Shown: positions 1-64,000 of the stretch, piece by piece
Numbering within the stretch: the stretch's first letter is position 1
How the letters are laid out: the number at the start of each line of letters is the position of its first letter
DNA from: Thainema sp.
GTDB taxonomy: Bacteria > Cyanobacteriota > Cyanobacteriia > Phormidesmidales > Phormidesmidaceae
Length of the DNA stretch: 64,000 nucleotides
NCBI GenBank assembly: GCA_052168235.1
Contig: JBQLZK010000002.1
Coordinates: 256,001-320,000 of the forward strand
Direction: 5' to 3'
Program-made: the position numbers and the translations under genes
The notes under the pieces: model-generated
What the model saw: the letters and a program-made list of their open reading frames with translations, nothing else
The model's database searches: none
What the model was told of the DNA's origin: nothing

Positions 1-572
1 AGTTTACCTATCAGCAAAAGATGGGTAAGTACGAGGAGTTTAAGAATATTTGTCTGGTGGATACACTGGATCACTGCAGTGCAGCAGGCCACCAGTTTGA
101 CCTGTTTGCTATGAGTGTGCAGAACACGTCGCGGATTCAGCAGCAGAACGATCGCACCATCTCTGTCATCATCGGCAATCCGCCCTACAACGCCCACCAG
201 GAAAACTTCAATCAGCGCAACGCTAACCGCCCCTACCAAAGTATCGATAAGGCCATCAAAGACAGCTATATCAAGGAAGGCACTGCCCAGAACCAAATCG
301 TTGTCTACGATATGTATACCCGCTTCTTTCGCTGGGCAACGGATCGATTAGGCAAGAACGGAATCATCGCGTTTATTACTAATCGCTCTTTCATCGACTC
401 GAAAACCTTTGATGGCTTTCGTAAATGTATTGAGCGAGACTTTGACCATATCTACATTGTGGATACTCAATCAGATGTGAGAAACAATCCCAAAATCTCT
501 GGCACCAAGAACAACGTTTTTGGCATTCAAACCGGAATCGCTGTGATGTTTTTAGTAAAAGCGCAGGGCTAG
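1..572 (+). CDS. Adenine DNA methyltransferase half of a Type ISP-like restriction-modification enzyme (5' partial, runs in from upstream)
   Basis: IIGNPPY catalytic motif; YDMYTRFFRWATDR, GIIAFITNRSF and NVFGIQTGIAV segments typical of LlaGI/LlaBIII-like MTase regions; frame is open back to the window start. Confidence 0.85.
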   Translation, partial: FTYQQKMGKYEEFKNICLVDTLDHCSAAGHQFDLFAMSVQNTSRIQQQNDRTISVIIGNPPYNAHQENFNQRNANRPYQSIDKAIKDSYIKEGTAQNQIVVYDMYTRFFRWATDRLGKNGIIAFITNRSFIDSKTFDGFRKCIERDFDHIYIVDTQSDVRNNPKISGTKNNVFGIQTGIAVMFLVKAQG

Positions 573-585
573 ACAAGGGGCACAG

Positions 586-607
586 ACAAGGGGCTTAAGC
601 CCCTTGT
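586..607. repeat. REP-like perfect 22-bp palindrome ACAAGGGGCTTAAGCCCCTTGT in the junction between the two RM genes
   Basis: Read directly; the same 20-bp core recurs at 1396, 1477, 1981 and 2097. Confidence 0.95.
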
Positions 608-628
608 TCATAAGGGAGGGGGAGAAGC

Positions 629-2749
629 ATGAGCAAGGCGAAAATCTATTACTTTACGCTGCAAGATGAGCAGACCAAGGAAGAAAAGCTGGAGTGGTTT
701 GAGCAAACCCGTCTAGAGCAAATCCTGTTTGAGCATATCACCCCAGACCGCAAGCACAACTGGGTGAATTTGACCGACAACGATTTTGATGACTTCTTGC
801 CGCTGATTGATAAGCAGGTAAAGGCAAGTAAGTCACAAGAAGCTGTTTTTCAGCTTTTTTCAGCGGGGGTTAAGACTCAGCGCGATGAGTGGGTTTATGA
901 CTTCTCAAAAGAAGCGCTAATTGAGCGCATGAAGTATTTCGTCGAGGTATATCAAGAGCGTCTAAGAGATGGATCGCGACGAAATTTAGACATCAAGTGG
1001 GATCGTGAGCTTGAAAAATATTTGACTAGTAACGTCAAGAAGAGTTTTCATACATCTAATATAGTTCAAAGTATTTACCGACCGTATACAAAACAGTATC
1101 TCTATTTTGATAAGCATTTCAATGGAATGACTTATCAACTTCCAAGTATTTTTCCATCAGCAAAGAAACCTAATAAGGCTATTTGGATTAAATCGGGTAT
1201 AGATGCTCCGTATTTTCATTGGGTTGTAGAGCACATCCCTGATGTGCTTACAAACGGTGGCTCTCAATGCCTCCCCCTCTATCGCTATGACGAAAACGGA
1301 ACCCGCATCGACAACATCACCGACTGGGCATTAGAGCAGTTTCGGCAACATTACAAAGCAGAGTTAGACCAAGCAGCGTCTAAGGCAGCGTCAGGCAAGG
1401 GGCTTAAGCCCCTTGTTCCCCACACAGATGTAGAAAAGCGCAGCGCAGAACAAAACGATCGCTCAGGCGAACCGGGCAAGGGGCTTAAGCCCCTTGTCTC
1501 AGCGGAGCCCCTTGTTCCCCATACATGGTGGTTTGTAACTTTCGTGACTCATAACGCTCGCGTATCCGAACGCATGGTTACTTACGGCGTCAAAAAAGGG
1601 GAACCGCTTATCTTTTCAGCCGAAGATCAAATCTTTATTGCTGAGCAGATTGCTGAAGCTGTCAAACGGTACGAAATTGCGATCGCCGCCTTCAATGTTC
1701 TACCCGATCACGTCCACATGGTGGTTGCCGCATCAACCGAAGCAGAACTGAACGAAAAGATCCGCAAAATCAAAGGTTTTAGTTCTCACCAATATCAGCG
1801 ATCGCGAGACTGGGATAAAGGTCAGCATGTTTGGGCGCAAAAATTTAACCGACAGGCGATCGAAAATGAAATTGCCCTCACTGAGATTTTGGAATATGTG
1901 CTGAATAACCACACTAAACATGCTGAACGCTGGGGCAATGAACTCATTACGATATGGAATGAGGGTGTTACTCCTGGGAACAAGGGGCTTAAGCCCCTTG
2001 TCTTAGAGGGGCCCCTTGCCTCTAGTCGGCCTCTTGCCGAAATTGTGCGAGAAGTCTGCGTTCCGCTTGAAGAGCTTTTCAGCTCTGGAGGGGGAACAAG
2101 GGGCTTAAGCCCCTTGTCTGACCAAGTTGACCAGGCAGAAATCACCAAACTCGACATCTTCCACTACACCTACGCCGTCCTCCACCATCCCGCCTACCGC
2201 ACCAAATACGAACTCAACCTCAAACGCGAATTTCCTCGCCTGCCCTACTACCCCAACTTCCAACAGTGGGCCACCTGGGGCAAAACCCTCATGGATCTGC
2301 ACCTCACCTACGAAACCGCCGCACCCTACGGCCTCGAACGCATTGATCAATCCGGCGTAGGGGCGAATGGCCATTCGCCCCTACAGGCATCGTTAATTCC
2401 CGAAGAAGACACCCCCGCCAAACCCAAGAAAACCCCCAAACCCAAACTCAAAGCCGACAAAACCCAAGGCCATATCATCCTCGATACCGATACCACCCTT
2501 ACCGGAGTGCCCGCCGTTGCCTGGGACTACAAACTCGGCAACCGCTCCGCCCTGGAGTGGATACTCGATCAATACAAAGAAAAGAAACCCAAAGATCCTA
2601 CGATCCGAGAACTCTTCAACACCTACCGCTTCGCCGATTACAAAGAGCACGTCATCGACCTACTCCAGCGCGTCTGCACCGTCAGCGTCGAGACGATGAA
2701 AATCATCCACCAAATGCCCGACACTGTAGAACATGAAGGCGAGGCATGA
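629..2749 (+). CDS. Type ISP RM C-terminal specificity (target-recognition) protein with an in-frame Y1/RAYT transposase domain insertion
   Basis: GVKTQRDEWVYDF, YRPYTKQYLYF, NITDWAL, DIFHYTYAVLHHPAYR..Y..NLKREFPRLP and WDYKLGNRSALEWILDQYK are Type ISP C-terminal motifs; purine-rich RBS upstream of the ATG. Confidence 0.85.
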   Translation: MSKAKIYYFTLQDEQTKEEKLEWFEQTRLEQILFEHITPDRKHNWVNLTDNDFDDFLPLIDKQVKASKSQEAVFQLFSAGVKTQRDEWVYDFSKEALIERMKYFVEVYQERLRDGSRRNLDIKWDRELEKYLTSNVKKSFHTSNIVQSIYRPYTKQYLYFDKHFNGMTYQLPSIFPSAKKPNKAIWIKSGIDAPYFHWVVEHIPDVLTNGGSQCLPLYRYDENGTRIDNITDWALEQFRQHYKAELDQAASKAASGKGLKPLVPHTDVEKRSAEQNDRSGEPGKGLKPLVSAEPLVPHTWWFVTFVTHNARVSERMVTYGVKKGEPLIFSAEDQIFIAEQIAEAVKRYEIAIAAFNVLPDHVHMVVAASTEAELNEKIRKIKGFSSHQYQRSRDWDKGQHVWAQKFNRQAIENEIALTEILEYVLNNHTKHAERWGNELITIWNEGVTPGNKGLKPLVLEGPLASSRPLAEIVREVCVPLEELFSSGGGTRGLSPLSDQVDQAEITKLDIFHYTYAVLHHPAYRTKYELNLKREFPRLPYYPNFQQWATWGKTLMDLHLTYETAAPYGLERIDQSGVGANGHSPLQASLIPEEDTPAKPKKTPKPKLKADKTQGHIILDTDTTLTGVPAVAWDYKLGNRSALEWILDQYKEKKPKDPTIRELFNTYRFADYKEHVIDLLQRVCTVSVETMKIIHQMPDTVEHEGEA
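1358..2137 (+). mobile_element. In-frame insert of about 260 codons: HUH/Y1 tyrosine transposase domain (RAYT/IS200 TnpA-like, about 1526-1933) flanked by four REP-like palindromes
   Basis: FVTFVTH, NVLPDHVH (HUH), KIKGFSS, WAQKF and EYVLNN (catalytic Tyr); palindromes at 1396-1415, 1477-1496, 1980-2001 and 2096-2117; imperfect direct repeat GACCA(A/G)GCAG at 1367 and 2129. Confidence 0.85.
2357..2384. repeat. GTAG-type REP, perfect 28-bp palindrome, in frame within the specificity gene
   Basis: GTAGGGGCGAATGG-CCATTCGCCCCTAC, translated as VGANGHSPL. Confidence 0.9.
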
Positions 2750-2770
2750 TGGTGCTGTGAGCAACCATTT

Positions 2771-2840
2771 CAAACTCTCCGATACCAAGAACAACGTCTT
2801 TGGCATTCAAACCAGAACCGCTGTCATGTTTTTAGTAAAA
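2771..2840 (+). repeat. Diverged copy of the 3' end of the MTase gene (491-560)
   Basis: 62/70 identical by manual alignment, no gaps. Confidence 0.95.
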
Positions 2841-2860
2841 ACTGCTGAGGAGAAAAAGCC

Positions 2861-3130
2861 ATGATTCAACCTACTTTGTTAGAGAAACTAGAGGTATTAC
2901 CAGAATCACTACAAACGGAAGTGCTGCATTATGTTGAATTTCTGTTAGAGAAACACCTCAAAAATAAACCACCTAGCCTTTTAGAATTACGGGAAGAATT
3001 ACAGCAGGAATTAGCGCAACTCACGCCGGAAGAAGCGGAAAAGCGTTATGGATATGGTAGCCTGAAAGGCCAGATTATCATGTCTGATGATTTTGACGAG
3101 CCGCTAGAAGATTTAGCAGAGTATATGTAA
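2861..3130 (+). CDS. DUF2281-type antitoxin
   Basis: LPESLQTEVLHYVEFL N-terminus and GSLKGQIIMSDDFDEPLED C-terminus; lies directly upstream of a PIN gene. Confidence 0.8.
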   Translation: MIQPTLLEKLEVLPESLQTEVLHYVEFLLEKHLKNKPPSLLELREELQQELAQLTPEEAEKRYGYGSLKGQIIMSDDFDEPLEDLAEYM

Positions 3131-3131
3131 C

Positions 3132-3521
3132 ATGCCGATCCTTTTAGATACTCATGCTGTCCTTTGGTATGTTGAGTCAGATCCTAGCCTTAGTGCTAAA
3201 GCTAAGGCTATTTTAGATGCCAAAAAGAATCTGTTTTTTAGTACTGCTAGCCTGTGGGAAACTGCCATCAAGCTCAATGTCGGTAAACTCCAAATCACTT
3301 CGTCATTTAATCAGCTTCTGATTCGGCTTGAGTTCCTGAATATGGAAATTTTGCCGATCAATACAGAAGATCTCAATACTTATATTGGTCTACCTTTATC
3401 GAAGAATCACCGTGATCCCTTTGACCGTATTTTGGTGGCTCAATCCATTAACCATTCAATGCCTATCTTGAGTGGTGACGAGAAATTTGATTTGTATCCA
3501 GTTCAGCGGGTGTGGGAATGA
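3132..3521 (+). CDS. vapC: PIN-domain VapC-family toxin
   Basis: LLDTHA, SLWETAIK, HRDPFDRILVAQ and LSGD motifs. Confidence 0.9.
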   Translation: MPILLDTHAVLWYVESDPSLSAKAKAILDAKKNLFFSTASLWETAIKLNVGKLQITSSFNQLLIRLEFLNMEILPINTEDLNTYIGLPLSKNHRDPFDRILVAQSINHSMPILSGDEKFDLYPVQRVWE

Positions 3522-3544
3522 GCAAGGCAAAAATCTATTACTTT
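3518..3544 (+). repeat. Copy of the 5' start of the specificity gene (629-655), degenerating shortly afterwards
   Basis: ATGAGCAAGGC(A/G)AAAATCTATTACTTT, 26/27 identical; its ATG overlaps the vapC stop codon. Confidence 0.95.
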
Positions 3545-3659
3545 GCTGCGAGATCTGAGGCGGAGATTACGGACAGAAAACCCAGAATCGTGATAATCCA
3601 AGATTGGACTGTAGCGCGATCGCGCTGATTCCCTATACAGCCTTCTTACTCCCCAACCC

Positions 3660-4970
3660 ATGACCCAACCCCTCTCTGACCTCGCCCGCGAAAAAAATAT
3701 CTGCTACTTCCTGATCTCCTTCACCGATTTATTCGGCACCCAACGCGCCAAGCTTGTTCCTGCTGCTGCAATTGACGAGATGGCCGCTAGCGGAGCGGGA
3801 TTTGCCGGATTTGCCACCTGGCTCGACATGACGCCTGCCGATGCCGACATGTTTGCAGTTCCCGACACTGATAGTCTATTCCAGCTACCTTGGAAACCCG
3901 ATGTCGCCTGGATGCCAGCGGATTTGTTTACGCCGAGGATGGATGCGATCGCACAAACGCCGCGCATGGTGCTTCAGCGAGTCCTCCAGCAGGCGCGAGA
4001 CATGGGCTACAGCGTCAAAACGGGGGTGGAATGCGAGTATTTTCTGCTGTCACCGGATGGCGAGGCGCTGTCTGATCCCTACGATCGCCAGGTGAAACCC
4101 TGCTATGACCAGCAGGCACTGATGCGGCGGTTTGATGTGATTGCGGAAATCTGCGATGCCATGCTGGCGCTGGGTTGGGGAGCCTACCAGAACGATCACG
4201 AAGACGCCAACGGTCAGTTTGAGATGAACTGGATGTATGCCGATGCGCTGATCACGGCGGATCGGCATGCGTTCTTTAAGTACATGGTCAAGTCCATTGC
4301 CGAAAAGCATGGTCTGCGAGCCACGTTCATGCCCAAGCCGTTCGCGCACCTGACCGGGAATGGCTGCCACACTCACCTCTCAGTGTGGGACACCAGCGGC
4401 ACAACGAATCTATTTCACGATCCAGAAGGCGAACTAGGTCTGTCGTCACTGGCCTACAACTTCATTGGCGGCGTAATGCATTCAGCATCAGCGCTTTGCG
4501 CCTTTACCAATCCAACCATTAACTCCTACAAGCGGATTAATGCGCCCACCACCCTGTCCGGCGCAACTTGGTCGCCCAATACCGCCAGCTACAGCGGCAA
4601 CAATCGCACCCATGCCATCCGAATTCCTGACTCTGGACGGTTTGAGCTGCGGTTGGCCGATGGTGCAGCTAATCCCTATTTACTCGCAGCGGCAATGGTT
4701 GCGGCAGGACTGGACGGCATTGCCCAGAAGCGTGACCCTGGCCCCCGCTGTGACAACAACAACTACACCGAGCCGCTGCCACAAGGTTCAGCGAAGCCTC
4801 TGCCTGCCAATCTATTAGATGCCTTGCGGCAGTTGGAGCAAAATACCGTCTTCCAGGATGCGATGGGAGCAGAGTTTGTACAGTCTTATCTCAAGCTCAA
4901 GCATCAGGAATGGAACAGCTACCACGCTCAAATTACGCCGTGGGAACGGGAAACGACGCTGGATTGTTAG
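3660..4970 (+). CDS. glnT: Type III glutamate-ammonia ligase (GlnT / gamma-glutamylmethylamide synthetase-like)
   Basis: FTDLFG.QRAKLVPA, GAGFAGFA, YQNDHEDANGQFEMN, ATFMPKPF, GNGCH, ELRLADGAANPYL; C-terminal TTLDC. Confidence 0.85.
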   Translation: MTQPLSDLAREKNICYFLISFTDLFGTQRAKLVPAAAIDEMAASGAGFAGFATWLDMTPADADMFAVPDTDSLFQLPWKPDVAWMPADLFTPRMDAIAQTPRMVLQRVLQQARDMGYSVKTGVECEYFLLSPDGEALSDPYDRQVKPCYDQQALMRRFDVIAEICDAMLALGWGAYQNDHEDANGQFEMNWMYADALITADRHAFFKYMVKSIAEKHGLRATFMPKPFAHLTGNGCHTHLSVWDTSGTTNLFHDPEGELGLSSLAYNFIGGVMHSASALCAFTNPTINSYKRINAPTTLSGATWSPNTASYSGNNRTHAIRIPDSGRFELRLADGAANPYLLAAAMVAAGLDGIAQKRDPGPRCDNNNYTEPLPQGSAKPLPANLLDALRQLEQNTVFQDAMGAEFVQSYLKLKHQEWNSYHAQITPWERETTLDC

Positions 4971-4987
4971 GGTTGCCTCCTAAAGAT

Positions 4988-5566
4988 TCAGCGTTTTACG
5001 CTGTAATAAAGCAGCAGTACACCGTTGGGATAAATTTTGCTGTCGGTCAGATCTAACGCCATTTGTGGAATCACGTTAGCGAATAGCGGGATGCCTGCAC
5101 CCATCAGAAAGGGATTCAGTTTGAGAATGAGCTGATCGATGAGCTGGTTAGCAAACAGGGTGCTGGCCAGATTTGCGCCACCGCAGAGCCAAATGTCCTT
5201 GCCATCTTCCGCTTTTAGCTGTTGCACCACCTCAATGGCCTGATCTGAAACCAGTTTAACGTTGGCGTCTGGGCTTTCCGAGATGCTGCGAGAAAAGAGG
5301 TACTGCCTCAGATGCGTATAGGGACTGGTGACGCCTTCCTTGAGGCCAACTTCATAGGTTTTGCGCCCCATCAGCACCGTATCAAACCGCTGATTGTCGC
5401 CGTCAACGCCCATCACCTCACGCAGATGGGAGGGAACCGTTTCAGGAAAAGTGGCAAATAAATCAGCAAAATAGTCCTGATCCTGCGAAAATCCATCATG
5501 GGAGCCGTTGGTATGAGCAATAAAGCCATCTACGCTGCAAGCGACGTAATAAATTAGGTTTCGCAT
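4988..5566 (-). CDS. Dihydrofolate reductase / RibD C-terminal family protein
   Basis: YVACSVDGFIA, LMGRKTY, IWLCGGANLA and GAGIPLF; start placed at MRNLIYY with a GGGAGGG RBS. Confidence 0.85.
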   Translation of the reverse strand: MRNLIYYVACSVDGFIAHTNGSHDGFSQDQDYFADLFATFPETVPSHLREVMGVDGDNQRFDTVLMGRKTYEVGLKEGVTSPYTHLRQYLFSRSISESPDANVKLVSDQAIEVVQQLKAEDGKDIWLCGGANLASTLFANQLIDQLILKLNPFLMGAGIPLFANVIPQMALDLTDSKIYPNGVLLLYYSVKR

Positions 5567-5630
5567 TTGGCCCTCCCTCACTACACAAGCTTGAGCAGCC
5601 ACTTGATATTACTGCTTGTCGTGGTGTTGA

Positions 5631-5734
5631 ATATCAAATCTGTGTATAGGAACCCAATTTATTTTTTGTGAAACGTTTGTGGAGCAAACGTTTCACAAAA
5701 AATAAATCATGGGTTTTCAACCCGACTTGGATAT
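5631..5734. repeat. Small dispersed palindromic element with an internal 23-bp-arm hairpin (5657-5707)
   Basis: ATATCAAATC...GACTTGGATAT ends; similar ends at 20629-20722. Confidence 0.6.
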
Positions 5735-5761
5735 AAGCCATGATTTTGGATGGACTACCGA

Positions 5762-6514
5762 CTATTTTTGAACGGCTGTGAAACCACCATCTACGACTAA
5801 ATTGTGGCCCGTCACGAAGGCTGCGCCATCGGAGCAGAGCCAAACGACGGCCTCGGCGATGTCTTCGGGTGCGCCAATTCGCTGGAGCGGGATGCCAGCA
5901 GCCACCTGATCCAGCATTTCAGGGGGTGCGCCTGCCCACAAGTCTGTTTTCACTGCGCCAGGGCTGACCGTGTTGATCCGAATTCGATCAGCCGAGTACT
6001 CAGCGGCGGCGGCACGGGAAAGGGCAATCACGCCAGCTTTGGCGGCTCCGTAGGCTCCATATCCGGCAACTCCCAACAGTGCGCCTTGCGAAGACGTGTT
6101 GACGATCGCACCTCCGCCTGACTGCTGCATGACCGGAATCTCGTACTTCATGGACAGCCAAACCGACTTGAGATTCACGTTCATCTCAAAATCCCAGTCG
6201 GCTTCCGATAGCTCTGTGATGTTGCCAGAGGTGCCAGAACCCGCATTATTAAAGGCATAGTCCAGCCGACCATAAGCGGCAACGGTCTGCTGAATCATCT
6301 TCTCCACATCTGCTGCTTGGGTAACATCGGCTTGCACAAACATGGCATTGCCACCCGCTGCCTGCACCAGTTGAACCGTTTCTTCTCCCTGGTTCACGCG
6401 GCGGGCGACGACGACAACGCTTGCGCCTGCTTGGCCAAATGCGATCGCAGTTGCCCGACCAATTCCCGAACTTGCCCCAGTCACAATTGCAACTTTGTCA
6501 GCCATTGAAGTCAT
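5762..6514 (-). CDS. SDR family oxidoreductase
   Basis: TGASSGIG, NNAG, YGAAK catalytic motif and VDGG. Confidence 0.92.
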   Translation of the reverse strand: MTSMADKVAIVTGASSGIGRATAIAFGQAGASVVVVARRVNQGEETVQLVQAAGGNAMFVQADVTQAADVEKMIQQTVAAYGRLDYAFNNAGSGTSGNITELSEADWDFEMNVNLKSVWLSMKYEIPVMQQSGGGAIVNTSSQGALLGVAGYGAYGAAKAGVIALSRAAAAEYSADRIRINTVSPGAVKTDLWAGAPPEMLDQVAAGIPLQRIGAPEDIAEAVVWLCSDGAAFVTGHNLVVDGGFTAVQK

Positions 6515-6831
6515 ACTGTTTGTCCTTAACCCACAGATGATTGCAGAGATAATTCGGTAAGAGTATTACTAAAAGCTGAATAGTGATTGTTGTATTTCAT
6601 ACGAAATAAGTATGAATAAAATTAGAGTATGAATAAAATCAAAGCCCAATAAAATTGGAAAGAACTACAATTTTTAGATTTAGTTCATTTGATTAATATT
6701 CTTACACCCACCTATAGCAGCATGCGATCGCAAAAAGGACTCTGTCTTATGCAGGTGTAAATACGAAAATATTCTTCATAGCCTTAGTAAAGCATCTATC
6801 AATATGAGCGTCGAATTACTAAGGATTAGAT

Positions 6832-7485
6832 ATGAATAACATTCACCCAATAAAACTCAAACAAGCTGGGCTTCTAGGTATTATGGGCGGCAGCTTATTA
6901 GCTGGATTTTCTGTTTTTGCTCCTCAAGCCTCGGCTCAAATTAACCCCTGTCCGGGCATCTATTACGAAGAGCCTTACAGCTTATATGTAGCTAGCCCAG
7001 AAGGATGTCCACCCAATGCGCGGGCCGAAATGCTTCAGGCTCAACCAGGTCAAGGCGGTACCTATCCGTCTCAGGACGATACGATGTTGGGAACCGGCTC
7101 TAATCCGATGATTCGCCAGCCCAACATGCAGAACTATCCTTATGAGCAGGACTGGACCACTACTGCATCTCCAATTGCTCGCGTAGAGCCAACGAACGGT
7201 ACGGTTAATATTCAGTTGATGAATTCAACTAATATTCCCATTTATTACGAGGTGACTGGAGAAACTGGGCGTCGCATCATTGCCGCTCAAGATGAAGCCT
7301 ATCTGCAAAATATTTCTTTGCCAGCAACTATCACGGCTGTCCGAACTGATGATGGTCTATTACAAGTCATTCCAGAACGGAATGATGAGGGTATCTTAGA
7401 GCTTTCACTAGAGGAAGATCCCACGTTTGATGACACCCAAGGCGTGATTCGCATCCAATCGGATGGACAAGTATTTGTGAACTAA
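6832..7485 (+). CDS. Hypothetical secreted protein
   Basis: Signal peptide-like N-terminus ending ASA; AAGGA RBS; 217-aa ORF. Confidence 0.75.
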   Translation: MNNIHPIKLKQAGLLGIMGGSLLAGFSVFAPQASAQINPCPGIYYEEPYSLYVASPEGCPPNARAEMLQAQPGQGGTYPSQDDTMLGTGSNPMIRQPNMQNYPYEQDWTTTASPIARVEPTNGTVNIQLMNSTNIPIYYEVTGETGRRIIAAQDEAYLQNISLPATITAVRTDDGLLQVIPERNDEGILELSLEEDPTFDDTQGVIRIQSDGQVFVN

Positions 7486-7534
7486 GCCGTTTTTTCGTTT
7501 GAAGCTTAGGACGATCTGAAGCCTACAGCCATCT

Positions 7535-7589
7535 TAAATTGATGATGAACAGGCCGCCCCAACGGGGCGGCCTGTTCATCATCAATTTA
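7535..7589. terminator. Perfect 26-bp-arm hairpin, probable terminator or REP-like element
   Basis: TAAATTGATGATGAACAGGCCGCCCC-aac-GGGGCGGCCTGTTCATCATCAATTTA. Confidence 0.7.
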
Positions 7590-7758
7590 GTTCATCAGCT
7601 ATTTCAACTTGATATCACCTAGAAGATAGATTTAATTTATATTCTGTCTGACTACAATCCCTTCGGTCATCGCAGTTGAGTTATGACGTGTGATTGTGAC
7701 TTGAGAATTGCGATCGCATCATGCCATCGATGTCACTTAATGAGGTGAAATAGGCTTT

Positions 7759-9006
7759 ATGCGGGATATGCCAAGCGATCGAAGCATAGACAGCACGTTA
7801 GCATTAGCATCGGAGGGATACTGTTTCATCTCTAATCGCTGCGATCGCTACCAGTCTGAGATTTTTCAAACGCGGCTGCTGTTGCAAAAAGCGATTTGCT
7901 TTCGGGGAGAAGAAGCGGCCAAAGTTTTTTACGATACCAGTAAATTTTCACGCCAGAATGCCGCGCCCAAGCGAATTCAGAAAACGCTGCTGGGTGAGGG
8001 TGGTGTTCAGGGTTTAGACGGTGAAACCCATCGACAGCGCAAGCAGATCTTCATGTCGCTGATGACGCCGGAGCACATGGCTGAACTGACGGAACTGACG
8101 CAGCAACAGTGGCAGGCTGCGGCTCAAGCCTGGGAAACCTGCGATCGCATTGTGCTGTTTTATGAAGCCCATAAAGTTCTCTGCCGTGCGGTTTGTGCTT
8201 GGTCAGGTGTGCCGCTGCCTGAAGCAGACGTTGAGCAACGATCAGCCGATGTGGCGGCTATGATCGACGGATCGGCTGGTTTTGGGCTGCGCCACTGGCG
8301 AGCTAGGCAGGGGCGTAAAAAGTCCGAACAGTGGATTAAAAAGCTGCTGGAGCAGATCCGCGCCCGTGAACTAGACGTGCCGGAAAACAGCGCCGCCTAC
8401 GCGTTTGCTTGGCATCGTGACACCAACGGCAATTTGCTCGATAAACATGTGGCAGCCGTTGATTTATTAAATGTTTTGCGCCCCGTTGTTGCGATTTCGC
8501 GCTACGTTGTCTTCGCGGCTCTGGCACTCCATCAACATCCAGAATGCAACACTAAACTGCAAACTGAGGACGATTACATAGAGCTATTTACGCAAGAAGT
8601 TCGCCGCTATTATCCATTTTTTCCATTCGCCAGGGCTTATACTCGCCACGCTTTTGACTGGCATGATTATCATTTCCCCGCAGGAACACAGGTTTTACTG
8701 GATTTATACGGCACCAATCATGACCCCACTATATGGGAAGATCCAGAAAAATTTCAGCCAGAACGCTTTCGACACTGGAATGGCAGCGCCTTTAATTTCA
8801 TCCCGCAAGGTGGTGGTGATCACTACGTCAATCATCGCTGTGCTGGCGAGTGGATCACGATTCAAATTATGAAAATGACCCTAGATTTTCTGGTTAATTC
8901 CATCACTTACGACGTACCAGACCAGAATTTAGATACCCCTTTATCACGGCTACCCGCTTTGCCTAAGAGCCGATTTATAGTCAACAACATTGTTAGCTTA
9001 TCTTAA
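7759..9006 (+). CDS. Cytochrome P450, CYP152 fatty-acid peroxygenase family
   Basis: I-helix LNVLRP (Arg-Pro in place of the acid-alcohol pair), QEVRRYYPFFP, FIPQGGG and HRCAGE heme ligand. Confidence 0.9.
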   Translation: MRDMPSDRSIDSTLALASEGYCFISNRCDRYQSEIFQTRLLLQKAICFRGEEAAKVFYDTSKFSRQNAAPKRIQKTLLGEGGVQGLDGETHRQRKQIFMSLMTPEHMAELTELTQQQWQAAAQAWETCDRIVLFYEAHKVLCRAVCAWSGVPLPEADVEQRSADVAAMIDGSAGFGLRHWRARQGRKKSEQWIKKLLEQIRARELDVPENSAAYAFAWHRDTNGNLLDKHVAAVDLLNVLRPVVAISRYVVFAALALHQHPECNTKLQTEDDYIELFTQEVRRYYPFFPFARAYTRHAFDWHDYHFPAGTQVLLDLYGTNHDPTIWEDPEKFQPERFRHWNGSAFNFIPQGGGDHYVNHRCAGEWITIQIMKMTLDFLVNSITYDVPDQNLDTPLSRLPALPKSRFIVNNIVSLS

Positions 9007-9067
9007 AGAGTTTGCCTAACGTTAGGAAAATGTGGTGTCCGTTATTAGTTTAATTTGAGCCAATCTG

Positions 9068-9375
9068 CTAATCTATCTTATCTGAGGGTTCAGACGGTAA
9101 TATTCCATCTGCTAACCTGCCAATCATAAGCGGTGCAGAGGCACCAATATTAACTGCAACTATAGCGTTAAGTTCTACATCGCTTCGTAAATAAATACAA
9201 ACAAGACCGCCACCAGAAAAAATCATTAGAATTGTTATTATCCAATAACTTCTAGATTTCAACCAATCTGGCAGCTTTTTGAAACGACGAAATTTATAGA
9301 TCCCAACAAGTTCGCTGACAACACCTCCAAAAAATCCATAAAAAAAAACTCAGCCATCTCTTGCCATTCGGACAT
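9068..9375 (-). pseudogene. Small multi-TM membrane protein gene frameshifted in a T9 tract
   Basis: ATG at 9375 with GAGGTG RBS gives MSEWQEMAEFFF; adding one T at 9340-9348 joins it to YGFFGGVVSELVG...KSRSYWIITIL...; that frame has a TGA immediately before the tract. Confidence 0.7.
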
Positions 9376-9376
9376 T

Positions 9377-10813
9377 TTATAATGCACCTCGCTTATTAGC
9401 AAAACTATTATATATAGTCTTTGAAATAAAGACTCTGAGCAAAGACATTTTCTCTCTATGAGTAACTGGTTTTGAGAAAGAAGTATATAATACGTTTCCC
9501 TCACTATTAGGAACCATAGAGGCTCTAACATAGCGATTTGTATATCTCTCTAAAACAGACTGGACAAGTGATTCGTCTAGATTTGTTTCTGATGCTATCC
9601 CTTTTACAGTTCTAAAATCCCAATCCGGATTATTTACCGCGGCCAAAATTTTACTCTCCACAGCGGTTATATTCTCTACAATCTTACCTTGCCACTCAAA
9701 TATCGGGAATTTTGCATCAGAGGCTCGCTTGATACCAACAATGTATGCAGCTAATAAATACGAAATATTTTCGAGAAATTCAAGATCATTTTCTGTGAAC
9801 TTATGAATATAGCCTGTAAATAAAGATATAGTTCCTACCGATTCACCTTGGATAGCTAAAGGAAAGCATATAAAAGACTTTAACTTTTGTGCATGTATCC
9901 AATCTAGACTATGAAAACGCTTAATCTCTTTATCTATATCATTAATAATGATTGGTTCTTTTTTCTGATACGCCTCTCCAACCAAGTAGCCCTCTATCGA
10001 CCTTGGCTCAAGACCTTTTCCATTAAAAGATATATCCGAAGTGCATGAACGCTCAATGACAAAAAGTTTGTCCCCATGCCCCTCTCTTAAAATGCAGGCT
10101 TTATAGGGTGTTAGTGAACCAACAAATTGATCGGTTATCGATTTATATACTTCGCTCTGAGGAAATTTTCTATTATCAGGATCAGCTAATTTGCGGCTTA
10201 TATTTGCGTATATTCTGCTTTCTTGCTTTTTTCGAATTCGAGAAATTGCTGCTGAGACGTGTGCTCCTAAGACTGTTAACCAGCAGACTTCAGATTCTCT
10301 ATAAATTCCGTTGTTGTTGACGCTGGTACTGTTATAGCTGTATCTCTTGTTCAAAGTTTCTAAGGTTCCAAAAGTTCTATGAGTACCGTTTAGTGGAACT
10401 GAAACACCGCTTTTAAGAACTCCTAATTTTTCTAAATATGCAGAGCCGTATAAAAAATTTTCAATTTCATCTTCGAAGTTATTGATGTAATAAGTCTCTC
10501 CATAAGGAGAGCTAGAGTTAGAACTCCTTGGACGAGCAGCTTTACCCGAAAAGCTTTCTCCTGGCTTATATTCTTCACCCGAAAGCCAGTCGTTATCTAT
10601 AACTTGACCCTCAAAATCATAACCTTTTATTCGAATTCGCTTAAGAGTGTCATCTTTGGAGAACAAGAAAATAGAAATAACCTGAGGGTATAAATCTTTT
10701 TCTATTTTTTCGAATGTTATATCAATAACTTCTTCTAAGGAATCACATCTCAGGAGCCTATTCCCAAATTCTCGAAGCTCATAAACTTCTTCTAACCTTA
10801 TTTCAGCGTGCAT
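9377..10813 (-). CDS. Tandem GAF domain protein with a C-terminal winged-helix-like domain
   Basis: GESFSGKAA..SVPL..FGTLETLNK and SFICFPLAIQGESVGTISL..FTENDLEFL GAF patterns; WDFRTVKGIASETNL tail. Confidence 0.75.
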   Translation of the reverse strand: MHAEIRLEEVYELREFGNRLLRCDSLEEVIDITFEKIEKDLYPQVISIFLFSKDDTLKRIRIKGYDFEGQVIDNDWLSGEEYKPGESFSGKAARPRSSNSSSPYGETYYINNFEDEIENFLYGSAYLEKLGVLKSGVSVPLNGTHRTFGTLETLNKRYSYNSTSVNNNGIYRESEVCWLTVLGAHVSAAISRIRKKQESRIYANISRKLADPDNRKFPQSEVYKSITDQFVGSLTPYKACILREGHGDKLFVIERSCTSDISFNGKGLEPRSIEGYLVGEAYQKKEPIIINDIDKEIKRFHSLDWIHAQKLKSFICFPLAIQGESVGTISLFTGYIHKFTENDLEFLENISYLLAAYIVGIKRASDAKFPIFEWQGKIVENITAVESKILAAVNNPDWDFRTVKGIASETNLDESLVQSVLERYTNRYVRASMVPNSEGNVLYTSFSKPVTHREKMSLLRVFISKTIYNSFANKRGAL

Positions 10814-11235
10814 AGTTCAAGTTGCTTTATTGCCTAAAGTTTTCTATTACTCTCGATCAAGCCGCTACTTATGCTTGCCCTTACATGCTGCTCAATTATT
10901 TAGAACCAAAATACAACTATAGCATTGAGCAAATATTTGAATTTTGGCTTCGTTCGCATTAAATCATATGGAGGCTTTTGTTTTAAATTTTGTTTTGAAT
11001 TCTTCATGTTTTCTTCTATGCAAAGATTATTGATTGTAGTTGAAAAGGTGTTTGTCACTTCGAAGGCTTTTGCTCCCACAGGTTAAGATGAAATTTTGCT
11101 TTGCCCAAATATTTAGGTTTAGATTACCAATGATCGCATAAAAAGTTTAAGCCCCTCTGGGAAGATCAGAGAGGCTTAGTCGGTGCATTCGAAGTTGTTT
11201 TGAAATGCGTGGGTGAAAGGTTGTAAACGAGAGAG

Positions 11236-11829
11236 TTAAGCGCCTGCGGGAGCAGTAGGAGCGTCGAGTTGGGCCAGAGCATAACGTGCGATCGCAAGGC
11301 TGAGTTGAGCCTTTTCCACGCCAGAGAGTTCTGTCCAAGCCGCGAACCGAACGGAGCGCAGCGCCACTTCCATCTTGGCTTCAGACTCTTGACTCCGCAT
11401 GGCAAATGCCATCGGACGAGCCATAATCTGTAGGTCATCCAGATCCCACTGAGGCAGAATTGACTGTACGCAATGCGCCAGTTGTTCTTCCAGTGGACGA
11501 GCCGATTCAACCAGATCGTGAACCCGCTGGGCAATAGTTTGCAGAAGCGTCTGCGGCATCCGCTCAGCAAATTGTTTTTGGAGCGCTTCTTCCAGCCATG
11601 ATGCCTCGATTTTGGCTGAGAGAGCATGCCACTGCTGAGACAATTCTGTTGCAGATAATTCTTCGCAGAGATAATCTAACTCTGCATCTAAATCTGCAAA
11701 ATAATTATCAGCTTCTGGTGCATTCGGCAACCAAGGATAAGAGCGATCGGCTGTAAATAGACGTTCAATTAGCGCCTTTTCAGCTTCAGTTTGGACGTTG
11801 TTGGAATCAGAGGTGTAGTTGTAAGTCAT
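11236..11829 (-). CDS. Conserved cyanobacterial hypothetical protein
   Basis: 197-aa ORF with AGGAG RBS; YPWxP and LSLAIARYAL motifs; lies downstream of the CHAT gene. Confidence 0.75.
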   Translation of the reverse strand: MTYNYTSDSNNVQTEAEKALIERLFTADRSYPWLPNAPEADNYFADLDAELDYLCEELSATELSQQWHALSAKIEASWLEEALQKQFAERMPQTLLQTIAQRVHDLVESARPLEEQLAHCVQSILPQWDLDDLQIMARPMAFAMRSQESEAKMEVALRSVRFAAWTELSGVEKAQLSLAIARYALAQLDAPTAPAGA

Positions 11830-12141
11830 GTTGCTTCTCCTGAATGCACCGACTAGATCTAACTGTTAATTAATGACCAAGTGACAAAAATAAAAAGAGC
11901 GAGATCTGATCAGAAACCCAATACGTATTTGTTAGTGAAAGGTTCCGGTTGGAACTTAACCGTGTGTTGTATGTCTGTAACTACATCTAGGTTAAGCAGC
12001 GTTCCGTAAATAATCAGCTAAGAAACCCCGATTTTTGTTTATGGCCTAATTTGAGCCATAGCATAGCGTGTCCGAGCCAGTTGGTAAATCGTCTACTCAG
12101 ACGAGTCTATGTTGATCCTGAAGAGGATATTGTTCCCAACC

Positions 12142-13794
12142 TTACTCTTCCTCAACGACGAATTCCCAGACTTTGCCTTGGGAACTACCGAATTTGAGCT
12201 GAGAGCCGGAGGGCAACACCACTTCCTGCCGATGGATACGCTGCCATCCTTTGGCGCTACGGATATAGGTACCGTAGTTGGAAAAGTCGCGGATGAAGTA
12301 GGTGGCCTGACCCTGCGCATTGGTGTTGTTATGGCGGTAAAAGATTTCAGCATGCTGGCGTGACACCCACTGCTCATCGTCAATCACCAGATCGTTTTCC
12401 GGACGCCGCCCGATTTGCATTTGGCCACCGTGAACCGTCCAGACTTTATTGCGATTACCCACCAAGCGCACCCAGGCGCGGCTTGGGCGATGGTTAATCG
12501 AGGTCGGCGAATCGATCGGAATACGGGTGGGCTCGTCCGCTCGTGTAGCTGGCACAACGAGCTGCCCATCAAATTCTGGATGCATGTAAAGAACGGGCAG
12601 CGTCCAGGCAGGGTGATTAAAGCGGTATAAGGTTAACAAATGCTGACGGGCAATCGCCATTGCCTGATCGACGGTGTGTCGTTTGGCCAGCGATTGGGCA
12701 AACACCTGAATAAAGCTGAGTGCTTCTTGATCTGCGATCGCATCTCGCATGCCAACAACCGCTGGCACGCCCTGATGGATTAGCACCTCGGCCAAGCTAC
12801 TGCGCGGAATAGCCTGCTGATTCTCATGACTGCGATCGGGAATCGCTCCCCAGCAGGCGTTAAACACTGCCAGCTTTACCTGACAGCGGGTGAGTACCTG
12901 CGCCAGTTCTGTGCCGTTCAGCGTGGAATTAGCCTGGAGAAACAGCAAGCCGCCATCCGCAGCGGGCATGCCGTGTCCAGCGTAGAAAAAGATGTTGTAT
13001 CGGCCCCGCTCCAGGTATTCCGTTAGCTTAGCCGCTGAGGGTTCAACCAGCGTATCGACCTGGCAGGGCACGGCATTGGTGAAGAACGACTCGCCGGGAA
13101 TTTGGGTGTGATGTTCCAGCAGTTGCTTCAGCATGGAAGCCTCTTGATCCAGGCTGAGCACTGCCGACTGCTGCGCCGTTACGTCTTGATCATGCCCTAG
13201 CACGAGCAGAATCCGCAGTTCTCGGTCAAGCGGACGCGTTTGCAGCGGATCAACGGCACTGGTCAAGCGGCTAAACAGGGTGTTCTGGCTGAGAGAAACG
13301 GCTTGCACACCCGCTTGCGCCTGCATAATCTCCCAGGGCAGAGCGGTCAAATGCGGATCGCGAATATCCAGCCGCAGCCGCATGGGCATTGACTGGCCAA
13401 AAGCAATACCCTGGCTCTTGGCTAAACTATTTTGAATTTCGCCGCTGAAAATCCACTTCCACAGATGAATGCCCAGATTTTGCATCAGCCGCCCTGTGTA
13501 GTTGAGCTGCGGCCCTTCTGCGGCCTCGCTATTGGGCGTTGTTGCCATCACCACCTGCGGCACAAAGGAGGATGGAATGTGAGGCACCTTGGGCAACTCA
13601 CGGGTCGTGAAGATTTCTTGCCATGCTTGTACGGCCTGCATGAGCTCATCGGTCAGGGTGCAGTCGCGCAGCGCATAGCAGTCGCTAAAAGGTGCTTGAG
13701 TGACCCAAATGGCGTAGCGATTTGGCTCACCATCGGTTTGGTGGGAGAGGCAGTCAATGGCTAATTCCAACGTAGGAAAGTCAGTTGGAGACAT
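12142..13794 (-). CDS. CHAT (HetF-like caspase-fold protease) domain plus C-terminal FHA domain protein
   Basis: LPWE, FFYAGHG (His) and VFNACWG (Cys); FHA motifs IGRRPENDLVI, VSRQHAEI and SNYGT. Confidence 0.88.
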   Translation of the reverse strand: MSPTDFPTLELAIDCLSHQTDGEPNRYAIWVTQAPFSDCYALRDCTLTDELMQAVQAWQEIFTTRELPKVPHIPSSFVPQVVMATTPNSEAAEGPQLNYTGRLMQNLGIHLWKWIFSGEIQNSLAKSQGIAFGQSMPMRLRLDIRDPHLTALPWEIMQAQAGVQAVSLSQNTLFSRLTSAVDPLQTRPLDRELRILLVLGHDQDVTAQQSAVLSLDQEASMLKQLLEHHTQIPGESFFTNAVPCQVDTLVEPSAAKLTEYLERGRYNIFFYAGHGMPAADGGLLFLQANSTLNGTELAQVLTRCQVKLAVFNACWGAIPDRSHENQQAIPRSSLAEVLIHQGVPAVVGMRDAIADQEALSFIQVFAQSLAKRHTVDQAMAIARQHLLTLYRFNHPAWTLPVLYMHPEFDGQLVVPATRADEPTRIPIDSPTSINHRPSRAWVRLVGNRNKVWTVHGGQMQIGRRPENDLVIDDEQWVSRQHAEIFYRHNNTNAQGQATYFIRDFSNYGTYIRSAKGWQRIHRQEVVLPSGSQLKFGSSQGKVWEFVVEEE

Positions 13795-13982
13795 TTGGGC
13801 GAATAGCTAATATGAGAATACTGGGCTGATGAGATGGTAGATGATAGTGCTCTATGACAATGCTTTATCAGTGTATCGGGTTCAGTTGTGGGTTGAACGC
13901 GCGATCGCAGAATTACACTGCTCAGATTGCCCAAATTCCCAAATTTATCTACATCTATGCTGTGTGTCAAACAGGAGTTGAA

Positions 13983-14708
13983 TCACGCTTCAGACACAGT
14001 CGCAACTTGGCCAATATCCTCCGGATGTAAATCTGCATGAACCACTTGCCCGTCGCGGAACCAGACAATGCGCTGGGTAAGCCGTGCCACTTCTGGTTCG
14101 TGGGTCACCATCACCACCGTCATGCCGCTGTGGTTGAGTTCGGCAAAGATATCCATCACTTCCTGGGTGGTCTGGGTATCCAGCGCACCCGTCGGTTCAT
14201 CGGCCAATAAGAGAACGGGGCGGTTGACAATGGCACGTGCGATCGCAACTCGCTGCTGCTGTCCACCGGAAAGCTGGCTCGGTTTGTTATCGAGGCGATT
14301 GCCGAGGCCAACTCGGGTGAGCGCTTCAGCGGCGCGTTCTTGCCGTTCGGAGCGAGGCACCCCGGCATAAACCATTGGCAGCATCACGTTTTCGATGGCC
14401 GTGAGCTGGGGCAGCAGGTGAAACTGCTGGAAGACGAAGCCAATTTTTTGATTGCGAATATGCGCCAGTTCCTGGTCGTCCAACTGCGCCACGTCAACGC
14501 CGTCCAGGAAGTAGCGTCCCGCACTGGGTCGATCCAGGCAACCGATTACGTTCATGGCCGTGGACTTACCGGAACCGGACGGCCCCATGATTGAGCAGTA
14601 TTCGCCCGCCGAAACCACTAAGTTGACGTGGAAGAGGGCGCGCACTTCGGTGTTGCCAGAGCCGTAGATCTTTGAGATATCTTCGAGAGAGATGATGGTT
14701 TGAGGCAT
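13983..14708 (-). CDS. ABC transporter ATP-binding protein (MacB/LolD family)
   Basis: [22 protein letters not shown] and LADEPTGALD. Confidence 0.93.
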   Translation of the reverse strand: MPQTIISLEDISKIYGSGNTEVRALFHVNLVVSAGEYCSIMGPSGSGKSTAMNVIGCLDRPSAGRYFLDGVDVAQLDDQELAHIRNQKIGFVFQQFHLLPQLTAIENVMLPMVYAGVPRSERQERAAEALTRVGLGNRLDNKPSQLSGGQQQRVAIARAIVNRPVLLLADEPTGALDTQTTQEVMDIFAELNHSGMTVVMVTHEPEVARLTQRIVWFRDGQVVHADLHPEDIGQVATVSEA

Positions 14709-14714
14709 GGGAAC

Positions 14715-15041
14715 GTGAAACGCTATATTTTGCAGGTGGTGTTGCTGTTGGCAACGATTATTCCAGGCACGGTCGGTGTGGTTATCTTTGGCTACTATGC
14801 CCTGGTGGATTGGGATGCGTTGCAGGCAGCTTATGTCAACTTCAGAGCTGCGGTGCAGAGTTCCTCACCGTTTGAGACGATTTTTGCAGCCGAGGCTCAG
14901 CAAAATATTCATCGCATTAATCTATTTGCCGATGGCGTATGGACGCTGCTGAGTGCCATTCTAGCCGCCATTGGCTGGCTGGGGCTTTACCTGGGTAGTT
15001 TCGTTGCGGTGCGAAAACGCGATCGCAGATCAATCCATTAA
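14715..15041 (+). CDS. Small hypothetical membrane protein
   Basis: Two hydrophobic segments; fills the gap between the ABC genes on the opposite strand; GTG start inferred. Confidence 0.6.
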   Translation: MKRYILQVVLLLATIIPGTVGVVIFGYYALVDWDALQAAYVNFRAAVQSSSPFETIFAAEAQQNIHRINLFADGVWTLLSAILAAIGWLGLYLGSFVAVRKRDRRSIH

Positions 15042-15059
15042 TCGATGGGTGCGAGATCT

Positions 15060-15126
15060 GTAGGGGCGGGTTTAGCCGTCAAGTGATGGGTCTCAATCGA
15101 AATGGATCAACAAAACCCGCCCTTAC
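15060..15126. repeat. GTAG-type REP doublet (REPIN-like)
   Basis: GTAGGGGCGGGTTT...AAACCCGCCCTTAC; sister copy at 22171-22237. Confidence 0.85.
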
Positions 15127-15177
15127 GGGGTGTGAATCACAGAATCGGGATGTGAATCACGGGATATCGACCACCAA

Positions 15178-16398
15178 TTATGCACTTCTCAGCGCCACAA
15201 TCGGGTCGAGCTTAGCGGCCTGTTGCGCTGGGACAACACCAAAGAAGAGGCCGATGCCGCCAGAGACAACAACCGCAACCACGATCGCATTGGTGGAAAC
15301 TCCGGGATTGAACGGTGTCGCCACGCCAATTGCCAAACTGCCGCCCACGCCGATGAAGGTACCCATCAGGCCACCCACGGCAGAGAGAATCACTGCCTCG
15401 ATCAGAAACTGCACCAAAATATCCTGGCTGGATGCCCCAATTGCTTTGCGGAGGCCAATTTCCTGAGTCCGTTCCCGCACGGAAACTAGCATAATGTTCA
15501 TGATGCCGATGCCGCCGACCAGCAGCGAGATACCTGCGATCGCAGCTAGCATAGCGGTCAATGCACCCGTAATCGTCCCCGTAAACTCCAGGAGGTCTTT
15601 CTGGCTGCGGACAGAAAAATCATCTTCATCGGTGATGTTGTGGCGCAGGCGCAGCAGGTTCGTAATCTGAAATTCAGCAGCGCCCATCTTGCTTTCTTCG
15701 GCGACGGAAACGGCCAGATAGGTCAGCTCAACACCATAGGGCGACGTGCGGCCCACAATCCGCTCCGAGAGCGTGGTCAGCGGCACCAACACGGTATCGT
15801 CATAGTTGACGCCGCCCAGAGATGAGCCTTTTTCTTCTAGAACGCCGATTACTTCAAAGCTGACGTTTTTCACGCGAATTCGCTGGCCAACAGCTTCCTG
15901 TTCCTGGAATAGGCGTTCTGCGAGGGAGGAACCCAGAACGGCAACGGGCGCACTGCGGCGCATATCGTCTTCGGTGATAAACTGGCCTCGCTCAACGACA
16001 GTGTTGCGGACGACCGGAAAGCCAGGGGTGGTGCCGACAATCGTTTCGGTGGCGCTGCGGTTACGGTAGGTGATTAGCCCCCGGTCGTTATACTCGGGCG
16101 CAACGCCGCGTATGGAAGCGACCTGGTCTTTAATTGCGATCGCATCTGCTAGCACCAGGGTTTTCGGCACGTTGAACGTGGCCCGCTGGGTTTCCTGATT
16201 ACCGGGCACGACAAAGAGTACATTCGGGCCAAGGCTTTCAATTTCCTGTGCAACGAAATCCTGCGCCCCTTTACCAATGCCGACCATCGCAATCACGGAT
16301 GCGTTGCCGATGATGATACCCAGCATGGTCAGGGTGCTGCGGAGCTTATTGGCGGTGAGGGTCTTAACCGCCATGTTGAGACTTTCGCGGAGATCCAT
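15178..16398 (-). CDS. ABC transporter permease (MacB/FtsX family)
   Basis: LRSTLTMLGIIIG and GGIGIMNIMLVSVRERTQEIGLRKAIGA; start placed at MDLRESL. Confidence 0.93.
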   Translation of the reverse strand: MDLRESLNMAVKTLTANKLRSTLTMLGIIIGNASVIAMVGIGKGAQDFVAQEIESLGPNVLFVVPGNQETQRATFNVPKTLVLADAIAIKDQVASIRGVAPEYNDRGLITYRNRSATETIVGTTPGFPVVRNTVVERGQFITEDDMRRSAPVAVLGSSLAERLFQEQEAVGQRIRVKNVSFEVIGVLEEKGSSLGGVNYDDTVLVPLTTLSERIVGRTSPYGVELTYLAVSVAEESKMGAAEFQITNLLRLRHNITDEDDFSVRSQKDLLEFTGTITGALTAMLAAIAGISLLVGGIGIMNIMLVSVRERTQEIGLRKAIGASSQDILVQFLIEAVILSAVGGLMGTFIGVGGSLAIGVATPFNPGVSTNAIVVAVVVSGGIGLFFGVVPAQQAAKLDPIVALRSA

Positions 16399-16484
16399 AG
16401 TTGGGGGAGAGTGAGTGACTTGAACAGTTGGTGAGAGATATGGGTAGAATACTGTAGCGTTAGCGTCATGCACCGCCGCCCAGC

Positions 16485-17849
16485 TTATTCCTCTGCTGCA
16501 TCGTCAGCCGGACGGGTACCAAATTTAAGGTTTTCCAAATCCTGGCCGGGGGGCAAATCGATTAAAACGCGATCGCCTGCTGACACACCTTCAAGAATCT
16601 GGGTTTGCCCATCTACTGTTTGTCCGGTCACAATCGGCTGGAAGCGAATATCTGTCTCATCTTCATTTGGCACCAGTACGCCTTTCTCTCCGTCAATCGT
16701 GACGATGGCAACCGAGGGCACCAGCAGCGCTTCATCCACCGGATCGCCTAAGAAAGTCACGTCCACGTTCATGCCGGAGCGGAGCTGATCTTGGCCTGTT
16801 AGTAAGTCCACCCGCACCTGAAACAGCGTCACGGTTTGCCGCACAATCGCTTCCGGAGCCACGAGGTGAACTTCACCCGTGAACACTGCATCGGGAAAGG
16901 CATCGGCAATAATTTCTACTTTCTGCCCCGGCTGAATCTGGCCGATATCTTCTTCGGGCACTTCGGCAATAATTTCTAGGCCTTGCGCGATCGCAACTAC
17001 AGCGGTCGAAGTGGCAGAACTTGCCTCCGATGCAGAGGTGGTGGGCGTTACAAATGCCCCTTCAGTGGCGTATTTCTGAGTGATAATGCCGTCAAAGGGA
17101 GCGCGAATGTAGGAATCTTCAAGCTGTACTTCTACGGCCTGCTGGCGGGCTTGGGCCTCGGCCAGTTGAGCTTCATTACGGCGAATCGTTTCTTCCCGAC
17201 TGCCGCTTTGGACTAAATTCAGCCGCTCTTGGGCATCTTGCAGCGTCGCCTGTGCCTGAGCGAGACTGGCGCGGGCGCTGTCCGCTTCGTTACGAGCCGC
17301 GTCCAGATCATCTTGTGCGATCGCACCTTCATTCACCAGATACTGACTGCGATTCAGCCGCGATTCAGCTAATTGCACACGGGATTGGGCCGATTCTACC
17401 TGCCCTTGCGCCTGACGCACCCCTGCTTCGGCCTGCGCTACTTCTTGAGGACGGCTACCGGATCGGGCTTCGTCTAACTGGGCCTGGGCTTGGGCCACAG
17501 ATGCTTCCGCTTGTCGCAACTGGGCTTGAATATCCTCGCTTTCCATGCGGGCAACCACTTGGCCTTGGCTGACGCGATCGCCCTGTTCAACGTAGAGTTC
17601 AGCCACTCGACCAGCGGTTTTGGGGCTAATATTGACACTCTGCACGGGCTGCACTGTGCCGCTGGCGGTAATTCTCAGCGTAATCGATTCCGCTTCAACA
17701 GGCACCGTGAGTTCAGTCACATCTAGCGGCTGAGCCTGATTGCGCATGATGGCAATGGTGCCAGCAGTCGTCCCAATTAGGCCAACGGCGACGAGGCCGA
17801 TTATCCAGGGAAGCGGGCGTTTAACTTTGCCAATAAGGGGGAGCTGCAT
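16485..17849 (-). CDS. Efflux periplasmic adaptor / membrane fusion protein (HlyD/MacA family)
   Basis: N-terminal TM, lipoyl half-motifs VEQGDRV and IRAPFDG, long coiled coil. Confidence 0.9.
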   Translation of the reverse strand: MQLPLIGKVKRPLPWIIGLVAVGLIGTTAGTIAIMRNQAQPLDVTELTVPVEAESITLRITASGTVQPVQSVNISPKTAGRVAELYVEQGDRVSQGQVVARMESEDIQAQLRQAEASVAQAQAQLDEARSGSRPQEVAQAEAGVRQAQGQVESAQSRVQLAESRLNRSQYLVNEGAIAQDDLDAARNEADSARASLAQAQATLQDAQERLNLVQSGSREETIRRNEAQLAEAQARQQAVEVQLEDSYIRAPFDGIITQKYATEGAFVTPTTSASEASSATSTAVVAIAQGLEIIAEVPEEDIGQIQPGQKVEIIADAFPDAVFTGEVHLVAPEAIVRQTVTLFQVRVDLLTGQDQLRSGMNVDVTFLGDPVDEALLVPSVAIVTIDGEKGVLVPNEDETDIRFQPIVTGQTVDGQTQILEGVSAGDRVLIDLPPGQDLENLKFGTRPADDAAEE

Positions 17850-18077
17850 AGTGGAGGACATAAATTGCAATGGGAAAGATGCACGATCTCGATACGTTTA
17901 TACGGTAACGAGATTTCGCGGTGAAATGGAGCTGAGCAGTACAAATTCCAAACTGACTGGTATGTTAATTATAAAATTTGCGCCCGCTGAAAATCCTGAA
18001 TTGCAGGTAGGGGTTTCATCCCACTGCTAGAAAATTTGAGAGGTTAGGAGTGATGAGGAATGATGGCGCTTTGAGAC

Positions 18078-18710
18078 TTAGAAATCTAAGCCGGAGCGCA
18101 CCTGTTTAACTCGCAACCAGAGGCCAATGGTAATCTGCTTAGCAATCCAGTAGGCCACCGTGATGATCACAAACGTGATAAAGATGACCAGAATGGGTCG
18201 TTTGCTGGTCAGAGTATCCAGTGTGCCCAGTAGGACAGTATCGGGACTGGTCACTAAATCCCAGCTATTGAACCGCAGAAAGCGACCCAGATAAATCCCC
18301 ACAGCGACCAGCGCATGAATCAACAGTTCTGAAACGGTGACGTACTGCTTGGCTCCTTCCTTCACTAAGTAGTGGCTTTGATTCATCACCGATACGACAT
18401 AGGCCTCAAAGCCCGCCAGCATGGCAAAGGCATGTAGCGGCACAAAGATAATTGTCAGCACCCACACCGAATAGCCATCGCGGATCGCGTCCATCAGGTG
18501 AATAATGTCCGTCAGCATGTAGGGCGCGTTGGGCAGAAAGGCGACAAATACGACGTAAGCAATCCACCATAACAGCGATCTCACAATTCGCTTGCGGCGA
18601 AACAGCCAAAAACTGAGTACAAAGGGAATGTAGGCCAAGAACAGATTCCAAAGAATCCAGCCGCTGTGACGATCAAAAATTTCGAGTGAATCCTTCAGAA
18701 TATAATCCAT
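18078..18710 (-). CDS. DUF1361 family membrane protein
   Basis: WNLFLAYIP, FLPNAPYMLTDIIHL and GIYLGRFLRFNSWD. Confidence 0.88.
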   Translation of the reverse strand: MDYILKDSLEIFDRHSGWILWNLFLAYIPFVLSFWLFRRKRIVRSLLWWIAYVVFVAFLPNAPYMLTDIIHLMDAIRDGYSVWVLTIIFVPLHAFAMLAGFEAYVVSVMNQSHYLVKEGAKQYVTVSELLIHALVAVGIYLGRFLRFNSWDLVTSPDTVLLGTLDTLTSKRPILVIFITFVIITVAYWIAKQITIGLWLRVKQVRSGLDF

Positions 18711-18796
18711 GCTGTCCTAACCTTTTGTTAAAGTCCTCCTGATCTGTTATGGCACATGGATCTCGTTGACTGCGAGATTTAGTGATTGAAGAATTC

Positions 18797-18875
18797 AATA
18801 ATTTTTAGAGTCAGGACTGGTAGTGCGGTGGCGTCGCACCATCAGTCCTGACTCCACCTGACTCTAAAAATTGTT
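18797..18875. repeat. Nested inverted repeat in a divergent intergenic region
   Basis: Left arm ...TTTTAGAGTCAGGACTG can pair with either CAGTCCTGACTC or CCTGACTCTAAAAATT. Confidence 0.7.
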
Positions 18876-18952
18876 CCCGTTTGAGAACTACACAACCTGT
18901 TTTGGGCATGTTGAAGATAGTTCAGCGATAATTCAGCGGAAGGAAAAGTACC

Positions 18953-19759
18953 ATGCTTGTGATTAGCTGTGGAATGATGCGGTCGGGATCGACGCTGCAA
19001 TATCAGCTGGCGGTGGAGCTGTTGCAGCGGGCCGGACGAGGCGAAGGAATTGGTGAGGTACGCAACACGACCTGCCAGGATCTAGAGGCGCAAACCCACG
19101 GTCATGTGCATGTGGTCAAGGTTCACAAGCGACAGTTGCTGGCTGGGGTGTCAGATGCGATCGCAGATGGCTATGCCACGGGTCTTTACATTTCGCGGGA
19201 TATTCGCGATGTGGCGGTGTCGCTGATGAATATGCGCCAGATTAGCTTTGAGCGGTTAATGTTTCGCAGTGGTGAAGTGGAGCAGGCGCTGCGGGACTAT
19301 GAGGCATGGACAGCACTACCTGGAATTTTGATTTCCCAGTACGAGGTGATGATGGCCGATCTCGATCAGGAAGTGCAGCGGATTGCGCGTCATCTCAATA
19401 TCGACATTTCACCGGAAACGGCGGCGGAAATCGCTGACAAGTACGACCTGAAGCGGCAGCAAAAGCGGATTCAAGCCTGGAAAGCTGACCCCAACTACGA
19501 CGCCAGTCAGCACGACCCCAATACGCTGCTGCATCACAATCACATTCGCTCTGGTGAAACCCAGCAGTGGCGGACGGTGCTGACGCCGATCCAGATTGCC
19601 TATTTGGAATACATGGCCGGAGACTGGTTGCGATCGCAGGGCTATGAACTCAGCCAACCCCAGTGGCGTCAACAGCTTAGCCGCGCTGTCTTCCTAAAAG
19701 AAAAGGTGCGGCGCAAGTGGAATGCTCTATCCCGTCGCTGGTCTGCTCGAACAGCTTGA
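18953..19759 (+). CDS. Sulfotransferase domain protein
   Basis: GMMRSGST PAPS-binding loop, RDIRDVAVS and YE motif. Confidence 0.82.
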   Translation: MLVISCGMMRSGSTLQYQLAVELLQRAGRGEGIGEVRNTTCQDLEAQTHGHVHVVKVHKRQLLAGVSDAIADGYATGLYISRDIRDVAVSLMNMRQISFERLMFRSGEVEQALRDYEAWTALPGILISQYEVMMADLDQEVQRIARHLNIDISPETAAEIADKYDLKRQQKRIQAWKADPNYDASQHDPNTLLHHNHIRSGETQQWRTVLTPIQIAYLEYMAGDWLRSQGYELSQPQWRQQLSRAVFLKEKVRRKWNALSRRWSARTA

Positions 19760-19773
19760 GGTGGCGATGGCTG

Positions 19774-20550
19774 CTATAAAATCTGAGACAGGAATTTTTG
19801 CGATCGCTCTTCTTTGGGATTGTTGAAAAACTCTTCTGGCGTGGCTTCTTCAACCAGAACGCCGCTATCCATCAGCACCACCCGGTCGGCCACTTCTCGG
19901 GCAAAGCCGACTTCGTGGGTGACGCACACCATTGTCATGCCGGAGGAGGCTAGTGTCCGCATTACGTCTAATACTTCTCGCACCATCTCGGGGTCAAGCG
20001 CCGAGGTCGGTTCGTCGAACAGCATGATTTTCGGTTCCATCGCTAGAGCCCGTGCGATCGCAACCCGCTGCTGCTGACCACCGGATAGCTGGCCCGGATA
20101 TTTCTGCGCCTGTTCCAGGATGCCAACCCTTTCCAGGAGCTGCATGGCTTTTTCTTCGGCCCGCTTTTTCGGCCAGCGGCGCACCCAAATGGGTGCCAGA
20201 GTGACATTTTTCAGCACGGTCAGGTGGGGAAACAGATTAAATTGCTGAAACACCATGCCCACTTCGCGCCTTACCGTGTCGATGTTTTTCAAATCACGGG
20301 ATAGATGAATTCCGTCGATCACGATGCTGCCTTTTTGATAAGTTTCCAAGGCATTGAATGTGCGAATGAAGGTGGATTTTCCAGAACCGGATGGTCCCAT
20401 AACGACGACGACTTCGCCTTTGGTGACGGTTAGGCTAACTCCTCGCAGCACGTGAAAATTATTGTCGTACCACTTCTCCACGTCCGTCGCAACGATGATT
20501 GGTTCGCCCATACCTCCAGTCGTTTCAGATTGAGCTTGAACTTGTGTCAT
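19774..20550 (-). CDS. bgtA: Polar amino acid ABC transporter ATP-binding subunit (BgtA/AapP-like)
   Basis: [23 protein letters not shown] and [13 protein letters not shown]. Confidence 0.88.
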
Positions 20551-20896
20551 GGTGTTTTTCCTACCCGTATGAATACGTTGAATCAAAATGATGCAGTTTT
20601 AAATAGCTGCGAGATCGCTGGATTGGTTATATCAACTCATGTTGACCGCATTTTAGCCTGATGACTGTCGGCCAAAGCGCAAGTGTGAAGTTATATGCAG
20701 TCCGGTTACGCGGACTTGATATTACGTTTGCCTCCAGTTCTGCTGACACCTTAGAGCAGGTTAGCCGAGGCCATTGTTATATAGATGACAAACCCTTGGC
20801 CGAACAAGGTTTCAGCTAACTTTAGCCGCTCTAGTTGAGTTGCAGCTTATAGCCATTAGGTCGAGTGCTAACTTTTTTGATTTGCCGCCTATTTCC

Positions 20897-22126
20897 CTAG
20901 CGCTGTCCGGTATTCAACTGCTTCTCGATTTGACGACTGCCGAGCGCCATTGCATAGCAGCAGACCCAGTAAATCAGCGCCACGAAGGTATACACCTCGG
21001 CGTAGCGACCCAAAAATTGCGGGTTAGCCAGGATCGACTGCGAGATGCCTAAGAGTTCGACCAGACCGACAATCGCTAGCAGCGATGTGTCTTTGAACAA
21101 GCTGATAAACTGGCCCACAATTGTGGGAATTACGGCTTTCAGTGCCTGCGGCAGGACGATCAGCAGCGTGACCAGTGCGCCATTGAGACCCAAGGCACGA
21201 GCCGCTTCTGACTGTCCGCGTGGAATGGCCTGTAAACCACCGCGCACGTTTTCCGCCAGATAAACTGCCGCAAAGATGGTCAAACCTGCGATCGCACGTA
21301 GCACCCGATCGGGTGGTTGCGATCCGGGAGCCAGCACCAGCGGCAGCATCACCTGGGCCATAAACAAAATCGTGATCAGCGGCAGTCCGCGAATGATTTC
21401 AATAAACGCAATACAGACCCAGCGCACGATCACGAGATCACTTTGCCGCCCCAGCGCCAGCAAGACCCCGAACGGAAAGCACAGCACGATACTGGTGACG
21501 GCGGTCAGAAGGGTCAGCACAAAGCCGCTTAGATCCTGCAATCGCACCGTCCTCATACCGGGCAGCAGACCCTGGAGCAGAATCAGGCCAACGATATATG
21601 CAACCAGCCACACCAGCGTCAGCCAGCCGCCAATCCCTTCAACTCGCTGTGCGATCGCATATCCGCCATAGGCCGTTGCGGCTAGCAGGACTACCATGCC
21701 CAGCAGGATCAGGCCACCGGGTACGCTGAAGCCTAGAATTACGCCAATGCTAAGGGCGGCCAAGACGACCAGCACGGCTAAGCTGGTGGTGTTAAACAAG
21801 CGAATATTGCGGCTCAGTACGCCCCAGGTCAGCCCACCCGCTACGGTAAATGCGCCGACGGTAGCCCACAGCCGCCAGGTCAAATCGGCAGGATAGCGTC
21901 CGGCCAGCATCAGTCGAATATTGCGCTGAATCACTTCCCACTGCGCCACGCCAAACACCCACTGCACAATGCCGATGGCTAGCCAAGCCAGCACCACCAC
22001 CGAAACGATGGTCAGGACGGTGTTGAATGGCGAGTTAAATAGGTTGCGTCGCGCCCACTTCACCGGAGCAACCTGACTTTTGGGTGGTGCGGCGACTGTT
22101 CCCGGTTCTGGCTGAGAAAAGGTCAT
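20897..22126 (-). CDS. natH: Amino acid ABC transporter permease (NatH/AapM-like)
   Basis: IEIIRGLPLI, AENVRGGLQAIPRGQSEAA and FKDTSL. Confidence 0.85.
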   Translation of the reverse strand: MTFSQPEPGTVAAPPKSQVAPVKWARRNLFNSPFNTVLTIVSVVVLAWLAIGIVQWVFGVAQWEVIQRNIRLMLAGRYPADLTWRLWATVGAFTVAGGLTWGVLSRNIRLFNTTSLAVLVVLAALSIGVILGFSVPGGLILLGMVVLLAATAYGGYAIAQRVEGIGGWLTLVWLVAYIVGLILLQGLLPGMRTVRLQDLSGFVLTLLTAVTSIVLCFPFGVLLALGRQSDLVIVRWVCIAFIEIIRGLPLITILFMAQVMLPLVLAPGSQPPDRVLRAIAGLTIFAAVYLAENVRGGLQAIPRGQSEAARALGLNGALVTLLIVLPQALKAVIPTIVGQFISLFKDTSLLAIVGLVELLGISQSILANPQFLGRYAEVYTFVALIYWVCCYAMALGSRQIEKQLNTGQR

Positions 22127-22170
22127 GATCTATAACGAGTTCAAAATCAATCAATTTATCGGAGCGGATT

Positions 22171-22237
22171 GTAGGGGCGGGTTTAGCCATCAAATTGTGG
22201 CTTTAAATCAAAATTGGACAGCAAAAACCGCCCCTAC
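22171..22237. repeat. GTAG-type REP doublet (REPIN-like)
   Basis: GTAGGGGCGGGTTTAGCC...AAAACCGCCCCTAC; same length as the 15060 copy. Confidence 0.85.
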
Positions 22238-22272
22238 GCAATGTTGGTTTGAATTTAGAGACCTGTATTCAG

Positions 22273-23442
22273 CTAGCGCTCTTTGAGCTGTACTGACTGA
22301 TTAAATACATTCATCAGTAGCGCAATGATCAGGTTGATGATCAGATAGGTGGACATCACAATCAGGATCATTTCTACCGAGCGCCCGGTTTGGTTCGCGG
22401 TGGTATTGGATACCGAAAAGATGTCGTTGTAGCCAATTGCGATCGCAAGACTGGAGTTCTTAGCCAGGTTTAAATACTCACTGGTCAGCGGTGGGATCAT
22501 CACCCGCAGCGCCTGAGGAAAAATCACCAACTGCATGACGCGATTGGACTGTAAGCCCAGTGCCCGTGCGGCTTCCCACTGTCCTTTTGAAACCGACTGA
22601 ATGCCAGCTCGCACCACCTCTGCGATAAAGGCAGCGGTGTAAAGTACCAGTCCGGTCAGCAAAGCCGCAAATTCTGGTGATAGATTGAGTCCTCCGGTCA
22701 GGGATGTTCCTTCCAGCACCGGAACTTCCCACTGTAGGCCAAAGATCAGGCAGACCACTAAAACCGCCAGCGCAATATACTGGGCGATGTTCAACGACTG
22801 CGGTGACGTGCCCGTTTGCTCCATCAGCTTCATCCGTCGTCGCCAAATGACGACCAGTGCGATCGCACTAGCAACCAGCAGCAGTAGCGCTAAGCCTGTT
22901 CGCAGCGTATAGAGCGGCCACAGTAGATCGACCCCACGCTGGGTCAGGTAGAAACCTGGCACGCTAATGGGGGTTTCAATTGCTGGCAGATTCAGAAAAA
23001 CGGCAAAGTACCAAAAGAAAAGCTGAAGCAGCAGCGGCGTATTGCGAAAAATTTGCACGTAGATGCTCGAAATTTGCTGCACAAGCCAGTTATCGGACAG
23101 TCGCGCAATCCCGGAAACAACGCCAACCACGGTGGCTAAGATGATGCCCAAAATCATCACGCGCAGTGAGTTGAGCAAACCCACCAGCAGCGCTCTGCGA
23201 TAAGGATCGGTGGGCGAATAGGGGATGGCCGTATCGCCAATGCCAAAGGATGCGGCTCGGTCTAGAAACTCGAAGCCAAAGGGAATATTGAGCCGCTGAT
23301 AGTTAATGGCGAAATTGGTCGCCAAAATCGCAAAAATGACGGCAATGATGGCCAAGATAATCACTTGAATGGCAATCTTGACGATCCGTTCGTCTCGCCA
23401 AAGGGGAATTTTTTCCTCGGTAATCATCGGATCATGGGTCAT
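22273..23442 (-). CDS. natG: Amino acid ABC transporter permease (NatG/AapQ-like)
   Basis: FRNTPLLLQL, AEVVRAGIQSVSKGQWEAA and KNSSLAIAIGY. Confidence 0.85.
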   Translation of the reverse strand: MTHDPMITEEKIPLWRDERIVKIAIQVIILAIIAVIFAILATNFAINYQRLNIPFGFEFLDRAASFGIGDTAIPYSPTDPYRRALLVGLLNSLRVMILGIILATVVGVVSGIARLSDNWLVQQISSIYVQIFRNTPLLLQLFFWYFAVFLNLPAIETPISVPGFYLTQRGVDLLWPLYTLRTGLALLLLVASAIALVVIWRRRMKLMEQTGTSPQSLNIAQYIALAVLVVCLIFGLQWEVPVLEGTSLTGGLNLSPEFAALLTGLVLYTAAFIAEVVRAGIQSVSKGQWEAARALGLQSNRVMQLVIFPQALRVMIPPLTSEYLNLAKNSSLAIAIGYNDIFSVSNTTANQTGRSVEMILIVMSTYLIINLIIALLMNVFNQSVQLKER

Positions 23443-23504
23443 GGGTCATCGTTGGTGCACAAAAGCAAACAGGGCAGACCGAGTGGTCTACCCTGTTAGA
23501 AGTT

Positions 23505-24560
23505 TTAGCGGAACGGTGGAGAATACATCAGTCCTCCCTCGGTCCATAGCTCATTGGGGCCACGCTCTAAATCGAACGGTTCACCAATGTTGCGCTCGTA
23601 AATTTCGCCATAGTTGCCTACGGCCCGAATTGCCCGCGCCGCAAAGTCGTTGGGCAGACCCATGTCTTCACCCAAGTTCCCTTCCAGACCCAGGAAGCGC
23701 TGAATATTGGGATCTTCGGTGTTCTGGAACGTATCAATATTTTCTGAGGTAATGCCAAATTCTTCAGCCTGAATCAAAGAATAGACAACCCACTTGACGG
23801 CGTCAGACCAGTTGGTATCACCGTTGACCACCGCAGGGGCCAGCGGTTCCTTAGACAGGACGACATCCATCACCACATGGTCATCAGGATTGGGCAGCGT
23901 GGTGCGGCGAGCCGTAAGTTGGGAACGGTCAGAGGTGGCTCCCTGGCAGCGACCGCTGGCATAGGCCGCATAGAGGGCATCCTCATCGTCAAAGACAACG
24001 GGCGTATATTCAACGCCGCGCTTGCGCATTTGGTCGGCCAAGTTCAGCTCGGTGGTAGTGCCAGCCTGCACGCAGATCGAAGCGCCTTCTAAATCTTCTA
24101 AAGTCGTGAAGCCAGAGGCTCTGGATACCAACATGCCCTGACCGTCATAGAAGACTGTGGGCGCAAACTCTAAACCAACGGACGTATCGCGGCTAATGGT
24201 GTCGGTGGTGTTGCGGCTAAGGATATCGACTTCACCCGTTTGCACCGCTGTGAAACGTTCTTGAGCACTCAGGTTGCGATATTCAACCGCATTGGGATCG
24301 TCAAACAGGGCTGCCGCGATCGCACGGCAAACGTCAACATCTAGACCCGAATATTCACCGCTTTCGTTCACGAAGCTAAATCCGGGTAGCTGTCCATTAA
24401 CGCCGCAGACGAGAGTGCCACGAGATTGAACCGAGTTGAGGAGGCTGCTACCACTACCTCCTTCTTCACCTTCGGTTGAGGTTGTACCACCACCGCCACA
24501 AGCGGTCAGGGCAGCCATCAAGCCAAGGGTGAATAAAAAACGTAAGCTCCGGTTTTGCAT
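23505..24560 (-). CDS. natF: Amino acid ABC transporter substrate-binding lipoprotein (NatF/AapJ/BztA-like)
   Basis: Lipobox LTAC, CGVNGQLPGFS, RNTT, VGNYGEIYERN and YSPPFR. Confidence 0.88.
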   Translation of the reverse strand: MQNRSLRFLFTLGLMAALTACGGGGTTSTEGEEGGSGSSLLNSVQSRGTLVCGVNGQLPGFSFVNESGEYSGLDVDVCRAIAAALFDDPNAVEYRNLSAQERFTAVQTGEVDILSRNTTDTISRDTSVGLEFAPTVFYDGQGMLVSRASGFTTLEDLEGASICVQAGTTTELNLADQMRKRGVEYTPVVFDDEDALYAAYASGRCQGATSDRSQLTARRTTLPNPDDHVVMDVVLSKEPLAPAVVNGDTNWSDAVKWVVYSLIQAEEFGITSENIDTFQNTEDPNIQRFLGLEGNLGEDMGLPNDFAARAIRAVGNYGEIYERNIGEPFDLERGPNELWTEGGLMYSPPFR

Positions 24561-24797
24561 AGGTATTTAGTAAGCTTTTAAGACAAGAACAAATGTAGTA
24601 CAGCTAGTGTAGTACACCTGAGTTAGTGCTATTCACAATACGAAACACTATAAGGCTGCGATCGCACGGCCACAGCACAACTTATAGAAAATTCGCTCTT
24701 ATCTTAGTCGCAACACGTGGTTTGAAGTGTAGTCTCACGAGCAGACAAAACCGATGTGAATCGAGTAGACAGTTCGAGTAAACAGTGCCAGTGAGGG

Positions 24798-25016
24798 CTA
24801 AGCCGCCAGCCGCTGGTCGGCGATGTCCCGAATCAGTGAGAGCTTGGAGTAGAGATAAGCTGCTAAAGTCCCTTTTTCGTCTGCACTTAGGGGATAGCTG
24901 ACTTGGGTCTCTTGGATAAGCCACTGTACTAAGCCTGTGTCATCCAAATTCAACAGTGTATGAGTATGAGCTGATTCAATCTGCATCCACAGCTTTCTCA
25001 AGATTAAAGGATCCAT
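24798..25016 (-). CDS. Small conserved hypothetical protein (72 aa)
   Basis: MDPLILRKLW...LIRDIA; GAGG RBS upstream of the ATG at 25016. Confidence 0.7.
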   Translation of the reverse strand: MDPLILRKLWMQIESAHTHTLLNLDDTGLVQWLIQETQVSYPLSADEKGTLAAYLYSKLSLIRDIADQRLAA

Positions 25017-25869
25017 TGTTTTACCTCTTCTGCGTTCTTCTACGTATTGAGCAAGCAGGTCAGTAGTATTGAGCGAGCAGTTCCTATTTCTCACCATACA
25101 CACTGAAGAAGAGAATGGTCTGAAATGTCAAATAGTATGAAACAAGAGTTACTAAAACCTCAAATTATTGACGTACAACTTGATTAAGAATTGCTCTACT
25201 TTTCTGAAACTTCAAATGTCAGTGTTATTAAGATATCTTCAAGAAATATTAAAGCTGCTAGGCAGCAGCAGTTTATAACAAGTAGCAGCCTTATCCTGTT
25301 GATACTGTATCGATGCTCCCATGACAGGAGGTACTGAAATCTCCTGTTCGCGATGGTTTCGGCGCTTTCTTGATCTCAGCGACACTATGAAAGCCGCCAA
25401 TGTAAAGAACGAGTTTGGAAGATAGCGAGACGAGAGAAATTAGCGTTGCAACGTTTTATTGATCAGGCTATTTACAAAGGCCTCTGCTGAAAGATAGATT
25501 TATGGCAATTACTTGCTGCCAGGTAAATTAATTCCTGTTGAAGAGTATCTGATCAAGCGCGGAAAACTGTATCTATTGCTACAAATAGTTTTCTATAGTT
25601 CTATATAGATTCCTGATCGGTTTTGAAGCCGATTTCTGCATTAATGTGTGAAGTCATTGGATTGCTGCTAAATGCGCGATCGCACGTTATCTGCTCCAGC
25701 TTTCTTGTCGCAAAATAAACTTTTTGATCATTGGTTTACAATCCGTTTTGATTAGTTATGCCGATTATGATTTCAGGTCAAGTTGCGATCGCAGCCACCA
25801 ATCCATCCATCAGCTCCCTTGCTCTACTCCCACTCTCCTCCCGCTCCCCTACTCAACACCTCACAGCTT

Positions 25870-25912
25870 TAAAAGAGAACAGGCACGGCTCAGCCGTGCC
25901 TGTTCTCTTTTA
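25870..25912 (-). terminator. Hairpin terminator downstream of kaiC
   Basis: TAAAAGAGAACAGGCACGGCT-c-AGCCGTGCCTGTTCTCTTTTA. Confidence 0.8.
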
Positions 25913-25932
25913 GCTATGTGTAACCGGGCGAT

Positions 25933-27480
25933 CTACTCCACGTTATCCTTCACACCTTTGACAATCCGGGACAACTCTGACTTCTCATCAACGCTGACCC
26001 GGCTCGGTGAACCGCTGATAATCCGCTCAAAGTTGCGGAACGAGTCTTTGATTTCTGGCCCCTGCTCGGTAATCGTATACTCGCGAATGCCCTTGTCGTG
26101 CCACGATCCCCGCATCTTGAACACATTGATCGCCCGTGACATCTCACCCCGGATCTCAACGTACTGCAACATCAAAATCGTGTCGGTAATCGTTGAGATA
26201 TGGGAATCTGTGATTGAGTGGGCACCCATGAACTGGTCAGTGGTATTGGTGAAGAAGCCCGTAATTTCTTCCTGCTTGGCAAAGCCCGTCACGCCGATGA
26301 TGAACTGCCGAAAGGCGTTGTTGCTGACCCCTCGTGCCAGCGCTGATAAGGAATCAATGGCAATGCAATTGGGTTTAAAGTGATCAATCTCTGACTTGAT
26401 CATCTGTAAGTGATCTTCTAGTCCTGCCGACTCCGGATAGGCGCAGAGAATTTTCAGCAAGCCCTTGCGCTCCAGCTCCTCAAATTCGATCCCCCAGGAA
26501 TAGGCGTTGCGAGAAAGCTGTGCCCGCGACTCTTCGTAGGCGAACAGAATGGCCCGCTCACCTCGATTGCAGGCATCTTGAATGAACTTACTAACCAGCA
26601 GGGTTTTGCCCGTACCCGTTGCGCCCGTGGCCAGAATGATGGAGTCCTTGAAGAAGCCACCGCCACACATTTGATCCAGCGTTTTGACGCCAGAAGAGAC
26701 GCGCACATTGGACGATCGCTGCGTAAGCCGCATGGCACCCAATGGAAAAATACTGATCCCTTGATTCGTAATCGTGAACGGGTATTCCCCTTTCATGTGG
26801 GTTGTGCCCCGCAGCTTGAGAATCTCAGCCGTCCGTCGCCGCCGCTCTCCTTCAAGGACGTTGCGCAAGATCACGACATTGTCGGAGACAAATTCTTCAA
26901 CCCCAAAGCGGGCAATTGGGCCATATTCCTCGACCCGCTCTGTGGTCATGATTGTGGTGGCACCCACCTGCTTCATGCGGGCAACTAGGCGAAAAATCTC
27001 GCGCCGAACGACCGATGCCGCATCGTACTGCTGAAAGACTGCTGTGACTGAATCGATAGACACTCGCCGCGCCTTGTACTTCCGAATGGCGTAGTGAATC
27101 CGCTCAATCAGCGCCGACAGGTCAAAACTGCCGACCACATCCTGTCCTTCTGGATCGGGTGATGCATCCAGAATAAACAGCTTGCCGTCATCGATCAGTT
27201 TTTGCAGATCCCAGCCAAAACTGTAGGCGTTCTTGATAATATCGGCTGGAGACTCCTCAAAAGTGACAAATATGCCGGGTTCATCGAATTGGGAAATGCC
27301 ATTGTAGAGAAACTGAACGGCAATCAGTGTTTTGCCCGTGCCCGAGGTGCCGCTAACTAGGGTTGTACGACCCGTTGGGAGTCCACCATGACTAATGTCA
27401 TCGAACCCCTCGATCATCGTGCGGATCTTCTGCACTCCTTTTGCTTCTAGCTGGCTACCATTCGAATTAGGCTGACTCAT
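25933..27480 (-). CDS. kaiC: Circadian clock protein KaiC
   Basis: Two RecA-like domains (GTSGTGKT, GATGTGKT); SHISTITDT phosphorylation sites; DEKSELSRI tail. Confidence 0.98.
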   Translation of the reverse strand: MSQPNSNGSQLEAKGVQKIRTMIEGFDDISHGGLPTGRTTLVSGTSGTGKTLIAVQFLYNGISQFDEPGIFVTFEESPADIIKNAYSFGWDLQKLIDDGKLFILDASPDPEGQDVVGSFDLSALIERIHYAIRKYKARRVSIDSVTAVFQQYDAASVVRREIFRLVARMKQVGATTIMTTERVEEYGPIARFGVEEFVSDNVVILRNVLEGERRRRTAEILKLRGTTHMKGEYPFTITNQGISIFPLGAMRLTQRSSNVRVSSGVKTLDQMCGGGFFKDSIILATGATGTGKTLLVSKFIQDACNRGERAILFAYEESRAQLSRNAYSWGIEFEELERKGLLKILCAYPESAGLEDHLQMIKSEIDHFKPNCIAIDSLSALARGVSNNAFRQFIIGVTGFAKQEEITGFFTNTTDQFMGAHSITDSHISTITDTILMLQYVEIRGEMSRAINVFKMRGSWHDKGIREYTITEQGPEIKDSFRNFERIISGSPSRVSVDEKSELSRIVKGVKDNVE

Positions 27481-27840
27481 GGCTGGATGGACTCAATACA
27501 ATCAATCAAATCTAGAGCGAACGAGCAATCAGAGGCTCTAATGATCCTGTTTATGGACATGCTTGTGGACATCGACCAACCATTTGAAAACCTTTTGTAC
27601 AAGTAATCAAGGCAAATCATGCCCATGTTTTGGATGTCTCGTCAACAAATGTTAAGTGAGCGCAAACACTGGTGCAACAATCTATTGATCTAGCAAATAG
27701 TTAAGCAGATTGGCAGAATTCATCTTGGCCGAATCTCATGATAGGTCAAAGGCCATGCCAATACCCATTGGAACACGATTTGGTGCGAATCTGGATCGAT
27801 AACCGAGTTTTTAGCAACTGAATAATTTTCATCTAGACTG

Positions 27841-28158
27841 CTATAGCTCGTTTGCTTCATCGTCACGCAGTTCTTCATAGAGCAGGTCGAGGCCGATGAG
27901 GACTCGTTCGCGGTCAGACAGGTCGCCAATAATTTTGCGGACGGGTGGCGGCAGAATTTTGGATAGGGTCGGTGTCGCGAGGATTTTGTCTTCTTCTGCA
28001 AGCTGGGGATTTTTCAACACATCAATTACTTTCAACGCATAGACACCCTGAAACTCCTGTTCCAGAATGTTGTTGAGTGTTTTGAGTGCCCGAATCGAGT
28101 TGGGCGTATTGCCTGCCACATAGAGCTTCAGCACGTAGGTTTTTTTCAGAGTATTCAT
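27841..28158 (-). CDS. kaiB: Circadian clock protein KaiB
   Basis: [16 protein letters not shown]...[22 protein letters not shown]; start placed at MNTLKK. Confidence 0.98.
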
Positions 28159-28450
28159 AGTTTGGCAGCACGGATAATCGATGTGACTAGTTAGAAATCG
28201 TGACAGAATATCATTCACTCAATTTATTCACTCAATGTAGACGCTTTCCACGAGTAATCTCGCGAAGCGTTAGGGTCTTTTACGGATTGCTCTAAAAACT
28301 TGATTGATGAGCTTGACTTCCGATGATGATGAGTGATGACGAAAGGTTGCGATCGCAGATTATCCTAATCCGCAGATCATCCTAATCCATCAGGCTTGCA
28401 TGCGGGTTCATTGTTACCGCCGTTATCGCCAGGTTATCACCAGCTCGTGA

Positions 28451-29398
28451 TCAGGACTCGCGCGGAATTGACCGTCGGTACATCTCACAGAGGTGGGCAA
28501 TCACATCAATCAGCGTTAGCCGATAATCCATCAAAATTTCCTCGCTGCGGCCCTCTAGCTGGAGCTGTTTCGAGAATTCGTCCATCAGCTCCATATGAAT
28601 TTCGACGATCTGAGAAACTGACACATCTGCAAAGAAGGCCGTGTTGATATACTCATCGATGTGCTGATTCGTCTTTTCGCTGTCAGAAAAATAGGTCAAC
28701 ACGATCTCACGATAACGCCGACTGAGATCTGACAAGAACTCTTGGCGTTCATCGGGACTCATATGTCGCAGGAAATACTGGGGATTTCGTTTGTAGTACA
28801 CACCAAGATAACCAAGCCGCTCCTTCAATTTAGAAGCTAGACGTCGTTGTTGTAGAACCAGGGACGTTTGCTGTGTTGCGCCTAAGCTAGCGCTGAGATG
28901 AGGCAACAGTTGGCTAGAGGGCAAATCTAGAAACTGGTCGATTGCCCGATGGATGCCCGCCTCCAGTGATTGCGGTTCTAATTGCTGAATCAGCAGCAAA
29001 CCATCGTGATAGTGGGTGCGTAATGTCTCAACGGTCGGATTTGTGGTCTGCGAACTGGGGCGAGCGTGGGTACTGACATCGGTGCTGGAGCTTTGATTGG
29101 ATCGGGCATTTTCATAGTCAGATGTTTGAGCTATTCGGGCATCTGCTTGAACGTTCAACACCACGATCGGCAAGAGTACGTGACGTGCCTTGAGGTCGCT
29201 CAACAACGCCAACAAATCAGGAGAGTTCTCTAGTACTAAGCAGTCAATATGATGTAAGTTGTCCTCCGTTAGACCCATCAGTTCCGACTGAGACCCTATG
29301 AAGTCCAACGTATGTCGCTGATGGTCAAGATGCTCAATTAACAACTGAGAGAGCGCATCAGAGTAAATAAAAATGCATAGTGAGAGCTTAGATGACAA
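28451..29398 (-). CDS. kaiA: Circadian clock protein KaiA (full length, with N-terminal pseudo-receiver)
   Basis: KLKERLGYLGVYYKRNP and DYRLTLIDVIAHLCEMYRRSIPRE; TTG start. Confidence 0.96.
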   Translation of the reverse strand: MSSKLSLCIFIYSDALSQLLIEHLDHQRHTLDFIGSQSELMGLTEDNLHHIDCLVLENSPDLLALLSDLKARHVLLPIVVLNVQADARIAQTSDYENARSNQSSSTDVSTHARPSSQTTNPTVETLRTHYHDGLLLIQQLEPQSLEAGIHRAIDQFLDLPSSQLLPHLSASLGATQQTSLVLQQRRLASKLKERLGYLGVYYKRNPQYFLRHMSPDERQEFLSDLSRRYREIVLTYFSDSEKTNQHIDEYINTAFFADVSVSQIVEIHMELMDEFSKQLQLEGRSEEILMDYRLTLIDVIAHLCEMYRRSIPRES

Positions 29399-30246
29399 AA
29401 TCTTACAAAACCTAACGTAGACAGATTCCGCGATCGCGGCACATCTAGTCTAGATGAAACGATCTTGGAGTAAATACAGAATTATTTAATATTCATTGTA
29501 GTCGGAAAACTCTGCCAATCTGGCTCGCGAGTCAGATTGAATCCTGATTTAAAGGTGGAGAGGTGCCCACATGCTACGCTGCACCCGAGATGCGCCGTTG
29601 TGTCTGCTGCGGCAACGGCAAAATCGATGGGAGTCCTCACGGGAGGCTGGATTCTTAAATGTTCTAATGTTTCTGGGCGATTTAGTTATCTAGGTGTTTC
29701 CATAGGGTAGGTAGCAAAGCTCAAGCCAGTTTTCTAACGCTCCGCTGGGAATATGTTATCTACGGATGCTTAAACAACCTATCGGGATTTGAATAAGGTT
29801 TAAGTCTATCTGGCAAATATCTGACAAGGATGACAAGCAGGATTAGGATAAACGGGTAGTAATAGTTTTCATGGGCTTGTCTGTGAGCAGCGGAAGTATA
29901 TATCGGCTAGAGCTAGGCTAGATCTGCTTAATCTAACTTAATCTGCTTAATCTGATCGATATTTAACTGCGCTTAATCAGATGAATCGATAGTGTTAGAT
30001 GACGAGTCTTAGATAACAAGTCGGGTCTAGATCGCGCTGCTCGAAGTGGTTCTCTAGGTCGTGAAATCTCTAGGTGGTGAGCTGAAGTAAACTGACAAGT
30101 CGCAGTGAGGGGATCCTGCGATCGCAACTCTATCTGATGCGCTGCCTAATGCACGTCAATGATTCGCCTAATCTAAGCTGCTTATCTAAATCTAATTTCT
30201 AATTCACTGGCGGAATTAATAACCGTCTGGATGTTCTGGGGCTAGA

Positions 30247-33200
30247 TTGACAACTGCTATGACATTGCCCAACCTACGGCAATTTATTGAACCCGTTCCA
30301 AGCTGCTATCGGCATGACTGTTTGGAGCAGGTTTTTCAATGGCTGCAATCCGACGGAGTGCAAAACTCCGCCTTTAATACGGTTGTCATTCTAGATGCTG
30401 ATCATTACCCGATTGGCACCATCCGCCCCCTGTCCTTGGTCACATGGCTGATCAATCACCTGCCGTCGTTCAGCGATTGGCATATTACTCTTGAGCAGTT
30501 TATCGCCACTCAGGCTCAACCAAACTTGATTCAGCCAGTTACGGTGGTTTCGGTGGCCTTACCGATTAGCCAACTGCCGATTCACGACCTGCCGCCTGAT
30601 ACGGCCCATTTGGCCGTGGTGGATCAGAATGATCACTATTTGGGGCTGGTAAATCTCACGCGGTTGATCCAATCAACCCGCGCTGAACTCAATCAGCCGT
30701 CCTGGTTGCCGCCCAAGCGTTCGTCTGGACAAGTCAAAGCACGGCAGGCTTCGCAGCCGCTACCGATTGGCTATGAGTCAATCTCGTTACAAACTGAGGC
30801 GCTCGAAGCCCTCAGCGACCACGAGCCGTGGGTACAGATCTTTGACCGTGTCCCCATTCCGCTCATGCTGCAAACTGAGCATGGGCAGGTACTCAAGCGG
30901 AATCGAGTTTGGCGATCGCAAGTTGGCGATGTCACCTATGCGGCAGCAATTCATCCAGAGGCCATTCCGTCGCCCCAGTTTTCTAACTCACCCGAGCATC
31001 GTCCCTCAACGCGATCTGATCAGCGAGCGGACGATTCATCCGGCATCCACTTATCCCAACCTGTCCAGCCGTCATCGACCGCTAAACCAACTCGTTCTAC
31101 ATCGATGCCGGAGCCGGAGCGGACATTTCTGACCACTAGCAGTACCACTAGCAGCACGACTAGCATGACCGCAGGGTCTGCTACTGCCCGCCAGATCCCT
31201 GACGGCTTGCCCGTGGGCTATTGCCAGTTGGAAGCCGAAACTAATACTCACCTGTGCGCCTGCCTTAATCAAGATGGCGAGGTGCATGTTTGGCGATTCG
31301 TGCGGATCGATTTGGGCTTTTCGGCGCAGCAGCTCCTGACAGTAGCGGATCAGATGCCGCTGATATCAGCTGCTTTGGCGTCCTCTACTGTGTTGCCTCC
31401 CCCCTTAGCTACTCAAATCGGCGATTCCCAGGTGCAACAGCACCATCAGATCGTAAATGAGACAGAATTGCTGCCGCTTTCGAACGCACTTCTATCGGAG
31501 CGGGTCTGGCTCGTGGTGGCGCAGGATACGACGACTCAGCGGCAGTTGAGCCAAGAACTTGCGGCCAAGAATGCTGATTTGGTACAGCTCAATCGGTTTA
31601 AGGACGAGTTTTTGGCCTGCATTAGCCATGAGCTGAAAACGCCGTTGACGGCTGTGCTGGGTCTGTCGCATCTGTTGAAGAATCAGGCTTTGGGGCAGTT
31701 GAACCAGCGACAGGCTCGCTATACCCATTTGATTCATGAAAGCAGTCGTCATCTGATGGCGATTGTGAATGACATTCTCGATTTGACGCGGATTGAGACA
31801 GGACAGCTTGACTTAAATTTTGTGCCGATTACGCTGCGAACGGTTTGTGACAAGGCAATTCGGCAAGCTTACAGTATGGTGCAGCTTGTCGCTCCCCAAA
31901 GTTCAACATCGGCATCCTCCGCGCCTCCTGTGGGCCAATCTGATCCAGCGGCTGCTACGTCCTTAGAGGCAGAAACCGGCAGTGCGCGATCGCAACAGAT
32001 CATCCTCGACATTGATCCCAAAATTCACACCATGTATGCTGATGAGCTGCGGCTCCAGCAGATGTTGACTCACCTATTGAGCAACGCGCTGAAGTTTACG
32101 GAACTCGGCGATCAGACTGGACTGAGAGTTCGGCTATGGGACGGCTGGATTGCTTTTACGGTTTGGGATACGGGAATTGGCATTCCTCAGAAAAAGCAGC
32201 ATCTGATTTTTCAGAAATTTCAGCAGCTTGAGAATCCTCTGACTCGTCAGGTCGGTGGCACCGGATTGGGATTGGTTTTAACCCAGCGGCTGGCGCGGCT
32301 GCATGGGGGAGATGTGACGTTTACGTCTACCGAGGGCGAGGGCAGCGAGTTTACGCTGCTGCTGCCGCCTGCACCACCTCAGGAGCAGCTCAATCTCAAC
32401 CTGGACTTGGCGATGGCGATTCATCAACCGTCGCCTAATCGGCTAGTGCTGATTGTGGAAGCCGTGCCGCGATTTTTAGAAGACCTGCATGAGAAAGTGG
32501 CCCAGTTGGGCTATCGAGTTGCGATCGCACGATCTGGCCCAGAAGCTCTGGAAAAAATTCGTCGCTTACAGCCGTGCGCCATTTTTGTGAATCCACTGTT
32601 GCCGATGCTGTCCGGTTGGGATTTGCTGACGCTGCTTAAAACAGATGAAGATACCTGTCGGTTACCCGTAATCATGACCGGGACACCTGTGGAAGAGGAA
32701 CAGGCGATCGCTTGCGGAGCGGATAGCTTCCTCACGCTGCCTGTGCAAACGACTCTGTTGCAAACTGTGCTCGATCGGCTGGAGGAACCGGAGGAGCCGA
32801 ACGAGAGCCTGAACAATCTACAGGGAATTACCGCGCTGTATCTGGGGGCAGACTTGACGCTGACCAATCCGGCGGCCTATCCAACGTCGCTCAGCGGTCA
32901 GCTCAATCAGTTGCTTCATACCCACCACTGCCACGTGCTGGAGGCGGATGATCTAGATCAAGCTGAAATGCTAGCGCGGGTCTGGAAACCCAATGTGCTG
33001 CTGATTGGTACGCTGTCGGTTGATCCGCTGGTCTACCTACAGCAGCTCAGCGACCACGAATTTCTGTCTACGCTGCCAATTGTGCCGCTGACGCCAGAGT
33101 TTGCCACGGTAATCGATCAGGTGCCCCAACTGCGGCTGTTCCCCTATCAGCCCAATGCGATCGCAACTTCCATTTCGGTTCATTTGGACGGCAAAGCCCT

Positions 33201-33792
33201 ATTGCGAATGATTCAAACCGCTGTCGGACTGACCCATCAGCCCCATATTTGTCTGCTTGATCCCGCAATGCTCAGCGCTAGCCAACCAGATTCTGTTAAG
33301 GATGTGACTGAACATTCAGGTCGCGATCGCACCGTTCATCCCAGTACCGCTAGCCCAACTCATGCGGCAAAAATCGATGCGGCTAAAGGTTTGGTCACCC
33401 TGGCCCATTATTTGCAAGCCTCAGGCATTCAGGCTCAAATTGGTCAAACTTGGCAGTCCGTGGAGCAGCAGGTTTATCATCACACTACCGATCTGCTGCT
33501 AATTTCACTTCAGCCCAACTGGAGCCAATCCAATCTGCTGCATAAACTGAGCCAATTCCGACAGAGCAAAAACTGTCCGCTGATTTTGGCCATCATGAGT
33601 TCTGCGATCGCATCTGACCAAGAAGGACAGGAAAGCTTGACCGAGCTGCGTCGTCTTTGTCAGATGATCGTACCGGCTTCCATCCCGGTGCGAGAGTTGC
33701 TCAATCAAATTCATCAGCTCTTGAGTCACGGTTACGGAACTCAATCAGTTCCAAATGATGCCGAAACAATTCATAATAAAACCCCAGAATAG
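30247..33792 (+). CDS. Hybrid sensor histidine kinase with N-terminal CBS-like region and degenerate C-terminal receiver domains
   Basis: FLACISHELKTPL H-box, LLSNALKFT, DTGIGI and GTGLGL; exact start uncertain (ATG at 30259 possible). Confidence 0.9.
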   Translation: MTTAMTLPNLRQFIEPVPSCYRHDCLEQVFQWLQSDGVQNSAFNTVVILDADHYPIGTIRPLSLVTWLINHLPSFSDWHITLEQFIATQAQPNLIQPVTVVSVALPISQLPIHDLPPDTAHLAVVDQNDHYLGLVNLTRLIQSTRAELNQPSWLPPKRSSGQVKARQASQPLPIGYESISLQTEALEALSDHEPWVQIFDRVPIPLMLQTEHGQVLKRNRVWRSQVGDVTYAAAIHPEAIPSPQFSNSPEHRPSTRSDQRADDSSGIHLSQPVQPSSTAKPTRSTSMPEPERTFLTTSSTTSSTTSMTAGSATARQIPDGLPVGYCQLEAETNTHLCACLNQDGEVHVWRFVRIDLGFSAQQLLTVADQMPLISAALASSTVLPPPLATQIGDSQVQQHHQIVNETELLPLSNALLSERVWLVVAQDTTTQRQLSQELAAKNADLVQLNRFKDEFLACISHELKTPLTAVLGLSHLLKNQALGQLNQRQARYTHLIHESSRHLMAIVNDILDLTRIETGQLDLNFVPITLRTVCDKAIRQAYSMVQLVAPQSSTSASSAPPVGQSDPAAATSLEAETGSARSQQIILDIDPKIHTMYADELRLQQMLTHLLSNALKFTELGDQTGLRVRLWDGWIAFTVWDTGIGIPQKKQHLIFQKFQQLENPLTRQVGGTGLGLVLTQRLARLHGGDVTFTSTEGEGSEFTLLLPPAPPQEQLNLNLDLAMAIHQPSPNRLVLIVEAVPRFLEDLHEKVAQLGYRVAIARSGPEALEKIRRLQPCAIFVNPLLPMLSGWDLLTLLKTDEDTCRLPVIMTGTPVEEEQAIACGADSFLTLPVQTTLLQTVLDRLEEPEEPNESLNNLQGITALYLGADLTLTNPAAYPTSLSGQLNQLLHTHHCHVLEADDLDQAEMLARVWKPNVLLIGTLSVDPLVYLQQLSDHEFLSTLPIVPLTPEFATVIDQVPQLRLFPYQPNAIATSISVHLDGKALLRMIQTAVGLTHQPHICLLDPAMLSASQPDSVKDVTEHSGRDRTVHPSTASPTHAAKIDAAKGLVTLAHYLQASGIQAQIGQTWQSVEQQVYHHTTDLLLISLQPNWSQSNLLHKLSQFRQSKNCPLILAIMSSAIASDQEGQESLTELRRLCQMIVPASIPVRELLNQIHQLLSHGYGTQSVPNDAETIHNKTPE

Positions 33793-33839
33793 GATTAGCC
33801 GGTACGCAATGCGTACCGGCTAATCCTATTCTGGGGTTT
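33779..33839. terminator. Perfect 30-bp-arm palindrome between convergent genes
   Basis: AAACCCCAGAATAGGATTAGCCGGTACGCA-a-TGCGTACCGGCTAATCCTATTCTGGGGTTT. Confidence 0.8.
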
Positions 33840-33851
33840 AGAATGCTGCTA

Positions 33852-34253
33852 CTATTCTGCTTTGGCATCAAAGTCGAGGGATGCCGAGTTGATGCAGTAG
33901 CGTAAGCCCGTTGGCTGAGGGCCATCCGGGAAAACGTGCCCTAAATGCGCATCACATTTGGCACATAGCACCTCGGTGCGGCGCATGAAAAAGCTGTTGT
34001 CAGTCTCTTCCGCCACGTTTTCGCCTTCAATCGGAGCCCAGAAGCTCGGCCAGCCCGTGCCAGAATCAAACTTTGTCTCTGAGCTAAACAAAGGAGTACC
34101 GCAGCAGACGCACTTGTAAGTACCCGATTTCTTATTATCGTGATACTTGCCGGTGAAAGCCCGCTCGGTTCCTTTTTTGCGTGTTACCTTGTACTGCTCA
34201 GGCGTGAGCTGCTCTTTCCATTCAGAGTCTGATTTTTGAAGCTTGGTTTCCAT
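33852..34253 (-). CDS. msrB: Peptide-methionine (R)-S-oxide reductase
   Basis: [29 protein letters not shown] and RYCINSASL. Confidence 0.97.
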
Positions 34254-34401
34254 AATGTTTGGTTAGTATCTCCGTCTGTAGTGTTTATCGTAACGAAATG
34301 TTATGGCGAAATCAGGTGCGGGTTTCCACCAGCAATCTACCGAATGCTCTACATGTTGCCGCTGATAGCTTAAAATTCCGTCGCTGATAGCTTAGATTTT
34401 T

Positions 34402-35223
34402 ATGAGTCCTTTGCCCACGTTCCGCTTCTCAACCGATTTGCTTGGTCATTACCGCTGGCTGAGTCAGCAGGACTTAACCGTTATCGATGTCGAAACTACG
34501 GGTTCGCGTCCGCCCCACCACCGCGTGATTGAGATCTCAGTTCTGCGCACCAATTTGCGAGACGGCATTCTGGATCAGCAAACCCACCTGCTTCAACCCG
34601 GTGTAGCCATCCCAGAACGAATTGTCCAGTTTACGGGCATTACCCCTGCCATGTTGACCAATGCCGCTACGCCGGAGCAGATTTGGCCTAGCTTATTGCC
34701 CTTGCTCTCCAATGGCATTCTTACGGCTCACAATATTCAGTTTGACTACAGCTTTTTGCAGGCCGAATATAGTCGGCTTCAACTGGCTTATCACCGTGAT
34801 GACGCTGATCTTTTTTGTACTGTACGCCTTGCTCGGCTGATGTTGGCTGATTTGCCTTCCCGCAGCTTGCCCGATCTCGTTCAACATTTCCAGTTCCCAA
34901 TTGCCAAATCCCATCGCGCTGCTGCTGACACGCTAGCCTGCTGGTACCTTGCACAGCACCTGCTCACCCGTATTCAGAACGACGATGAGCAGACCCTCTT
35001 GGACTGTATTGGGCAAGAATGGCTGCCGATTCAAATGGTTACGCCTCTGTTTGGCTGCTCTCGCCGTAGGGCAAAGGCCATGCTTGAAGCGGCTGGTGTG
35101 CCGACTCGATCTTCTCGTCGCCGCAAAGCGCCGATGTATCGGCGGCAGGATATTGAGCAGTTTTATTGGCAGCGGCAGGAGGGGCTGGCTGCGTCTGGGG
35201 AGGAGCAGTTGGTGGGAGGGTAG
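34402..35223 (+). CDS. DEDDh 3'-5' exonuclease (DnaQ-like) with a C-terminal HTH-like extension
   Basis: VIDVETTG, AHNIQFD and HRAAADT. Confidence 0.9.
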   Translation: MSPLPTFRFSTDLLGHYRWLSQQDLTVIDVETTGSRPPHHRVIEISVLRTNLRDGILDQQTHLLQPGVAIPERIVQFTGITPAMLTNAATPEQIWPSLLPLLSNGILTAHNIQFDYSFLQAEYSRLQLAYHRDDADLFCTVRLARLMLADLPSRSLPDLVQHFQFPIAKSHRAAADTLACWYLAQHLLTRIQNDDEQTLLDCIGQEWLPIQMVTPLFGCSRRRAKAMLEAAGVPTRSSRRRKAPMYRRQDIEQFYWQRQEGLAASGEEQLVGG

Positions 35224-35526
35224 GAGAGTGGGAGGAGGACAGGTTGGGAATGGGGTTGGAGGTGGATTAGGACGTTAAACGTTCACTTTTTATTTCTTGA
35301 TTGTCTAAAAATATTTAAAGAGGCGCTATAAGGTGGATGGGACTTAGGTTGTAAGTCCTTGTATGTGGTGCTTAATTTTTATAGGTTTTGTCTGTTCTCA
35401 TCTGAGGTTCGGTTAAAACCCGATGGTTTCTTTTCTGTGAAAGCTGGGCTGAACCAAGCTTTCACAGAAAAGAAATTGGGTTCTTATACACGGACTTGGA
35501 TATTTGCAGCAATGTTGAGGACGTTC

Positions 35527-35573
35527 TTGACATTGTGTATATTTAACACTTACACTTGGTGTATATTGAACAC
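35527..35573 (+). promoter_or_regulatory. Sigma70-type promoter overlapped by two tandem GTGT-N7-ACAC palindromes (NrtR-type operators)
   Basis: TTGACA at 35527-35532 and TACACT at 35551-35556; boxes at 35535-35549 and 35559-35573. Confidence 0.7.
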
Positions 35574-35580
35574 GAAGGCT

Positions 35581-36405
35581 ATGGATAACCAGTTTGAAAT
35601 TATTGGCGGTTCTGTTCTCGGATGGGAGCATCGGCGGATAGGCCGCAATAATCAAGATGCCTATCACTGGCTGGTGACTAAAGAGGTAATCGTGGCGCTG
35701 GTTTGTGATGGTTGCGGCAGTGGTGCCCATAGCGAAGTGGGAGCGAAGGTTGGGGCTCAGCTGGTAGCCCAGGCTTTTCTCTCGGTGTTGAAGCGGCTGA
35801 ATCCTGCTACCGAGGCGGAGTTTTGGATGCAGGTGCGGCAGATGGTGTTACTGCAGATTCATGATTGGATTTCGGCAATGGGCAGTGAATATCTGCACAC
35901 GTTGCGAGATTACTTTCTGTTCACGACTGTTGGGGCACTGATCACACCCGCGCAAACCTGGATCTTTTCCATTGGTGATGGTGCGATCGCACTGAATGGT
36001 GAACTCACTCCGCTTGGCCCTTTCCCAGACAATGCTCCGCCCTATTTGGCCTATGGTCTGATTCAAGACTATGTTGAAGGACTGACGCCGGAGGATTTGC
36101 GGTTTCAGGTGCATCATCAGGTTGCAACTGCCGAGGTGCAGTCAATTTTGCTCGGTACCGATGGCGTCTTGGACTTGGCGGCACTGGAAGATTCACGGCT
36201 GCCGGGGAAGGAGGAACGGGTTGGCCCGATTGCCCAGTTTTGGCAAGAAGACCGCTATTTCAAAAATCCACTCCGCGTCAGCCGCCAGCTAGCCATGATG
36301 AATTACGAGGCGGTGCAGGTGGACTGGGAGTCGCTCACGCTCAATCGGCGCGGCGGTTTGCTCCCGGACGATACGACGCTGATTGTGATTCGGCGTAAAG
36401 CTTAG
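35581..36405 (+). CDS. PP2C-like protein phosphatase (TerY-P triad type)
   Basis: NNQDA, VCDGCGSG, IGDG, GTDG and DDTT; start placed at MDNQFE, downstream of the promoter. Confidence 0.88.
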   Translation: MDNQFEIIGGSVLGWEHRRIGRNNQDAYHWLVTKEVIVALVCDGCGSGAHSEVGAKVGAQLVAQAFLSVLKRLNPATEAEFWMQVRQMVLLQIHDWISAMGSEYLHTLRDYFLFTTVGALITPAQTWIFSIGDGAIALNGELTPLGPFPDNAPPYLAYGLIQDYVEGLTPEDLRFQVHHQVATAEVQSILLGTDGVLDLAALEDSRLPGKEERVGPIAQFWQEDRYFKNPLRVSRQLAMMNYEAVQVDWESLTLNRRGGLLPDDTTLIVIRRKA

Positions 36406-36448
36406 AGATTATCCACCTCTCACCCATCCACCCCAAAAGGAGGTACCT

Positions 36449-37225
36449 ATGCTTGGTGCGATCGCAGGTGACTTAATTGGTTCTGTTTATGAATTTAATC
36501 CGATTAAAACGAAGGATTTTGAACTGTTTTCCCCTGGCTGTGGCATTACTGACGATTCCATTTTGACAATTGCGATCGCAGATGCCATTCTGCACGATGA
36601 CGATTATCAGGACAAGATTCAGTCTTATGCTCGCCGCTATCCGAATCCGACGGGTAGCTATGGAGCGCGGTTTTCGAAATGGATTTGGTTGGATGATCCG
36701 CAACCCTACAACAGTTGGGGCAATGGCTCGGCGATGCGGGTGAGTGCGGTTGGCTATGCGTTTGATGATTTGGATACGGTGCTGCATGAAGCGAAGCGAA
36801 CTGCGGTTGTGACGCACGATCATCCAGAGGGTATCAAGGGGGCGCAAGCGACGGCGGCGGCGGTGTTTCTGGGTCGCATGGGTCAGTCGAAGGCTGAGAT
36901 TAAAGCTTACATCGAGCAGACGTTTGGCTATGATTTGAGCCGTTCGCTGGATGAGATTCGCCCGACTTATGAGTTTAATGAGTCGTGTCAGAGGACGGTG
37001 CCGGAGGCGATGACGGCGTTTTTGGCATCAACGGATTTTGAGGATGCGATTCGGAATGCGGTGTCGCTGGGGGGGGATTGCGATACGTTGACCTGTATTA
37101 CGGGCGGTGTGGCGCAGGCGTTTTATGGTGGTGTGCCGGATGCGATCGCAACTCAGGTTTTAGGTTATCTGGATGATGATTTGAAGGAAGTTACCGTTAG
37201 GTTTATGGGGCGATTTTGCTCATAA
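36449..37225 (+). CDS. ADP-ribosylglycohydrolase (DraG/ARH family)
   Basis: GAIAGDLIG, TDDS, GNGSAMR and GGDCDT; AGGAGG RBS. Confidence 0.93.
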   Translation: MLGAIAGDLIGSVYEFNPIKTKDFELFSPGCGITDDSILTIAIADAILHDDDYQDKIQSYARRYPNPTGSYGARFSKWIWLDDPQPYNSWGNGSAMRVSAVGYAFDDLDTVLHEAKRTAVVTHDHPEGIKGAQATAAAVFLGRMGQSKAEIKAYIEQTFGYDLSRSLDEIRPTYEFNESCQRTVPEAMTAFLASTDFEDAIRNAVSLGGDCDTLTCITGGVAQAFYGGVPDAIATQVLGYLDDDLKEVTVRFMGRFCS

Positions 37226-37523
37226 GTTGCTCATAAAAACAACGTTGCTTCTGAGGGGACTAGCCCCCTCAGGCTCCCCCACTGGGGCATTCCGCTGCCC
37301 CAGACCCCGGCGGACGAGGTGATCGGTGGGTGGTGTGATGTCGCTTCGCATCGGTGGTGTCGTAAGGACGTTATTTGTTGTGTCTGGGCTTGGCGTGGAA
37401 CGCCAAGTAAGTGCAACACCTATAAGCTTGTCCCCCATTCTTCCTTTCTATCTCTACTGTCTCACTCTTCACTCCTCACGCCTCTCGCCTCACGCCTCAC
37501 GCCTCACTTCATCCCTAACTCCT

Positions 37524-39461
37524 ATGCTTTTCCTCAATCACAAAAAACTCACTCTCAAACCTCAGCAGCTTCTCGGCAAGGGTGGCGAGGCGGAGGTGTA
37601 TCGGCTGAATCGTCAGGTGGCGGTGAAGCTGTTTAAGCGGCCTGATCATGCGGATTTTCGGGGGCAGGTGCAGGAGCAGCAGGCGGCGCGGAATCGGATT
37701 GCGGTGCATCAGCAGAAGCTGCCGCTGTTTCCGGGGAATTTGCCGGAGCGGGTGGTGGTGCCGATGGATTGGGTGCGGGATGATCGGCAGCAGATTGTGG
37801 GCTACACGATGCGGTTGCTGACGGGGGTGGAGCCGCTGCTGCGATTTTGCGATCGCAATTTCCGGCAATCGATTCCGCATCAGCGGGTGGTGCAGATTTT
37901 TCAGGATTTGCACGATACGGTGTCGAAGCTGCATTTTGCGAGTGTGGTGATTGGCGATTTCAATGACCTGAATGTGCTGGTGCGGGGGACGGAGGCGTTT
38001 CTGATTGATGCGGATTCGTTTCAGTTTGAGCCGTTTACCTGCGGTATGTTTACGGCTCGGTTTGTCGATCCGCTGCTCTGCGATCCGCAGGCGAATCAGC
38101 CGCTCTTGCAGCGTCCTCACACGGAGCAGTCGGACTGGTATGCGTTTACGGTGATGCTGATGCAGTCGCTGCTGTTTGTTGATCCGTTTGGCGGTGTTTA
38201 CAAGCCCCAGGATGCGAGTCGGCGGGTGCCCCAGGCGGCGCGATCGCTGCATCGCATTACGGTGTTCCACCCGGAGGTGAAGTATCCCAAGCCTGCGCTG
38301 CCCTATGACCGTCTGCCGGATGAGCTGCTGCACTATTTTCAGTCAGTGTTTGAGCGCGATCAGCGGGGCGAGTTTCCCCGTCTGTTGCTCAATAGCCTGC
38401 ACTGGATAACTTGTTCTACCTGCGGCGCGGAACATGCGCGATCGCACTGTCCGGTCTGTGCCCAATCCCAACCGGGTGCGGTGGTTTCGGTCACTGTCGT
38501 GCGAGGTCAGGTAACGGCGACGCGCCTGCTGCAAACTGAGGGACTAATCCAGTTCGCCACTGTAGCCGCAGGCCAGTTGCAGTGGGTGCTGTGGCGGCAG
38601 GGACAGTTCCAGCGGGAGGACGGTTCCGTAATCATCACGGGTGATCTACAGCCCAATCTGCGCTGGCGAATTCAGGGCGATAAAACCCTGGTCGGTCAGG
38701 CGGGACAGGTGATGGTGTTGCAGTCCGGCCAAGTCGTACAGCGGTTGGCGGTAGATATTTACGGTGCGATCGCACAATTTGAAACCTTACCTGCTCACAC
38801 CCGCAGCACTCAGCCTTTATCTAGCGGTACATCCGAAGTCGCTGCCGTCTGGCTCCAGCAGGGGCAACTGTTACGCACTGACCGCTTAGGCGCAACCGTC
38901 ATGGGAACCGTCTTGCCCGAACGAACTCAAATCTGGTGCGGCTCCACCTTTGGCTTTGGCTTCTACCAGGCAGGCGATTTAACTGTCGCATTCGTCTTTG
39001 ATCTTGACCGTTCCGGCCTCAACGATCGCGTTCAACTGCCCACCTGGCGCGGTCAGCTCATCGCTGCTAACTGTGCCTTCGGTTCCGACTACTGCTGGCT
39101 GTTTTTGATCACACAGACACAAGGCCAACTCCAGCGCCACTGTACAATTATCCGCCGCGATGGTCAGGTTATAGGAAGTGCGATCGCAATTGACTCCACC
39201 CAGCCGAATCACTGGTTAATGCAGATCGGACAATCTGCCATTGCCCAAGACCCCTGCCCCTTCTGCCCGGTCTCTCGCTTCCTCCTAATCGCCACCGACG
39301 ACGGCATCATCCGCATCGAAGTCCACAACGGCCAGCTCACCCAAACCCGCACCTTCCCCGACACCGAACCCTTCGTCGATGCCAGCACCCAACTCCTCCC
39401 CGCTCCCGATGGTCTTTACGCGGTTCGGATGCATGATGTTCAGCATTTGAAGATGAATTAG
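37524..39461 (+). CDS. Ser/Thr kinase-fold protein (TerY-P triad type) with CxxC..CxxC zinc ribbon and beta-rich C-terminus
   Basis: GKGGEAEVY, VAVKLF, IGDFNDLNVLV, LIDADS and CSTC...CPVC; start placed at MLFLNH. Confidence 0.85.
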   Translation: MLFLNHKKLTLKPQQLLGKGGEAEVYRLNRQVAVKLFKRPDHADFRGQVQEQQAARNRIAVHQQKLPLFPGNLPERVVVPMDWVRDDRQQIVGYTMRLLTGVEPLLRFCDRNFRQSIPHQRVVQIFQDLHDTVSKLHFASVVIGDFNDLNVLVRGTEAFLIDADSFQFEPFTCGMFTARFVDPLLCDPQANQPLLQRPHTEQSDWYAFTVMLMQSLLFVDPFGGVYKPQDASRRVPQAARSLHRITVFHPEVKYPKPALPYDRLPDELLHYFQSVFERDQRGEFPRLLLNSLHWITCSTCGAEHARSHCPVCAQSQPGAVVSVTVVRGQVTATRLLQTEGLIQFATVAAGQLQWVLWRQGQFQREDGSVIITGDLQPNLRWRIQGDKTLVGQAGQVMVLQSGQVVQRLAVDIYGAIAQFETLPAHTRSTQPLSSGTSEVAAVWLQQGQLLRTDRLGATVMGTVLPERTQIWCGSTFGFGFYQAGDLTVAFVFDLDRSGLNDRVQLPTWRGQLIAANCAFGSDYCWLFLITQTQGQLQRHCTIIRRDGQVIGSAIAIDSTQPNHWLMQIGQSAIAQDPCPFCPVSRFLLIATDDGIIRIEVHNGQLTQTRTFPDTEPFVDASTQLLPAPDGLYAVRMHDVQHLKMN

Positions 39462-39462
39462 A

Positions 39463-39641
39463 AGGGGCTGTAAAGGCTGTAGAGGGCTGTAAAGGAGAGA
39501 AAGCCCGCAGCACGATGCTGGCAGGAAGGCAGATCCTCCTACTCCCTTGACTCCCTCTATACCTAGCAAACAAAAGCCATTCATCCCGATACGATTACCC
39601 CTGACTCCCTTTACAGCCTCTACAGCCTTTACAGCCCTTTT
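39463..39641. repeat. About 180-bp element with inverted ends built from GGCTGTA(A/G)A short tandem units
   Basis: GGGCTGTAAAGGCTGTAGAGGGCTGTAAAGG at left; CCTTTACAGCCTCTACAGCCTTTACAGCCC at right. Confidence 0.75.
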
Positions 39642-39682
39642 TCAAAATCTTACCCACCTTACCTACACGGAAACTTAACACC

Positions 39683-40723
39683 ATGACCACCCTCACCCAA
39701 CTTCCTATCCCCACCTTCTTTAACCTTCAAACCGTTGGCGAGGTCTGGCGCGTGCCTTACCAAGAGCGTGCCGCTCAGGCTAAAGACTGGAGCAAACAGC
39801 ACGGTCTCACCCCTGCGGCCAAGGACAAAACCCGCATCTGCCTGATGGCGATTGATGTGCAAAACACGTTCTGCATTCCCAACTTTGAACTGTTCGTCGG
39901 TGGCCGTTCCGGTATGGGCGCTGTGGAAGACAACATTCGGCTCTGCCAGTTCATCTACCGCAACCTGGGCATCCTCACCGAAATTGCACCCACGATGGAC
40001 ACCCATACGGCCATGCAGATCTTCCATGCCGAATTCTGGGTGAACGACGCAGGCGAGAATCCCGCCCCGATGACGATGATTCATGCCGATGATGTCAAAC
40101 AGGGCAAATGGAACGTCAATCCTGCGATCGCACATAGTCTCGCCCAAGGTAACTACATGGCGCTGCAAAACTATGCTTTGCACTACGTTGAGCAGCTAGA
40201 CACCGACGGCAAGTATCCCTTGACCATCTGGCCCTATCACTCGATGCTGGGCGGCATCGGTCACGCTCTGGTTTCCGCTGTGGAAGAAGCCTGCTTTTTT
40301 CACAACATCGCTCGCAGCAGCCAAACCAATTTTGAAATCAAAGGCGGCAATCCCCTGACTGAAAACTACTCCGTCCTCCGTCCTGAAGTGCTCGAAGATG
40401 CCAGCGGTCGCCCCATTGCCCAGAAAAACTCTCGCTTTATCCAAAAGCTGCTCGACTTTGATGCAGTTGCGATCGCAGGTCAAGCCAAAAGCCACTGTGT
40501 CGCCTGGACGATTCAAGATTTACTGGACGAAATCAACGCCAAAGACCCCACTCTCGCCAAAAAGGTTTACCTACTGGAAGACTGCTCATCCCCGGTCGTC
40601 GTCCCCGGCGTCGTAGATTTTACCGACCAAGCCGACCAAGCCTTCCAACGCTTCGCCAATGCCGGAATGCACCTCGTCAAATCCACCGACGACATCACCT
40701 CCTGGCCCAACCTGGATTTATAA
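39683..40723 (+). CDS. Isochorismatase-family cysteine hydrolase, nicotinamidase (PncA)-like
   Basis: IDVQNTF (Asp), TMDTH and WPYH (metal ligands), EIKG (Lys) and AKSHCV (Cys). Confidence 0.85.
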
Positions 40724-40726
40724 ACA

Positions 40727-40751
40727 AAAAGGTGGGCTATACCCACCTTTT
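40727..40751. terminator. Bidirectional terminator hairpin
   Basis: AAAAGGTGGG-ctata-CCCACCTTTT between convergent genes. Confidence 0.75.
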
Positions 40752-40772
40752 CAAAACTCTCAAAATTTCGGT

Positions 40773-41009
40773 CTATTCCGCTTGTTGGTCACTGTTTTCC
40801 CAGTTTTTCCATGCATGATACCCAAAACACAAACCCGCACCAAGGATTACAGGAGCAGCAAGTGGTACAGCAATAGTTGTTGTCGTAGTTAAACCAACCC
40901 ACCCCGCAACACCAGCCGCTGGTGATGTGATAGTTGCCACTGTTAGAGAACCTGGAATTGCACTAGCTGCAAGGGTTGCAAATTTACCAAACGAAGCAAA
41001 GTCTCCCAT
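40773..41009 (-). CDS. Small Gly/Ala-rich hydrophobic protein (78 aa)
   Basis: GAGG RBS; hydrophobic GxxxG-type segments. Confidence 0.65.
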   Translation of the reverse strand: MGDFASFGKFATLAASAIPGSLTVATITSPAAGVAGWVGLTTTTTIAVPLAAPVILGAGLCFGYHAWKNWENSDQQAE

Positions 41010-41021
41010 GTTCTTTACCTC

Positions 41022-41240
41022 TTAATTACCACTTGCTTTCTTAAGGCCAAATGCAGCTAAGCCAACTACAGCACCAGCCGCAGCGACAGGAGCCATACCA
41101 ACGCCTACTGCCGTACCTAAAGCAGCTATTCCTATGCCACCAGCCCAAGCTGAAAATCCAGCTCCTGCTGCTGCTCCAGCCGCTGCAAAAACAGCAGCTT
41201 CACGACCGTTTGAACCACCACTCTTGTCTCTATTTGCCAT
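41022..41240 (-). CDS. Small glycine-zipper membrane protein (72 aa)
   Basis: AAAGAAAGAG..AGGIGIAALGTAVGVG..AAGAVVGLAAFG. Confidence 0.7.
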   Translation of the reverse strand: MANRDKSGGSNGREAAVFAAAGAAAGAGFSAWAGGIGIAALGTAVGVGMAPVAAAGAVVGLAAFGLKKASGN

Positions 41241-41403
41241 GAGTTATCCCTTAGGTGAAAACATCACAAGTCTGCATCCTGAGAGGCTATGTAAAGAAAA
41301 GTGACAAGCTCTTTTTCGAAGCTAACACAGCTATTCTCTTGCCGTCATCGGTATCAGAACAAAGCAATGATTTTTTAGAATTTTTGTTGAGATCTTGGCA
41401 ACT

Positions 41404-41434
41404 GTAGGGTGCCGTTAGCGAAGCGTAACGCACC
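41404..41434. repeat. GTAG-type REP with GCGAAGC loop
   Basis: GTAGGGTGCCGTTA-GCGAAGCG-TAACGCACC. Confidence 0.75.
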
Positions 41435-41497
41435 GTTCCATCGAGCTTAACAGTGCACGTACATCTCACGACATGGATGTGTTGAATTATTTGAACG

Positions 41498-42004
41498 CTA
41501 ACCTTTACGGCGCTTATGCCCTCTAACAAATGTTCCATCCTTGCGACGGTACGAAGACACATCGGTGTACTGATCACCTAGCAATTTATTCTTTATGGCT
41601 TCTCCTCCAAGAGCCATACCTATGCCCCCCACAAATTTGGCCACTGTGAAAACTCCACCAGCTACCCCAGCCACTCCATCAGCAACACCTTTAGCTGCAT
41701 CAGCAGTACCACCAGCGACACCTTTTACAACGTTGGATGTGCTTTTGGCTATCGCATTGACCTTGCCAGATGGAGATCGTTTGTATTCTTCCAGTCGCCG
41801 CTGTTCTTCTTCAATTGCTCGCAGTCTTGCTTCTTCTGCTAATCGAATTTTTTCTAACTCTTGCTGGCGAAGCATTTCTGCTCTCCGTTTTCGAGCTTCA
41901 GCTTTCCTAATAAAACTTTTCAGTATCGAGTAGACAATGAAAAATATGCATGCACCCACAATCAGCGTTAAACCAACCAGTAAGACCAAAGAGGTAGTTT
42001 CCAT
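41498..42004 (-). CDS. Hypothetical protein: N-terminal TM, coiled coil, Gly-rich segment and basic C-terminal tail
   Basis: 168-aa ORF ending VSSYRRKDGTFVRGHKRRKG. Confidence 0.75.
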   Translation of the reverse strand: METTSLVLLVGLTLIVGACIFFIVYSILKSFIRKAEARKRRAEMLRQQELEKIRLAEEARLRAIEEEQRRLEEYKRSPSGKVNAIAKSTSNVVKGVAGGTADAAKGVADGVAGVAGGVFTVAKFVGGIGMALGGEAIKNKLLGDQYTDVSSYRRKDGTFVRGHKRRKG

Positions 42005-42163
42005 ACGATTGAGGAGAGATGAAGATTATATAAAACAGACTACCCAGAAAATTACGTAGCTGAACGGACTTTACGAGTATCTTTACAGATATATAACATG
42101 CCCTGTGGCAACGCTTATCCACAATGCGTCAATGAAAATCCGTTTTCACTTTGTACAAGCTCT

Positions 42164-42586
42164 ATGTCCACTCAAAAAATCACAATTGAGTTACCAGATT
42201 TACTGCTACAGCAGTTAAGGCGAGTAGCTGAAGTCACTCATCAATCTTTAGATGTTGTAATTACTCAAAGTTTATCGGGTAATCTTCCACCTTCTGTTGA
42301 TCATGTTGAAGTTGAGCAACAGGCTGAATTACTGACTATGCAAACATTTACGGTTGATCAACTACAAGCAATAGCTCATGCCACTATTCCAATTGATCAA
42401 CAGCATCGCCATGAGTTTTTACTCGAAAAGAATCAGCAATCAGCTCTTGCTGAAGATGAACGCCAAGAATTAACACAACTGAGGGCAAAAGTTGATCAGC
42501 TAATGCTCAAAAAAGCTTACGCCTGGGCAGTTTTAAAGTGGCGCGGAGAGCGAATTCCACCGTTAGAAGAAGTTGTCCCAGGATAA
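42164..42586 (+). CDS. Hypothetical antitoxin-like partner of the HNH gene
   Basis: ITIELPD RHH-like start and LKKAYAWAVLKWRG; abuts the HNH gene with no gap. Confidence 0.7.
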   Translation: MSTQKITIELPDLLLQQLRRVAEVTHQSLDVVITQSLSGNLPPSVDHVEVEQQAELLTMQTFTVDQLQAIAHATIPIDQQHRHEFLLEKNQQSALAEDERQELTQLRAKVDQLMLKKAYAWAVLKWRGERIPPLEEVVPG

Positions 42587-43003
42587 ATGAGTATTTCCGC
42601 AACTCTTCGTGCTCAAATGCAAGCTCAAGCAGATTATCGCTGTGAATACTGCAAAACTTCTTCTCGCTTAGTTGGTATGCCGTTAGTAATTGATCACATT
42701 CAACCTCAAGCGGAGGGAGGCAGCGATAATCCTGATAATTTGGCGGCTGCTTGTTATCGCTGTAATGAATTTAAAGGTGCCAAAACCTTTAGCGTTGATC
42801 CAGCTACTAATCAGCTAGCGAAATTATTCAATCCTCGCACTCAGCAATGGTCAGACCATTTTGCTTGGATTAACGGTGGTACGCACATTGCTGGGAACAC
42901 CCAAAGTGGCCGAGCGACGGTAATTGCACTACGGCTCAATAATGATCAAATTGTCTCAGCCCGCACTCTGTGGATTACAGTTGGCTGGCATCCACCTAGC
43001 TAA
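42587..43003 (+). CDS. HNH endonuclease
   Basis: CEYC, IDHIQP..EGG, NLAAACYRCNEFKG and LFNPR. Confidence 0.92.
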   Translation: MSISATLRAQMQAQADYRCEYCKTSSRLVGMPLVIDHIQPQAEGGSDNPDNLAAACYRCNEFKGAKTFSVDPATNQLAKLFNPRTQQWSDHFAWINGGTHIAGNTQSGRATVIALRLNNDQIVSARTLWITVGWHPPS

Positions 43004-43160
43004 AGCTTTCTAACCACAATACTTCAACTAATACAAAGTTTGTCGAGGCGATCGCAACTTTACTCGCCGTTACAAAAATGCGATCGCACTCACAGAATCC
43101 GTGTGTCTACTTTCACCATCAACCATCAACTATTAACCCTATTCCCAAAAGGTAACTACT

Positions 43161-43952
43161 ATGTCCCAATCCGCTAATCTCAATCAACTCTTCCAATCCG
43201 CCCACCAAGAAGGCTTACTCTCACCCGCCTCCATGCAGGCGCTCAACGTATTCGATATTGGTGCTCAGATTCAAGCTGGGCTGGGTGTTCACGTGGACGA
43301 TGTAATGTCTAGCGAAGTTGTCCTTGTCACCATCATGCCGGATGACTCTGGTTCAATTCGCTTTGGGGGCAATGCGGCCACGGTGCGGGCGGGGCACAAT
43401 ACGGTTTTGGATGCGCTGCAAAGTTCGCCTCAGAAAGACAGCATTCTGATTCACAATCGCTATTTGAACGGTACAGTCCTGTATCCGTACTGCGCGGTTG
43501 ACCAAGCGGTGCGAATGGATACTCAAAATTACGATCCAAATCAGGGAACTCCCTTATACGAACAAACCGTCGTGTTGCTGGGTACGGTGATTGCCAAAGC
43601 GCAGGAATTTGCCGACAATGGTGTGCCAGTCCGCACAGTAACGCTCATTATTACTGATGGGGCGGACGAGCATTCCGGTCGCACAACGGCGAAGCAGGTC
43701 AAATCTCTGGTGCAGGACATGCTGCGTTCTGAAAATCACATCATTGCGGCGATGGGCATTGATGATGGCCATACTGATTTTCGGCAGGTGTTTCAGTCGA
43801 TGGGGCTGCGGGATGAGTGGATTTTGACACCAGGGAATAGTCAGAAAGATATTCGGCAGGCATTCCAGATTTTTTCACAATCGGCAGTGCGCGCCAGCCA
43901 AAGTGCGGGTAGCTTCAGCCAAACTTCACTGGGTGGATTCGGTAATCCGTAA
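43161..43952 (+). CDS. vWA domain protein (TerY-like)
   Basis: MIDAS DDSGS, GTPLY and LIITDG. Confidence 0.85.
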   Translation: MSQSANLNQLFQSAHQEGLLSPASMQALNVFDIGAQIQAGLGVHVDDVMSSEVVLVTIMPDDSGSIRFGGNAATVRAGHNTVLDALQSSPQKDSILIHNRYLNGTVLYPYCAVDQAVRMDTQNYDPNQGTPLYEQTVVLLGTVIAKAQEFADNGVPVRTVTLIITDGADEHSGRTTAKQVKSLVQDMLRSENHIIAAMGIDDGHTDFRQVFQSMGLRDEWILTPGNSQKDIRQAFQIFSQSAVRASQSAGSFSQTSLGGFGNP

Positions 43953-44203
43953 CAACCATTCTCGCAACTGGCACAGGGCGAGATTACCCGTAGGGGGTAG
44001 TTCTGTGGAACCGTAATTTTGCCGTAGGATCGACACTGTTTCCAGGATATACATGAAGTTTCGGCATTTTGTAGTCCGTAATCCAGCGTGACCACCTCAA
44101 AAATTGCCACAATATTACCGAGATGCTGAGTTCAGACTGCGTAGTTTTATCTATGACATTCACTCGAACTCATTTAGCATCTACCTGAAATCGGAGTTCC
44201 CTC

Positions 44204-44755
44204 ATGCTGCCCCCCGTTCCTGTGCAATCACCGTCATCATCCTCGTTATCTGTTTCCACTTGTATCAAAGCTAAGCCATATCCCAAAACCATCCAACCGA
44301 CCTCCCAGCCTGTTCCGGCAGTGGAGTTTGTTCAAATTAGTTTTGAGGCACTATCGGCATTTGATCGAGTAACCACTCAGTTTGAGTCTTTAGGTGTGCG
44401 GTTTCACAATGCGATCGCACTTAAACCCTCTAATCCCGTTTTTCCTCAAGATGAGGAAGCGTGTGTGTTGCTGCCAACGGGCAATAACACCTCGCTCACG
44501 CTGGAATTTCTTCAGCCGATGGAGTGGGTAGAGGTTCACGTATCCAGCGTTCAGTCTGTGCGAATGCGCGGCATGGATGCCTCTGATACCTCCATTTCTG
44601 AGGCTGGTGATGCCTATGACTACTGCAATCTAGGTGCCCATCCTTGCCATGAGCTGCCACACCAGTGCCTGCGAGTTGCAGCTGCCGGATTATCGAAAGT
44701 GGTGATTGAATCGAATACGCCACTGACGCTTAACAATATTGCCTTTGGCCGCTAA
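44204..44755 (+). CDS. Hypothetical protein
   Basis: 183-aa ORF with GGAG RBS. Confidence 0.65.
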   Translation: MLPPVPVQSPSSSSLSVSTCIKAKPYPKTIQPTSQPVPAVEFVQISFEALSAFDRVTTQFESLGVRFHNAIALKPSNPVFPQDEEACVLLPTGNNTSLTLEFLQPMEWVEVHVSSVQSVRMRGMDASDTSISEAGDAYDYCNLGAHPCHELPHQCLRVAAAGLSKVVIESNTPLTLNNIAFGR

Positions 44756-44879
44756 ATATTAAAGCTTTAATGTTGCCCAACCTCATATCTTTATACGAAG
44801 TTCGGTGAAAATCCGGTGATTCATTTGTTATGGAAGGCTGGCTTGACTATCCTTTCATAACAAATGAATTGAATTCTTA

Positions 44880-44983
44880 TATAGCCTTTCCTAGGCTACT
44901 GAGGTACAAGTTATTGTTTGAAAGCCACGCTTCGCGTGGCTTTCAAACAATAACCTCCCTTTACTAGCGCAAGAAGCGCTATA
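44880..44983. repeat. TATAGC...GCTATA-ended small dispersed element with an internal 21-bp-arm hairpin (44910-44954)
   Basis: GTTATTGTTTGAAAGCCACGC-ttc-GCGTGGCTTTCAAACAATAAC; a second hairpin lies at about 44819-44869. Confidence 0.75.
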
Positions 44984-45026
44984 TGCAGACTTGGATATTC
45001 GGTCTAAGTGCAAGATGTGAGCAACT

Positions 45027-47189
45027 CTACATCGGGTGAGTGTCTGACATATCGGTGGTGTCTGACCTCATAAATGTCGTGGCGATCATTTCTTCCTTAC
45101 GCTGTGATTGATAGACCCGATAAACAACCACTGCGACTCCTGCTACGATGCTGGTTGCCAAGGGTGCAGCGAGCGGTATCCAGCCGTTTTGGGTAAACAG
45201 AATGGCGCTCGTGCCCACGATGACGATCAGTAAGCTAGTGCCACCCAGGGCTAAAACGATCGGTCGGCGTAAACTCCACGCTAAGCTGCCACCTGCGATC
45301 GCACATAGAGCCATCCAGCCAATTTCAGTCCAATCCGGCCAGAACCAATACAATGCTGCTTGTTCAGACTCCAGGGCGGCGGACAGGATTTGGCTCACCA
45401 TTTGGGCATGAACCGTCACGCCGGGCATTTGCAACTCGGTGTCGCGGCGTCCGGCAGTATAGGGCGTATAGAACACATCTTTACTGCTAGGAGCGGTGGT
45501 ACCAATCAGCACCGCTTTACCTCGCACCCAGTCAGGCGGCACATTGCCAGCTAGGACTTCGCTGAGGGAAATGATGCGGGTCGCCTGATTGGCAGAGCGG
45601 TAGTGCAGCAAGAGCTGATAGCCCATAGAGTCTACGTGCTGATAGCCGCCGGAGGAGGAACGGAGCTGATCAAAAACGGTTTCCTGGAGCTGAAGCAAAT
45701 CGGGATTCTCAGCGTGGTTTTGCGGCAGGATATTGTCGGCTTCTAGATACTCCAGCGCCACCCGCAGCGAAAAGGAAAAAAGAACCTGATTCTGATGGGT
45801 GGCAAACATCAGGTTGCGCCGCACCACGTTGTCGGTGTCGATAGGAATATCGTTAAAGCCGACTCGTGAAGGAGGAACGACCTCGGGCGGTGGAATTTCG
45901 AGCTGATCGCCCTGATTGCCAATGTTCGCGATCGCAATTACATTATCATCGGCAAACTGCTCCATTAGGGCTTCGTGACCGGGTTCCTGGGGCAGTTCCC
46001 GATACAGATCCACGCCAATCACGCGCGGATCGTACTGCTGTAAGGTTGCGATCGCATCGGCAATGCTCTGGTCAGACGGCGTGGCTCGCTGGAGTTCCCG
46101 CAAGTCGGCTTCGGTAATCTCGACTACCAGCAGTCGATCATCAATGCCTAGATCCGGCTGTAGTCGCACCATCTGGTCATAGGCCCGCAGTTCCAGCGGC
46201 TCAAACCAGCCGAGCTGTCGCGCTCCGGCACAGAGGCCCAGTGCTGCCGCACTTGCGATCGCAACGACGCGTACACCTTTTACCAAGCGCTGACGCGGTG
46301 TTTCGAATGCGGAGATCTGGGTCCAGTCCAGTTCCACTGGCTCTCGAAATGACGGGTCGTCCGGCAATTCATCCAAACGCTTCAGATCGTTCAGCACCTC
46401 TTTGGCAGACTGATAGCGTCGCGAGATCTGAGATCGCGTCATCTTTTTCAGCAGCAGCTTTAATCCTTCGCTGATTTGAGCATGCTGTTCCCACAGGAGT
46501 TCGGAGGTGCGTGGATCTTCCGATAGCTCTTGCGGCTGATAGCCGGTCAAGGCTTGAATCACCGTGATGCCCAGCGCATAAATGTCGCTACAGTAGCGCG
46601 GGCGACCTGCCAGCTGCTCGTGGGGCGTGTAGCCTTGGGTGCCAATGCCGACAGTGTAATCGGTTTGGCTATCGGTGCGGGTCGTTAGCTGGGTTTGAAT
46701 TTCCTTGACTGCCCCAAAGTCAATCAAAACCAACTTGCCGTCGCGCCGCCGAATGATGTTGCCGGGCTTGATGTCGCGGTGAATCACATGATTGTCATGT
46801 ACAAAGCTCAAAACAGGCAGTACGTTTTCCAGCAGCCGGATAGCCTGTTCCTCACCTAGTTGAAATCCGCCCGCCAGTTCCTCGCTGAAGGGATAGCCGT
46901 CAATAAATTCCTGAACGAAATAAAATTCGCCATCTTCTTCGAAAGAATCGACTAACGCCGGAATCTGGTCATGCTGTCCCAGCTTGCGGAGTGCTTCCAC
47001 TTCCGCATCAAACAATCGGCGGGCAACCTGCAAGAATTCGGGATCTTGGCTGCTGGGGCGCAGATGCTTGACGACGCAAATCGATCGCTCAGGGTGCTGC
47101 GTGTCTTCGGCCACATAGGTTTGACCAAATCCACCAGTCCCTAATATTCGCAGTATTTTATAGCGTCCGGAGAGCAAGGCTTCCAGCAT
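45027..47189 (-). CDS. Ser/Thr protein kinase with CHASE2 sensor domain and TM helices
   Basis: LGTGGFGQTY, HRDIKPGN and LIDFG; CHASE2 motifs LELRAYD, VIGVDLYR and MPGVTVHAQMVSQIL; start placed at MLEALL. Confidence 0.92.
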   Translation of the reverse strand: MLEALLSGRYKILRILGTGGFGQTYVAEDTQHPERSICVVKHLRPSSQDPEFLQVARRLFDAEVEALRKLGQHDQIPALVDSFEEDGEFYFVQEFIDGYPFSEELAGGFQLGEEQAIRLLENVLPVLSFVHDNHVIHRDIKPGNIIRRRDGKLVLIDFGAVKEIQTQLTTRTDSQTDYTVGIGTQGYTPHEQLAGRPRYCSDIYALGITVIQALTGYQPQELSEDPRTSELLWEQHAQISEGLKLLLKKMTRSQISRRYQSAKEVLNDLKRLDELPDDPSFREPVELDWTQISAFETPRQRLVKGVRVVAIASAAALGLCAGARQLGWFEPLELRAYDQMVRLQPDLGIDDRLLVVEITEADLRELQRATPSDQSIADAIATLQQYDPRVIGVDLYRELPQEPGHEALMEQFADDNVIAIANIGNQGDQLEIPPPEVVPPSRVGFNDIPIDTDNVVRRNLMFATHQNQVLFSFSLRVALEYLEADNILPQNHAENPDLLQLQETVFDQLRSSSGGYQHVDSMGYQLLLHYRSANQATRIISLSEVLAGNVPPDWVRGKAVLIGTTAPSSKDVFYTPYTAGRRDTELQMPGVTVHAQMVSQILSAALESEQAALYWFWPDWTEIGWMALCAIAGGSLAWSLRRPIVLALGGTSLLIVIVGTSAILFTQNGWIPLAAPLATSIVAGVAVVVYRVYQSQRKEEMIATTFMRSDTTDMSDTHPM

Positions 47190-47460
47190 AAGCAACGGGC
47201 ACTTAACGTTCTTAGATCTTGGCACGACTCGCCCATTGGCTGGGAGAGTTTTGTCATTTTGATGAAAATTAAAGCTCCGCTTAAGAGAATCAATGATTTG
47301 CAGGCAAAAATTGAGCCGATTGACCTGAACCATGATGGAGCCTCACCAAGAACTTTAACCAGGAACTTCATGGCGAGAATATGTCTGAGCGAGCGGAGTT
47401 ATGCAGTGGGAAGGGGATAGATATACACTAAAGCGTTGATAGCTTGGCAAAGTTGAGAAG

Positions 47461-48336
47461 GTGAAACAACCGTTGATTTCCGGAAAAACAAAGCTCCTTG
47501 GCATTATTGGCAGTCCCGTTACCCATTCGATGTCGCCAGCGATGCAAAATGCCGCGATCGCACATTTAGAGCTTGACTATATTTACGTGCCGTTTCCAGT
47601 TTTACCGGATCAGCTTGAGGATGCGATCGTAGGTTTCACGGCAATTGGTGTTCAAGGCTTTAATATTACAATTCCCCACAAGCAGGCAATTATCCCTTAT
47701 CTCACTGAGATCTCAGATGAGGCGAAAGCGGTCGGCGCTGTCAATACCGCTTGGCGGACGGAACAGGGCTGGAGCGGCACCAACACTGACGTAATTGGCT
47801 TTCTGGCTCCACTGCGATCGCTGGATTGGGATTGGCGCACCGTCACTCCCATTGTCCTGGGTAATGGGGGGGCGGCTAGAGCAGTCGTTGCCGGATTTGC
47901 GAAGCTGGGCTGTTCGAAATTACACCTGGTGGGTCGCAGTGCGGAAAAACTCGATCAGTTTGTAGCAAGCTGGCAATCCTCACCGCTACAAATTGAGTTG
48001 GTGACCCATACCTGGGATGCGCTGGACGAACTTGTTGCGATCGCATCTCTGATTGTTAATACCACGCCCATTGGCATGCATCCCAACACTCAAGCCTCGC
48101 CGCTATCTGATGAGCAAATGCAGCGTGTGCCTAGCAGCGCCATTGCCTACGATTTAATTTATACCCCTAGCCCGACCCAGTTTTTGCGACAGGCTGCAGC
48201 TCAGGGTTCACAGGTGATTGATGGGACGGAGATGCTAATTCATCAAGGTGCAGCGGCGCTTGAGCAGTGGGTCGGCCAGCCCGCACCGATTGACGTGATG
48301 CGGCAAGCTCTCCATCAGCAACTGCACGCCCATTAA
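47461..48336 (+). CDS. aroE: Shikimate dehydrogenase
   Basis: HSMSPAMQN, NITIPHKQ, GAVNT, NTDV, GNGGAARA and DLIYTP. Confidence 0.96.
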   Translation: MKQPLISGKTKLLGIIGSPVTHSMSPAMQNAAIAHLELDYIYVPFPVLPDQLEDAIVGFTAIGVQGFNITIPHKQAIIPYLTEISDEAKAVGAVNTAWRTEQGWSGTNTDVIGFLAPLRSLDWDWRTVTPIVLGNGGAARAVVAGFAKLGCSKLHLVGRSAEKLDQFVASWQSSPLQIELVTHTWDALDELVAIASLIVNTTPIGMHPNTQASPLSDEQMQRVPSSAIAYDLIYTPSPTQFLRQAAAQGSQVIDGTEMLIHQGAAALEQWVGQPAPIDVMRQALHQQLHAH

Positions 48337-49067
48337 GGAAACCTTAAACAAGACCTGCAATATGCTCTGAGAAAACTTAAATGGCGGTTGCATCTCTTAA
48401 TATTTTGCAACTTTTAATTTTACTTTTACGTAAAAGTACAAGATACTCAGTGATTAAGTTCCTGATTGATCACAAACCTTCCATGAATATACGCAGGCAG
48501 TAGTATTAATCATTACTGCTGGTTTCGTGGTTTAGGCAATAGGTTGATGTCGCCCTGCAAAGCTGCGTTCTGACTGTTCAGTTCTAGCTTTGAAATTAAG
48601 GGAATCAGCTCAATCTTGTGATTTAGTCTCGCTATTTAAGAACACCATGTAGTTTTTTGCTATACAGTCCGACAATCAATTTGGTCGCTCACGCGCTCAA
48701 TTGGTTATCAGATTTGGCGATGCTGATCTGCTGATACAGATCCACGTTATATAAACCCCCACCCTTTAAAAATTCGCGCCGTTAAAATTCGCGATTGTGT
48801 TGCGGTGAGTTCACCCTGCTGGCCGCAGTGAGTGATTCCAACGAGTGATTGAGCAACAAGGTGCTGCTCTGACTTGCGAGTCCTTTGATTGGCCCTCTTA
48901 ATCGGCTCTCAGCAACTGCATCCGTTGCAACTGAGGCTAGAGATGTATCGTCTCTACCTCGTGCTTTGCGTGTTTACGTTTAGCTAGTTTGGCTTGGCTA
49001 GTTTTGGTTAGCTGTTGTTCCTGCCAATTCGTCCCTGTTTTTCTGTTTGGATGAGGATTTTAATGTT

Positions 49068-50084
49068 ATGACCCCAGCGATCGCATCTACGGTATTTCGC
49101 AAGTCTGCCGTAACGAAACAACGCTCCTTTGCCCGACTCTGGGCCCGCAAATACGTCATTGCCGTGTCGAAGGGTGACAATGCTGCTAACATCGCTTCAA
49201 CTAAAACCTTGGCCGAGGCGACGTCGCGCCTTGGTCGGGCTGAAACAGCAGCACACTTGAAAAAGCATTTGCGGTTAGCTAGCGCTCAAGCCTGGACGGC
49301 AACGGAAAATCTGCTGTCTCACGAGGTTTTGCGCCATCGGATTAATCCGGATCTGATTAATCCCGTAGAAATTGCGGCAGATTCACGGGAGCTGTTTGAG
49401 CAAGCGCTGGACGCCTACGAAAATCGGATTACGCCTCATCGGATGTCGGTGGGCATGAGCAATGCCTGCGGCAAGATGCGCGCCAAGTATACGGCTGATG
49501 ATCCACGGGCCATTGGTTTTGTCAGTATGCAGTTTCACTACACGGGCATGAAGCTGCTGGAATATCTTACCCCAGTGGAGAAGTCGCTGTTTGAGCCTTA
49601 TCTCAAGGTGATGGACGATCATATGTATATGCCGCTGCGGGCGGCCTATGAAGCCGCTGCCGATTATGAGATGGATGCGCCAGAACTAAAAGCGGTGCAA
49701 AATCTGCTGCCCCTGATTACGCCAGTCGCCAAGACGATCTGCGATCGCGTTCGTCGCCTCTATCCAGGTTATGAAACCTATAGCGGCGCATTGGATTCCC
49801 GCGTCGTTAATATTTCCAGCATTCGCGATGCTGAGATGTTCCAGGTATACCTCTGCCTCTGTGTCTTGCAAAACAGCTTTGTCTCGGTTCAGCAAGAGCT
49901 GTTCCCCCTCTGCGTCATGCTCTATCCGTCGCTGAAGGTGAAGTGGTCGCTGGTGCAGGAAATGCTGCGTCTACTGGGTCAGGAAATGCTGGTGCAGCTC
50001 GATCCAGAGGACATGGCGGTCTTTTTGCCTCACCTGCGGACGCTGACGGAAATGTTTGCCGATGACGTGTTCGATATCGCTTAA
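49068..50084 (+). CDS. Conserved cyanobacterial hypothetical protein (predicted all-helical)
   Basis: Long ORF with GAGGA RBS upstream of the ATG at 49068. Confidence 0.75.
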   Translation: MTPAIASTVFRKSAVTKQRSFARLWARKYVIAVSKGDNAANIASTKTLAEATSRLGRAETAAHLKKHLRLASAQAWTATENLLSHEVLRHRINPDLINPVEIAADSRELFEQALDAYENRITPHRMSVGMSNACGKMRAKYTADDPRAIGFVSMQFHYTGMKLLEYLTPVEKSLFEPYLKVMDDHMYMPLRAAYEAAADYEMDAPELKAVQNLLPLITPVAKTICDRVRRLYPGYETYSGALDSRVVNISSIRDAEMFQVYLCLCVLQNSFVSVQQELFPLCVMLYPSLKVKWSLVQEMLRLLGQEMLVQLDPEDMAVFLPHLRTLTEMFADDVFDIA

Positions 50085-50184
50085 CGTTTTCCTTGTCTAT
50101 ATGCGTTCAAGTACAGTCTCCACGCACGGCCATGCCGTGCTTTTTTGTTTTAGGCTAAGGAATGAGATGATTTATCCCTAATTC

Positions 50185-50325
50185 ATGGAAATTACTACCG
50201 ACACCACCAACACCCTTGACCTGATTACGGTCGGCCTTGCGATCGCAATCATCATCGGCGGTTTTCTGATGATGTTTACCAACATTTGGACAACCAAGCG
50301 CAACACATCCAATAAAAATCGATAA
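50185..50325 (+). CDS. Small single-TM protein (46 aa), below the ORF-track cutoff
   Basis: MEITTDTTNTLDLITVGLAIAIIIGGFLMMFTNIWTTKRNTSNKNR; ends 14 bp before the ycf66-family gene. Confidence 0.6.
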   Translation: MEITTDTTNTLDLITVGLAIAIIIGGFLMMFTNIWTTKRNTSNKNR

Positions 50326-50339
50326 TTTCTGAATTTGAT

Positions 50340-52685
50340 ATGGCACACCTCCTGGCATTCGCTCTGGCACGCGGATTAGCAATTGCAGTCGGCTTGGGCA
50401 GCTTTGCCCTCTACATGGCCGCTTTCTTCTTCCCAGAAGTGCATCGTAAGCCTGACCTGGTTTGGAGCGGTGTTGGCTTGCTATATGCCGTGGTGCTGTG
50501 GTTTTGTGCGGGGCAAATTGAAGGCGCGCTACTGCTGGGCCAAATCGCTGGTGTGGCGCTGCTGGTCTGGCTCGGTTGGCAGGTGCTAACGCTGCGCCGG
50601 ATTAAAACGCCCATTCAGCAGCAAACGTTGCCAGGAGCCTCTTCTCAAGATTTGACGCAGGTGGCACTCGGTCAAGCCAAAGCCGCCGCCGATAACTTTT
50701 CGATTGCTGAAACAGCAACTGCGATCGCAGGTATCACCTCTAGCGCCATTGCCGCTGCCAGAGGCCAATCCCAGCCCTCTCAATCTACGCCTCAAGCCTG
50801 CCCGATCGATACCTCGGTGACCCAAGCGCGATCGCAATCTTCCCCACGTCCCGCCAGCGCTCAGCTTGCTCAGCCTATCAAGCAGCCTCAGCCTGAGCCG
50901 CAGTCACCAATTGCGCCGCCGAGTGTTTCTGTACAGTCTAAAGTGCGATCGCAACCGTCTGAGCGCCAAGCTACTCCGGTTGAAACGACGGGTAAATCTG
51001 AACAACCTGAGCAGGTCACATCTGGACAAGCCGCTCAAACCGCTCAAACCGCTCAAACCGCAGCGACAGATGTGACAGGTAAAGACATCACGAATAAAGA
51101 CGCTACAGACGAAGAGATTCTCCAGCCAATTGTCTCGCCGCCTGTCGAGTCCACGACTGCCGCTACACCAGCAGCAGCTTCCACCACAGCCGCCGCCGCC
51201 GCAGATGAAGAGTGGGGCAACTGGATGGAAGACGAGGATTTCGGCGAGTCAACCGCCGAAACCGTCACGGTTGCGTCAGTTCAAGCTGATACTGTCACCC
51301 AGTCGTCCCCGACCGTGGATCGTTCAGCATTTGATCCCGCTCCAGCATCCACACCCGTAAACCAACCTGCTGCTCCGTCCCAAAACCAGAGCAAGAGCAA
51401 GTTAGGACTATTAACTGATTGGATTGGCGGACTGCTGCCCTTTGGCAAAAAGAAAAAATCGCAGCCGATGGTGACGCTGCCGCCCCGCGAGTCATCCTTA
51501 CCTCGTTCGCCAAATGCGGCTCAACCGAAGTCATCCCAGCCGATGCTGACCATTCCACGCCGCGAGTCATCGCTCCGCCGACCTAGCCCGCCTACACCGG
51601 ATGCCGCTACAGCAGCACCATCGACTGCCGGAGAGACTCAGGAATCTGAGATCGCACCTGCTTCGTCCCAAACTCCACCTCTCAGCGATGACGCAAATGG
51701 CGTAACAGTCAATCCTGAAGCAGTAACAGATACCAGCGCAACTCAAACGCCTCCTCAGCCTAGCCCAGAGGAAATCTTGATTCCCGAAACCCTGCCGTCC
51801 GATGAGGAAGCCTGGGGCCGATTGTCTGCGATCGCAAATCAAGAGGACGATGCCCTAGCAGAAGCCGTCTTAATTGAAGATGCGACTTCGACCGAGGCAC
51901 CAGTATCCGAAATCTTAGAAGTAGCTGAAGACATAGCTGAAGAAATAAAGGAATCTGCGGAATCGAGTACGGATGCGAATCTTAAGACCGATATCGATGA
52001 AGCGATAGATGCGGCAGATACGGTAGATGCGACAGATGCGACAGATGCGACAGATGCGATCGCAGATTCCCCTCCTGACTCAGTATCCTTGGCAGACACA
52101 AGTTTGACCGTTACGCCCGAATCGACTGACGATGAAGCGCCAGAAGCATTAGACGCTGATGACTCTGAGCTAACGGATAGCCATGCTATCGATCACCTGG
52201 AGGTGGATCAGGCTGATGAGTCTAACGACGAGCAGACTGCTGAGGTTGACTTATCTGAGGCTGCTCCCGATTTACAAAACGAGCAGCCCGACCAGTCACT
52301 AGCTACAGATGAACTGCAATCATCGCCAGCCGAGCCAGGAGCATCAGGAGCAACAGTTGATGTCGAGGCCGACGCAGGCGATCCGGAAAATGAGGCTCAC
52401 TCAGACGAGCTAGTGACCGAGTCTGTTGAGGTCGTCGCTGCAGCCGATGGTGATCGCGGCGATGAGACTAATGATCAACCTGACAATCAGTCTGACGATT
52501 CTGCTGATGAGGATGACGCAGGTGATCAGGCAGCGGCGGCTGAAACTGACGCTACAGAGGCGCAATCTACAGAGGATCACGATTCTAATACCGATCACCC
52601 AGCCTTGAAGCGACCGAATCCACCGTCCCAAGACCTACTGGACGATCTTCAGCGCCAGCACTATACCGACTACGGACGCGAGTAG
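50340..52685 (+). CDS. Ycf66-family membrane protein with a long disordered Pro/Ser-rich then acidic tail
   Basis: LYMAAFFFPEVHRKPDLVWSGVGLLYAVVLW..GALLLGQ N-terminal Ycf66-type domain. Confidence 0.8.
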   Translation: MAHLLAFALARGLAIAVGLGSFALYMAAFFFPEVHRKPDLVWSGVGLLYAVVLWFCAGQIEGALLLGQIAGVALLVWLGWQVLTLRRIKTPIQQQTLPGASSQDLTQVALGQAKAAADNFSIAETATAIAGITSSAIAAARGQSQPSQSTPQACPIDTSVTQARSQSSPRPASAQLAQPIKQPQPEPQSPIAPPSVSVQSKVRSQPSERQATPVETTGKSEQPEQVTSGQAAQTAQTAQTAATDVTGKDITNKDATDEEILQPIVSPPVESTTAATPAAASTTAAAAADEEWGNWMEDEDFGESTAETVTVASVQADTVTQSSPTVDRSAFDPAPASTPVNQPAAPSQNQSKSKLGLLTDWIGGLLPFGKKKKSQPMVTLPPRESSLPRSPNAAQPKSSQPMLTIPRRESSLRRPSPPTPDAATAAPSTAGETQESEIAPASSQTPPLSDDANGVTVNPEAVTDTSATQTPPQPSPEEILIPETLPSDEEAWGRLSAIANQEDDALAEAVLIEDATSTEAPVSEILEVAEDIAEEIKESAESSTDANLKTDIDEAIDAADTVDATDATDATDAIADSPPDSVSLADTSLTVTPESTDDEAPEALDADDSELTDSHAIDHLEVDQADESNDEQTAEVDLSEAAPDLQNEQPDQSLATDELQSSPAEPGASGATVDVEADAGDPENEAHSDELVTESVEVVAAADGDRGDETNDQPDNQSDDSADEDDAGDQAAAAETDATEAQSTEDHDSNTDHPALKRPNPPSQDLLDDLQRQHYTDYGRE

Positions 52686-52690
52686 TTCAG

Positions 52691-52780
52691 TAGACTTTAT
52701 TGGAAATTGTTGTGTAGCGCGGCTTCGCCACGCTACACAACAATTTCCAACCCCAAAAACTTTATTTCCAATAAAGTCTA
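52691..52780. repeat. Palindromic MITE-like element, copy 1
   Basis: TAGACTTTATTGGAAAT...ATTTCCAATAAAGTCTA ends with an internal GCTTCGC-loop hairpin. Confidence 0.85.
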
Positions 52781-52817
52781 GTATCTAGTACCTAACCTAG
52801 TACCCAGTAATTGAAAG

Positions 52818-52983
52818 CTACTGTTTATACATAAGTCTCCTAGACTTCGTTTCGACGTTGAGATCCCCCCTTGCCCCCCTTAAAAAAGGGGGAATTGGCT
52901 CAAAGTTCCCCCCTTTTTAAGGGGGATTTAGGGGGATCAGTCCGGGATTTAGAAGGACTATTCAGGATGTGTATAAGCAGTAG
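52818..52983. mobile_element. 166-bp MITE with imperfect terminal inverted repeats and an 11-bp target-site duplication
   Basis: CTACTGTTTATACA...TGTATAAGCAGTAG; GTAATTGAAAG at 52807-52817 and 52984-52994; internal CCCCCTTAAAAAAGGGGG hairpins. Confidence 0.85.
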
Positions 52984-53091
52984 GTAATTGAAAGGGAGAA
53001 GTGAAGCGAGCGGAGTGAAAGGACTGTAAAGGGTTGTAGCGCTTAGAGAAGCAGGAGGGTCGCTGTCGTGTACCCTGTGGCTATGTGGCTA

Positions 53092-53808
53092 TTAAACTGA
53101 TTTTGTGGCTACTGATTGGGACTGTAAAGCGGCGGCTAACCACTGGGGATAGCTTAAGGAATGTGCTGGTTCTAGGACTAGCTTTGTATCGATTCCTTCG
53201 AGTTTGTTATCAGCAAAAATTGAGGGACAGACCTGGTCAAAGACCGACGCCACGGTATCTACAGTGCCAAACGCTTCTATCCCTAAGCTAAACCAGCGTT
53301 GATCGAACGCAATGACCTCTGCAATTTCGACACTACAGCCCGCATGATGTTGCTGATCAAAGCTATCGCCAGACGTGGAAAATGCGATCGCAGTTTCCAT
53401 CCCGTTTTCAGTCGCCCCGTTATCAGCTAAATAATAGGTTTTCGACTGTCGCGTTTTCGCAACCGCAATCCACTGCTCTTTTTGGTCGAAGCGTTTTTGG
53501 ATGGTCGTTGCCGCTTCTGCTAACGGAAAGCTCCACTTTATCCACTGCCCAACGTGGCCGTGAATCGATGGGGAAAGTAATTGGATACCGCGATCGCAAA
53601 TTCGCTGCTTCACTTCAATTTGGCCTTCGCGCAGTTTGATGCTCAAGTCAATGTGCTGTGGTAAACGAAGGTACCAATCGGTGCGAGATTCAACGGTTGG
53701 CTGGAAATTATGAGTTGGATAGTGATGATTCCGCTCCACCCACCAATCTCTGACGGGGGCTGGAATCTGATGCGGCCAAAACCACCGCGCTTCCATACTG
53801 GGCTGCAT
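53092..53808 (-). CDS. Hypothetical protein, CYTH-like fold
   Basis: EARWF, RTDWYL, IKLREG.IEVK and EIAE. Confidence 0.65.
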   Translation of the reverse strand: MQPSMEARWFWPHQIPAPVRDWWVERNHHYPTHNFQPTVESRTDWYLRLPQHIDLSIKLREGQIEVKQRICDRGIQLLSPSIHGHVGQWIKWSFPLAEAATTIQKRFDQKEQWIAVAKTRQSKTYYLADNGATENGMETAIAFSTSGDSFDQQHHAGCSVEIAEVIAFDQRWFSLGIEAFGTVDTVASVFDQVCPSIFADNKLEGIDTKLVLEPAHSLSYPQWLAAALQSQSVATKSV

Positions 53809-53903
53809 ACACTTTGAGGGGAAATCTGATTTTTCAATTTGTAATCAGTATAAAAATCCCTCACTCAAACCTCATGGCTCATGAGGATGAGACTTAATCA
53901 GGA

Positions 53904-54260
53904 TTAATAGCGCGGAATCGACGCATCGACCTTAATGGCATAGGCATCAATTCCTCCCGTTAAATTGCGCACATTAGTGAATCCTTGATTGATTAACCAG
54001 TACGTCATCTGAGCCGACCGTATGCCGTGATGGCACATGACAATGGTTTCCTGCTCCGCATCCAGTAGGGAATGAATATGTTCCGACCAGTTTCCATATT
54101 CACTCAGCGGCAAATTGATAAACCCATCAATCGCGGCTAATTCAAGCTCCATCGGTTCTCGGACATCCACCAGTTGGGGCGGAGCTTGGGGTGGTTCAAT
54201 AGCAGCCAGTCGCTGGGCGAAGTCTTCAACGCTGATTTGAGGGAGATCTTCGGCGTACAT
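53904..54260 (-). CDS. Rhodanese-like domain protein
   Basis: LVDVREP.E, MCHHGIRS and NLTGGIDAY. Confidence 0.92.
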   Translation of the reverse strand: MYAEDLPQISVEDFAQRLAAIEPPQAPPQLVDVREPMELELAAIDGFINLPLSEYGNWSEHIHSLLDAEQETIVMCHHGIRSAQMTYWLINQGFTNVRNLTGGIDAYAIKVDASIPRY

Positions 54261-54435
54261 AGTTGGACGAGTTGAACGAGTTGAACGAATAGTTGCGCAG
54301 GTGTGAAATAACCAGTTATTACCGAATGGTAGCTAAATTTTGCAGATGTTCCAGGATACTTCTCGATCTGGTAGTCCGCAAAACGTTTTTTGAGTGTGTG
54401 GGCGGTGTCCACACACTCAAAAATCATTACTTGAA

Positions 54436-54515
54436 TGGAAATAAAGTTTTTGGGGTTGGAAATTGTTGTGTAGCGCGGCTTCGCCGCGCTACACAACAAT
54501 TTCCAATAAAGTCTA
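54436..54515. repeat. Palindromic MITE-like element, copy 2 (inverted relative to copy 1, one end truncated)
   Basis: Matches the reverse complement of 52691-52770 except at the loop. Confidence 0.85.
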
Positions 54516-54713
54516 TTATCCAAATGTAGTGACTTATCAACGGATTGATGAGACCGTCACCGCAGAGTATTACAGTATTCACTGGGCATACCGTTGCGTC
54601 ATTTCCGATCGTTAACGACTCGCTATCGACTCGTTAACGGCTGGCTGGCCGCATAACTGGCTAATGGCTGGGCGGTGTTGCTCCAACTGCCGCTCATGGT
54701 TCGACTTATCCCG

Positions 54714-56495
54714 ATGAAGGTTCGCTCATTTTTCTCCATCCTAATCGCGTTCGTCCTGATTCTGCTGCTCTCCGGTATTGGCGGAGCCATTTGGATTACC
54801 ACACAGAGCCCACTGTCCCTGTTGAAAGGCGGCGGCGTCAGCACTACGCCCGCTGCAACAATGTTTGTCTCTCAGCAAGCGCCGCTGATGGTGTCGCTGT
54901 TGGTCAATCCTGAACGGCTGATTACCGCGCGCCAGGTGTTTACTCGCCCCGGCCAGCGACGACGCGCTGCTAAAGAAATTGAGCGCTTGCGTCAAGGTGT
55001 CTTATCTGGGTTTGACCTCAACTATCGCACCGATGTGCAGCCTTGGCTTGGCGACGAGCTAACTTTAGCTGTGACGACACCGGATTTGGATCGAGATCGC
55101 GCCAATGGTACACAGCCGGGTTATCTACTGGCACTTTCAACCATTGATCCGGTGCGATCGCAAGAATTTTTGCGCCTCTTTTGGCAGCAGCAGGCCGAAG
55201 TGGGAACGGATCTGGTATTTGAACAATATGCAGGTGTGAAACTGATCTATCGGCAGGAAGCTGTAACCAATCCCAATCGGTCTCGTTCCGTTGCGGTTGA
55301 GGGGACAACGGAGGGCGCACCAGAGACGCAGCCGGGCCTTGCAAGTGCGGCGATTGGCGATCAGTTTGTCTTGTTTGCCAACCATCCCAAGATTTTGCGG
55401 GCTGCGATCGCAAATGTGCAGGCTCCCGATTTGAGCTTGGAGAAAAGTGAGGTTTACCAAGCGCAGCTTCAGGATTTACCGGAGCAGCGAGTCGGGCTGC
55501 TCTACGGCAACTTGCCGGAACTGGCTGACTGGCTGGGCAAGTCGATTTTTCCGACTGATGTAGCCACTGTGAGCACTGCAACCGAGCCGAAATCGACTCA
55601 ATTTGACCGATTGATCGCCTCGATCGGTCTCAGTTCCAGCGGTTTACAGCTGAACAATGCACTACTCACAGCACCCGGAGAGGAGCTTGAACGCGAGCGT
55701 CCGGCCCTGGCACAGCCCTCGGAGTTGCTGTGCTATATGCCGGCTGATAGTCTTTTGCTGACCAGTGGCCGCAATCTAGGCGAAGACTGGCACAAGGTCT
55801 CAGATAGCTTGCAGGGCTATACCAGAACGAAAGCGCTGTTGGAACAAGTCATTACGACTCTCAAAACCCGCTGGAATTTAGATGCGGAAACTGAGCTATT
55901 CAACTGGACACAAGGCGAATTTGCCTTTGGTCTTCGTCCCCGGACTGACTCAGCCCAGTCGTTTGACTGGATACTCGTCACTGAACGCCAGTCTGATGCA
56001 GTCATTGAAGGCATTCAGCATTTGGACGAACTGGCGACTCAACAGGGCTACAGCGTTGGTCAGGTTGATCTCGCTGATCGCGCTGTCACTGCTTGGACAC
56101 AGCTTTCCACCGTACCCTCCAGCCGCCGCCAGACCAGCTCACAGGTGCTGCAAGCATCGGTCGCAGGGGCTCATGTCCAGGTGGGCAACTACGAGATTCT
56201 GGCCAGTTCTCTTGCGGCACTGGAAGCGGCACTACAGGCGAATGACCAATCCGTGCTGACCCAGGCCGATTTTGGCCGTGCGATCGCAAATCTAGACACT
56301 CCTAATGATGGCTATGTCTATCTCAATTGGCCCAGTCTCAAGCAGCGGTTAGCGAAACGTTCACCACTGTTCCAAGTCCTGGATTCTCTCGCACAGCCGC
56401 TGACTAATCATTTAGAATCGGTCACGCTGAGTACCTACGGTCGCGATCGCAACCGACAGCCCAGCGGCATCTTCCTTCATCTCACCGACGAATAA
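54714..56495 (+). CDS. DUF3352 domain protein
   Basis: N-terminal TM, APLMVSLLVNPERL, DVQPWLGDE and FANHPKIL; start placed at MKVRSF. Confidence 0.8.
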   Translation: MKVRSFFSILIAFVLILLLSGIGGAIWITTQSPLSLLKGGGVSTTPAATMFVSQQAPLMVSLLVNPERLITARQVFTRPGQRRRAAKEIERLRQGVLSGFDLNYRTDVQPWLGDELTLAVTTPDLDRDRANGTQPGYLLALSTIDPVRSQEFLRLFWQQQAEVGTDLVFEQYAGVKLIYRQEAVTNPNRSRSVAVEGTTEGAPETQPGLASAAIGDQFVLFANHPKILRAAIANVQAPDLSLEKSEVYQAQLQDLPEQRVGLLYGNLPELADWLGKSIFPTDVATVSTATEPKSTQFDRLIASIGLSSSGLQLNNALLTAPGEELERERPALAQPSELLCYMPADSLLLTSGRNLGEDWHKVSDSLQGYTRTKALLEQVITTLKTRWNLDAETELFNWTQGEFAFGLRPRTDSAQSFDWILVTERQSDAVIEGIQHLDELATQQGYSVGQVDLADRAVTAWTQLSTVPSSRRQTSSQVLQASVAGAHVQVGNYEILASSLAALEAALQANDQSVLTQADFGRAIANLDTPNDGYVYLNWPSLKQRLAKRSPLFQVLDSLAQPLTNHLESVTLSTYGRDRNRQPSGIFLHLTDE

Positions 56496-56543
56496 CGCGC
56501 AGGTTGGGCATCGTTCACCTTACTTGATTAAATCTGCGTCATG

Positions 56544-56675
56544 TCACTGCGACATGAAGCCAGTTAACAACAACGGCAACAGCAACAGGACAGCGATAAT
56601 GGCGACTAACGTTCCTGGCTCAATCTTCACGAGATTGGGATCGGGTTTATTGGGATTTTGATTAGGATCAGACAT
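56544..56675 (-). CDS. Small single-TM protein (43 aa), below the ORF-track cutoff
   Basis: MSDPNQNPNKPDPNLVKIEPGTLVAIIAVLLLLPLLLTGFMSQ. Confidence 0.6.
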   Translation of the reverse strand: MSDPNQNPNKPDPNLVKIEPGTLVAIIAVLLLLPLLLTGFMSQ

Positions 56676-56857
56676 GTTTAAAGAACGGCTTCATTCGCCG
56701 CTAGCGTCCTACAGTTTGATCCCAGCATAGTGCAAGCGTCGAAACATTCGCGATTAACGATTTTCCGTCTGAGCTTTACCATAGAACGTATATGTATCAC
56801 CTAGCACAGGCGTTACTGACCGACCCAAAGCTTTAAACGTATATTTTTTATTCCGCT

Positions 56858-57502
56858 ATGCCTATCGATATTCAGCTTATTCGCACGGGTGAGCTACGAC
56901 AGTTACCCGGTGCCAAATTAGACGACGAGGATTTATCTGGCCTTGATTTATCAGATATTCATCTAGCGGGTGCCAGTCTAGTTGGTGTGAACTTTGACCG
57001 ATCCGTTTTGCTGCGGGCTCATTTAGAAGGTGCCAATTTAGTCGGCTCGTCGTTTGTTGATGCCGACCTGCGTGCCAACCTCTGGGGGGCCAATCTCATG
57101 CAAAGTGATCTCAGTGGAGCCGATTTGCGGGGAGCCAACCTGCGGGGGGCCAATCTCATGGGCACTAACCTGACGCGCAGCACATTTTCCGGTGCGTTTC
57201 TCAGCGGCGTTAATCTGATGGGGGTTAGCCTCATCGGGGTTGATTTTCGGGGTGGTGATCTGCGGGGCGCTAACTTGAGTGGTGCCAATCTGCGGGGAGC
57301 CGATTTGAGTCGGGCCGATTTACAGGGCGCTTTGCTGAGTGAGGCCAACTTGGAAGAGGCCGATCTACGCGGTGCGAATCTAGCGGGTGCTTCGTTTGTC
57401 AATGCCAATCTGCTTTGTGCAGCGCTGGACGGAGCCAAGGTTAATGGTGTGGACTGGTCAGGTGCTTGTTTGACCGGAACAAACGTGTTGGTGGCCGACT
57501 AA
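56858..57502 (+). CDS. Pentapeptide repeat protein
   Basis: Continuous A(D/N)LxG repeats. Confidence 0.95.
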   Translation: MPIDIQLIRTGELRQLPGAKLDDEDLSGLDLSDIHLAGASLVGVNFDRSVLLRAHLEGANLVGSSFVDADLRANLWGANLMQSDLSGADLRGANLRGANLMGTNLTRSTFSGAFLSGVNLMGVSLIGVDFRGGDLRGANLSGANLRGADLSRADLQGALLSEANLEEADLRGANLAGASFVNANLLCAALDGAKVNGVDWSGACLTGTNVLVAD

Positions 57503-57615
57503 TGGTCGGGGGATCGGGGCGACTGGCTGTTGGCGGGCGGTGATTCCACTGGCCGTCATGTTGATATCTGCCGCAGGAAAGGCGGATGAAGCGCGATCGC
57601 ACCTTGCACTATTCT

Positions 57616-58041
57616 CTACGGCAGGGAATTCGCAAAATCGGCAATGGCTTTTAAGTAGGATTCTTGTCCAGGCTGATAAATTCTGACGTGGTCAGCTCCA
57701 GAAATCAGAAACAGATGCTTCGGTTCTGGGGCAGCCGCATATAGAGCTTGGCTCATCTCAAACGGCACAACCGAATCCTGTTCACCATGTAAAAACAGAA
57801 CGGGAACTTGCAGTGAGCCAATTTTAGAGCGTGAATCGAATTGCTCTGTCAAAATCAGATTGACTGGAATCATGGATGAAAAAGGCTTTTGTCGAACGGC
57901 TTCAGCCATTGAAGTGAATGAGCTTTGCATAATTAGGCCGCTGGCTTCGGGGTGCCGAATGGCTAAGTCAAGTGCGATCGCACCTCCCAACGACTCACCG
58001 TAGATCAGGATTTGCTCAACGTGCTGATCATGCGGGTCTTT
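57616..58041 (-). pseudogene. N-terminally truncated alpha/beta hydrolase
   Basis: IYGESLGG nucleophile elbow, HGEQDSVVP and GADH; in-frame TAG at 58042-58044 with no start codon before the GxSxG motif. Confidence 0.8.
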
Positions 58042-58099
58042 CTATTGATTTCTATAAGTCATTCGGAGTTGACCCGATCAACAGGCTCAGCTCACAGGA

Positions 58100-58951
58100 T
58101 TACGCAAATACCACCGTGCGATTGCCGTAGACCAACACGCGATGCTGAAGATGGAGGCGCACAGCACGCGATAGCACCAGCCGCTCTAAGTCTTTACCTT
58201 TGCGAATGAGTTCCGCTACATCGTCGCGGTGACTGATGCGGGTGACATCCTGCTCAATGATGGGGCCAGCGTCTAGATCTGAGGTGACATAGTGCGCTGT
58301 TGCGCCGATGATCTTGACGCCACGCTGATGCGCTTGGTGATAGGGCTTAGCACCCACGAAGGCGGGCAGAAACGAATGGTGAATGTTGATGACCGAGGGA
58401 AACTGCTCAACAAAGTCAGGGCTCAAAACCTGCATGTACTTGGCCAGTACGACTAAATCAATCTGATACTGACGCAGTAGATCGAGCTGTTTTGATTCTT
58501 GTTCGGCTTTGTTGTCAGCCGTGATAGGCAAACAGTAATAATCAATGCCAAACTGATCGGCAATTGGCTTGAGATGGGGATGATTGCTGATAATTAATGG
58601 AATTTCGGCATTGAGTTCGCCTGATTTGTAACGCCAGAGCAGGTCATACAGGCAGTGATCTTGACGACTGACCCAAATCGATAGCCGCGGTTTAGTATCA
58701 GAAAAGTGCAGGTGCCAATTTGCTTGCAGTGGTTTTGCGATCGCATTAAACGCAGGCCCAACTAGCTCTCGGTCGAGATGGAAATCATCCAACTGCCATT
58801 CAATTCGGGTTAAGAACAAATCGGCGGCCAAATCGGTATGGTGATCGGCATGAATAATGTTGCCGCCGTTAGAGTAAATAAAGCTGGAGATTTTAGCGAC
58901 TAATCCTTGCTGGTCGGGGCAAGACACCAGGAGCGTGGCAGTTGCAGTCAT
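58100..58951 (-). CDS. purU: Formyltetrahydrofolate deformylase
   Basis: ACT domain CPDQQGLVA, INIHHSFLPAF and GATAHYVT.DLDAGPIIEQD. Confidence 0.97.
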   Translation of the reverse strand: MTATATLLVSCPDQQGLVAKISSFIYSNGGNIIHADHHTDLAADLFLTRIEWQLDDFHLDRELVGPAFNAIAKPLQANWHLHFSDTKPRLSIWVSRQDHCLYDLLWRYKSGELNAEIPLIISNHPHLKPIADQFGIDYYCLPITADNKAEQESKQLDLLRQYQIDLVVLAKYMQVLSPDFVEQFPSVINIHHSFLPAFVGAKPYHQAHQRGVKIIGATAHYVTSDLDAGPIIEQDVTRISHRDDVAELIRKGKDLERLVLSRAVRLHLQHRVLVYGNRTVVFA

Positions 58952-58981
58952 CGGATAAACCTTGGTTTGAGTGCGGATCTC

Positions 58982-59215
58982 CTACGGTACGCTGTCCCAA
59001 GCTTGGGCCATAATTTCGCTGAGGACTTGGCGAACCGACGGCTCAAGCAAACTGTCATCAGCCAGCACCTGCGCGGTGACATCCGCTAATGACTGACCTT
59101 GCGATCGCGCAATGGAAATCACACCTGCGATCGCAGTGGCGACAACATCATCATTAACGGGCTTACTTCTGAGTGCTTCTATTCCGTCGAGGCTATCTGG
59201 GATGGGATAATTCAT
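58982..59215 (-). CDS. Small conserved hypothetical protein
   Basis: 77-aa ORF just upstream of purU; AIAGVI.IARSQGQSL..V.A.VLADD. Confidence 0.7.
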   Translation of the reverse strand: MNYPIPDSLDGIEALRSKPVNDDVVATAIAGVISIARSQGQSLADVTAQVLADDSLLEPSVRQVLSEIMAQAWDSVP

Positions 59216-59368
59216 GGCTATTGGTCAAATCGGACACTTGCCGTTACAAAATATGAGAGAGCTGTAATCTTTTGTAAAACATGCTTGGTGATTAGCAAGA
59301 ATACCGTACTTTTTACCGTTGTCAACTCCACTTGGCTCATTTCTTGAAGTTAATTTAATATCTTCCGC

Positions 59369-61579
59369 ATGAAAGAAATTTTGTATTTAGAGGTGCCGAC
59401 TCCCGACACTGACACCGTCAAGGATTGGCTCTGGCATCAGTTCACTCCCAGCGTCGGAACAACCGTTGCTCGACCAGACGGCATCCGCTGGAGATTGGTT
59501 GCAACAGCGGAAGAGGCCAATAGCCAAGACTCACGGGAATCTACAGCAAACCCTCAAGCACTACCGCCAGAACTCTCGATTTTCGTCTGGTCTGTGCAGC
59601 GGACGACCTACCTTAAAGTATTTCGCTGGGCGAATCAACCACTGCCGCAGGAATCTGCTGTCATCCAGCAGTTGACTACACAAATTCGGCAGGCATTTCC
59701 TCATCAATATCCAGAACCACCAGCGGTTGACCTATCGCAGCAATCTATTTTTGAAGCCTTAGCGGAGCGCTACCCCAAAACGGTTCGTTACTTTCAGCGC
59801 ATGCCGAATGGAGAAGCTGACTTGACGCGGGTTTACTGGTGGGAACAGCGCTGGCGCAAATCGGTGCGCCAACCCCAGCAGCCAACTCCAGTCGTTTTTG
59901 CTCAGTCGGAGCCAAATCCCCAGACCCCGGACTATGACCTAATTTATGTCGGTGGAGCACTGGGCGTCATTCATGCAGCAGTGATGGCACAGCTTGGGTA
60001 TCGCGTGCTGCTGATTGAGCGATTGCCCTTTGGCCGAATGAACCGCGAGTGGAATATTTCCCGCAACGAGTTTCAAAGCCTGATTGACCTCGGTTTATTT
60101 ACGGCAGCAGAATTTGAAACGCTAATTGCCGCCGAATATGTCGATGGCTTCCACAAGTTTTTCGATGCCAACAATCCGCCCCAGTGTAAAGCGCCTGTTT
60201 TACATACGCCAACGGTGCTCAACGTGGCGCTGGATGCGGAGAAGCTGCTGCGGCTCTGCGGTGACAAGCTGTTGGCTGCAGGCGGCACAATCTGGGATGA
60301 AACCGATTTTAATCGAGCCGATATCCATCCCAACTTGGTGCAGGTCGAGACGGAACATAGCCCAACCGGGGAGGTTCGCACCGCTTACGGTCGGTTACTG
60401 GTAGACGCAATGGGAACGGCCTCACCAATTGCGTGGCAACTGAGCGGCAAGCGCACGTTCGATAGCGTATGTCCCACAGTGGGAGCCTGCATTTCCGGCG
60501 GTTTTGAGCCTGGGGTTTGGGATACGCAGTATGGAGATGTGCTCAACAGTCACGGTGACATCTCGAAGGGACGGCAGTTAATTTGGGAACTGTTTCCTGC
60601 CAAGGGGGATGAGCTGACGATTTACCTGTTCCACTACCACCAGGTGCATCCTGACAATCCCGGCTCGCTGCTAGAAATGTACGAAGACTTTTTCACCATC
60701 CTGCCGGAGTATCGCCGCTGTGATATGGAAAAGCTGACCTGGCGGAAAGCGACGTTTGGCTATATTCCGGGTCACTTTAGCTTGAGCGATCGCGATCGCA
60801 AAATTGCCTTTGACCGTTTAATTGCGATCGGCGACGCTGCTTCGCTGCAGTCTCCACTAGTCTTCACAGGCTTTGGCTCGCTGGTGCGCAACCTGTCTCG
60901 CTTAACAACTTTACTGGACACAGCCCTGCGACACGATCTGACGCAAGCGAAGTATCTCAACAAAATTCGCGCCTACCAAAGCAACATTGCCGTCACCTGG
61001 CTGTTCTCTAAAGGCATGATGGTGCCAACGCACCAATTCTTGCCGCCTGAGCGGATCAACTCCATGTTGAATACGTTCTTTGGCATTTTGGGTTCAGAGC
61101 CGTGTAACGTCGCCGAAAGCTTTATTAAAGACCGGGCTGGCTGGCTCGACTTTAACCGGATGGCGCTGAAAGCGGCTTGGCAAAATCCGGCTCTCCTGCA
61201 GTGGATTTGGGAACTGGCTGGCCCTTGGGTTATGCTGCGCTGGGTGTTTAGCTACATTGACTACACTCGCAATGCCCTCGTTAGTCGGCTGTTGCAGTGG
61301 TTGCCGATCTTTCTCCAAATTAATCAACCCTGGCTGGAAAGACTCTTTCCAGCCCTCTGGTTTAGCTGGCTGGCTCGCAGCTATGCCATCACCTACGGCA
61401 TCGGTCGCCCACCCGTTGCTCCAGTCAGCGCGATCTCACAATCCACCACTGCCCAATCACCACCCAAAGAAAAAGATCAAGATACGGCTAGGCCAAGCGA
61501 ACCGTCGCCAAAAGTGCGATCGCAAACGATGAAGCCATCGTCTATGGCGAAATCAGCGCCTCAGGACAGCAGTCAGTAA
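59369..61579 (+). CDS. cruA: FAD-dependent oxidoreductase, CruA-type lycopene cyclase
   Basis: YVGGALG, REWNISR, VDAMGTASP and IGDAASLQSPLVFTGFGSLVR; long N-terminus is more CruA-like than CruP-like. Confidence 0.72.
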   Translation: MKEILYLEVPTPDTDTVKDWLWHQFTPSVGTTVARPDGIRWRLVATAEEANSQDSRESTANPQALPPELSIFVWSVQRTTYLKVFRWANQPLPQESAVIQQLTTQIRQAFPHQYPEPPAVDLSQQSIFEALAERYPKTVRYFQRMPNGEADLTRVYWWEQRWRKSVRQPQQPTPVVFAQSEPNPQTPDYDLIYVGGALGVIHAAVMAQLGYRVLLIERLPFGRMNREWNISRNEFQSLIDLGLFTAAEFETLIAAEYVDGFHKFFDANNPPQCKAPVLHTPTVLNVALDAEKLLRLCGDKLLAAGGTIWDETDFNRADIHPNLVQVETEHSPTGEVRTAYGRLLVDAMGTASPIAWQLSGKRTFDSVCPTVGACISGGFEPGVWDTQYGDVLNSHGDISKGRQLIWELFPAKGDELTIYLFHYHQVHPDNPGSLLEMYEDFFTILPEYRRCDMEKLTWRKATFGYIPGHFSLSDRDRKIAFDRLIAIGDAASLQSPLVFTGFGSLVRNLSRLTTLLDTALRHDLTQAKYLNKIRAYQSNIAVTWLFSKGMMVPTHQFLPPERINSMLNTFFGILGSEPCNVAESFIKDRAGWLDFNRMALKAAWQNPALLQWIWELAGPWVMLRWVFSYIDYTRNALVSRLLQWLPIFLQINQPWLERLFPALWFSWLARSYAITYGIGRPPVAPVSAISQSTTAQSPPKEKDQDTARPSEPSPKVRSQTMKPSSMAKSAPQDSSQ

Positions 61580-61792
61580 CTTGAGACTAAATGAGATTCT
61601 TAAGAAAATTGAGCAGTGTTCTCTGTAAATTTCCGGAATTGATAGGCTGAAAGCCTGGATCTCTGATTAGAGCAACATGCATTACCGAAAACTGCCAACA
61701 CTTGCCAAAACTGTTGTTCTAAATGGTTGAGGAGAGTAGCTGCCCTCGCCTCTCAACAACCATCTGCACACAGCGGGGTTTATGTCTCAATC

Positions 61793-62293
61793 ATGCAACG
61801 CTTCTACAACTGCGTCTCACTGCCTATTATTACTGGACTGCTTATTGCAGCATCTTTGACCCCTGCACAAGCCAAACCAGCTTCCGACCAGTATTTAGCC
61901 AGCATCCCGGAAGGAGCTTCACCTTCAACTACCACTCTCCCTGGTGCAACTCGTGCAACTCATGAAGAAGACTTGAATCCATCAACTGATTTACGGAGCC
62001 TGCCGACGGGCAGCGGTTCTCCTAGCTCTAGGCGTCATCCAGGAGCGACTCGTGGCGGTCACGCTACAACCACAGCGTCTCAACTTTGTGTGAATGATTT
62101 AGCAGAAGGCGCGATCGCACCAGAGTTTACGTCTCTTGACATGATGTCGAGCGCAAGTGCCGGGCCTATTTTGTCCACACTACCGACTGTGGCGACTCCT
62201 AGCGTTTTGAATAGCTTATCTGCGATCGCAGCATCAACGTGGCAACTCCACCCGACTTACCAACTGAGTCAGAGTCTGGCTCCATGTGAGTGA
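61793..62293 (+). CDS. Hypothetical secreted low-complexity protein
   Basis: Signal-like segment ending AQA; PGATR motif occurs twice. Confidence 0.5.
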   Translation: MQRFYNCVSLPIITGLLIAASLTPAQAKPASDQYLASIPEGASPSTTTLPGATRATHEEDLNPSTDLRSLPTGSGSPSSRRHPGATRGGHATTTASQLCVNDLAEGAIAPEFTSLDMMSSASAGPILSTLPTVATPSVLNSLSAIAASTWQLHPTYQLSQSLAPCE

Positions 62294-62459
62294 TGCCAGT
62301 TCTGGTATTTGGCACTCCAGAAGGTTCAGTGCTGGGGTTGGGGACTGGGTGTTAGGGGTTGGGTATCAGGTACTAGGTGCTGAGAAACCTAAACACTCGC
62401 TTCACTCCTGACTCCTCTCGCCTCGCGTCGTTAAAACCCGATCTGTAGCCAGAGTTCAT

Positions 62460-62509
62460 AAAACGAGAGTGGGGATTTGCCACGTGCAGCAGATTCCCAC
62501 TCTCGTTTT
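62460..62509. terminator. Hairpin terminator
   Basis: AAAACGAGAGTGGG...CCCACTCTCGTTTT. Confidence 0.7.
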
Positions 62510-62827
62510 TGTGATCAGAGCTGACAGTCAGTGATTATAAAGCGCTGTAAACATTATTTATTTCCTGGGGGTTCTGTGTTACTAAGTTTAGGTACAATGA
62601 TGCACCGATGCAGCGATAATCTTAAGTCAATCGGGCATCGTATCATCTGCAACACTTTTTAGACTAACGTTTTCTAGTCTTAAGGTTGTTCAATCTCACT
62701 ACTGATGGCTCTCGTCTTTTAAGTACAAATATACCATATTCCGGCAGGAAATTGGTTCGTCCTATTTGTCTTATTTGGCTTAGATAGATGGGCGCTTCGG
62801 GATGTCGTACCGTTCAGGTTATTCACA

Positions 62828-64000
62828 ATGAGTGACGCCCCTTTTTCTCCGAATCATGCTGATCCTTCCCGCGATCCTCACACCGAGCAAGATGGCCTAG
62901 ACCCAACATTGGGTTCTGCTGCTCCGGCGGATGATGCACAGGAGCAAGGATGGGCAGATTGGCAAACTGTTCAGTTTCCGGATGCTCTTAACGTTGAGGC
63001 GCTGGAGCAGGAGGAGGAAGTGGCGAAATCGACTGCACGGGCCAATCCCAAATCCGCCAAAGCCAAATCGGCTAAAAATCCGCCAACAGATCAACCCCAG
63101 GTAAAAGCAGAGCCACCTGCGATCGCACCTGAAGATGACGATACAGAGGCTGATGTCATCGAACCGGATTGGCGACCTCACGTGAAATCTCGGCAAACTA
63201 TCGAGGTCTCGGCCCAAGCCATTGACGAGCAGGCGATTGAAGCGCCAGCGCCAGAGTCGGTTGTCGATGATCAAATTGAAGAATTATTAACGCTGATTCG
63301 TGAGCTGAATGAATGTAACGATGCGCTGTTGAGTCGGGTGCGGCATTTGGAAGATGCGCTGACTCAGTGCCAGTCGGAACTGGATCGGGAAGTCATGCGA
63401 TCGCAACACTCAATTCAGCAGCAGCAGGAGCAAGAGCTTGCCCTAGTTGCCGCCCAGCAAAGAGCCGCTCAAAGTGCAGATGAACTAGAGTTTGTCCAGC
63501 AAACGGTACAGCGTCAGCAGATTCAAATTGAAACGCTGGAAGCGCAGCTTGAAACCAGCCAGCAGCGGGTGGCGGAACTAGAGCGGGAATGTGCCCTGGT
63601 GCAGCAAAAGCAGCAGGAGCAGTATCACCAGCTTCAGGAATCCAAACAAGCTTGCCAAGATCTGCGATCGCGGCTGCAGCGGCAGCAGCGTTATACCTTG
63701 CAGTACAAAGTGGCGCTGAAAAAGTGTCTCGACGTACCGCCGCCACGCTATCAAAGTGCTGGAGAAACCTTTACTACGGCTGATGCTCCCACAGGCTTTA
63801 TGCCCAAGGTGTCTGAAATTCAGCCTTGGTCATCCACACAGCCATCTGACACGCAGCCATCGGATGCCGACTATGCTCAGCAACCTCCAGCAGAGAATAC
63901 CTCTGACTTGTTGGCCTGGATGCAGTCCAACCCTGCGTTAACTCATCTGTTTAGGGATGAAGACGAAACGCTAAACTCCCCTGCGAATTGGGAAAATGAT
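62828..64000 (+). CDS. Coiled-coil protein, 3' partial (absent from the ORF track because its stop is outside the window)
   Basis: Open frame from ATG 62828 (MSDAPFSPN...) to the window end; Q/E-rich coiled coil with RLQRQQRYTLQYKVALKKCL. Confidence 0.85.
   Translation, partial: MSDAPFSPNHADPSRDPHTEQDGLDPTLGSAAPADDAQEQGWADWQTVQFPDALNVEALEQEEEVAKSTARANPKSAKAKSAKNPPTDQPQVKAEPPAIAPEDDDTEADVIEPDWRPHVKSRQTIEVSAQAIDEQAIEAPAPESVVDDQIEELLTLIRELNECNDALLSRVRHLEDALTQCQSELDREVMRSQHSIQQQQEQELALVAAQQRAAQSADELEFVQQTVQRQQIQIETLEAQLETSQQRVAELERECALVQQKQQEQYHQLQESKQACQDLRSRLQRQQRYTLQYKVALKKCLDVPPPRYQSAGETFTTADAPTGFMPKVSEIQPWSSTQPSDTQPSDADYAQQPPAENTSDLLAWMQSNPALTHLFRDEDETLNSPANWEND

Follow-up and report, generated by a model that had tools for sequence, protein, structure and literature searches.

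A Y1/HUH transposase domain and its palindromes translated in frame within the recognition subunit of a putative DrdV-like restriction-modification enzyme

Within the window, the whole 64-kb stretch of DNA analysed here, a Y1/HUH transposase domain is translated as an internal part of a protein whose two flanks resemble the target-recognition (TRD) subunit of a restriction-modification (RM) enzyme. We put at roughly 0.55 the probability that this insert is a complete read-through Y1 cassette which, together with its cognate palindromes, occupies a two-residue turn of the TRD in frame and stems from a lineage that inhabits or adjoins Eco57I-family RM genes. Alternatively, the cassette may be a mobility or shuffling device of the RM genes. 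A sequence-only reading of the same DNA had pointed to about 260 extra stop-free codons between two motifs of one ORF, and 262 residues were indeed counted between NITDWALEQFRQHY, which ends at residue 242, and ITKLDIFHY, which starts at residue 505 (nt 2141). The coordinates of all features are collected in Table 1.

Table 1. Features of the RM locus and its Y1-bearing insert, in window coordinates
Feature	Position	Strand	Basis and remarks
Methylase ORF, 3' part	3..572	+	ORF list; Eco57I E 2.9e-12; start beyond window edge; IIGNPPY; TAG 570-572
85-nt direct repeat, copy a (end of methylase ORF)	476..560	+	Repeat search; 86% identical to 2756-2840
Fifth palindrome copy, in the 56-nt methylase/TRD spacer, followed by GGGAGGGGGAG and ATG 629	587..606	.	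Also in L008 (613), equivalent position
TRD subunit ORF, 706 aa, insert-bearing	629..2749	+	ORF; DrdV 7LO5 E 6.8e-114; PADLOC REase_MTase_IIG 9e-85
TRD N-terminal part, ending ...NITDWALEQFRQHY	629..1354	+	Aligns with DrdV 588-839; dN/dS 0.10-0.20
Insert, left linker, with palindromes 1396-1415 and 1477-1496, both GKGLKPLV	1355..1507	+	Low dS
39-nt inverted repeat enclosing the insert, left arm (palindrome and flanks)	1390..1428	.	90% complementary to 2084-2122
Y1/HUH transposase domain; DHVH 1706-1717, catalytic Tyr codon 1895-1897	1508..1945	+	Pfam, selection, structure matches
Insert, right linker, with palindromes 1981-2000 (NKGLKPLV) and 2097-2116 (TRGLSPL)	1946..2140	+	Palindrome scan, dN/dS
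39-nt inverted repeat, right arm	2084..2122	.	Repeat search
TRD C-terminal part, ITKLDIFHYTYAVLHHPAYR to stop	2141..2749	+	Aligns with DrdV 842-1026; dN/dS 0.18-0.27
85-nt direct repeat, copy b (methylase-end fragment, directly past TRD stop)	2756..2840	+	Repeat search

Judged by sequence similarity, the host is a split DrdV-like Type IIL/IIG RM enzyme of which the insert-bearing ORF is the target-recognition subunit. Pfam detects Type_ISP_C in two stretches (E 5.6e-92) with Y1_Tnp between them, and both flanks align with the host relative DrdV. The window host differs from DrdV in having its methylase and TRD on separate ORFs and in carrying its 262 extra residues at DrdV 839/842, where the homologue structure has a turn of just two residues. 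LlaGI and LlaBIII, which are Type ISP relatives of the host, have the Type_ISP_C domain in common with it. To this extent the earlier assignment to Type ISP stands, but the enzyme appears to be of the DrdV-like Type IIL/IIG kind and not a helicase-bearing Type ISP enzyme. Full-length homologues (989-1046 aa) list only PF22240, PF02384, PF07669 and PF18135, a helicase domain being absent, and start with a PD...ExK-like segment (motif judged by eye); both features are read from homologues, the N-terminus of the window gene lying upstream of window position 1. The full-length fused host homologues span 1035-1046 aa. The division into methylase and TRD ORFs, including the spacer hairpin, is also present in locus L008 (73% DNA identity), and a TRD-only ORF of 392-479 aa is what the 120 homologues listed most often show. 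The two 85-nt repeat copies enclose the spacer palindrome and the TRD-Y1 gene, and locus L006 is arranged alike. The genomic locus nearest to the window in the contig scan is L001 (92%).

The Y1_Tnp match extends over residues 328-426 (E 2.2e-13; 50.8-52.7 bits against a cut-off of 23), in agreement with the intact Y1/HUH domain with DHVH and Tyr described from the letters alone. The Tyr motif reads YVLNNHTKH in the window (the Tyr of EYVLNN) and has the family form Y-x3-N-[HR]-x-K-H. From nt 1355 up to the conserved first strand of Y1 there is no in-frame ATG; without a start codon of its own, Y1 would be produced only within the TRD protein from ATG 629. The name RAYT, given to the domain at first, proved too specific, because the domain scores below the NCBIfam cut-offs for both REP_Tyr_transpos (59.3 bits, cut-off 80) and transpos_IS200 (38 bits, cut-off 55) and its sequence matches IS200/IS605 TnpA structures (ISDra2, E 2e-11) better than the E. 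coli RAYT (E 1.9e-6). Among proteins of solved structure it is closest to the TnpA proteins of ISDra2 and IS608 and to RAYT 4ER8; several fusions of this type are labelled 'REP element-mobilizing transposase RayT' by JGI. Structure prediction, proposed earlier as a check for a surface-loop insertion, gave a confident Y1 core (AF2 pLDDT 88-92 at residues 331-390, below 50 at linker residues 252-296) within a poor whole-protein model (23-row alignment; mean pLDDT 58.4, pTM 0.33), from which the placement of the domain on the TRD cannot be read. PDB matches of the model were used solely for the confident Y1 part and for naming the host family.

The palindrome CAAGGGGCTTAAGCCCCTTG occurs exactly at 1396, 1477, 1981, 2097 and 587, five copies against 0.01 expected and a number reached in 0 of 100 shuffles. 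The first four, translated as KGLKPLV (1396, 1477, 1981) or RGLSPL (2097), are the two in-frame palindromes per side that had been recognised before; the copy at 587 is additional. All five lie within 1.6 kb of Y1, four of them inside the ORF, and no further copy is present in the 64-kb window, so that the dispersal expected of REPs, as the palindromes had been called, is not seen within the visible 64 kb. The window shares with related loci a hairpin foot that reads (A/G)ACAAGGGG. A second palindrome, at 2357-2384, is also found nowhere else in the 64 kb.

This Y1 lineage habitually lies inside, or right beside, Eco57I-family RM genes of many phyla. The family is small (409 representatives among 1.84 billion), and 47 of the 49 long members scanned have RM-type hosts. 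A genome scan with an N-terminal peptide pattern of the Y1 domain retained 80 loci, located on 80 distinct contigs; 56 of them, from many phyla, carry Y1 in frame in an RM ORF, and the fusion is therefore recurrent, not the unique event that the sequence-only reading had allowed for. In-frame copies are only ever found in one of two fixed loops: 49 occupy a single Eco57I methylase loop, between ...FDWxxEFPxVF and GGFDVVIGNPPY, and seven the TRD loop of the window type. The hosts belong to Cyanobacteria, Chloroflexota, Acidobacteriota, Bacteroidota, Balneolaceae and other groups. Embeddings that look broken are limited to two loci (L032 and L053), a scarcity that partly reflects ascertainment since the peptide pattern would miss decayed copies. 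Among the 24 free-standing or other loci, six (L024, L032, L053, L065, L066 and L080) adjoin Eco57I-type or HSDR_N-bearing RM ORFs and two more (L059 and L076) adjoin other DNA methylase ORFs. Embedded and free-standing copies are intermixed in the Y1 tree, with seven changes of state.

The palindrome is retained across the Y1 family at the DNA level, over several phyla and with compensated stem variants. Hairpin density in related loci is 0.50 per kb up to 2.5 kb from Y1, as against 0.029 per kb beyond. Downstream of Y1 a hairpin is present in 36 of 42 IIG-embedded, 6 of 6 ISP-type and 13 of 17 free loci, while the corresponding figures upstream (within 200 nt) are 4 of 47, 7 of 7 and 14 of 18. 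Changes in both arms preserve pairing at 49 variant stems, compared with 32 one-mismatch sites, figures that are informative only roughly given that the search accepted arms with up to two changes from the canonical sequence; owing to the same tolerance, most of the 186 sites with 2-4 unpaired positions are to be put down to chance.

Relative to the host backbone, the Y1 cassette is dispensable and has often been gained or lost. Comparison of the TRD loop among the 120 homologues listed, a check suggested from the outset, turned out as had been anticipated and revealed 86 empty loops, 12 with Y1 and 15 with a different passenger, a DUF559/Vsr-like nuclease. In the 86 empty cases the flanking anchors are 12-25 residues apart, mostly 13, confirming that the two motifs are normally separated by few residues. 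The flank WALExFR replaces WGLTQFQ in 29 of 29 filled alleles. Filled and empty states require 16 changes on the cyanobacterial TRD tree, and the Y1 state alone eight, at least five of which are forced by starred branches. The backbones nearest to the window protein are P0006, which is empty and 94% identical, and P0007, which carries DUF559, while P0003 and P0005 have identical Y1 domains within TRDs whose N-parts are only 68% identical. Type IIG hosts divide into 66 filled and 54 empty, with equal host identity, and their trees give at least 18 (N half) and at least 15 (C half) state changes. A single ancient insertion followed by vertical descent was considered and finds no support in the host trees, among which resolution is low in the C-part tree (7 of 104 branches starred) and all of which are blurred by recombination. 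Y1 identity follows host identity (Spearman 0.81), a correlation that long co-residence with repeated loss or recombination fits as well as fresh transposition does. Every empty allele compared is a protein; neither excision nor a circle junction was observed, nor were filled and empty DNA ever found as a truly isogenic pair.

The insert is under purifying selection, contrary to one outcome that the first reading had envisaged. Y1 displays a dN/dS of 0.13 against L001 (dS 0.28) and of 0.08 against L002 and L004; values for the TRD parts span 0.10-0.27 and those for the linkers 0.3-0.6, the latter with depressed dS. When the window is compared with L001, the TRD N-part has a dS of 1.03 and Y1 one of only 0.28.

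Under the preferred reading, the cassette would consist of a 146-residue IS200/RAYT-like catalytic domain and its own palindromes. Y1 would fold independently, tethered by disordered linkers, so that the RM enzyme could go on working and the cost of carriage would be low. By analogy with IS200/IS605 TnpA and RAYTs, it would dimerise, bind CAAGGGG...CCCCTTG hairpins in single-stranded DNA, and cut and rejoin beside them through a phosphotyrosine link. Segments bounded by hairpins might in this way be excised or copied and new hairpins seeded nearby. The filled loop could also pass between alleles by homologous recombination, taking with it the short flank in which WALExFR replaces WGLTQFQ.

Of the competing explanations, the one that fares best, possible though not probable, is that Y1 and its hairpins have been domesticated as the RM gene's own device for moving the gene or swapping its halves or TRD, thereby spreading it or changing its specificity. 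The near restriction of the Y1 family to RM genes points in this direction, as do the IIG-embedded copies, which keep catalytic motifs and open frames though 43 of 47 are without an adjacent upstream hairpin; self-mobilisation alone is hard-pressed to account for this, which favours a role for the host gene. Of 38 testable loci, 9 have a hairpin within 160 nt past the host stop, where 0.4% would be expected per interval of that length (binomial P 8e-14), and a hairpin precedes the host ORF in 6 of 39. However, hairpins flank the ORF on both sides in only 4 of 26 testable loci, which counts against domestication and led us to reject the rule that the RM gene is always hairpin-bracketed. Repeats of ~40 nt enclose the RM ORF in L047 (inverted) and L045 (direct), and in L007 a 6.1-kb RM+TA locus lies between direct repeats of ~115 nt, each of which bears a hairpin. 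The order is hairpin-Y1-hairpin-RM gene-hairpin in L065 and hairpin-RM gene-hairpin-Y1 in L066, and the spacer hairpin falls exactly at the methylase/TRD junction in the window and likewise in L008. In several hosts the N and C halves best match different PADLOC Type IIG subfamilies, but such mosaics may reflect ordinary TRD recombination, Y1-free genes not being among those compared. Further against domestication, no locus has hairpin-bearing alternative TRD cassettes beside it, close relatives without Y1 are presumably functional, and tblastn (E <= 1e-8) found Y1 in none of 72,556 plasmid records. The window holds no second Y1 copy in its 64 kb and every locus is on a different contig, a pattern that counts against a self-mobilising element and that PMC5581495 reads as domestication. 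A stronger form of this explanation, which we hold to be doubtful, makes the embedded Y1 the engine of RM gene mobility and diversification, with the hairpins after Y1, at the methylase/TRD junction and outside start and stop as the putative sites at which a single-stranded gene or module would be cut and joined. If true, the defence gene would be spread between genomes and its specificity modules swapped.

It is unlikely that Y1 is an integral part of the restriction enzyme, for example one that adds a single-strand nuclease or that assists, by dimerising, in assembling a cleavage-competent oligomer. Selection on the domain would agree with such a role, as would the dimeric state of Y1 transposases (in the accessible account of PMC3597680), the cleavage by DrdV only as dimers to tetramers (as far as given in bioRxiv 10.1101/2021.01.06.425610) and the presence of the other nuclease domain, DUF559, in the TRD loop of 15 of the 120 homologues listed. 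Yet DrdV itself makes do with its short turn, the insert is absent from 86 of 120 TRD and 54 of 120 Type IIG homologues of equal backbone identity, and the conserved flanking DNA palindromes would be left without a role.

Less probable still is a non-functional accident, be it a pseudogene with an insertion in decay or a product of faulty assembly. A stop at 570-572 splits the host gene, it contains several palindromes and an 85-nt methylase-end fragment follows the TRD, all of which might be signs of decay. Against this, dN/dS is 0.08-0.27 across Y1 and TRD, and such purifying selection on the insert argues that it is not a dead accident; together with the conserved split layout, repeated with its spacer hairpin in L008 and agreeing with the prevalence of TRD-only ORFs, it led us to reject a pseudogene. 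The same in-frame architecture in seven independent assemblies (L001, L002 and L004-L008) makes misassembly unlikely and, with the palindrome statistics, led us to reject chance or misassembly as the origin. Least likely of all is a true intein or protein-splicing element leaving a mature TRD: the in-frame position beside a highly conserved motif, the presence/absence polymorphism and the co-varying flank would suit one, but Pfam gives only Type_ISP_C and Y1_Tnp with no Hint/intein domain, and the junctions HY/KAEL and QAE/ITK are without the splice pattern, in which an intein begins with Cys, Ser or Thr and ends with His-Asn before another Cys, Ser or Thr.

Two forms of Y1/HUH transposase are familiar, the free-standing enzymes of IS200/IS605 and the single-copy RAYTs, the purpose of which is debated. 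A literature search conducted mostly at abstract level found no account of an RM enzyme that contains a Y1/RAYT domain. In the present data one Y1 lineage lives in frame in Type IIG/IIL restriction enzymes, with its recognition hairpin translated in the host protein, and would thus provide a natural example of a transposase that spares its target through read-through. They connect, in a way open to testing, the notorious tendency of RM genes to move and to exchange modules with single-strand transposition. They also identify two sites that nature has shown to tolerate an insertion, one in the Eco57I methylase fold and the other in the DrdV/ISP recognition domain, of possible use in engineering these enzymes. 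Annotation is affected too, since the plain name 'transposase' is at present given to some RM enzymes of this kind (e.g. P0028, P0274 and P0281).

Like the window Y1, the TnpA proteins of IS200/IS605 (ISDra2, PDB codes 2XM3/2XMA; IS608, 2VHG/2VJV) are single-domain HUH enzymes with one catalytic Tyr, are its best solved relatives (E 2e-11 to 3e-7; foldseek TM-score up to 0.70, target-normalised) and act on hairpins near element ends. Their excision is described as precise and as proceeding via a single-stranded circle (available part of PMC5027513). In contrast, the window has the same perfectly palindromic hairpin sequence on either side, and its Y1 has no separate ORF, start codon or promoter, being present once per locus and in frame in the host; no self-contained element with a tnpA ORF to itself and several identical copies was found. 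The E. coli RAYT (PDB code 4ER8) likewise has a Y1 domain between inverted palindromic repeats, with palindromes clustered round the gene, and the window gene is flanked by inverted palindromes in the same manner (39-nt arms, two palindromes per side); RAYTs are typically single-copy (PMC5581495, as available). The window differs from RAYTs in its motif Y-x3-N-x3-H, where the class 2 form is Y..NP (PMC6006769, Table 1), in a hairpin foot (A/G)ACAAGGGG that is neither GTAG nor CGTC (tags as given in the accessible text of PMC3733652), and in having four of five palindromes inside the coding region and none elsewhere in the 64 kb. Y1 subclass 1.2 (Quentin et al. 2018, PMC6006769) resembles the window family, in the parts of that paper at hand, in being IS200-like, of low copy number and DH[IV]H-bearing, in occurring in Cyanobacteria and Bacteroidetes and in a conserved extra C-terminal segment. 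Its signature, Y---Q--HH, compared here by description, differs from the Y-x3-N-[HR]-x-K-H of the window family, and in the same parts typical terminal hairpins are not reported for it, nor is a fusion with RM mentioned.

Inteins and homing-endonuclease genes share with the window the in-frame parasite beside conserved motifs, the patchy distribution and the flanks suggestive of co-conversion. The label 'intein-like' is therefore apt as an analogy for an in-frame parasite and fails for a true intein, since Hint domain and splicing junctions are lacking, the insert remains in the protein and the nuclease is of the HUH type, with single-stranded DNA as its substrate. The RPEs of Rickettsia, as Ogata et al. 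2000 reportedly found, are selfish palindromes inserted in frame within genes. Subclass 2.4 tnpA-REP genes are described, in the available text of PMC6006769, as having REP insertions within the gene. As in these translated palindromic elements, selfish palindromes in the window appear to be read through as extra peptide; in contrast to them, read-through here extends to the transposase, and in every case an RM enzyme serves as host.

Pfam recognises Type_ISP_C in two pieces (E 5.6e-92) in the target-recognition (TRD) ORF of the locus, together with Y1_Tnp at residues 328-426 (E 2.2e-13). The sequence-only reading of an in-frame Y1_Tnp domain splitting Type_ISP_C, with palindromes on both sides, was right in all details according to Pfam and the pattern count, and the HMM search it had proposed found both domains. 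The palindrome CAAGGGGCTTAAGCCCCTTG is present in five copies in 64 kb, at 587, 1396, 1477, 1981 and 2097, against a chance expectation of 0.01; every copy belongs to the restriction-modification (RM) locus, and a relaxed pattern recovers the identical five. The copy at 587 and the inverted-repeat ends of the insert, the 262 extra residues encoded at 1355-2140 that include the Y1 (HUH transposase) domain, go beyond the earlier description.

Features of the split RM locus and its surroundings (window positions)
Feature	Position	Strand	Remarks
Methylase ORF, 3' part (Eco57I-type N6-adenine)	3..572	+	Open at window start; IIGNPPY; TAG 570-572
Spacer between methylase and TRD ORFs			56 nt; palindrome CAAGGGGCTTAAGCCCCTTG at 587-606; purine-rich GGGAGGGGGAG just 5' of ATG 629
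TRD ORF	629..2749	+	706 codons; Pfam Type_ISP_C and Y1_Tnp
Inverted repeats	1390-1428 and 2084-2122		39 nt; 90% complementary; outermost two insert palindromes plus flanks
Direct repeat	476-560 and 2756-2840		85 nt; 86% identical; methylase ORF end recurring directly 3' of TRD stop
Second palindrome	2357-2384		Perfect, 28 nt, GTAG-footed; unrelated to family palindrome; single occurrence in 64 kb
VapB-family antitoxin ORF	2861-3130		NCBIfam TA_VapB, E 1.4e-24
129-aa ORF	3132-3521		Next after the VapB-family ORF; no NCBIfam match

Because the methylase ORF end recurs past the TRD stop, direct repeats enclose both the spacer hairpin and the TRD-Y1 gene. Among the other genomic loci bearing a Y1-family domain (L numbers), L006 also presents the order TRD, methylase-end fragment, TA genes, and the order in L007 is methylase, TA, TRD. 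The direct-repeat layout in the window and these gene orders suggest cassette-like movement of the TRD gene. In L007, a pair related to the VapB-family and 129-aa ORFs of the window is located between the methylase and TRD ORFs. The second palindrome is translated in frame within the TRD C-part as GVGANGHSPLQ, and like peptides occur there in several homologues.

In DrdV, a Type IIL enzyme of solved structure (7LO5), the counterparts of the two TRD pieces are residues 588-839 and 842-1026 (E 6.8e-114), and the 262 extra residues thus occupy a two-residue turn of DrdV. DrdV is described as a single chain comprising nuclease, connector, methylase and TRD (bioRxiv 10.1101/2021.01.06.425610), and the same description accounts for the Pfam name Type_ISP_C. 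PADLOC classes the window TRD protein as REase_MTase_IIG, and no helicase domain is annotated in full-length fused homologues of 989-1046 aa among the matches listed. The commonest form among the best 120 homologues listed is a TRD-only ORF of 392-479 aa, and L008 repeats the split layout and the spacer palindrome at 73% DNA identity to the window. Purifying selection acts on the host parts (dN/dS 0.10-0.27), which marks the host as a live RM enzyme, DrdV-like and split; the pseudogene reading is countered both by these values and by the split layout kept in L008.

The sequence-only reading had proposed comparing loop content across homologues. Loop classes were scored in the best 120 homologues listed, five of which were excluded as they have no anchor motifs. 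The TRD loop is empty (NITDWGLTQFQTHYxDPTITK) in 86 of the 120, holds Y1 with flanking RGLSPL/KGLKPLV peptides in 12, a large different insert annotated as PF04480 (DUF559, Vsr-like endonuclease) in 15 and short repeat inserts in two. The presence of DUF559 in the same loop makes the TRD loop a hotspot that takes in nuclease-plus-repeat cassettes of two or more unrelated kinds. The DUF559 inserts bring their own translated repeat peptides (PSPAGEG..., PLGKGDSS...), as in P0007, P0014, P0022, P0024 and P0112 (P numbers, listed protein homologues), and P0007 has the second-nearest backbone to the window protein among the homologues listed.

Within the same 120 homologues, WALExFR precedes the insert in all 29 filled alleles; most of the 86 empty alleles display WGLTQFQ, and three (P0011, P0029, P0113) display WAL. 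On a TRD host tree computed from host columns only, with loop and anchors removed, the filled/empty state requires 16 changes (best 120 homologues listed, the five lacking anchors excluded) and the Y1 state eight, at least five of these being forced by starred branches. The N-part-only tree gives 17 changes and the C-part-only tree, which is poorly resolved, 20. Among the homologues listed, the window protein clusters (SH-aLRT 99) with the empty-loop P0006 (94% identical) and the DUF559-bearing P0007. Y1 and host identities correlate across the 12 Y1-bearing proteins (Spearman 0.81). The mosaic pair P0003/P0005 combines identical Y1 domains with TRD N-parts that are 68% identical, and between the window and L001 dS is 0.28 in Y1 versus 1.03 in the TRD N-part. 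The state changes on the host tree and these mosaics imply that loop content has been exchanged between backbones, and the short co-varying flank WALExFR points to homologous recombination behind at least part of this exchange.

By Nei-Gojobori estimates, dN/dS of Y1 is 0.13 versus L001 and 0.08 versus L002 and L004, synonymous sites being near saturation for the latter two. An accident free of purifying selection, which the sequence-only reading had named as an outcome that would refute its claim, does not agree with these values of 0.08-0.13. The insert linkers present dN/dS of 0.3-0.6 with depressed dS, as expected if the DNA palindromes, not the peptides, are what is conserved. In the window sequence no in-frame ATG lies upstream of the conserved first strand of Y1, WWFVTFVTHNARV, so that Y1 can be made solely as part of the TRD protein. 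AlphaFold2 modelled the entire protein poorly (mean pLDDT 58.4, pTM 0.33), with pLDDT of 88-92 for Y1 core residues 331-390 and below 50 for the linkers. The family profile matches ISDra2 TnpA (E 2e-11), IS608 TnpA (E 2e-7) and the E. coli RAYT 4ER8 (E 1.9e-6), and for the Y1 part Foldseek agrees with the profile search.

With the 146-residue Y1 core as query, 1.84 billion representatives were searched exhaustively, which gave 409 proteins at E <= 1e-3. Fifty of the listed representatives reach 390 aa or more; domains were scanned in 49 of them, the remaining one, P0038, being an already known TRD-plus-Y1 protein. In 46 of these 49, Y1 lies within an Eco57I-type methylase with Type IIG architecture (N-terminus of HSDR_N or MmeI type, TaqI_C as TRD); the other three are one Type_ISP_C protein, one CobQ-like protein and one without other domain. 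In P0149 (656 aa), the sole clear non-RM host in the 49 scanned, Y1 is at the C-terminus of a CobQ/CobB-like amidotransferase.

A DNA-level scan of 185,579 genomes, one per species, yielded 97 loci, of which 80, each on its own contig, were kept; they span Cyanobacteria, Chloroflexota, Acidobacteriota, Bacteroidota, Balneolaceae, Patescibacteria, Deltaproteobacteria and others. Embedding was called by following the Y1 frame out to the nearest stop on either side and seeking host motifs in that frame. Of the 80 loci, 49 have Y1 within a Type IIG methylase, without exception between ...FDWxxEFPxVF and GGFDVVIGNPPY, and seven have it in the TRD loop like the window; 19 are free-standing, and the last five are truncated or of another form. 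L006 encodes a fused, full-length member as an ORF of 1,270 aa. DH[VI]H and Y-x3-N-x3-H motifs are found in nearly all copies; internal stops are limited to four free or other copies (L032, L068, L074, L077) and broken-looking embeddings to two loci (L032, L053), decayed copies being under-sampled because the scan relied on a Y1 N-terminal peptide pattern. RM ORFs of Eco57I type or bearing HSDR_N adjoin six of the 24 free or other loci (L024, L032, L053, L065, L066, L080), and other DNA methylase ORFs adjoin two more (L059, L076).

The best 120 homologues of the Type IIG host L045 comprise 66 with Y1 and 54 without, with equal identity in the host N-part (median 68.1% versus 67.6%), and the Y1 state changes at least 18 times on the N-half tree and at least 15 times on the C-half tree. 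In the Y1 tree, embedded and free copies are interleaved (seven changes), and the TRD-loop group sits as a single clade amid Type IIG and free copies. The host halves flanking Y1 in L012, L017, L037 and L047 differ in best PADLOC Type IIG subfamily (e.g. N 03604, C 03609), which could reflect half exchange at the insertion point.

The family palindrome, (A/G)ACAAGGGG-N4-CCCCTTGT(T/C), adjoins Y1 across the whole family. Stem variants include CAATGGG/CCCATTG, CAGTGGG/CCCACTG, CAGACGG/CCGTCTG and CAGAGGG/CCCTCTG, with centres CTTAAG, TTGCAA and CTGAAG, and hairpin density falls from 0.50 per kb up to 2.5 kb from Y1 to 0.029 per kb farther away (shuffled window, 0.1 per 64 kb). A hairpin is found downstream of Y1 in 36/42 Type IIG-embedded, 6/6 TRD-loop and 13/17 free-standing loci, and within 200 nt upstream in 4/47, 7/7 and 14/18, respectively. 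The conserved KGL(K/Q)PLV peptide is the translation of the downstream copy and also forms the C-terminal end of free-standing proteins. A looser search gave 49 sites with pairing kept via changes in both arms versus 32 with one unpaired position, a rough count because such a search lets in chance matches. Of 38 embedded loci open to this test, nine carry an extra hairpin no more than 160 nt past the host stop (background 0.4% per window, P ~8e-14); extra hairpins lie before the host ORF in 6/39 and on both sides of it in 4/26.

Repeats at several loci extend this picture. The RM ORF is flanked by ~40-nt inverted repeats in L047 and by direct repeats in L045. L007 contains direct repeats (6138-6252 and 12285-12388; ~115 nt, 87-97% identical), with a hairpin in each, which bracket a 6.1-kb RM+TA block of methylase ORF, two small ORFs, TRD-Y1 ORF and one further ORF. 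In L065 and L066 an uninterrupted RM gene bracketed by hairpins stands beside a free Y1. Linkers next to Y1 in L003 (upstream of 10001), L015 (downstream of 10417) and L029 (downstream of 462) display tandem hairpin-derived peptides (ETRGL x9, KGQSEG x7 and PLVPQ x8), which indicates in-frame slippage or duplication of hairpin halves. Hairpin pairs with identical 30-nt flanks in L037 (9061 and 9425, 364 nt apart) and L078 (85 and 823, 738 nt apart) look as if hairpin-containing units had recently been duplicated locally.

Taken together, the data show that the Y1 domain is catalytically intact and selected, with a deeply conserved cognate hairpin, and that its niche is RM genes, where the host enzyme can do without it and gains or losses are frequent. 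An in-frame, read-through transposase-hairpin cassette is therefore the favoured reading (probability about 0.55). Such a cassette would be expressed by piggy-backing on the RM gene, would be tolerated through its position in surface turns and may move by single-strand cut-and-paste at its own hairpins together with allelic recombination, the putative chemistry being that of IS200/IS605 and RAYT relatives (abstracts of PMC3597680 and PMC5027513). The main rival, in which the RM gene recruited the Y1 enzyme to move itself or to shuffle its modules, appears rather unlikely; recruitment would account for the strict host range, the hairpins at host gene borders and the catalytic residues retained in copies without an adjacent upstream hairpin. 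The cassette and recruitment readings grade into one another because RM genes are themselves selfish and mobile. Both an accident or artefact and an intein are excluded by the data.

Fusions of this kind are present in databases, with the JGI label 'DNA methylase subunit/REP element-mobilizing transposase RayT' and, for some, the NCBI label 'transposase'; a full-text literature search found no published description of Y1/RM-enzyme fusions. PMC5581495, in the portion available, draws no link of RAYTs to RM genes, the word 'restriction' being confined to the reference list. The window Y1 falls under the NCBIfam cut-offs for both RAYTs (REP_Tyr_transpos, 59.3 versus 80) and IS200 (transpos_IS200, 38 versus 55). 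The closest published group is Y1 subclass 1.2 (PMC6006769), whose Y motif nevertheless differs from that of the window family and whose description, in the text accessible, does not mention RM fusion. Y1 transposases with hairpins and in-frame selfish DNA are, as kinds, already known.

Follow-up and report, generated by a model that had tools for sequence, protein, structure and literature searches.

An intact VapBC pair flanked by gene stubs downstream of a cyanobacterial methylase operon, a probable relic of a second allele

How does a toxin-antitoxin (TA) pair come to lie directly behind a methylase operon, bracketed by copies of the very gene ends that meet inside this operon? The question is raised by the start of a stretch of 64,000 nucleotides from the cyanobacterium Thainema sp. 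(the window, which denotes here the whole of the DNA analyzed), where the operon, the TA pair and the stubs beside it are on the + strand. An earlier note on this DNA had regarded the segment as a spare cassette, derived from an allele with the order methyltransferase (MTase)-TA-specificity gene and parked beside an exchangeable slot into which it could be swapped.

The resident operon opens with the 3' part of an MTase gene (3..572; 189 codons; Pfam Eco57I, E 2.9e-12) which runs off the start of the window. Its relatives measure about 579 amino acids (aa), the closest of them being split forms of 576-580 aa, and comprise the domains ISP_coupler, N6_Mtase and Eco57I, as seen in the MTase of locus L002 and in protein P0003. 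The gene is followed by a slot of 56 nt (573..628) devoid of TA genes, in which a REP palindrome, CAAGGGGCTTAAGCCCCTTG, was found at 587-606 as had been claimed; the same palindrome occupies the same site in L006 and L026. In comparison with L001, the locus with the closest MTase among the best 80 of 226, similarity ceases at 567 and resumes at 627, and beyond the operon this locus is not syntenic with the window. The specificity gene (629..2749; 706 aa) encodes a Type_ISP_C domain (E 5.6e-92, in two stretches) and stays open to its native C-terminus despite an in-frame RAYT-like insert (1390..2122) with a Y1-transposase domain (Pfam Y1_Tnp, E 2.2e-13, aa 328-426). This insert has an inverted repeat (1390-1428 / 2084-2122) and two flanking GGGGCTTAAGCCCC palindromes on either side, at 1399, 1480, 1984, and 2100; it scores 54.8 bits against NCBIfam REP_Tyr_transpos, under the cut-off of 80, and is also carried by L008 and L026. 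All five palindrome copies of the 64-kb window are located in the methylase locus.

The pair behind this operon consists of an antitoxin of the DUF2281/VapB family (2861..3130; 89 aa; Pfam DUF2281, E 6.8e-17; 86.3 bits against the NCBIfam TA_VapB equivalog, cut-off 60) and a VapC-type toxin with a PIN domain (3132..3521; 129 aa; Pfam PIN, E 2.9e-16, residues 3-120), whose acidic residues D6, E43, D95/D98, and D117 were read by eye off the translation, without a reference alignment. The antitoxin gene lies directly upstream in the same operon and ends 1 nt before the toxin start at 3132, so that the pair has the make-up of a VapBC module, a PIN toxin preceded by a small antitoxin; the pair (2861-3521) is intact. 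A consensus scan of 2749-2861 found no terminator-like and no + strand promoter-like site, and the pair is now probably carried along at the end of the resident operon, as its last two genes.

On both sides the pair is joined to sequence that recurs in the resident operon. The stretch 476-560 of the MTase gene reappears at 2756-2840 (73 of 85 nt matching, 86%, by repeat search and our own count; 62/70 for the shorter version, 491-560 against 2771-2840), and the start of the specificity gene, 629-655, reappears at 3518-3544 (26 of 27 nt, 96%). Since the best ungapped matches elsewhere in the 64-kb window merely reach 40/85 and 16/27, the repeats are not due to chance, and the counts of 62/70 and 26/27 given by the earlier note were reproduced. 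The left copy belongs to an MTase 3' stub (2756..2864) which begins 6 nt past the resident specificity stop and bears a GAGGAG Shine-Dalgarno-like motif; its open reading frame (2733-2864) terminates in ...FLVKTAEEKKP, with a TGA overlapping the antitoxin ATG at 2861. At the other end the vapC stop (TGA, 3519-3521) overlaps the ATG at 3518 that opens the copied MSKAKIYYF, and the ATGA coupling described for both junctions is thus present. The specificity 5' stub (3518..3582) is well preserved in its first 27 nt (26/27 to 629-655), past which it is decayed and frameshifted by indels and can be followed to ~3580. Microhomology at the left boundary was considered and dropped: the sequence after the specificity stop differs in all seven loci compared and points to no origin for TGGTGC (2750-2755). 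A glutamine-synthetase-like gene (3660-4970) follows the parked segment.

The stubs have a counterpart in another genome. Positions 2756-3547 are colinear with the MTase-VapB-VapC-specificity operon of L002 (Egbenema; 8474-9265), with 84.5% identity over 792 nt that span the MTase 3' end, both TA genes and the start of the specificity gene; the MTase stub corresponds, tail included, to 8474-8582 of that locus, the alignment reaches 3547, and the antitoxin and toxin are 91 and 78% identical (aa) to the slot pair of L002. An allele with exactly the proposed order MTase-TA-specificity therefore exists. The repeats are real, but the stubs are not copies of the resident junction: they match an L002-type allele with its tail. 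FLVKTAEEKKP-stop does overlap the antitoxin ATG, but this tail is normal for split-type MTases and was not made by the insertion, as such relatives terminate in ...FLV[KR]TxKEKK and similar, and the TAEEKKP tail of the stub aligns with L002, L008, and L040. The native tail, the ATGA and the ribosome-binding site are found in the parked segment and are absent from the resident MTase gene.

The two kinds of gene in the segment differ in how they evolve. Relative to L002, dN/dS is 0.054 for the antitoxin and 0.207 for the toxin, values that indicate purifying selection on the TA genes. Over the same 28 codons, dN/dS relative to L002 is 0.45 for the MTase stub (nine non-synonymous changes) and 0.05 for the resident gene (one), a pattern by which the stub is evolving like a pseudogene and decaying. 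The parked TA genes stand at a dS of 0.55-0.71 from L002, as against 2.4 for the resident MTase, which is nearer to L001 (1.1); the dS values of the TA genes were obtained from no more than 89 and 129 codons, and those of the MTase approach saturation.

The junction was then tabulated across orthologous loci, in a census of the best 80 of 226 matching loci picked by MTase similarity, the frequencies of which describe that sample alone. In 39 of the 80 a single gene encodes both MTase and specificity domain, and in the remaining 41 the MTase gene stops at the junction; cargo is indeed present in relatives, 29 of these 41 slots holding TA genes of two unrelated families, as expected for the variable cargo slot that the junction had been proposed to be. 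The contents are DUF2281 plus PIN (21 loci), DUF2281 alone (1), DUF4258 (7, with a zinc-ribbon, MqsA/YgiT-like antitoxin shown in 4), REP (2), short or remnant (4), other (4), and unassigned (2), and besides TA genes they include the REP palindrome, a GIY-YIG gene, an IS, and TA remnants. Of the 19 tabulated VapBC slots, 16 have an ATGA and one a GTGA in which the stop of the toxin gene overlaps the start of the specificity gene; between MTase and antitoxin, stop and start overlap in 13 (8 as ATGA, 5 as TGATG/GTGA). At least 12 orders of cyanobacteria contain loci arranged in this way. Decay around a retained pair also occurs elsewhere: L001, L002, L004, and L028 have a disrupted specificity gene and L072 has lost most of it, with the TA kept, and the operon of L020 is followed by the remains of a second allele, the make-up of which differs from that in the window. 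A second MTase 3' stub, or a parked TA flanked by stubs, occurs in none of the other loci (0/80 in the best 80 of 226), and local alignment of the MTase 3' and specificity 5' ends of L011, L013, L005, and L020 to their own downstream regions gave chance-level matches of 8-19 nt.

Cargo also changes between nearly identical flanks. L012 and L019 are 93-98% identical until ~90 nt before the MTase stop, ~30-45% across the slot, where the cargo is non-homologous, and 92-95% again at the specificity start. Pairwise identities of MTase and VapC are nearly uncorrelated (r = 0.20, 210 pairs; means of 82% for MTase and 49% for VapC). What stays conserved is the 3' end of the MTase gene together with the initial 100-270 nt of the specificity gene, and the cargo between them differs from allele to allele: DUF2281-PIN pairs of several highly divergent types, DUF4258 plus its zinc-ribbon antitoxin, mere remnants, or the REP palindrome. 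These identity profiles fit a swapping of cargo by homologous recombination between alleles of different genomes; the exchange visible in them appears to be of this kind and not out of a parked copy.

The reading that best accounts for these observations, to which we assign a probability of roughly 70%, is that the parked pair is a relic of a second, L002-type allele and has outlived its host genes; the TA genes in 29 of 41 slots and the ~95% identical flanks around unrelated cargo support both an MTase-TA-specificity allele as its source and the cargo slot. Positions 2756-~3582 would represent the remains of a four-gene operon for MTase, antitoxin, toxin, and specificity subunit, the form in which the enzyme is commonly found in one clade of cyanobacteria, with filamentous as well as unicellular members. 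Elsewhere among the relatives it is a single polypeptide of ~1000 aa with a coupler, an N6-adenine MTase and a Type ISP C-terminal specificity domain, and in the clade a type II TA in the linker divides its gene in two. As stop/start overlaps usually join the cargo to both halves, the four genes are probably translated from one message. The resident operon is a cargo-less, REP-bearing allele, with an MTase closest to that of L001 among the best 80 of 226 loci, and the core of the second allele would abut its stop, the MTase being reduced to 109 nt and the specificity gene to ~65 nt. On the favored route to this tandem, the incoming allele would have been integrated additively, either through two joins, of which one was homologous and the other illegitimate, or through one crossover with a circular molecule, and the old specificity gene would have been deleted afterwards; the comparison behind this route contains no close relative in an intermediate state. 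Addiction is an established behavior of type II TA modules, and the pair most likely survived because cells losing it would be killed or disadvantaged. Outliving of host genes by TA genes is likewise seen in L001, L002, L004, L028, and L072, and L020 retains its own second-allele relic.

Two candidate explanations of other aspects of the segment were rejected. The retention of a ~109-nt stub might have been explained by a promoter or operator within the 3' end of the MTase gene; the consensus scan found no + strand promoter-like site upstream of 2861, and identity at third codon positions in 16 TA-bearing alleles was not raised in the last windows (0.48-0.59) over that elsewhere (0.46-0.67), with similar values in 8 fused controls. 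As for a plasmid origin, blastn of 2750-3600 against PLSDB matched merely two free-standing DUF2281-VapC pairs, on plasmids of Picosynechococcus PCC 7002 (~70% identity over 204 nt, without MTase context); the related pair on plasmid pAQ7 is annotated in RefSeq as a DUF2281 protein and a VapC-family toxin.

The parked segment might instead have arisen within the genome, by a one-off tandem duplication of the resident junction whose copies then decayed, the TA having been gained by the second copy or lost from the first. The second copy does start 6 nt past the resident specificity stop, where a tandem duplication would be expected to place it, and the two 85-nt copies are equally far (73/85) from the resident gene and from L001, so that this overlap does not discriminate. 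Outside it the evidence turns the other way: the parked TA and tail are L002-like and the resident MTase is far from L002 and nearest to L001 by the dS values given above, and the slot of L001 itself holds a different type of TA, whose products share 38 and 42% aa identity with the antitoxin and VapC of the window. Moreover, a TA in the slot is the common state of the clade among the best 80 of 226 loci, so no new insertion is needed for the parked copy, and a duplication would require at least three further events, which makes this origin unlikely.

An origin outside the genome but unconnected with a complete second operon was also considered, namely the later arrival of a foreign MTase-3'/TA/specificity-5' fragment of ~0.83 kb by illegitimate recombination, as part of the selfish spread of a TA. 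A single event would suffice, TA genes lie directly 3' of the specificity gene in L005, L008, L011, L013, and L055, and the plasmid-borne pairs of PCC 7002 demonstrate that related DUF2281-VapC modules occur free-standing. The downstream TAs of other loci, however, have neither MTase nor specificity stubs, and a fragment with arms such as those of the parked segment should have entered the homologous slot by recombination instead of landing beside it. The proposal presumes an insertion at the 3' end of an operon that had always lacked a TA. Compared with L001, the resident slot looks like a replacement of cargo by REP, and the resident lineage therefore probably once had a TA; such a late arrival is accordingly judged quite improbable.

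The spare cassette with homology arms, for swap-in or for deletion of the specificity gene with the TA kept, perhaps aided by the HUH (Y1) domain, has in its favor two arms in direct orientation that flank the TA exactly, a junction that is truly exchangeable in relatives, the loss of specificity with retention of the TA in L072 and also in L001, L002, L004, and L028, and a Y1-transposase domain with palindromes in the same operon, one of them in the slot; yet it is very improbable, as the arms are short and diverged (73/85 and 26/27, the longest exact runs being 15 nt in both) and match an L002-type allele with its tail instead of the resident junction, the MTase arm is gaining non-synonymous changes and the specificity arm loses its frame past the first 27 nt, a single crossover between either pair of repeats would by their geometry delete the specificity gene and never yield MTase-TA-specificity, and the arrangement recurs in 0/80 other loci (best 80 of 226). 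Silent cassettes and shufflons have long, near-identical arms and a dedicated recombinase; here the only recombinase-like domain detected is the in-frame Y1 insert, none being found in the open reading frames of at least 200 aa between 3660 and 9006. Movement of the cassette by the RAYT-like element was rejected, as neither 2756 nor 3582 has a palindrome at or close to it, the nearest one being that at 2100-2113.

With regard to the class of the host enzyme, similarity over the full length to a curated, REBASE-derived Type IIG model (PADLOC REase_MTase_IIG, PDLC03621) points to this group: the fused relative P0049 matches positions 6-1010 of 1024 (E 1.3e-269), the L002 MTase positions 6-588 (E 9.4e-174), and the specificity proteins positions 592-1012. 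Coupler and N6-adenine MTase domains are present in the L002 MTase and in P0003, and the C-terminal specificity domain Type_ISP_C in the product of 629-2749 and in P0049, the order ISP_coupler, N6_Mtase/Eco57I, Type_ISP_C being that of Type ISP/IIG enzymes of the LlaGI/LlaBIII type. In Type ISP enzymes an N-terminal Mrr-like nuclease and a helicase-like ATPase motor belong to the same polypeptide. No nuclease or helicase domain was detected by Pfam in the 580-aa MTase or in the 1000-aa fused relative, which places them outside Type ISP in the strict sense, and restriction by the cyanobacterial proteins is putative. No restriction (nuclease or helicase) gene is adjacent in L001 or L002, the upstream genes of which are on the opposite strand and unrelated (MerR, cupin, antiporter).

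"Embedded" defense genes have been described (10.1101/2024.01.29.577857), and nested toxin or TA genes include prrC within the Type IC EcoprrI locus (PMC12707154), DarTG2 between hsdS and hsdR at a "potential recombination hotspot" (PMC12255303), and PIN-like toxins transcriptionally coupled to the type I subunits hsdM/hsdS (PMC5499597). The cyanobacterial slot resembles these operons in that TA genes lie between modification and specificity genes, in the same orientation and at a hotspot with varying cargo. In relatives the embedding is on the same strand and recurrent; in the window the TA follows the operon, between stubs. The known hosts are multi-subunit Type I systems, whereas here the host is a single polypeptide in 39 of 80 relatives (best 80 of 226), and the cargo sits in the interdomain linker, splitting the enzyme, with stop/start overlaps as joints. 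According to PMC5499597, the arrangements it describes are usually not conserved between close species, in contrast to the cyanobacterial arrangement with its at least 12 orders. PrrC and EcoprrI exhibit a dependence between cargo and host, while here stop/start overlaps, and these alone, suggest co-expression. In the article texts searched, no account was found of TA genes as cargo between the MTase and the specificity portion of an enzyme resembling Type ISP/IIG.

Free-standing relatives of the pair are known as well. Synechocystis DUF2281-PIN pairs listed in PMC4963859 (ssl0385/sll0205, ssl2138/sll1092, and ssr8013/slr8014) have the same domains, antitoxin first and PIN toxin second. Classic DUF2281 VapBC modules are free-standing bicistrons with their own promoter, whereas most slot copies adjoin the genes on both sides without an intergenic gap, and the window VapBC has a gene stub where classic pairs have a promoter region. 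A maintenance or stabilizing role of TA modules is discussed in general terms (PMC4963859; PMC5499597). As in chromosomal stabilizing cassettes, the TA of the window is intact amid decaying or replaced neighbors, as predicted for an addictive module; unlike them, it appears to have kept itself alone, its own host genes having been lost.

In practical terms, the segment may be annotated as an intact VapBC between two pseudogene stubs, and not as a recombination device. That TA and defense genes are nested in Type I restriction-modification operons is already known, and this locus extends such embedding; new here is the nesting in the interdomain linker of an enzyme which is single-chain in relatives, with overlapping stop/start codons at both halves, cargo from two unrelated TA families, and changes of cargo between near-identical flanks. 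Owing to these features the family constitutes a compact natural test system. It is a tentative suggestion, on balance doubtful, that the linker is a dedicated, translationally coupled docking site and the TA a working part of the system. If this were so, the TA would act as a lock, by which cells would die on replacing a specificity allele without retaining the TA, or, alternatively, as a PrrC-like back-up firing upon shutdown of the methylase operon; TA cassettes would be traded between alleles via the conserved arms, and the window would be a caught intermediate, in which a cargo-less allele that came in could not take the place of the old TA and could only be inserted next to it. The questions opened are whether a TA may shield its neighbors from replacement, how a split methylase would assemble and function, and whether a toxin may be wired to the state of the methylase.

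Two forms of the enzyme occur among the proteins listed in a search restricted to longer proteins with the MTase fragment as query. The first is represented by MTases of 576–580 aa that end a few residues past ...MFLV[KR] (TKKEKKV, ARKEQKI and TAAENKK are examples of the tails), and the second by ~1000-aa proteins, where that sequence continues into the specificity domain. The MTase carries ISP_coupler, N6_Mtase and Eco57I domains, and no nuclease or helicase domain was detected by Pfam in the enzyme. The PADLOC Type IIG model is matched end to end by the fused form, whereas the split proteins cover one half each. The fused enzyme of Desulfonema magnum (locus L053, ~8560–8600) has a linker, FLVKTTENKKKKVGIHYFTL, that reads like the MTase tail of the split form followed by a specificity start, and marks the cargo site.

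The junction was surveyed in related genomes by scanning genome_contigs with the MTase fragment. The best 80 of 226 matching places were retained (loci numbered with the prefix L), the MTase, specificity, RAYT, antitoxin and toxin sequences were placed on them by tblastn, stops and starts were located and Pfam was run on 63 slot ORFs. Among these best 80 of 226 loci the MTase continues into the specificity domain in 39 and stops at the junction in 41; of the split loci, 35 belong to cyanobacteria, which represent at least 12 orders, and four to others. The slot between the two genes holds DUF2281 plus PIN in 21 of the 41 split loci (the PIN truncated in L028), DUF2281 alone in one (L014), a DUF4258 toxin in seven (L005, L009, L017, L019, L027, L032 and, assigned by ORF coordinates only, L033), a REP palindrome at the window's site in two (L006, L026), a short gap or a toxin-antitoxin (TA) remnant in four (L007, L018, L024, L025) and other content in four (L035, L078, L047, L052), and is cut by contig ends in two (L059, L075). 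DUF4258 is counted among the BECR-fold RelE/ParE-superfamily toxin families and DUF4258-MqsA fusions exist (PMC11980606); an MqsA/YgiT-like zinc-ribbon antitoxin was seen in the DUF4258 slots of L005, L019, L027, and L032, and in L005 and L027 a DUF2281 gene, or part of one, is also present in the slot with no PIN. The remnant in L007 consists of a DUF2281 fragment and the final bases of vapC, the gap in L024 ends in ATTTGGAAATAAAGATG, the toxin/specificity joint of its sisters L020 and L021, and the slots of L047 and L052 contain repeats. Outside cyanobacteria, cargo other than TA genes is present at this junction: a GIY-YIG nuclease gene (L035, 8727–9011, Methylococcales MAG) and a DDE transposase (L078, 2027–2875, minus strand, Flavobacteriales MAG). 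Two loci named Phormidesmis priestleyi hold DUF2281-PIN (L010) and DUF4258 with a zinc ribbon (L019); their similarity is confined to the operon and does not extend into the 6.7 kb before it. The genes upstream of the operon in L001 and L002 (the latter from Egbenema) are unrelated and on the opposite strand.

In the tabulated VapBC slots, toxin stop and specificity start overlap as ATGA (16/19) or GTGA (1/19), and MTase stop and antitoxin start do so in 13/19 (8 ATGA, 5 TGATG/GTGA); ATGA also opens two DUF4258 slots (L019, L027). The four genes would be co-translated from a single message. The specificity ORF is full-length in 14 of the 20 VapBC-slot loci in which its start is present, broken in four (L001, 60 aa; L002, 253 aa; L004, 281 aa; L028, 111 aa) and leaves the contig in two. 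L072 has an intact TA and a mostly deleted specificity gene, and the specificity gene is intact in all four assessable DUF4258 loci.

Over 210 pairs (the window and 20 loci) mean pairwise identity is 82% for the MTase fragment but 49% for each of the TA proteins, the values for MTase and VapC are nearly uncorrelated (r = 0.20), and antitoxin and toxin identities diverge between L008 and L072 (89.5% and 40.3%). Sliding identity profiles of L012 (VapBC) against L019 (DUF4258) display a mosaic pattern, with 93–98% identity up to ~90 nt before the MTase stop, ~30–45% in the slot, 92–95% at the specificity start and renewed divergence mid specificity gene; blastn returns the same blocks. In a quick MTase-fragment tree (190 columns, many forks unsupported) a branch with SH-aLRT 86 sets 36 split rows apart (33 of these with 96), the fused L074 sits inside the split group, and one VapBC row (L029) and four rows with other content fall among the fused forms; this tree requires 6 changes between fused and split and 18–20 for the slot states. 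The identity, profile and tree results, together with the census, therefore bear out the suggestion of the earlier note that the junction is a variable cargo slot, which is real and polymorphic in the relatives. Conserved arms on both sides would let homologous recombination swap the cargo, and the exchange visible in these alignments is between alleles of different genomes.

The resident operon comprises the 3′ part of the MTase gene (3–572; Pfam Eco57I), inside which the window begins, a 56-nt slot after the MTase stop at 572 and a specificity ORF (629–2749) with a Type ISP C-terminal specificity domain (E 5.6e-92). This domain is broken up in frame by a RAYT-like Y1-transposase domain (insert 1390–2122; Pfam) in a loop of the gene; similar inserts occur in L008 (~10040–10650) and L026 (~1410–2060), the domains are 77–79% identical among the three and the ORFs are still open (706 aa in the window, 633 aa in L008, 675 aa in L026). 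The slot contains the palindrome CAAGGGGCTTAAGCCCCTTG (587–606). Five copies of the palindrome GGGGCTTAAGCCCC are found in the 64 kb (at 590, 1399, 1480, 1984, and 2100; 0.01 expected), all inside the resident operon, one in the slot and two plus two bracketing the RAYT-like domain. L026 is colinear with this architecture (slot palindrome and RAYT in the specificity gene), and in L006 and L026 the MTase frame terminates within the slot palindrome (...RQGA-stop). Similarity to L001 breaks off at 567 and returns at 627, and the resident slot therefore looks like one whose cargo was replaced by the palindrome; the TA in the L001 slot is of a different type (38% and 42% identical to the window's pair at the aa level).

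The same specificity-gene loop, after ...ITDWALEQFRxxY and before ITKxxIFHYTYAVLHHP, accommodates in L006 (8611–10665), L007 (3753 to the contig end) and L021 (9207–10997) another in-frame insert, a DUF559 endonuclease-like domain between repeats coding PSPAGEGxGER, and seems to be a second hotspot for insertions. Within the variable part of the gene, 2357–2384 form a perfect in-frame palindrome of 28 nt, GTAGGGGCGAATGGCCATTCGCCCCTAC, which codes ...GVGANGHSPLQ..., where L003 and L006 read ...RANGDSPLQ....

Downstream of the operon, 476–560 recurs at 2756–2840 (73/85), starting six bases past the resident specificity stop, and 629–655 recurs at 3518–3544; in the rest of the 64 kb, ungapped comparison of the two copies reaches at best 40/85 and 16/27. 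Between them lie an antitoxin gene (DUF2281/VapB, 2861–3130) and a toxin gene (PIN/VapC, 3132–3521), both with profile matches. The repeats of the earlier note (62/70 for its MTase stretch, 26/27 for the specificity start) and the ATGA overlaps at both ends of the pair are present as it described them. Its reading of the MTase copy as ending in FLVK-TAEEKKP-stop over the antitoxin ATG is also correct, but this is not a new joint: it is the ordinary C-terminus of the split form, since the 576–580-aa relatives end with similar tails. The earlier proposal that the segment derives from an MTase-[TA]-specificity allele is supported, as L002 8474–9265 aligns in one piece with window 2756–3547 (84.5% over 792 nt), spanning the MTase 3′ end, both TA genes and the specificity start. 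The native tail, GAGGAG motif and ATGA of the parked segment align with L002, L008, and L040, where the resident gene has the palindrome. The specificity stub retains 27 clean bases, followed by indel-ridden decay to ~3580.

Relative to L002, dN/dS is 0.054 for the antitoxin and 0.207 for the toxin, and both are therefore under purifying selection, in contrast to the MTase stub, with 9 non-synonymous changes in 28 codons (dN/dS 0.45) against one in the same codons of the resident MTase (0.05). Synonymous distances (0.55–0.71 for the parked TA vs. L002; for the resident MTase 2.4 vs. L002 and 1.1 vs. L001, its closest relative) point to different lineages for the resident MTase and the parked TA.

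That the parked TA is a working spare cassette with homology arms for swap-in, as had been proposed from these repeats, is not supported. The longest exact runs of the arms are ≤15 nt, the MTase arm is a decaying pseudogene and the specificity arm is frameshifted, and neither derives from the resident joint, both having come from another allele; crossing over within either pair of direct repeats would remove the specificity gene without installing the TA. No palindromes occur at the boundaries of the segment, no recombinase domain was found in the ORFs of at least 200 aa scanned in 3660–9006, none of the best 80 of 226 loci has a second MTase stub and the downstream TAs of L011, L013, and L005 are without stubs. 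The most fitting annotation for the parked pair is that of an intact VapBC module between pseudogene stubs of a second operon allele. A cargo-less allele would have been added beside the TA-bearing one, the old MTase and specificity genes would then have been lost, and the TA may have persisted because losing it is costly, addiction being an established behaviour of type II TA modules. Read-through from the resident operon would now express the pair; 2749–2861 contains neither a terminator-like nor a plus-strand promoter-like site.

A second-allele relic also follows the operon in L020 (zinc-ribbon antitoxin, C-terminal piece of DUF2281 and ~85 codons from the end of a specificity gene), and therefore tandem remains of displaced alleles may recur, but as debris. 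Beyond the specificity gene, its last 40–95 codons recur as extra copies in L043 (3777–7779, six tblastn fragments interleaved with unrelated genes), L031 (9985–10309, two) and L020 (11069–11359, one), which is what repeated integrations duplicating the 3′ end of the gene would leave. Additional TA genes are located immediately 3′ of the specificity gene in L011 (10589–11940), L008 (11197 onward), L055 (9910–10128), L013 (10533–10715), and L005 (11117–11326); those of L011 are a second DUF2281-PIN pair followed by HicAB-like and zinc-ribbon ORFs, and in L008 a HicB-like ORF starts on the specificity stop with an ATGA overlap (HicAB and HicB judged by eye from translation).

Toxins or TAs nested in restriction-modification operons include prrC within ecoprrI (PMC12707154), DarTG2 between hsdS and hsdR, a site termed a potential recombination hotspot (PMC12255303), and PIN-like toxins coupled to Type I subunits, for which the authors saw no case in Type II systems without a specificity subunit (PMC5499597); "embedded" defence genes are known more widely (10.1101/2024.01.29.577857), and DUF2281-PIN pairs of Synechocystis have been tabulated (PMC4963859). 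Unlike those nested cases, the host here is an enzyme of one polypeptide that has been divided at its linker, the genes are joined by overlapping codons, the cargo alternates between two TA families and many cyanobacterial orders have kept the arrangement. Full-text literature searches found no description of TA cargo between the MTase and specificity parts of such an enzyme. The family-wide cargo slot is a more interesting result than the parked pair.

Follow-up and report, generated by a model that had tools for sequence, protein, structure and literature searches.

Parts of the locus described here resemble four kinds of known system. TerY-P modules are defined as triads in which a vWA protein accompanies a PP2C phosphatase and a Ser/Thr kinase that carries a zinc ribbon fused at its C terminus (PMC10542128), and YegI, the kinase of the Escherichia coli set YegL-PphC-YegI, has been described as crossing the membrane twice (bioRxiv 10.1101/819920). 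NrtR is an ADP-ribose-sensing repressor of NAD genes; it binds a 21-bp palindrome with a GT-N7-AC core, is freed from the DNA by ADP-ribose, and has regulons that include nrtR-pncA-pncB operons and a cyanobacterial pncB-nadD-nrtR-nadE cluster (Rodionov et al., 2008, PMC2330246). ARG-centric systems, as predicted by Iyer et al. (2022, PMC9503650), have, besides a coupled phosphatase, a repressor of the Nudix-HTH (NrtR-like) or WYL type and frequently a vWA "chaperone". Finally, the phage NARPs comprise Adps and Namat (NARP1), Nampt and Nmnat (NARP2), or PnuC and a NadR-like enzyme (NARP3) (PMC13464706; bioRxiv 10.1101/2024.02.11.579819). The present analysis concerns a stretch of 64,000 nucleotides from Thainema sp. 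(the window); no published description of the operon found there was seen in the literature.

Organization of the Locus

The first-pass annotation had listed five genes on one strand with intact catalytic motifs, and all five were found as described (Table 1). The PP2C gene begins at the ATG that encodes M75 of the longer open reading frame 35359-36405, and within the kinase reading frame (37326-39461) the true start was placed at 37524 by alignment with 26 homologues. Gaps of 298 bp (ARH to kinase) and 221 bp (kinase to hydrolase) both bear repeats. The genes that flank the module in the window (msrB, aroE and sensor kinases) are housekeeping genes, the flanks vary from genome to genome, and no ter genes were seen near the module.

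Table 1. Features of the module and its insert, in positions of the window
Feature	Position	Strand	Evidence or remark
Best promoter-like site, TTGACA / 18 nt / TACACT	35527..35556	+	10/12; consensus match alone
Predicted NrtR-type operator 1, ATTGTGTATATTTAACACTTA	35532..35552	.	GTGT-N7-ACAC core; 3 mismatches to TTAGTGT-N7-ACACTAA
Predicted NrtR-type operator 2, TTGGTGTATATTGAACACGAA	35556..35576	.	Terminates 5 nt upstream of the PP2C ATG
PP2C-type Ser/Thr phosphatase, 274 aa	35581..36405	+	PF13672, 6.8e-22
ADP-ribosylglycohydrolase (ARH), 258 aa, ARH3/DraG family	36449..37225	+	PF03747, 4.1e-32
Ser/Thr kinase + zinc ribbon + C-terminal domain	37524..39461	+	Alignment, 27 sequences
Nicotinamidase-like cysteine hydrolase, 346 aa	39683..40723	+	Predicted fold and profile search
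Lineage-specific insert	40724..43160	mixed	Outside the module
Insert ORFs, small Gly/Ala-rich and membrane	40773-41009, 41022-41240, 41498-42004	-	
Insert ORF, 162 aa	42098-42586	+	
Insert HNH endonuclease	42587-43003	+	PF01844, 7.5e-13
vWA protein	43161..43952	+	Predicted fold, complete MIDAS motif, Ser-rich disordered C-terminal tail

The insert that had been noted between the hydrolase and vWA genes was confirmed. It is 2.4 kb long and, among the loci of 10 relatives compared, is shared only with a genome of the same genus. Because it contains open reading frames on the opposite strand and no operator was found for the vWA gene itself in the window genome, co-regulation of the vWA gene with the rest of the module is uncertain in this genome.

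With its vWA protein, PP2C phosphatase and zinc-ribbon kinase, the locus supports the proposed TerY-P-type triad. Twenty-one PP2C sequences share the metal-binding Asp motifs NNQD, DG, DG and DDT without variation, and the active-site residues of ARH (GD..E, DD and GGDxDT) are invariant in 20; the closest solved relatives of ARH are ARH3 proteins (9.5e-15). The kinase consists of a kinase domain (residues about 1-290), a zinc ribbon (C297, C300, C309 and C312) and a C-terminal stretch of ~330 residues in which no recognizable fold or relative was found. In 27 sequences GG, K35, D145, N150, D162, D164 and the four cysteines of the ribbon are invariant, and 14 of these sequences match Pkinase (best 2.2e-8). 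When plasmid records were searched with the kinase by tblastn, matches fell within VWA-PP2C-kinase triads of Sinorhizobium and E. coli. Judged by alignment, the kinase and PP2C are homologous to E. coli YegI and PphC, members of a triad of the TerY-P type.

Neither Pfam nor NCBIfam contains a family that matches the vWA protein, and the predicted fold suggests the assignment of the 43161-43952 product: the best Foldseek matches of the model (pLDDT 81.8) are domains of the integrin I and von Willebrand A types (2.3e-5, probability 1.0). All 35 sequences compared share the MIDAS residues D61, S63, S65, T130 and D166, and the disordered, Ser-rich tail is likewise conserved.

Predicted Operators at the Start of the Operon

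Two predicted 21-bp operators lie in tandem at 35532-35576 and overlap the best promoter-like site. Promoter-like sites are about as frequent in the region as expected (8 observed, 8.3 expected), and this one counts because of its overlap with the operators, not because of its match to the consensus. The operator consensus, TTAGTGT-N7-ACACTAA, was built from four nrtR<>ARH-hydrolase intergenic regions and agrees with the published NrtR palindrome (PMC2330246). The 7.5-Mb genome has only seven sites with the core and at most three mismatches, two of which form the PP2C pair.

The position of the operators at the PP2C start is kept in relatives (9/9 contiguous triad loci). It was also followed in 80 public loci; this survey used the vWA protein as seed, so that kinase and PP2C genes without a vWA gene fall outside its scope. 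Of the 112 operator sites in these loci (1,075,747 bases together), 98 lie at the start of a PP2C gene, 8 at that of a hydrolase gene and 2 at that of a vWA gene, with 4 elsewhere. In 53 of the 80 (full loci) the genes for PP2C, kinase, hydrolase and vWA are found together, and in 51 of these the PP2C start carries operators. One genome has its module genes scattered, and there the hydrolase and vWA genes each have an operator of their own.

The gene-neighborhood check for nrtR showed a divergent paralogue adjoining the module in 40 of 49 assessable full loci. In the window genome nrtR is not adjacent; a paralogue lies on another contig (C10) and is 60-69% identical to the NrtRs linked to ARH and hydrolase genes, as against only ~41% for the NrtR linked to pncB-nadD on contig C52. 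The link to NAD breakdown put forward in the first-pass annotation is thus strengthened by NrtR-type operators upstream of the operon and by the neighboring nrtR of most other genomes.

Distribution of the Module and a Possible Role in Conflict

The same gene order recurs in 53/80 loci from many cyanobacterial families, an arrangement therefore far beyond chance. The nicotinamidase-like gene always adjoins the triad, so that the refuting case named in the first-pass annotation does not hold for this gene, and the hydrolase-vWA pair is kept in five loci that lack kinase and PP2C. ARH is present and intact in the window but is not the fixed part of the module that it had been taken for: it occurs in 29 full loci and is absent from 24, with copy numbers of 0 to 3 per locus. 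The constant core is hydrolase plus vWA, and ARH is accessory. Among 41 related genomes, kinase and vWA are present in the same 11 and the hydrolase in 36, so that most cyanobacteria would use the hydrolase without the phospho-switch; such triad-less hydrolase genes occur beside nrtR, ARH or pncB. Across cyanobacterial families the vWA and hydrolase proteins share 71-84% identity; the identity of the kinases is 42-60%. The cassette is also found in eight contigs classed as viral, some with pncB or nadE alongside, and kinase, hydrolase and vWA follow the same order in all eight.

The module might alternatively be a conflict (immune) system and a cousin of the ARG-centric systems, induced by ADP-ribose after the action of a phage or toxin ADP-ribosyltransferase or NADase. 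ARH would then remove the modification, the vWA protein would serve as a chaperone for modified proteins, and kinase and PP2C would signal. Three elements are indeed shared with ARG systems (Nudix-HTH repressor, coupled phosphatase and vWA "chaperone"), but PP2C is not among the four phosphatase types given in PMC9503650 (rhodanese-phosphatase, calcineurin-like, HD and HAD), and ARH, the core of those systems, is the component that so many full loci lack. TerY-P-like modules have been reported as stand-alone anti-phage systems (Gao 2020, cited in PMC10542128), and the patchy triad (11/41), the varying ARH copy number and the viral-classed contigs would fit such a role; the high identity of vWA and hydrolase, however, is the opposite of the rapid evolution presented as a hallmark in PMC9503650. 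The module has neither a nuclease nor any other effector as a constant member, no classical defense marks were found at the module, and its flanks are variable and, in the window, housekeeping. In a PADLOC check, nothing fitted PP2C, ARH, hydrolase or vWA, and the kinase gave only weak generic matches (PD-T4-6 at 9e-6). We consider a conflict system unlikely; with no fitting PADLOC family, slow evolution and no fixed effector, the phage or toxin trigger suggested earlier is unsupported.

Nature of the Hydrolase

Predicted fold, profile search and conserved residues bear out the annotation of the hydrolase as nicotinamidase-like. With a model of pLDDT 96.7, nicotinamidases or pyrazinamidases occupy all of the first 17 Foldseek rows listed (ranks 1-22; best 8.5e-13) and make up 8 of 13 matches in a profile search of the PDB, including the best four (best 4e-6). 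In 47 sequences, D58, D106, H108, H186, K220 and C272 are each either invariant or conserved to 90% or more. The Asp/Lys/Cys triad is kept, as is the Asp-x-His...His metal site, which was also aligned to yeast Pnc1. This metal site is typical of nicotinamidases and generally distinguishes them from other members of the family.

On the other hand, neither Pfam nor NCBIfam has a family match for the hydrolase, and at 346 aa it exceeds most solved nicotinamidases (about 180-235 aa; 9u8m, with 327 residues, is an exception), relative to which it is extended at the N terminus and enlarged by an insertion of ~60 residues. A substrate other than nicotinamide is therefore conceivable. The enzyme might act instead on another amide that arises in ADP-ribose or NAD turnover, or on a protein-linked group, and the operon would then process that compound under regulation by the triad. 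The query-normalized TM-score of only 0.43-0.50 would agree with this, as would matches to maleamate amidase, carbamoylsarcosine amidase, RutB and BiuH, which have the same fold (E 5e-7 to 1e-5), and the existence of fused hydrolase forms with an extra N-terminal domain of 190-260 aa to which no family is assigned. The best structural and profile matches and the typical metal site nevertheless favor a nicotinamidase, and the neighbors pncB, nadE and nrtR suggest nicotinamide as substrate. pncB adjoins the hydrolase gene in L038 and in the viral-classed L139 and L140, and in L137 the cassette is flanked by NAD synthase and an adenylyltransferase-like gene. Moreover, the window genome carries pncB and nadD (C52), yet no canonical PncA was found in it; its five canonical isochorismatase-family proteins (BiuH-, RutB- or YcaC-like) fall below the PncA cut-off. 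A hydrolase other than a nicotinamidase thus seems still less likely than a conflict system.

Proposed Function

That an ordinary TerY-P-type triad was inserted by chance beside unrelated NAD genes is highly improbable: the interleaved genes of the window, the junction split by a mobile-looking insert and the repeat-holding gaps on either side of the kinase gene might be read in this way, but the order repeated in the full loci and in the viral-classed contigs contradicts it, the operators at the operon start and the exact co-occurrence of kinase and vWA argue against it, and the divergence of the kinases speaks against one recently spread element.

The locus is probably an NAD-recycling operon that is conserved, belongs to the NrtR regulon and has a phospho-switch built in. 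In the scheme that follows, operator and inducer are inferred, as are the action of the hydrolase on nicotinamide and the target that is phosphorylated. At rest, comparative genomics suggests that the NrtR paralogue, encoded here on C10, would occupy both operators over the promoter and keep the operon off. Cleavage of NAD+ would yield free ADP-ribose and release NrtR, as shown for other NrtR proteins. The nicotinamidase-like enzyme, to judge by its fold, catalytic residues and gene context, would convert nicotinamide, the other cleavage product, to nicotinate, which could enter the PncB-NadD-NadE route. Where present, ARH may strip ADP-ribose from proteins or act on O-acetyl-ADP-ribose, so that targets would be repaired and more inducer formed. 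The vWA protein, zinc-ribbon kinase and PP2C might gate the enzyme or its vWA partner by reversible Ser/Thr phosphorylation, for which the Ser-rich vWA tail would be the likeliest target. From the earlier interpretation, this proposal retains the TerY-P-type triad, the nicotinamidase-like enzyme and the link to NAD breakdown, and drops a fixed ARH and a phage or toxin trigger. In this operon an enzyme of vitamin-B3 recycling is coupled to a kinase, a phosphatase and a vWA partner of its own, which points to an undescribed layer of control in NAD salvage.

Comparison with Known Systems

The module has all three parts that define TerY-P (PMC10542128). In hhalign, residues 13-321 of its kinase, a stretch that takes in the zinc ribbon, align with E. 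coli YegI (probability 97.8%, E 8e-13), and the two kinases are of nearly the same length (645 versus 646 aa), although the C-terminal half of the module's kinase does not align; PP2C aligns with PphC (YegK; probability 87%, E 3.7e-6), whereas the vWA protein aligns weakly with YegL (probability 31%). In contrast to the TerY-P order vWA-PP2C-kinase, the module is arranged PP2C-[ARH]-kinase-hydrolase-vWA, always embeds the nicotinamidase-like gene and lies under NrtR-type operators. None of its PADLOC matches bears a TerY-type name, and no ter genes were seen in the vicinity.

With the NrtR regulons of PMC2330246 the module shares a Nudix-wHTH regulator gene that adjoins its target, a 21-bp GT-N7-AC palindrome over or just after the promoter and a predicted nicotinamide-salvage enzyme as target; the nrtR1-draG pairing in Streptomyces (PMC2330246) parallels the nrtR<>ARH-hydrolase pairs of the surveyed loci. 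The cyanobacterial regulons tabulated there, however, are without pncA, kinase, phosphatase or vWA genes. The regulator here is a second paralogue (~41% identity) beside the pncB-nadD-linked NrtR, and its box, as defined here, is almost confined to the PP2C operon in the window genome.

Like NARP1-3, the module is a compact set that would rebuild NAD+ from breakdown products or precursors, and, like these phage-borne pathways, the cassette occurs in viral-classed contigs near pncB, nadE and an adenylyltransferase-like gene. In the descriptions of NARPs considered here, no Preiss-Handler route by way of nicotinamidase and PncB is named, and no vWA protein either; the words "nicotinamidase", "PncA" and "vWA" are absent from the main text of PMC13464706.

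ARG-centric systems (PMC9503650) likewise unite ARH, a predicted ADP-ribose-sensing Nudix-HTH repressor, a phosphatase and a vWA protein in one neighborhood, under the same proposed logic of induction by released ADP-ribose. They are described from actinobacteria, planctomycetes and proteobacteria, have the ARG as fixed core alongside variable effectors, and evolve rapidly; the main text of PMC9503650 is without the words isochorismatase, nicotinamidase, PncA and PP2C. In the present module, by contrast, the phosphatase is a PP2C paired with a kinase, the ARG is optional, and the core is a slowly evolving pair of nicotinamidase-like enzyme and vWA protein.

Genes of the Operon and the Insert

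ORF listing and family scans recovered the five genes of the operon, all in one orientation and at the positions assigned in the first-pass annotation. The catalytic residues are intact in alignments of 21 PP2C, 20 ADP-ribosylglycohydrolase (ARH) and 27 kinase sequences. The scan around the operon covered 15 window ORFs, with no ter genes among them; for a link to restriction, the sole nuclease-type gene in that set was the HNH gene of the insert. The DEDDh exonuclease gene just upstream of the operon is not conserved at this position in relatives.

The − strand of the insert between the hydrolase and vWA genes carries two Gly/Ala-rich small ORFs and a 168-aa membrane ORF. The HNH endonuclease gene stands directly after the 162-aa ORF, and its product also gave weak PtuB and IscB-HNH matches. 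The HNH insert was found in the kinase neighborhood of the same-genus genome only among the relatives; the hydrolase-vWA spacer of other genomes consists of 0.3–1.9 kb of other DNA. In RNA-library contigs of a relative with ∼92% identity, 1,310 different letters replace 1,405 bases (40709–42113) and the 162-aa/HNH pair is kept. The spacer is a site that attracts insertions.

These RNA libraries are three metatranscriptome runs of one study. One contig of 2,073 nt spans the kinase and another of 4,355 nt runs from the hydrolase gene across the HNH pair and reaches into the vWA gene, with zero cover on the PP2C gene and most of the ARH gene; because DNA carry-over into the libraries is possible, the contigs are evidence neither for a transcript unit nor for silence. 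The stretches at or beside the intergenic repeats listed in the table, together with ∼43113–43138, are dispersed repeats, as many unrelated metatranscriptome contigs contain them at very high depth. Repeats centered on GCGATCGC, the cyanobacterial HIP1 palindrome, are present in many copies inside the operon genes (35972–40484).

Features of the operon, its promoter region and the insert, with positions in the window
Feature	Position	Strand	Match or remark
DEDDh (RNase T-like) exonuclease	34402–35223	+	PADLOC candidate PDC-S48, 6.2e-37; CRISPR-associated DEDDh model, 1.3e-32
Hairpin with 22-nt arms, upstream of the operon promoter	repeat region 35427–35475		
Best promoter-like site of the region	35527–35556		TTGACA-18-TACACT; overlapped by both putative operators
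Tandem NrtR-type operators (putative)	35532–35552 and 35556–35576		end 5 nt before the PP2C ATG
PP2C phosphatase	ORF from 35359; conserved start, ATG 35581	+	PF13672, 6.8e-22
ARH	36449–37225	+	PF03747, 4.1e-32
CTCACGC-type repeat, before the kinase	37461–37509		14-nt period; three overlapping copies
Kinase, 645 aa	37524–39461	+	Pkinase, E 0.0037, weak from the single sequence
24-nt inverted repeat, between kinase and hydrolase	39462–39485 with 39617–39640		encloses 131 nt; miniature-element look
Hydrolase, 346 aa	39683–40723	+	no Pfam match at E ≤0.01, no NCBIfam match at E ≤0.1
Insert between hydrolase and vWA genes, 2.4 kb	40724–43160		opposite-strand small ORFs, 162-aa ORF, HNH endonuclease (PF01844, 7.5e-13)
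vWA protein, 263 aa	43161–43952	+	no Pfam match at E ≤0.01, no meaningful NCBIfam match

The Hydrolase as a Candidate Nicotinamidase

At least 8,000 relatives of the hydrolase were recovered from the 90%-identity cluster database, where they bear the source names "isochorismatase" or "nicotinamidase-related amidase," and 2,370 among the 50%-identity cluster representatives. Some distant members of the family match PF00857, at 8.7e-11. A PDB search with the single hydrolase sequence returned nothing meaningful; with the hydrolase profile, the best solved relatives were nicotinamidases (2h0r, 4.2e-6; 3pl1, 2e-5; 2wt9, 2.3e-5). An AlphaFold model was obtained with a mean pLDDT of 96.7, and in a fold search the first 17 matches listed (ranks 1–22) were all nicotinamidases or pyrazinamidases, the best at 8.5e-13, with other cysteine hydrolases of the fold ranking below them.

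In an alignment of 47 relatives the Asp-Lys-Cys triad (D58, K220, and C272) is kept, D106 and H108 are conserved at ≥90%, and H186 is invariant. In yeast Pnc1 the counterparts of D106/H108 and H186 lie in the segments DWH and WPVHC, and we take these three residues to be the metal ligands (an Asp-x-His…His site). The isochorismatase-like fold and the Asp-Lys-Cys triad of nicotinamidase (PncA/Pnc1) are thus both found in the hydrolase, a nicotinamidase-like protein predicted to deamidate nicotinamide. The genome of the window encodes five PF00857 proteins, which are BiuH-, RutB-, or YcaC-like. Since none of them is near the PncA cut-off, the 346-aa hydrolase is the best candidate to feed PncB in this genome.

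Seven members of the family (P0121, P0123, P0127, P0133, P0134, P0139, and P0159) are fused hydrolases of 525–614 aa with a conserved N-terminal domain of ∼190–260 aa. The extension was ruled out as a vWA domain (BLASTP E about 3) and matched no Pfam family; it might point to another partner of the hydrolase. A predicted complex of the hydrolase with the vWA protein scored 0.00 in both runs, which gives no verdict either way.

The vWA Protein, Kinase, and PP2C Form a TerY-P-like Triad

The MIDAS set of the vWA protein (D-x-S-x-S, T, and D) is invariant in 35 sequences. Single-sequence and profile searches of the PDB found nothing meaningful; in a fold comparison, the model (pLDDT 81.8) found its matches among integrin I and von Willebrand A domains (2.3e-5, probability 1.0). 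The C-terminal tail, residues 238–263, is conserved, Ser-rich, and disordered, with pLDDT <50 from residue 249. The names given in the first-pass annotation, "nicotinamidase-like" and "vWA," hold because conserved residues and structural matches agree: profile matches, fold search, catalytic triad, and metal-site residues for the former, and the invariant MIDAS and the integrin I/vWF A fold match for the latter.

In the kinase, the catalytic residues and the four cysteines of the zinc ribbon are invariant across 27 sequences, 14 of which match Pkinase (best 2.2e-8). C-terminal to the zinc ribbon, at about residues 320–645, is a further domain of 330 aa, for which a protein-atlas search gave no usable match. 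The profile of the 27 kinases produced weak matches only in the PDB, to Nop10 zinc ribbons and generic kinases. Compared by hhalign, the kinase with its zinc ribbon matched YegI (probability 97.8%, E 8e-13) and PP2C, whose motifs are invariant, matched PphC (probability 87%); profile comparison of the vWA protein with YegL was weak (probability 31%). In plasmid records, tblastn found no match for the vWA protein and matched the N-terminal half of the kinase (residues 7–313) at 23%–26% identity. Two of the kinase matches were inspected, and both fall within triads annotated as VWA-PP2C-kinase, one from Sinorhizobium and the other the yegL-pphC-yegI of E. coli. On the Sinorhizobium meliloti plasmid (L133, 1–2489) the triad directly follows the His-Xaa-Ser radical-SAM genes hxsB, hxsC, and hxsA, and a gene for an SH3-domain protein comes next.

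The published definition of TerY-P (PMC10542128) comprises vWA, PP2C, and a kinase that carries a fused zinc ribbon, and by the definition as worded there the vWA, PP2C, and zinc-ribbon kinase of the operon are a TerY-P triad. YegI is an active kinase, whose in vivo substrates a 2020 preprint described as still unknown (bioRxiv 10.1101/819920).

Putative NrtR Operators and Their Predicted Regulator

A palindrome, TTAGTGT-N7-ACACTAA, is common to four nrtR-ARH intergenic regions. It fits the published NrtR operator, given as a 21-bp palindrome with a GT-N7-AC core (PMC2330246), and is regarded here as a putative operator. With ≤3 mismatches, the pattern has 3 matches in the window versus 1.3 expected. 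The GTGT-N7-ACAC core, again with ≤3 mismatches, occurs at seven sites in the 7.5-Mb genome, two of which are the pair at PP2C. In relatives, each of the nine contiguous triad loci has boxes at the PP2C start, including three perfect matches, and at one locus (L015) a second pair precedes the kinase. In a genome where the triad genes are scattered, the hydrolase and the vWA gene each have a box of their own.

Two NrtR genes were found in the genome of the window, on contigs C10 and C52. The C10 protein scores above the cut-off for PF21906 (107.6 bits) and below the curated cut-off for NCBIfam NF050029 (7.9e-52). It is 60%–69% identical to the NrtRs linked to ARH-hydrolase pairs, compared with ∼41% for the C52 protein. 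As the C10 copy is far closer to these regulators than the C52 copy, the predicted regulator of the operon is this second NrtR paralogue, whose gene is not adjacent to the operon in this genome. The C52 nrtR directly follows pncB and nadD, with no nadE among the ORFs scanned beside it; a cyanobacterial pncB-nadD-nrtR-nadE cluster was tabulated by Rodionov et al. (PMC2330246). As far as that report describes, operator binding and release by ADP-ribose were shown for the Synechocystis and Shewanella NrtR only.

Distribution of the Hydrolase and the Triad

In 41 related genomes, including that of the window, the kinase was found in 11 and the hydrolase in 36. The vWA protein gave strong matches in the same 11 genomes and one extra, weak match at 22% identity. 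PP2C, kinase, hydrolase, and vWA follow in the same order in nine of the ten other carriers of the kinase, five of these nine with ARH; the tenth is represented by a 5.8-kb contig with the kinase alone. Outside the genus, identity to the window proteins is 74%–81% for the hydrolase and vWA and 44%–57% for the kinase and PP2C.

At 19 loci the hydrolase stands without adjacent triad genes. ARH lies directly upstream and co-oriented in five of them (L027, L029, L032, L033, and L034), and a fragment of it in L031. In four (L029, L032, L033, and L034) a divergent NrtR gene (PF21906 and NUDIX) adjoins the ARH-hydrolase pair, in L025 an NrtR gene is found 2.5 kb upstream of the hydrolase, and in L038 pncB divergently adjoins the hydrolase. 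A box is present upstream of the hydrolase or ARH in 8 of the 19. Given these ARH, nrtR, and pncB neighbors, the hydrolase is a widespread cyanobacterial gene with ties of its own to NAD genes, and it pairs with ARH independently of the triad.

A wider survey was made with the vWA alignment against one genome per prokaryote species, and the best 80 of 383 loci, nearly all cyanobacterial by record title, were kept; seeded in this way, it measures the companions of the vWA gene and not the reverse. All of PP2C, kinase, hydrolase, and vWA were present at 53 of the 80. The flank was too short for judgment at most others: in 2 the contig is cut before PP2C, and too little flank surrounds 8 hydrolase-vWA loci (upstream) and 11 loci with vWA alone. 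Five hydrolase-vWA loci with ≥3 kb upstream are without kinase or PP2C, all with a box before the hydrolase, and the single vWA locus without the hydrolase has its box before vWA. The TerY-P-like triad proposed in the first-pass annotation is therefore borne out as one conserved neighborhood of a vWA protein with MIDAS, PP2C, and a zinc-ribbon kinase, together with the hydrolase. The association with nrtR was likewise recovered, with a divergent paralogue adjacent to 40 of the 49 full loci that have enough flank. ARH did not prove to be a conserved part of the set, as had been supposed: the 53 full loci have no copy in 24, one in 20, two in 8, and three in 1.

Among the same 53 loci, 47 have two boxes at the PP2C start, 4 have a single box there, and 2 lack one. 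Of the 112 boxes counted over all 80 loci (1,075,747 bases), 98 lie at the start of PP2C, 8 at that of the hydrolase, and 2 at that of vWA, with the other 4 elsewhere. The spacing between tandem boxes is 23–37 bp.

Two or three tandem ARH paralogues lie between PP2C and the kinase in nine loci (L091, L092, L109, L111, L113, L114, L116, L120, and L125), with three paralogues in L111. Eight of the nine are titled Pseudanabaena, Pseudanabaenaceae, or just "cyanobacterium," and one Phormidium tenue. One inspected gap of ∼650 bp between kinase and hydrolase (L090) holds a 110-aa ORF. Two triad-bearing genomes have a second, more divergent hydrolase copy (63%–66% identity; L037, 6930–7958, and L042, 3957–4985), with no NrtR box, beside genes for a LOG/SLOG-type protein (PF03641, PF18306), PIN-PhoH, and FHA/double-zinc-ribbon proteins. 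A locus titled as a Planctomycetia MAG (L123) has PP2C-kinase-hydrolase-vWA with two boxes and may be a genuine non-cyanobacterial carrier; its hydrolase is 48% identical, versus 70% for its vWA, and forms a long branch in the hydrolase tree.

This quick tree leaves out the duplicates L046, L061, L063, and L090 and tblastn hits of <300 residues. Triad-linked copies cluster in it (13 label changes versus 28.6 in shuffles) and largely follow taxonomy; with 44 of 93 inner branches unresolved, the tree is compatible with one origin or several and cannot decide between them.

The Cassette on Contigs Classed as Viral

The vWA alignment identified eight viral-classed contigs of 42–318 kb in IMG/VR, about six of them distinct, as two pairs are apparent near-copies. 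Kinase, hydrolase, and vWA occur in the same order in all eight, and PP2C in six; none was matched in L139, and the L135 contig, which ends 245 bp upstream of the kinase, is too short to show it. The flanks of six loci were scanned (49 ORFs). An association with pncB and nadE, which the first-pass annotation had proposed to look for, was seen here: in L139 and L140 the gene immediately upstream of the cassette is pncB, and in L137 the cassette is flanked by NAD synthase and an adenylyltransferase-like gene. Other neighbors encode RNA ligase, PIF1 helicase, an intein-bearing ribonucleotide reductase, and DUF5131, and look phage-like.

Discussion

At the level of the families, NrtR responds to ADP-ribose, ARH3-type enzymes release ADP-ribose, and PncA feeds PncB. 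We infer that these functions carry over to the proteins of the operon. Cleavage of NAD+ would then yield ADP-ribose and nicotinamide, the former lifting NrtR repression of the operon and the latter being converted by the hydrolase to nicotinate for PncB. ARH, where present, would free ADP-ribose from modified targets, and the triad would act as a reversible phosphorylation gate. That it is a dedicated post-translational gate on the nicotinamidase, setting the flux of nicotinamide salvage during NAD+ breakdown, is a tentative proposal that we hold to be possible rather than probable. As the target of the kinase, our guess is the Ser-rich tail of the vWA protein.

To our knowledge, bacterial nicotinamidase is regarded as a simple salvage enzyme that acts constitutively. 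A nicotinamidase always accompanied by its own kinase, phosphatase, and vWA protein, under an ADP-ribose-sensing repressor, would make NAD+ recycling subject to switching at two levels, and it would offer a concrete substrate candidate for TerY-P/YegI-type triads. Were the proposed gate real, triads of the TerY-P/YegI-PphC-YegL type would gain their first physiological substrate and their first purpose, and bacterial NAD salvage its first case of phospho-control. Nothing in the searched literature, with subscription journals and supplements outside its scope, describes an NrtR-controlled combination of a nicotinamidase with a vWA/PP2C/kinase triad.

In the conflict between bacteria and phages, depletion of NAD+ is a major front. 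The cassette appears to be present in large phages together with pncB and nadE, and for this reason might also serve phages as a fourth, Preiss-Handler-based route for rebuilding NAD+ during infection. If carriage by large phages holds up, the cassette becomes relevant to the field of NAD+-depletion conflict.

The operon might instead be a defense system, and the closest published idea is that of the ARG-centric systems (Iyer et al., 2022, section 3.8). We consider this unlikely. The ARG core of those systems is conserved, whereas ARH is optional here; they evolve rapidly and have variable effector modules, whereas the vWA and hydrolase evolve slowly (71%–84% and 72%–82% identity across families, respectively) and no effector is fixed to the operon. 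PADLOC, which contains TerY-P models, returned no matching system: the vWA and ARH had no match, PP2C a single one at E 0.045 (RmrT), and the kinase weak generic ones.

A salvage operon with a possible phosphorylation gate remains our preferred reading, and it has features in common with two known systems. It differs from the Gao-type TerY-P anti-phage module in its kinase, which has a zinc ribbon and no recognized OB fold, and from yegL-pphC-yegI in gene order, interleaved genes, the embedded enzyme, and predicted NrtR control. With TerY-P it shares vWA, PP2C, and a kinase with a C-terminal zinc ribbon in one conserved neighborhood. With NrtR regulons it shares a gene for NrtR (Nudix and winged-helix) and a 21-bp GT-N7-AC palindrome in the promoter region of the operon.
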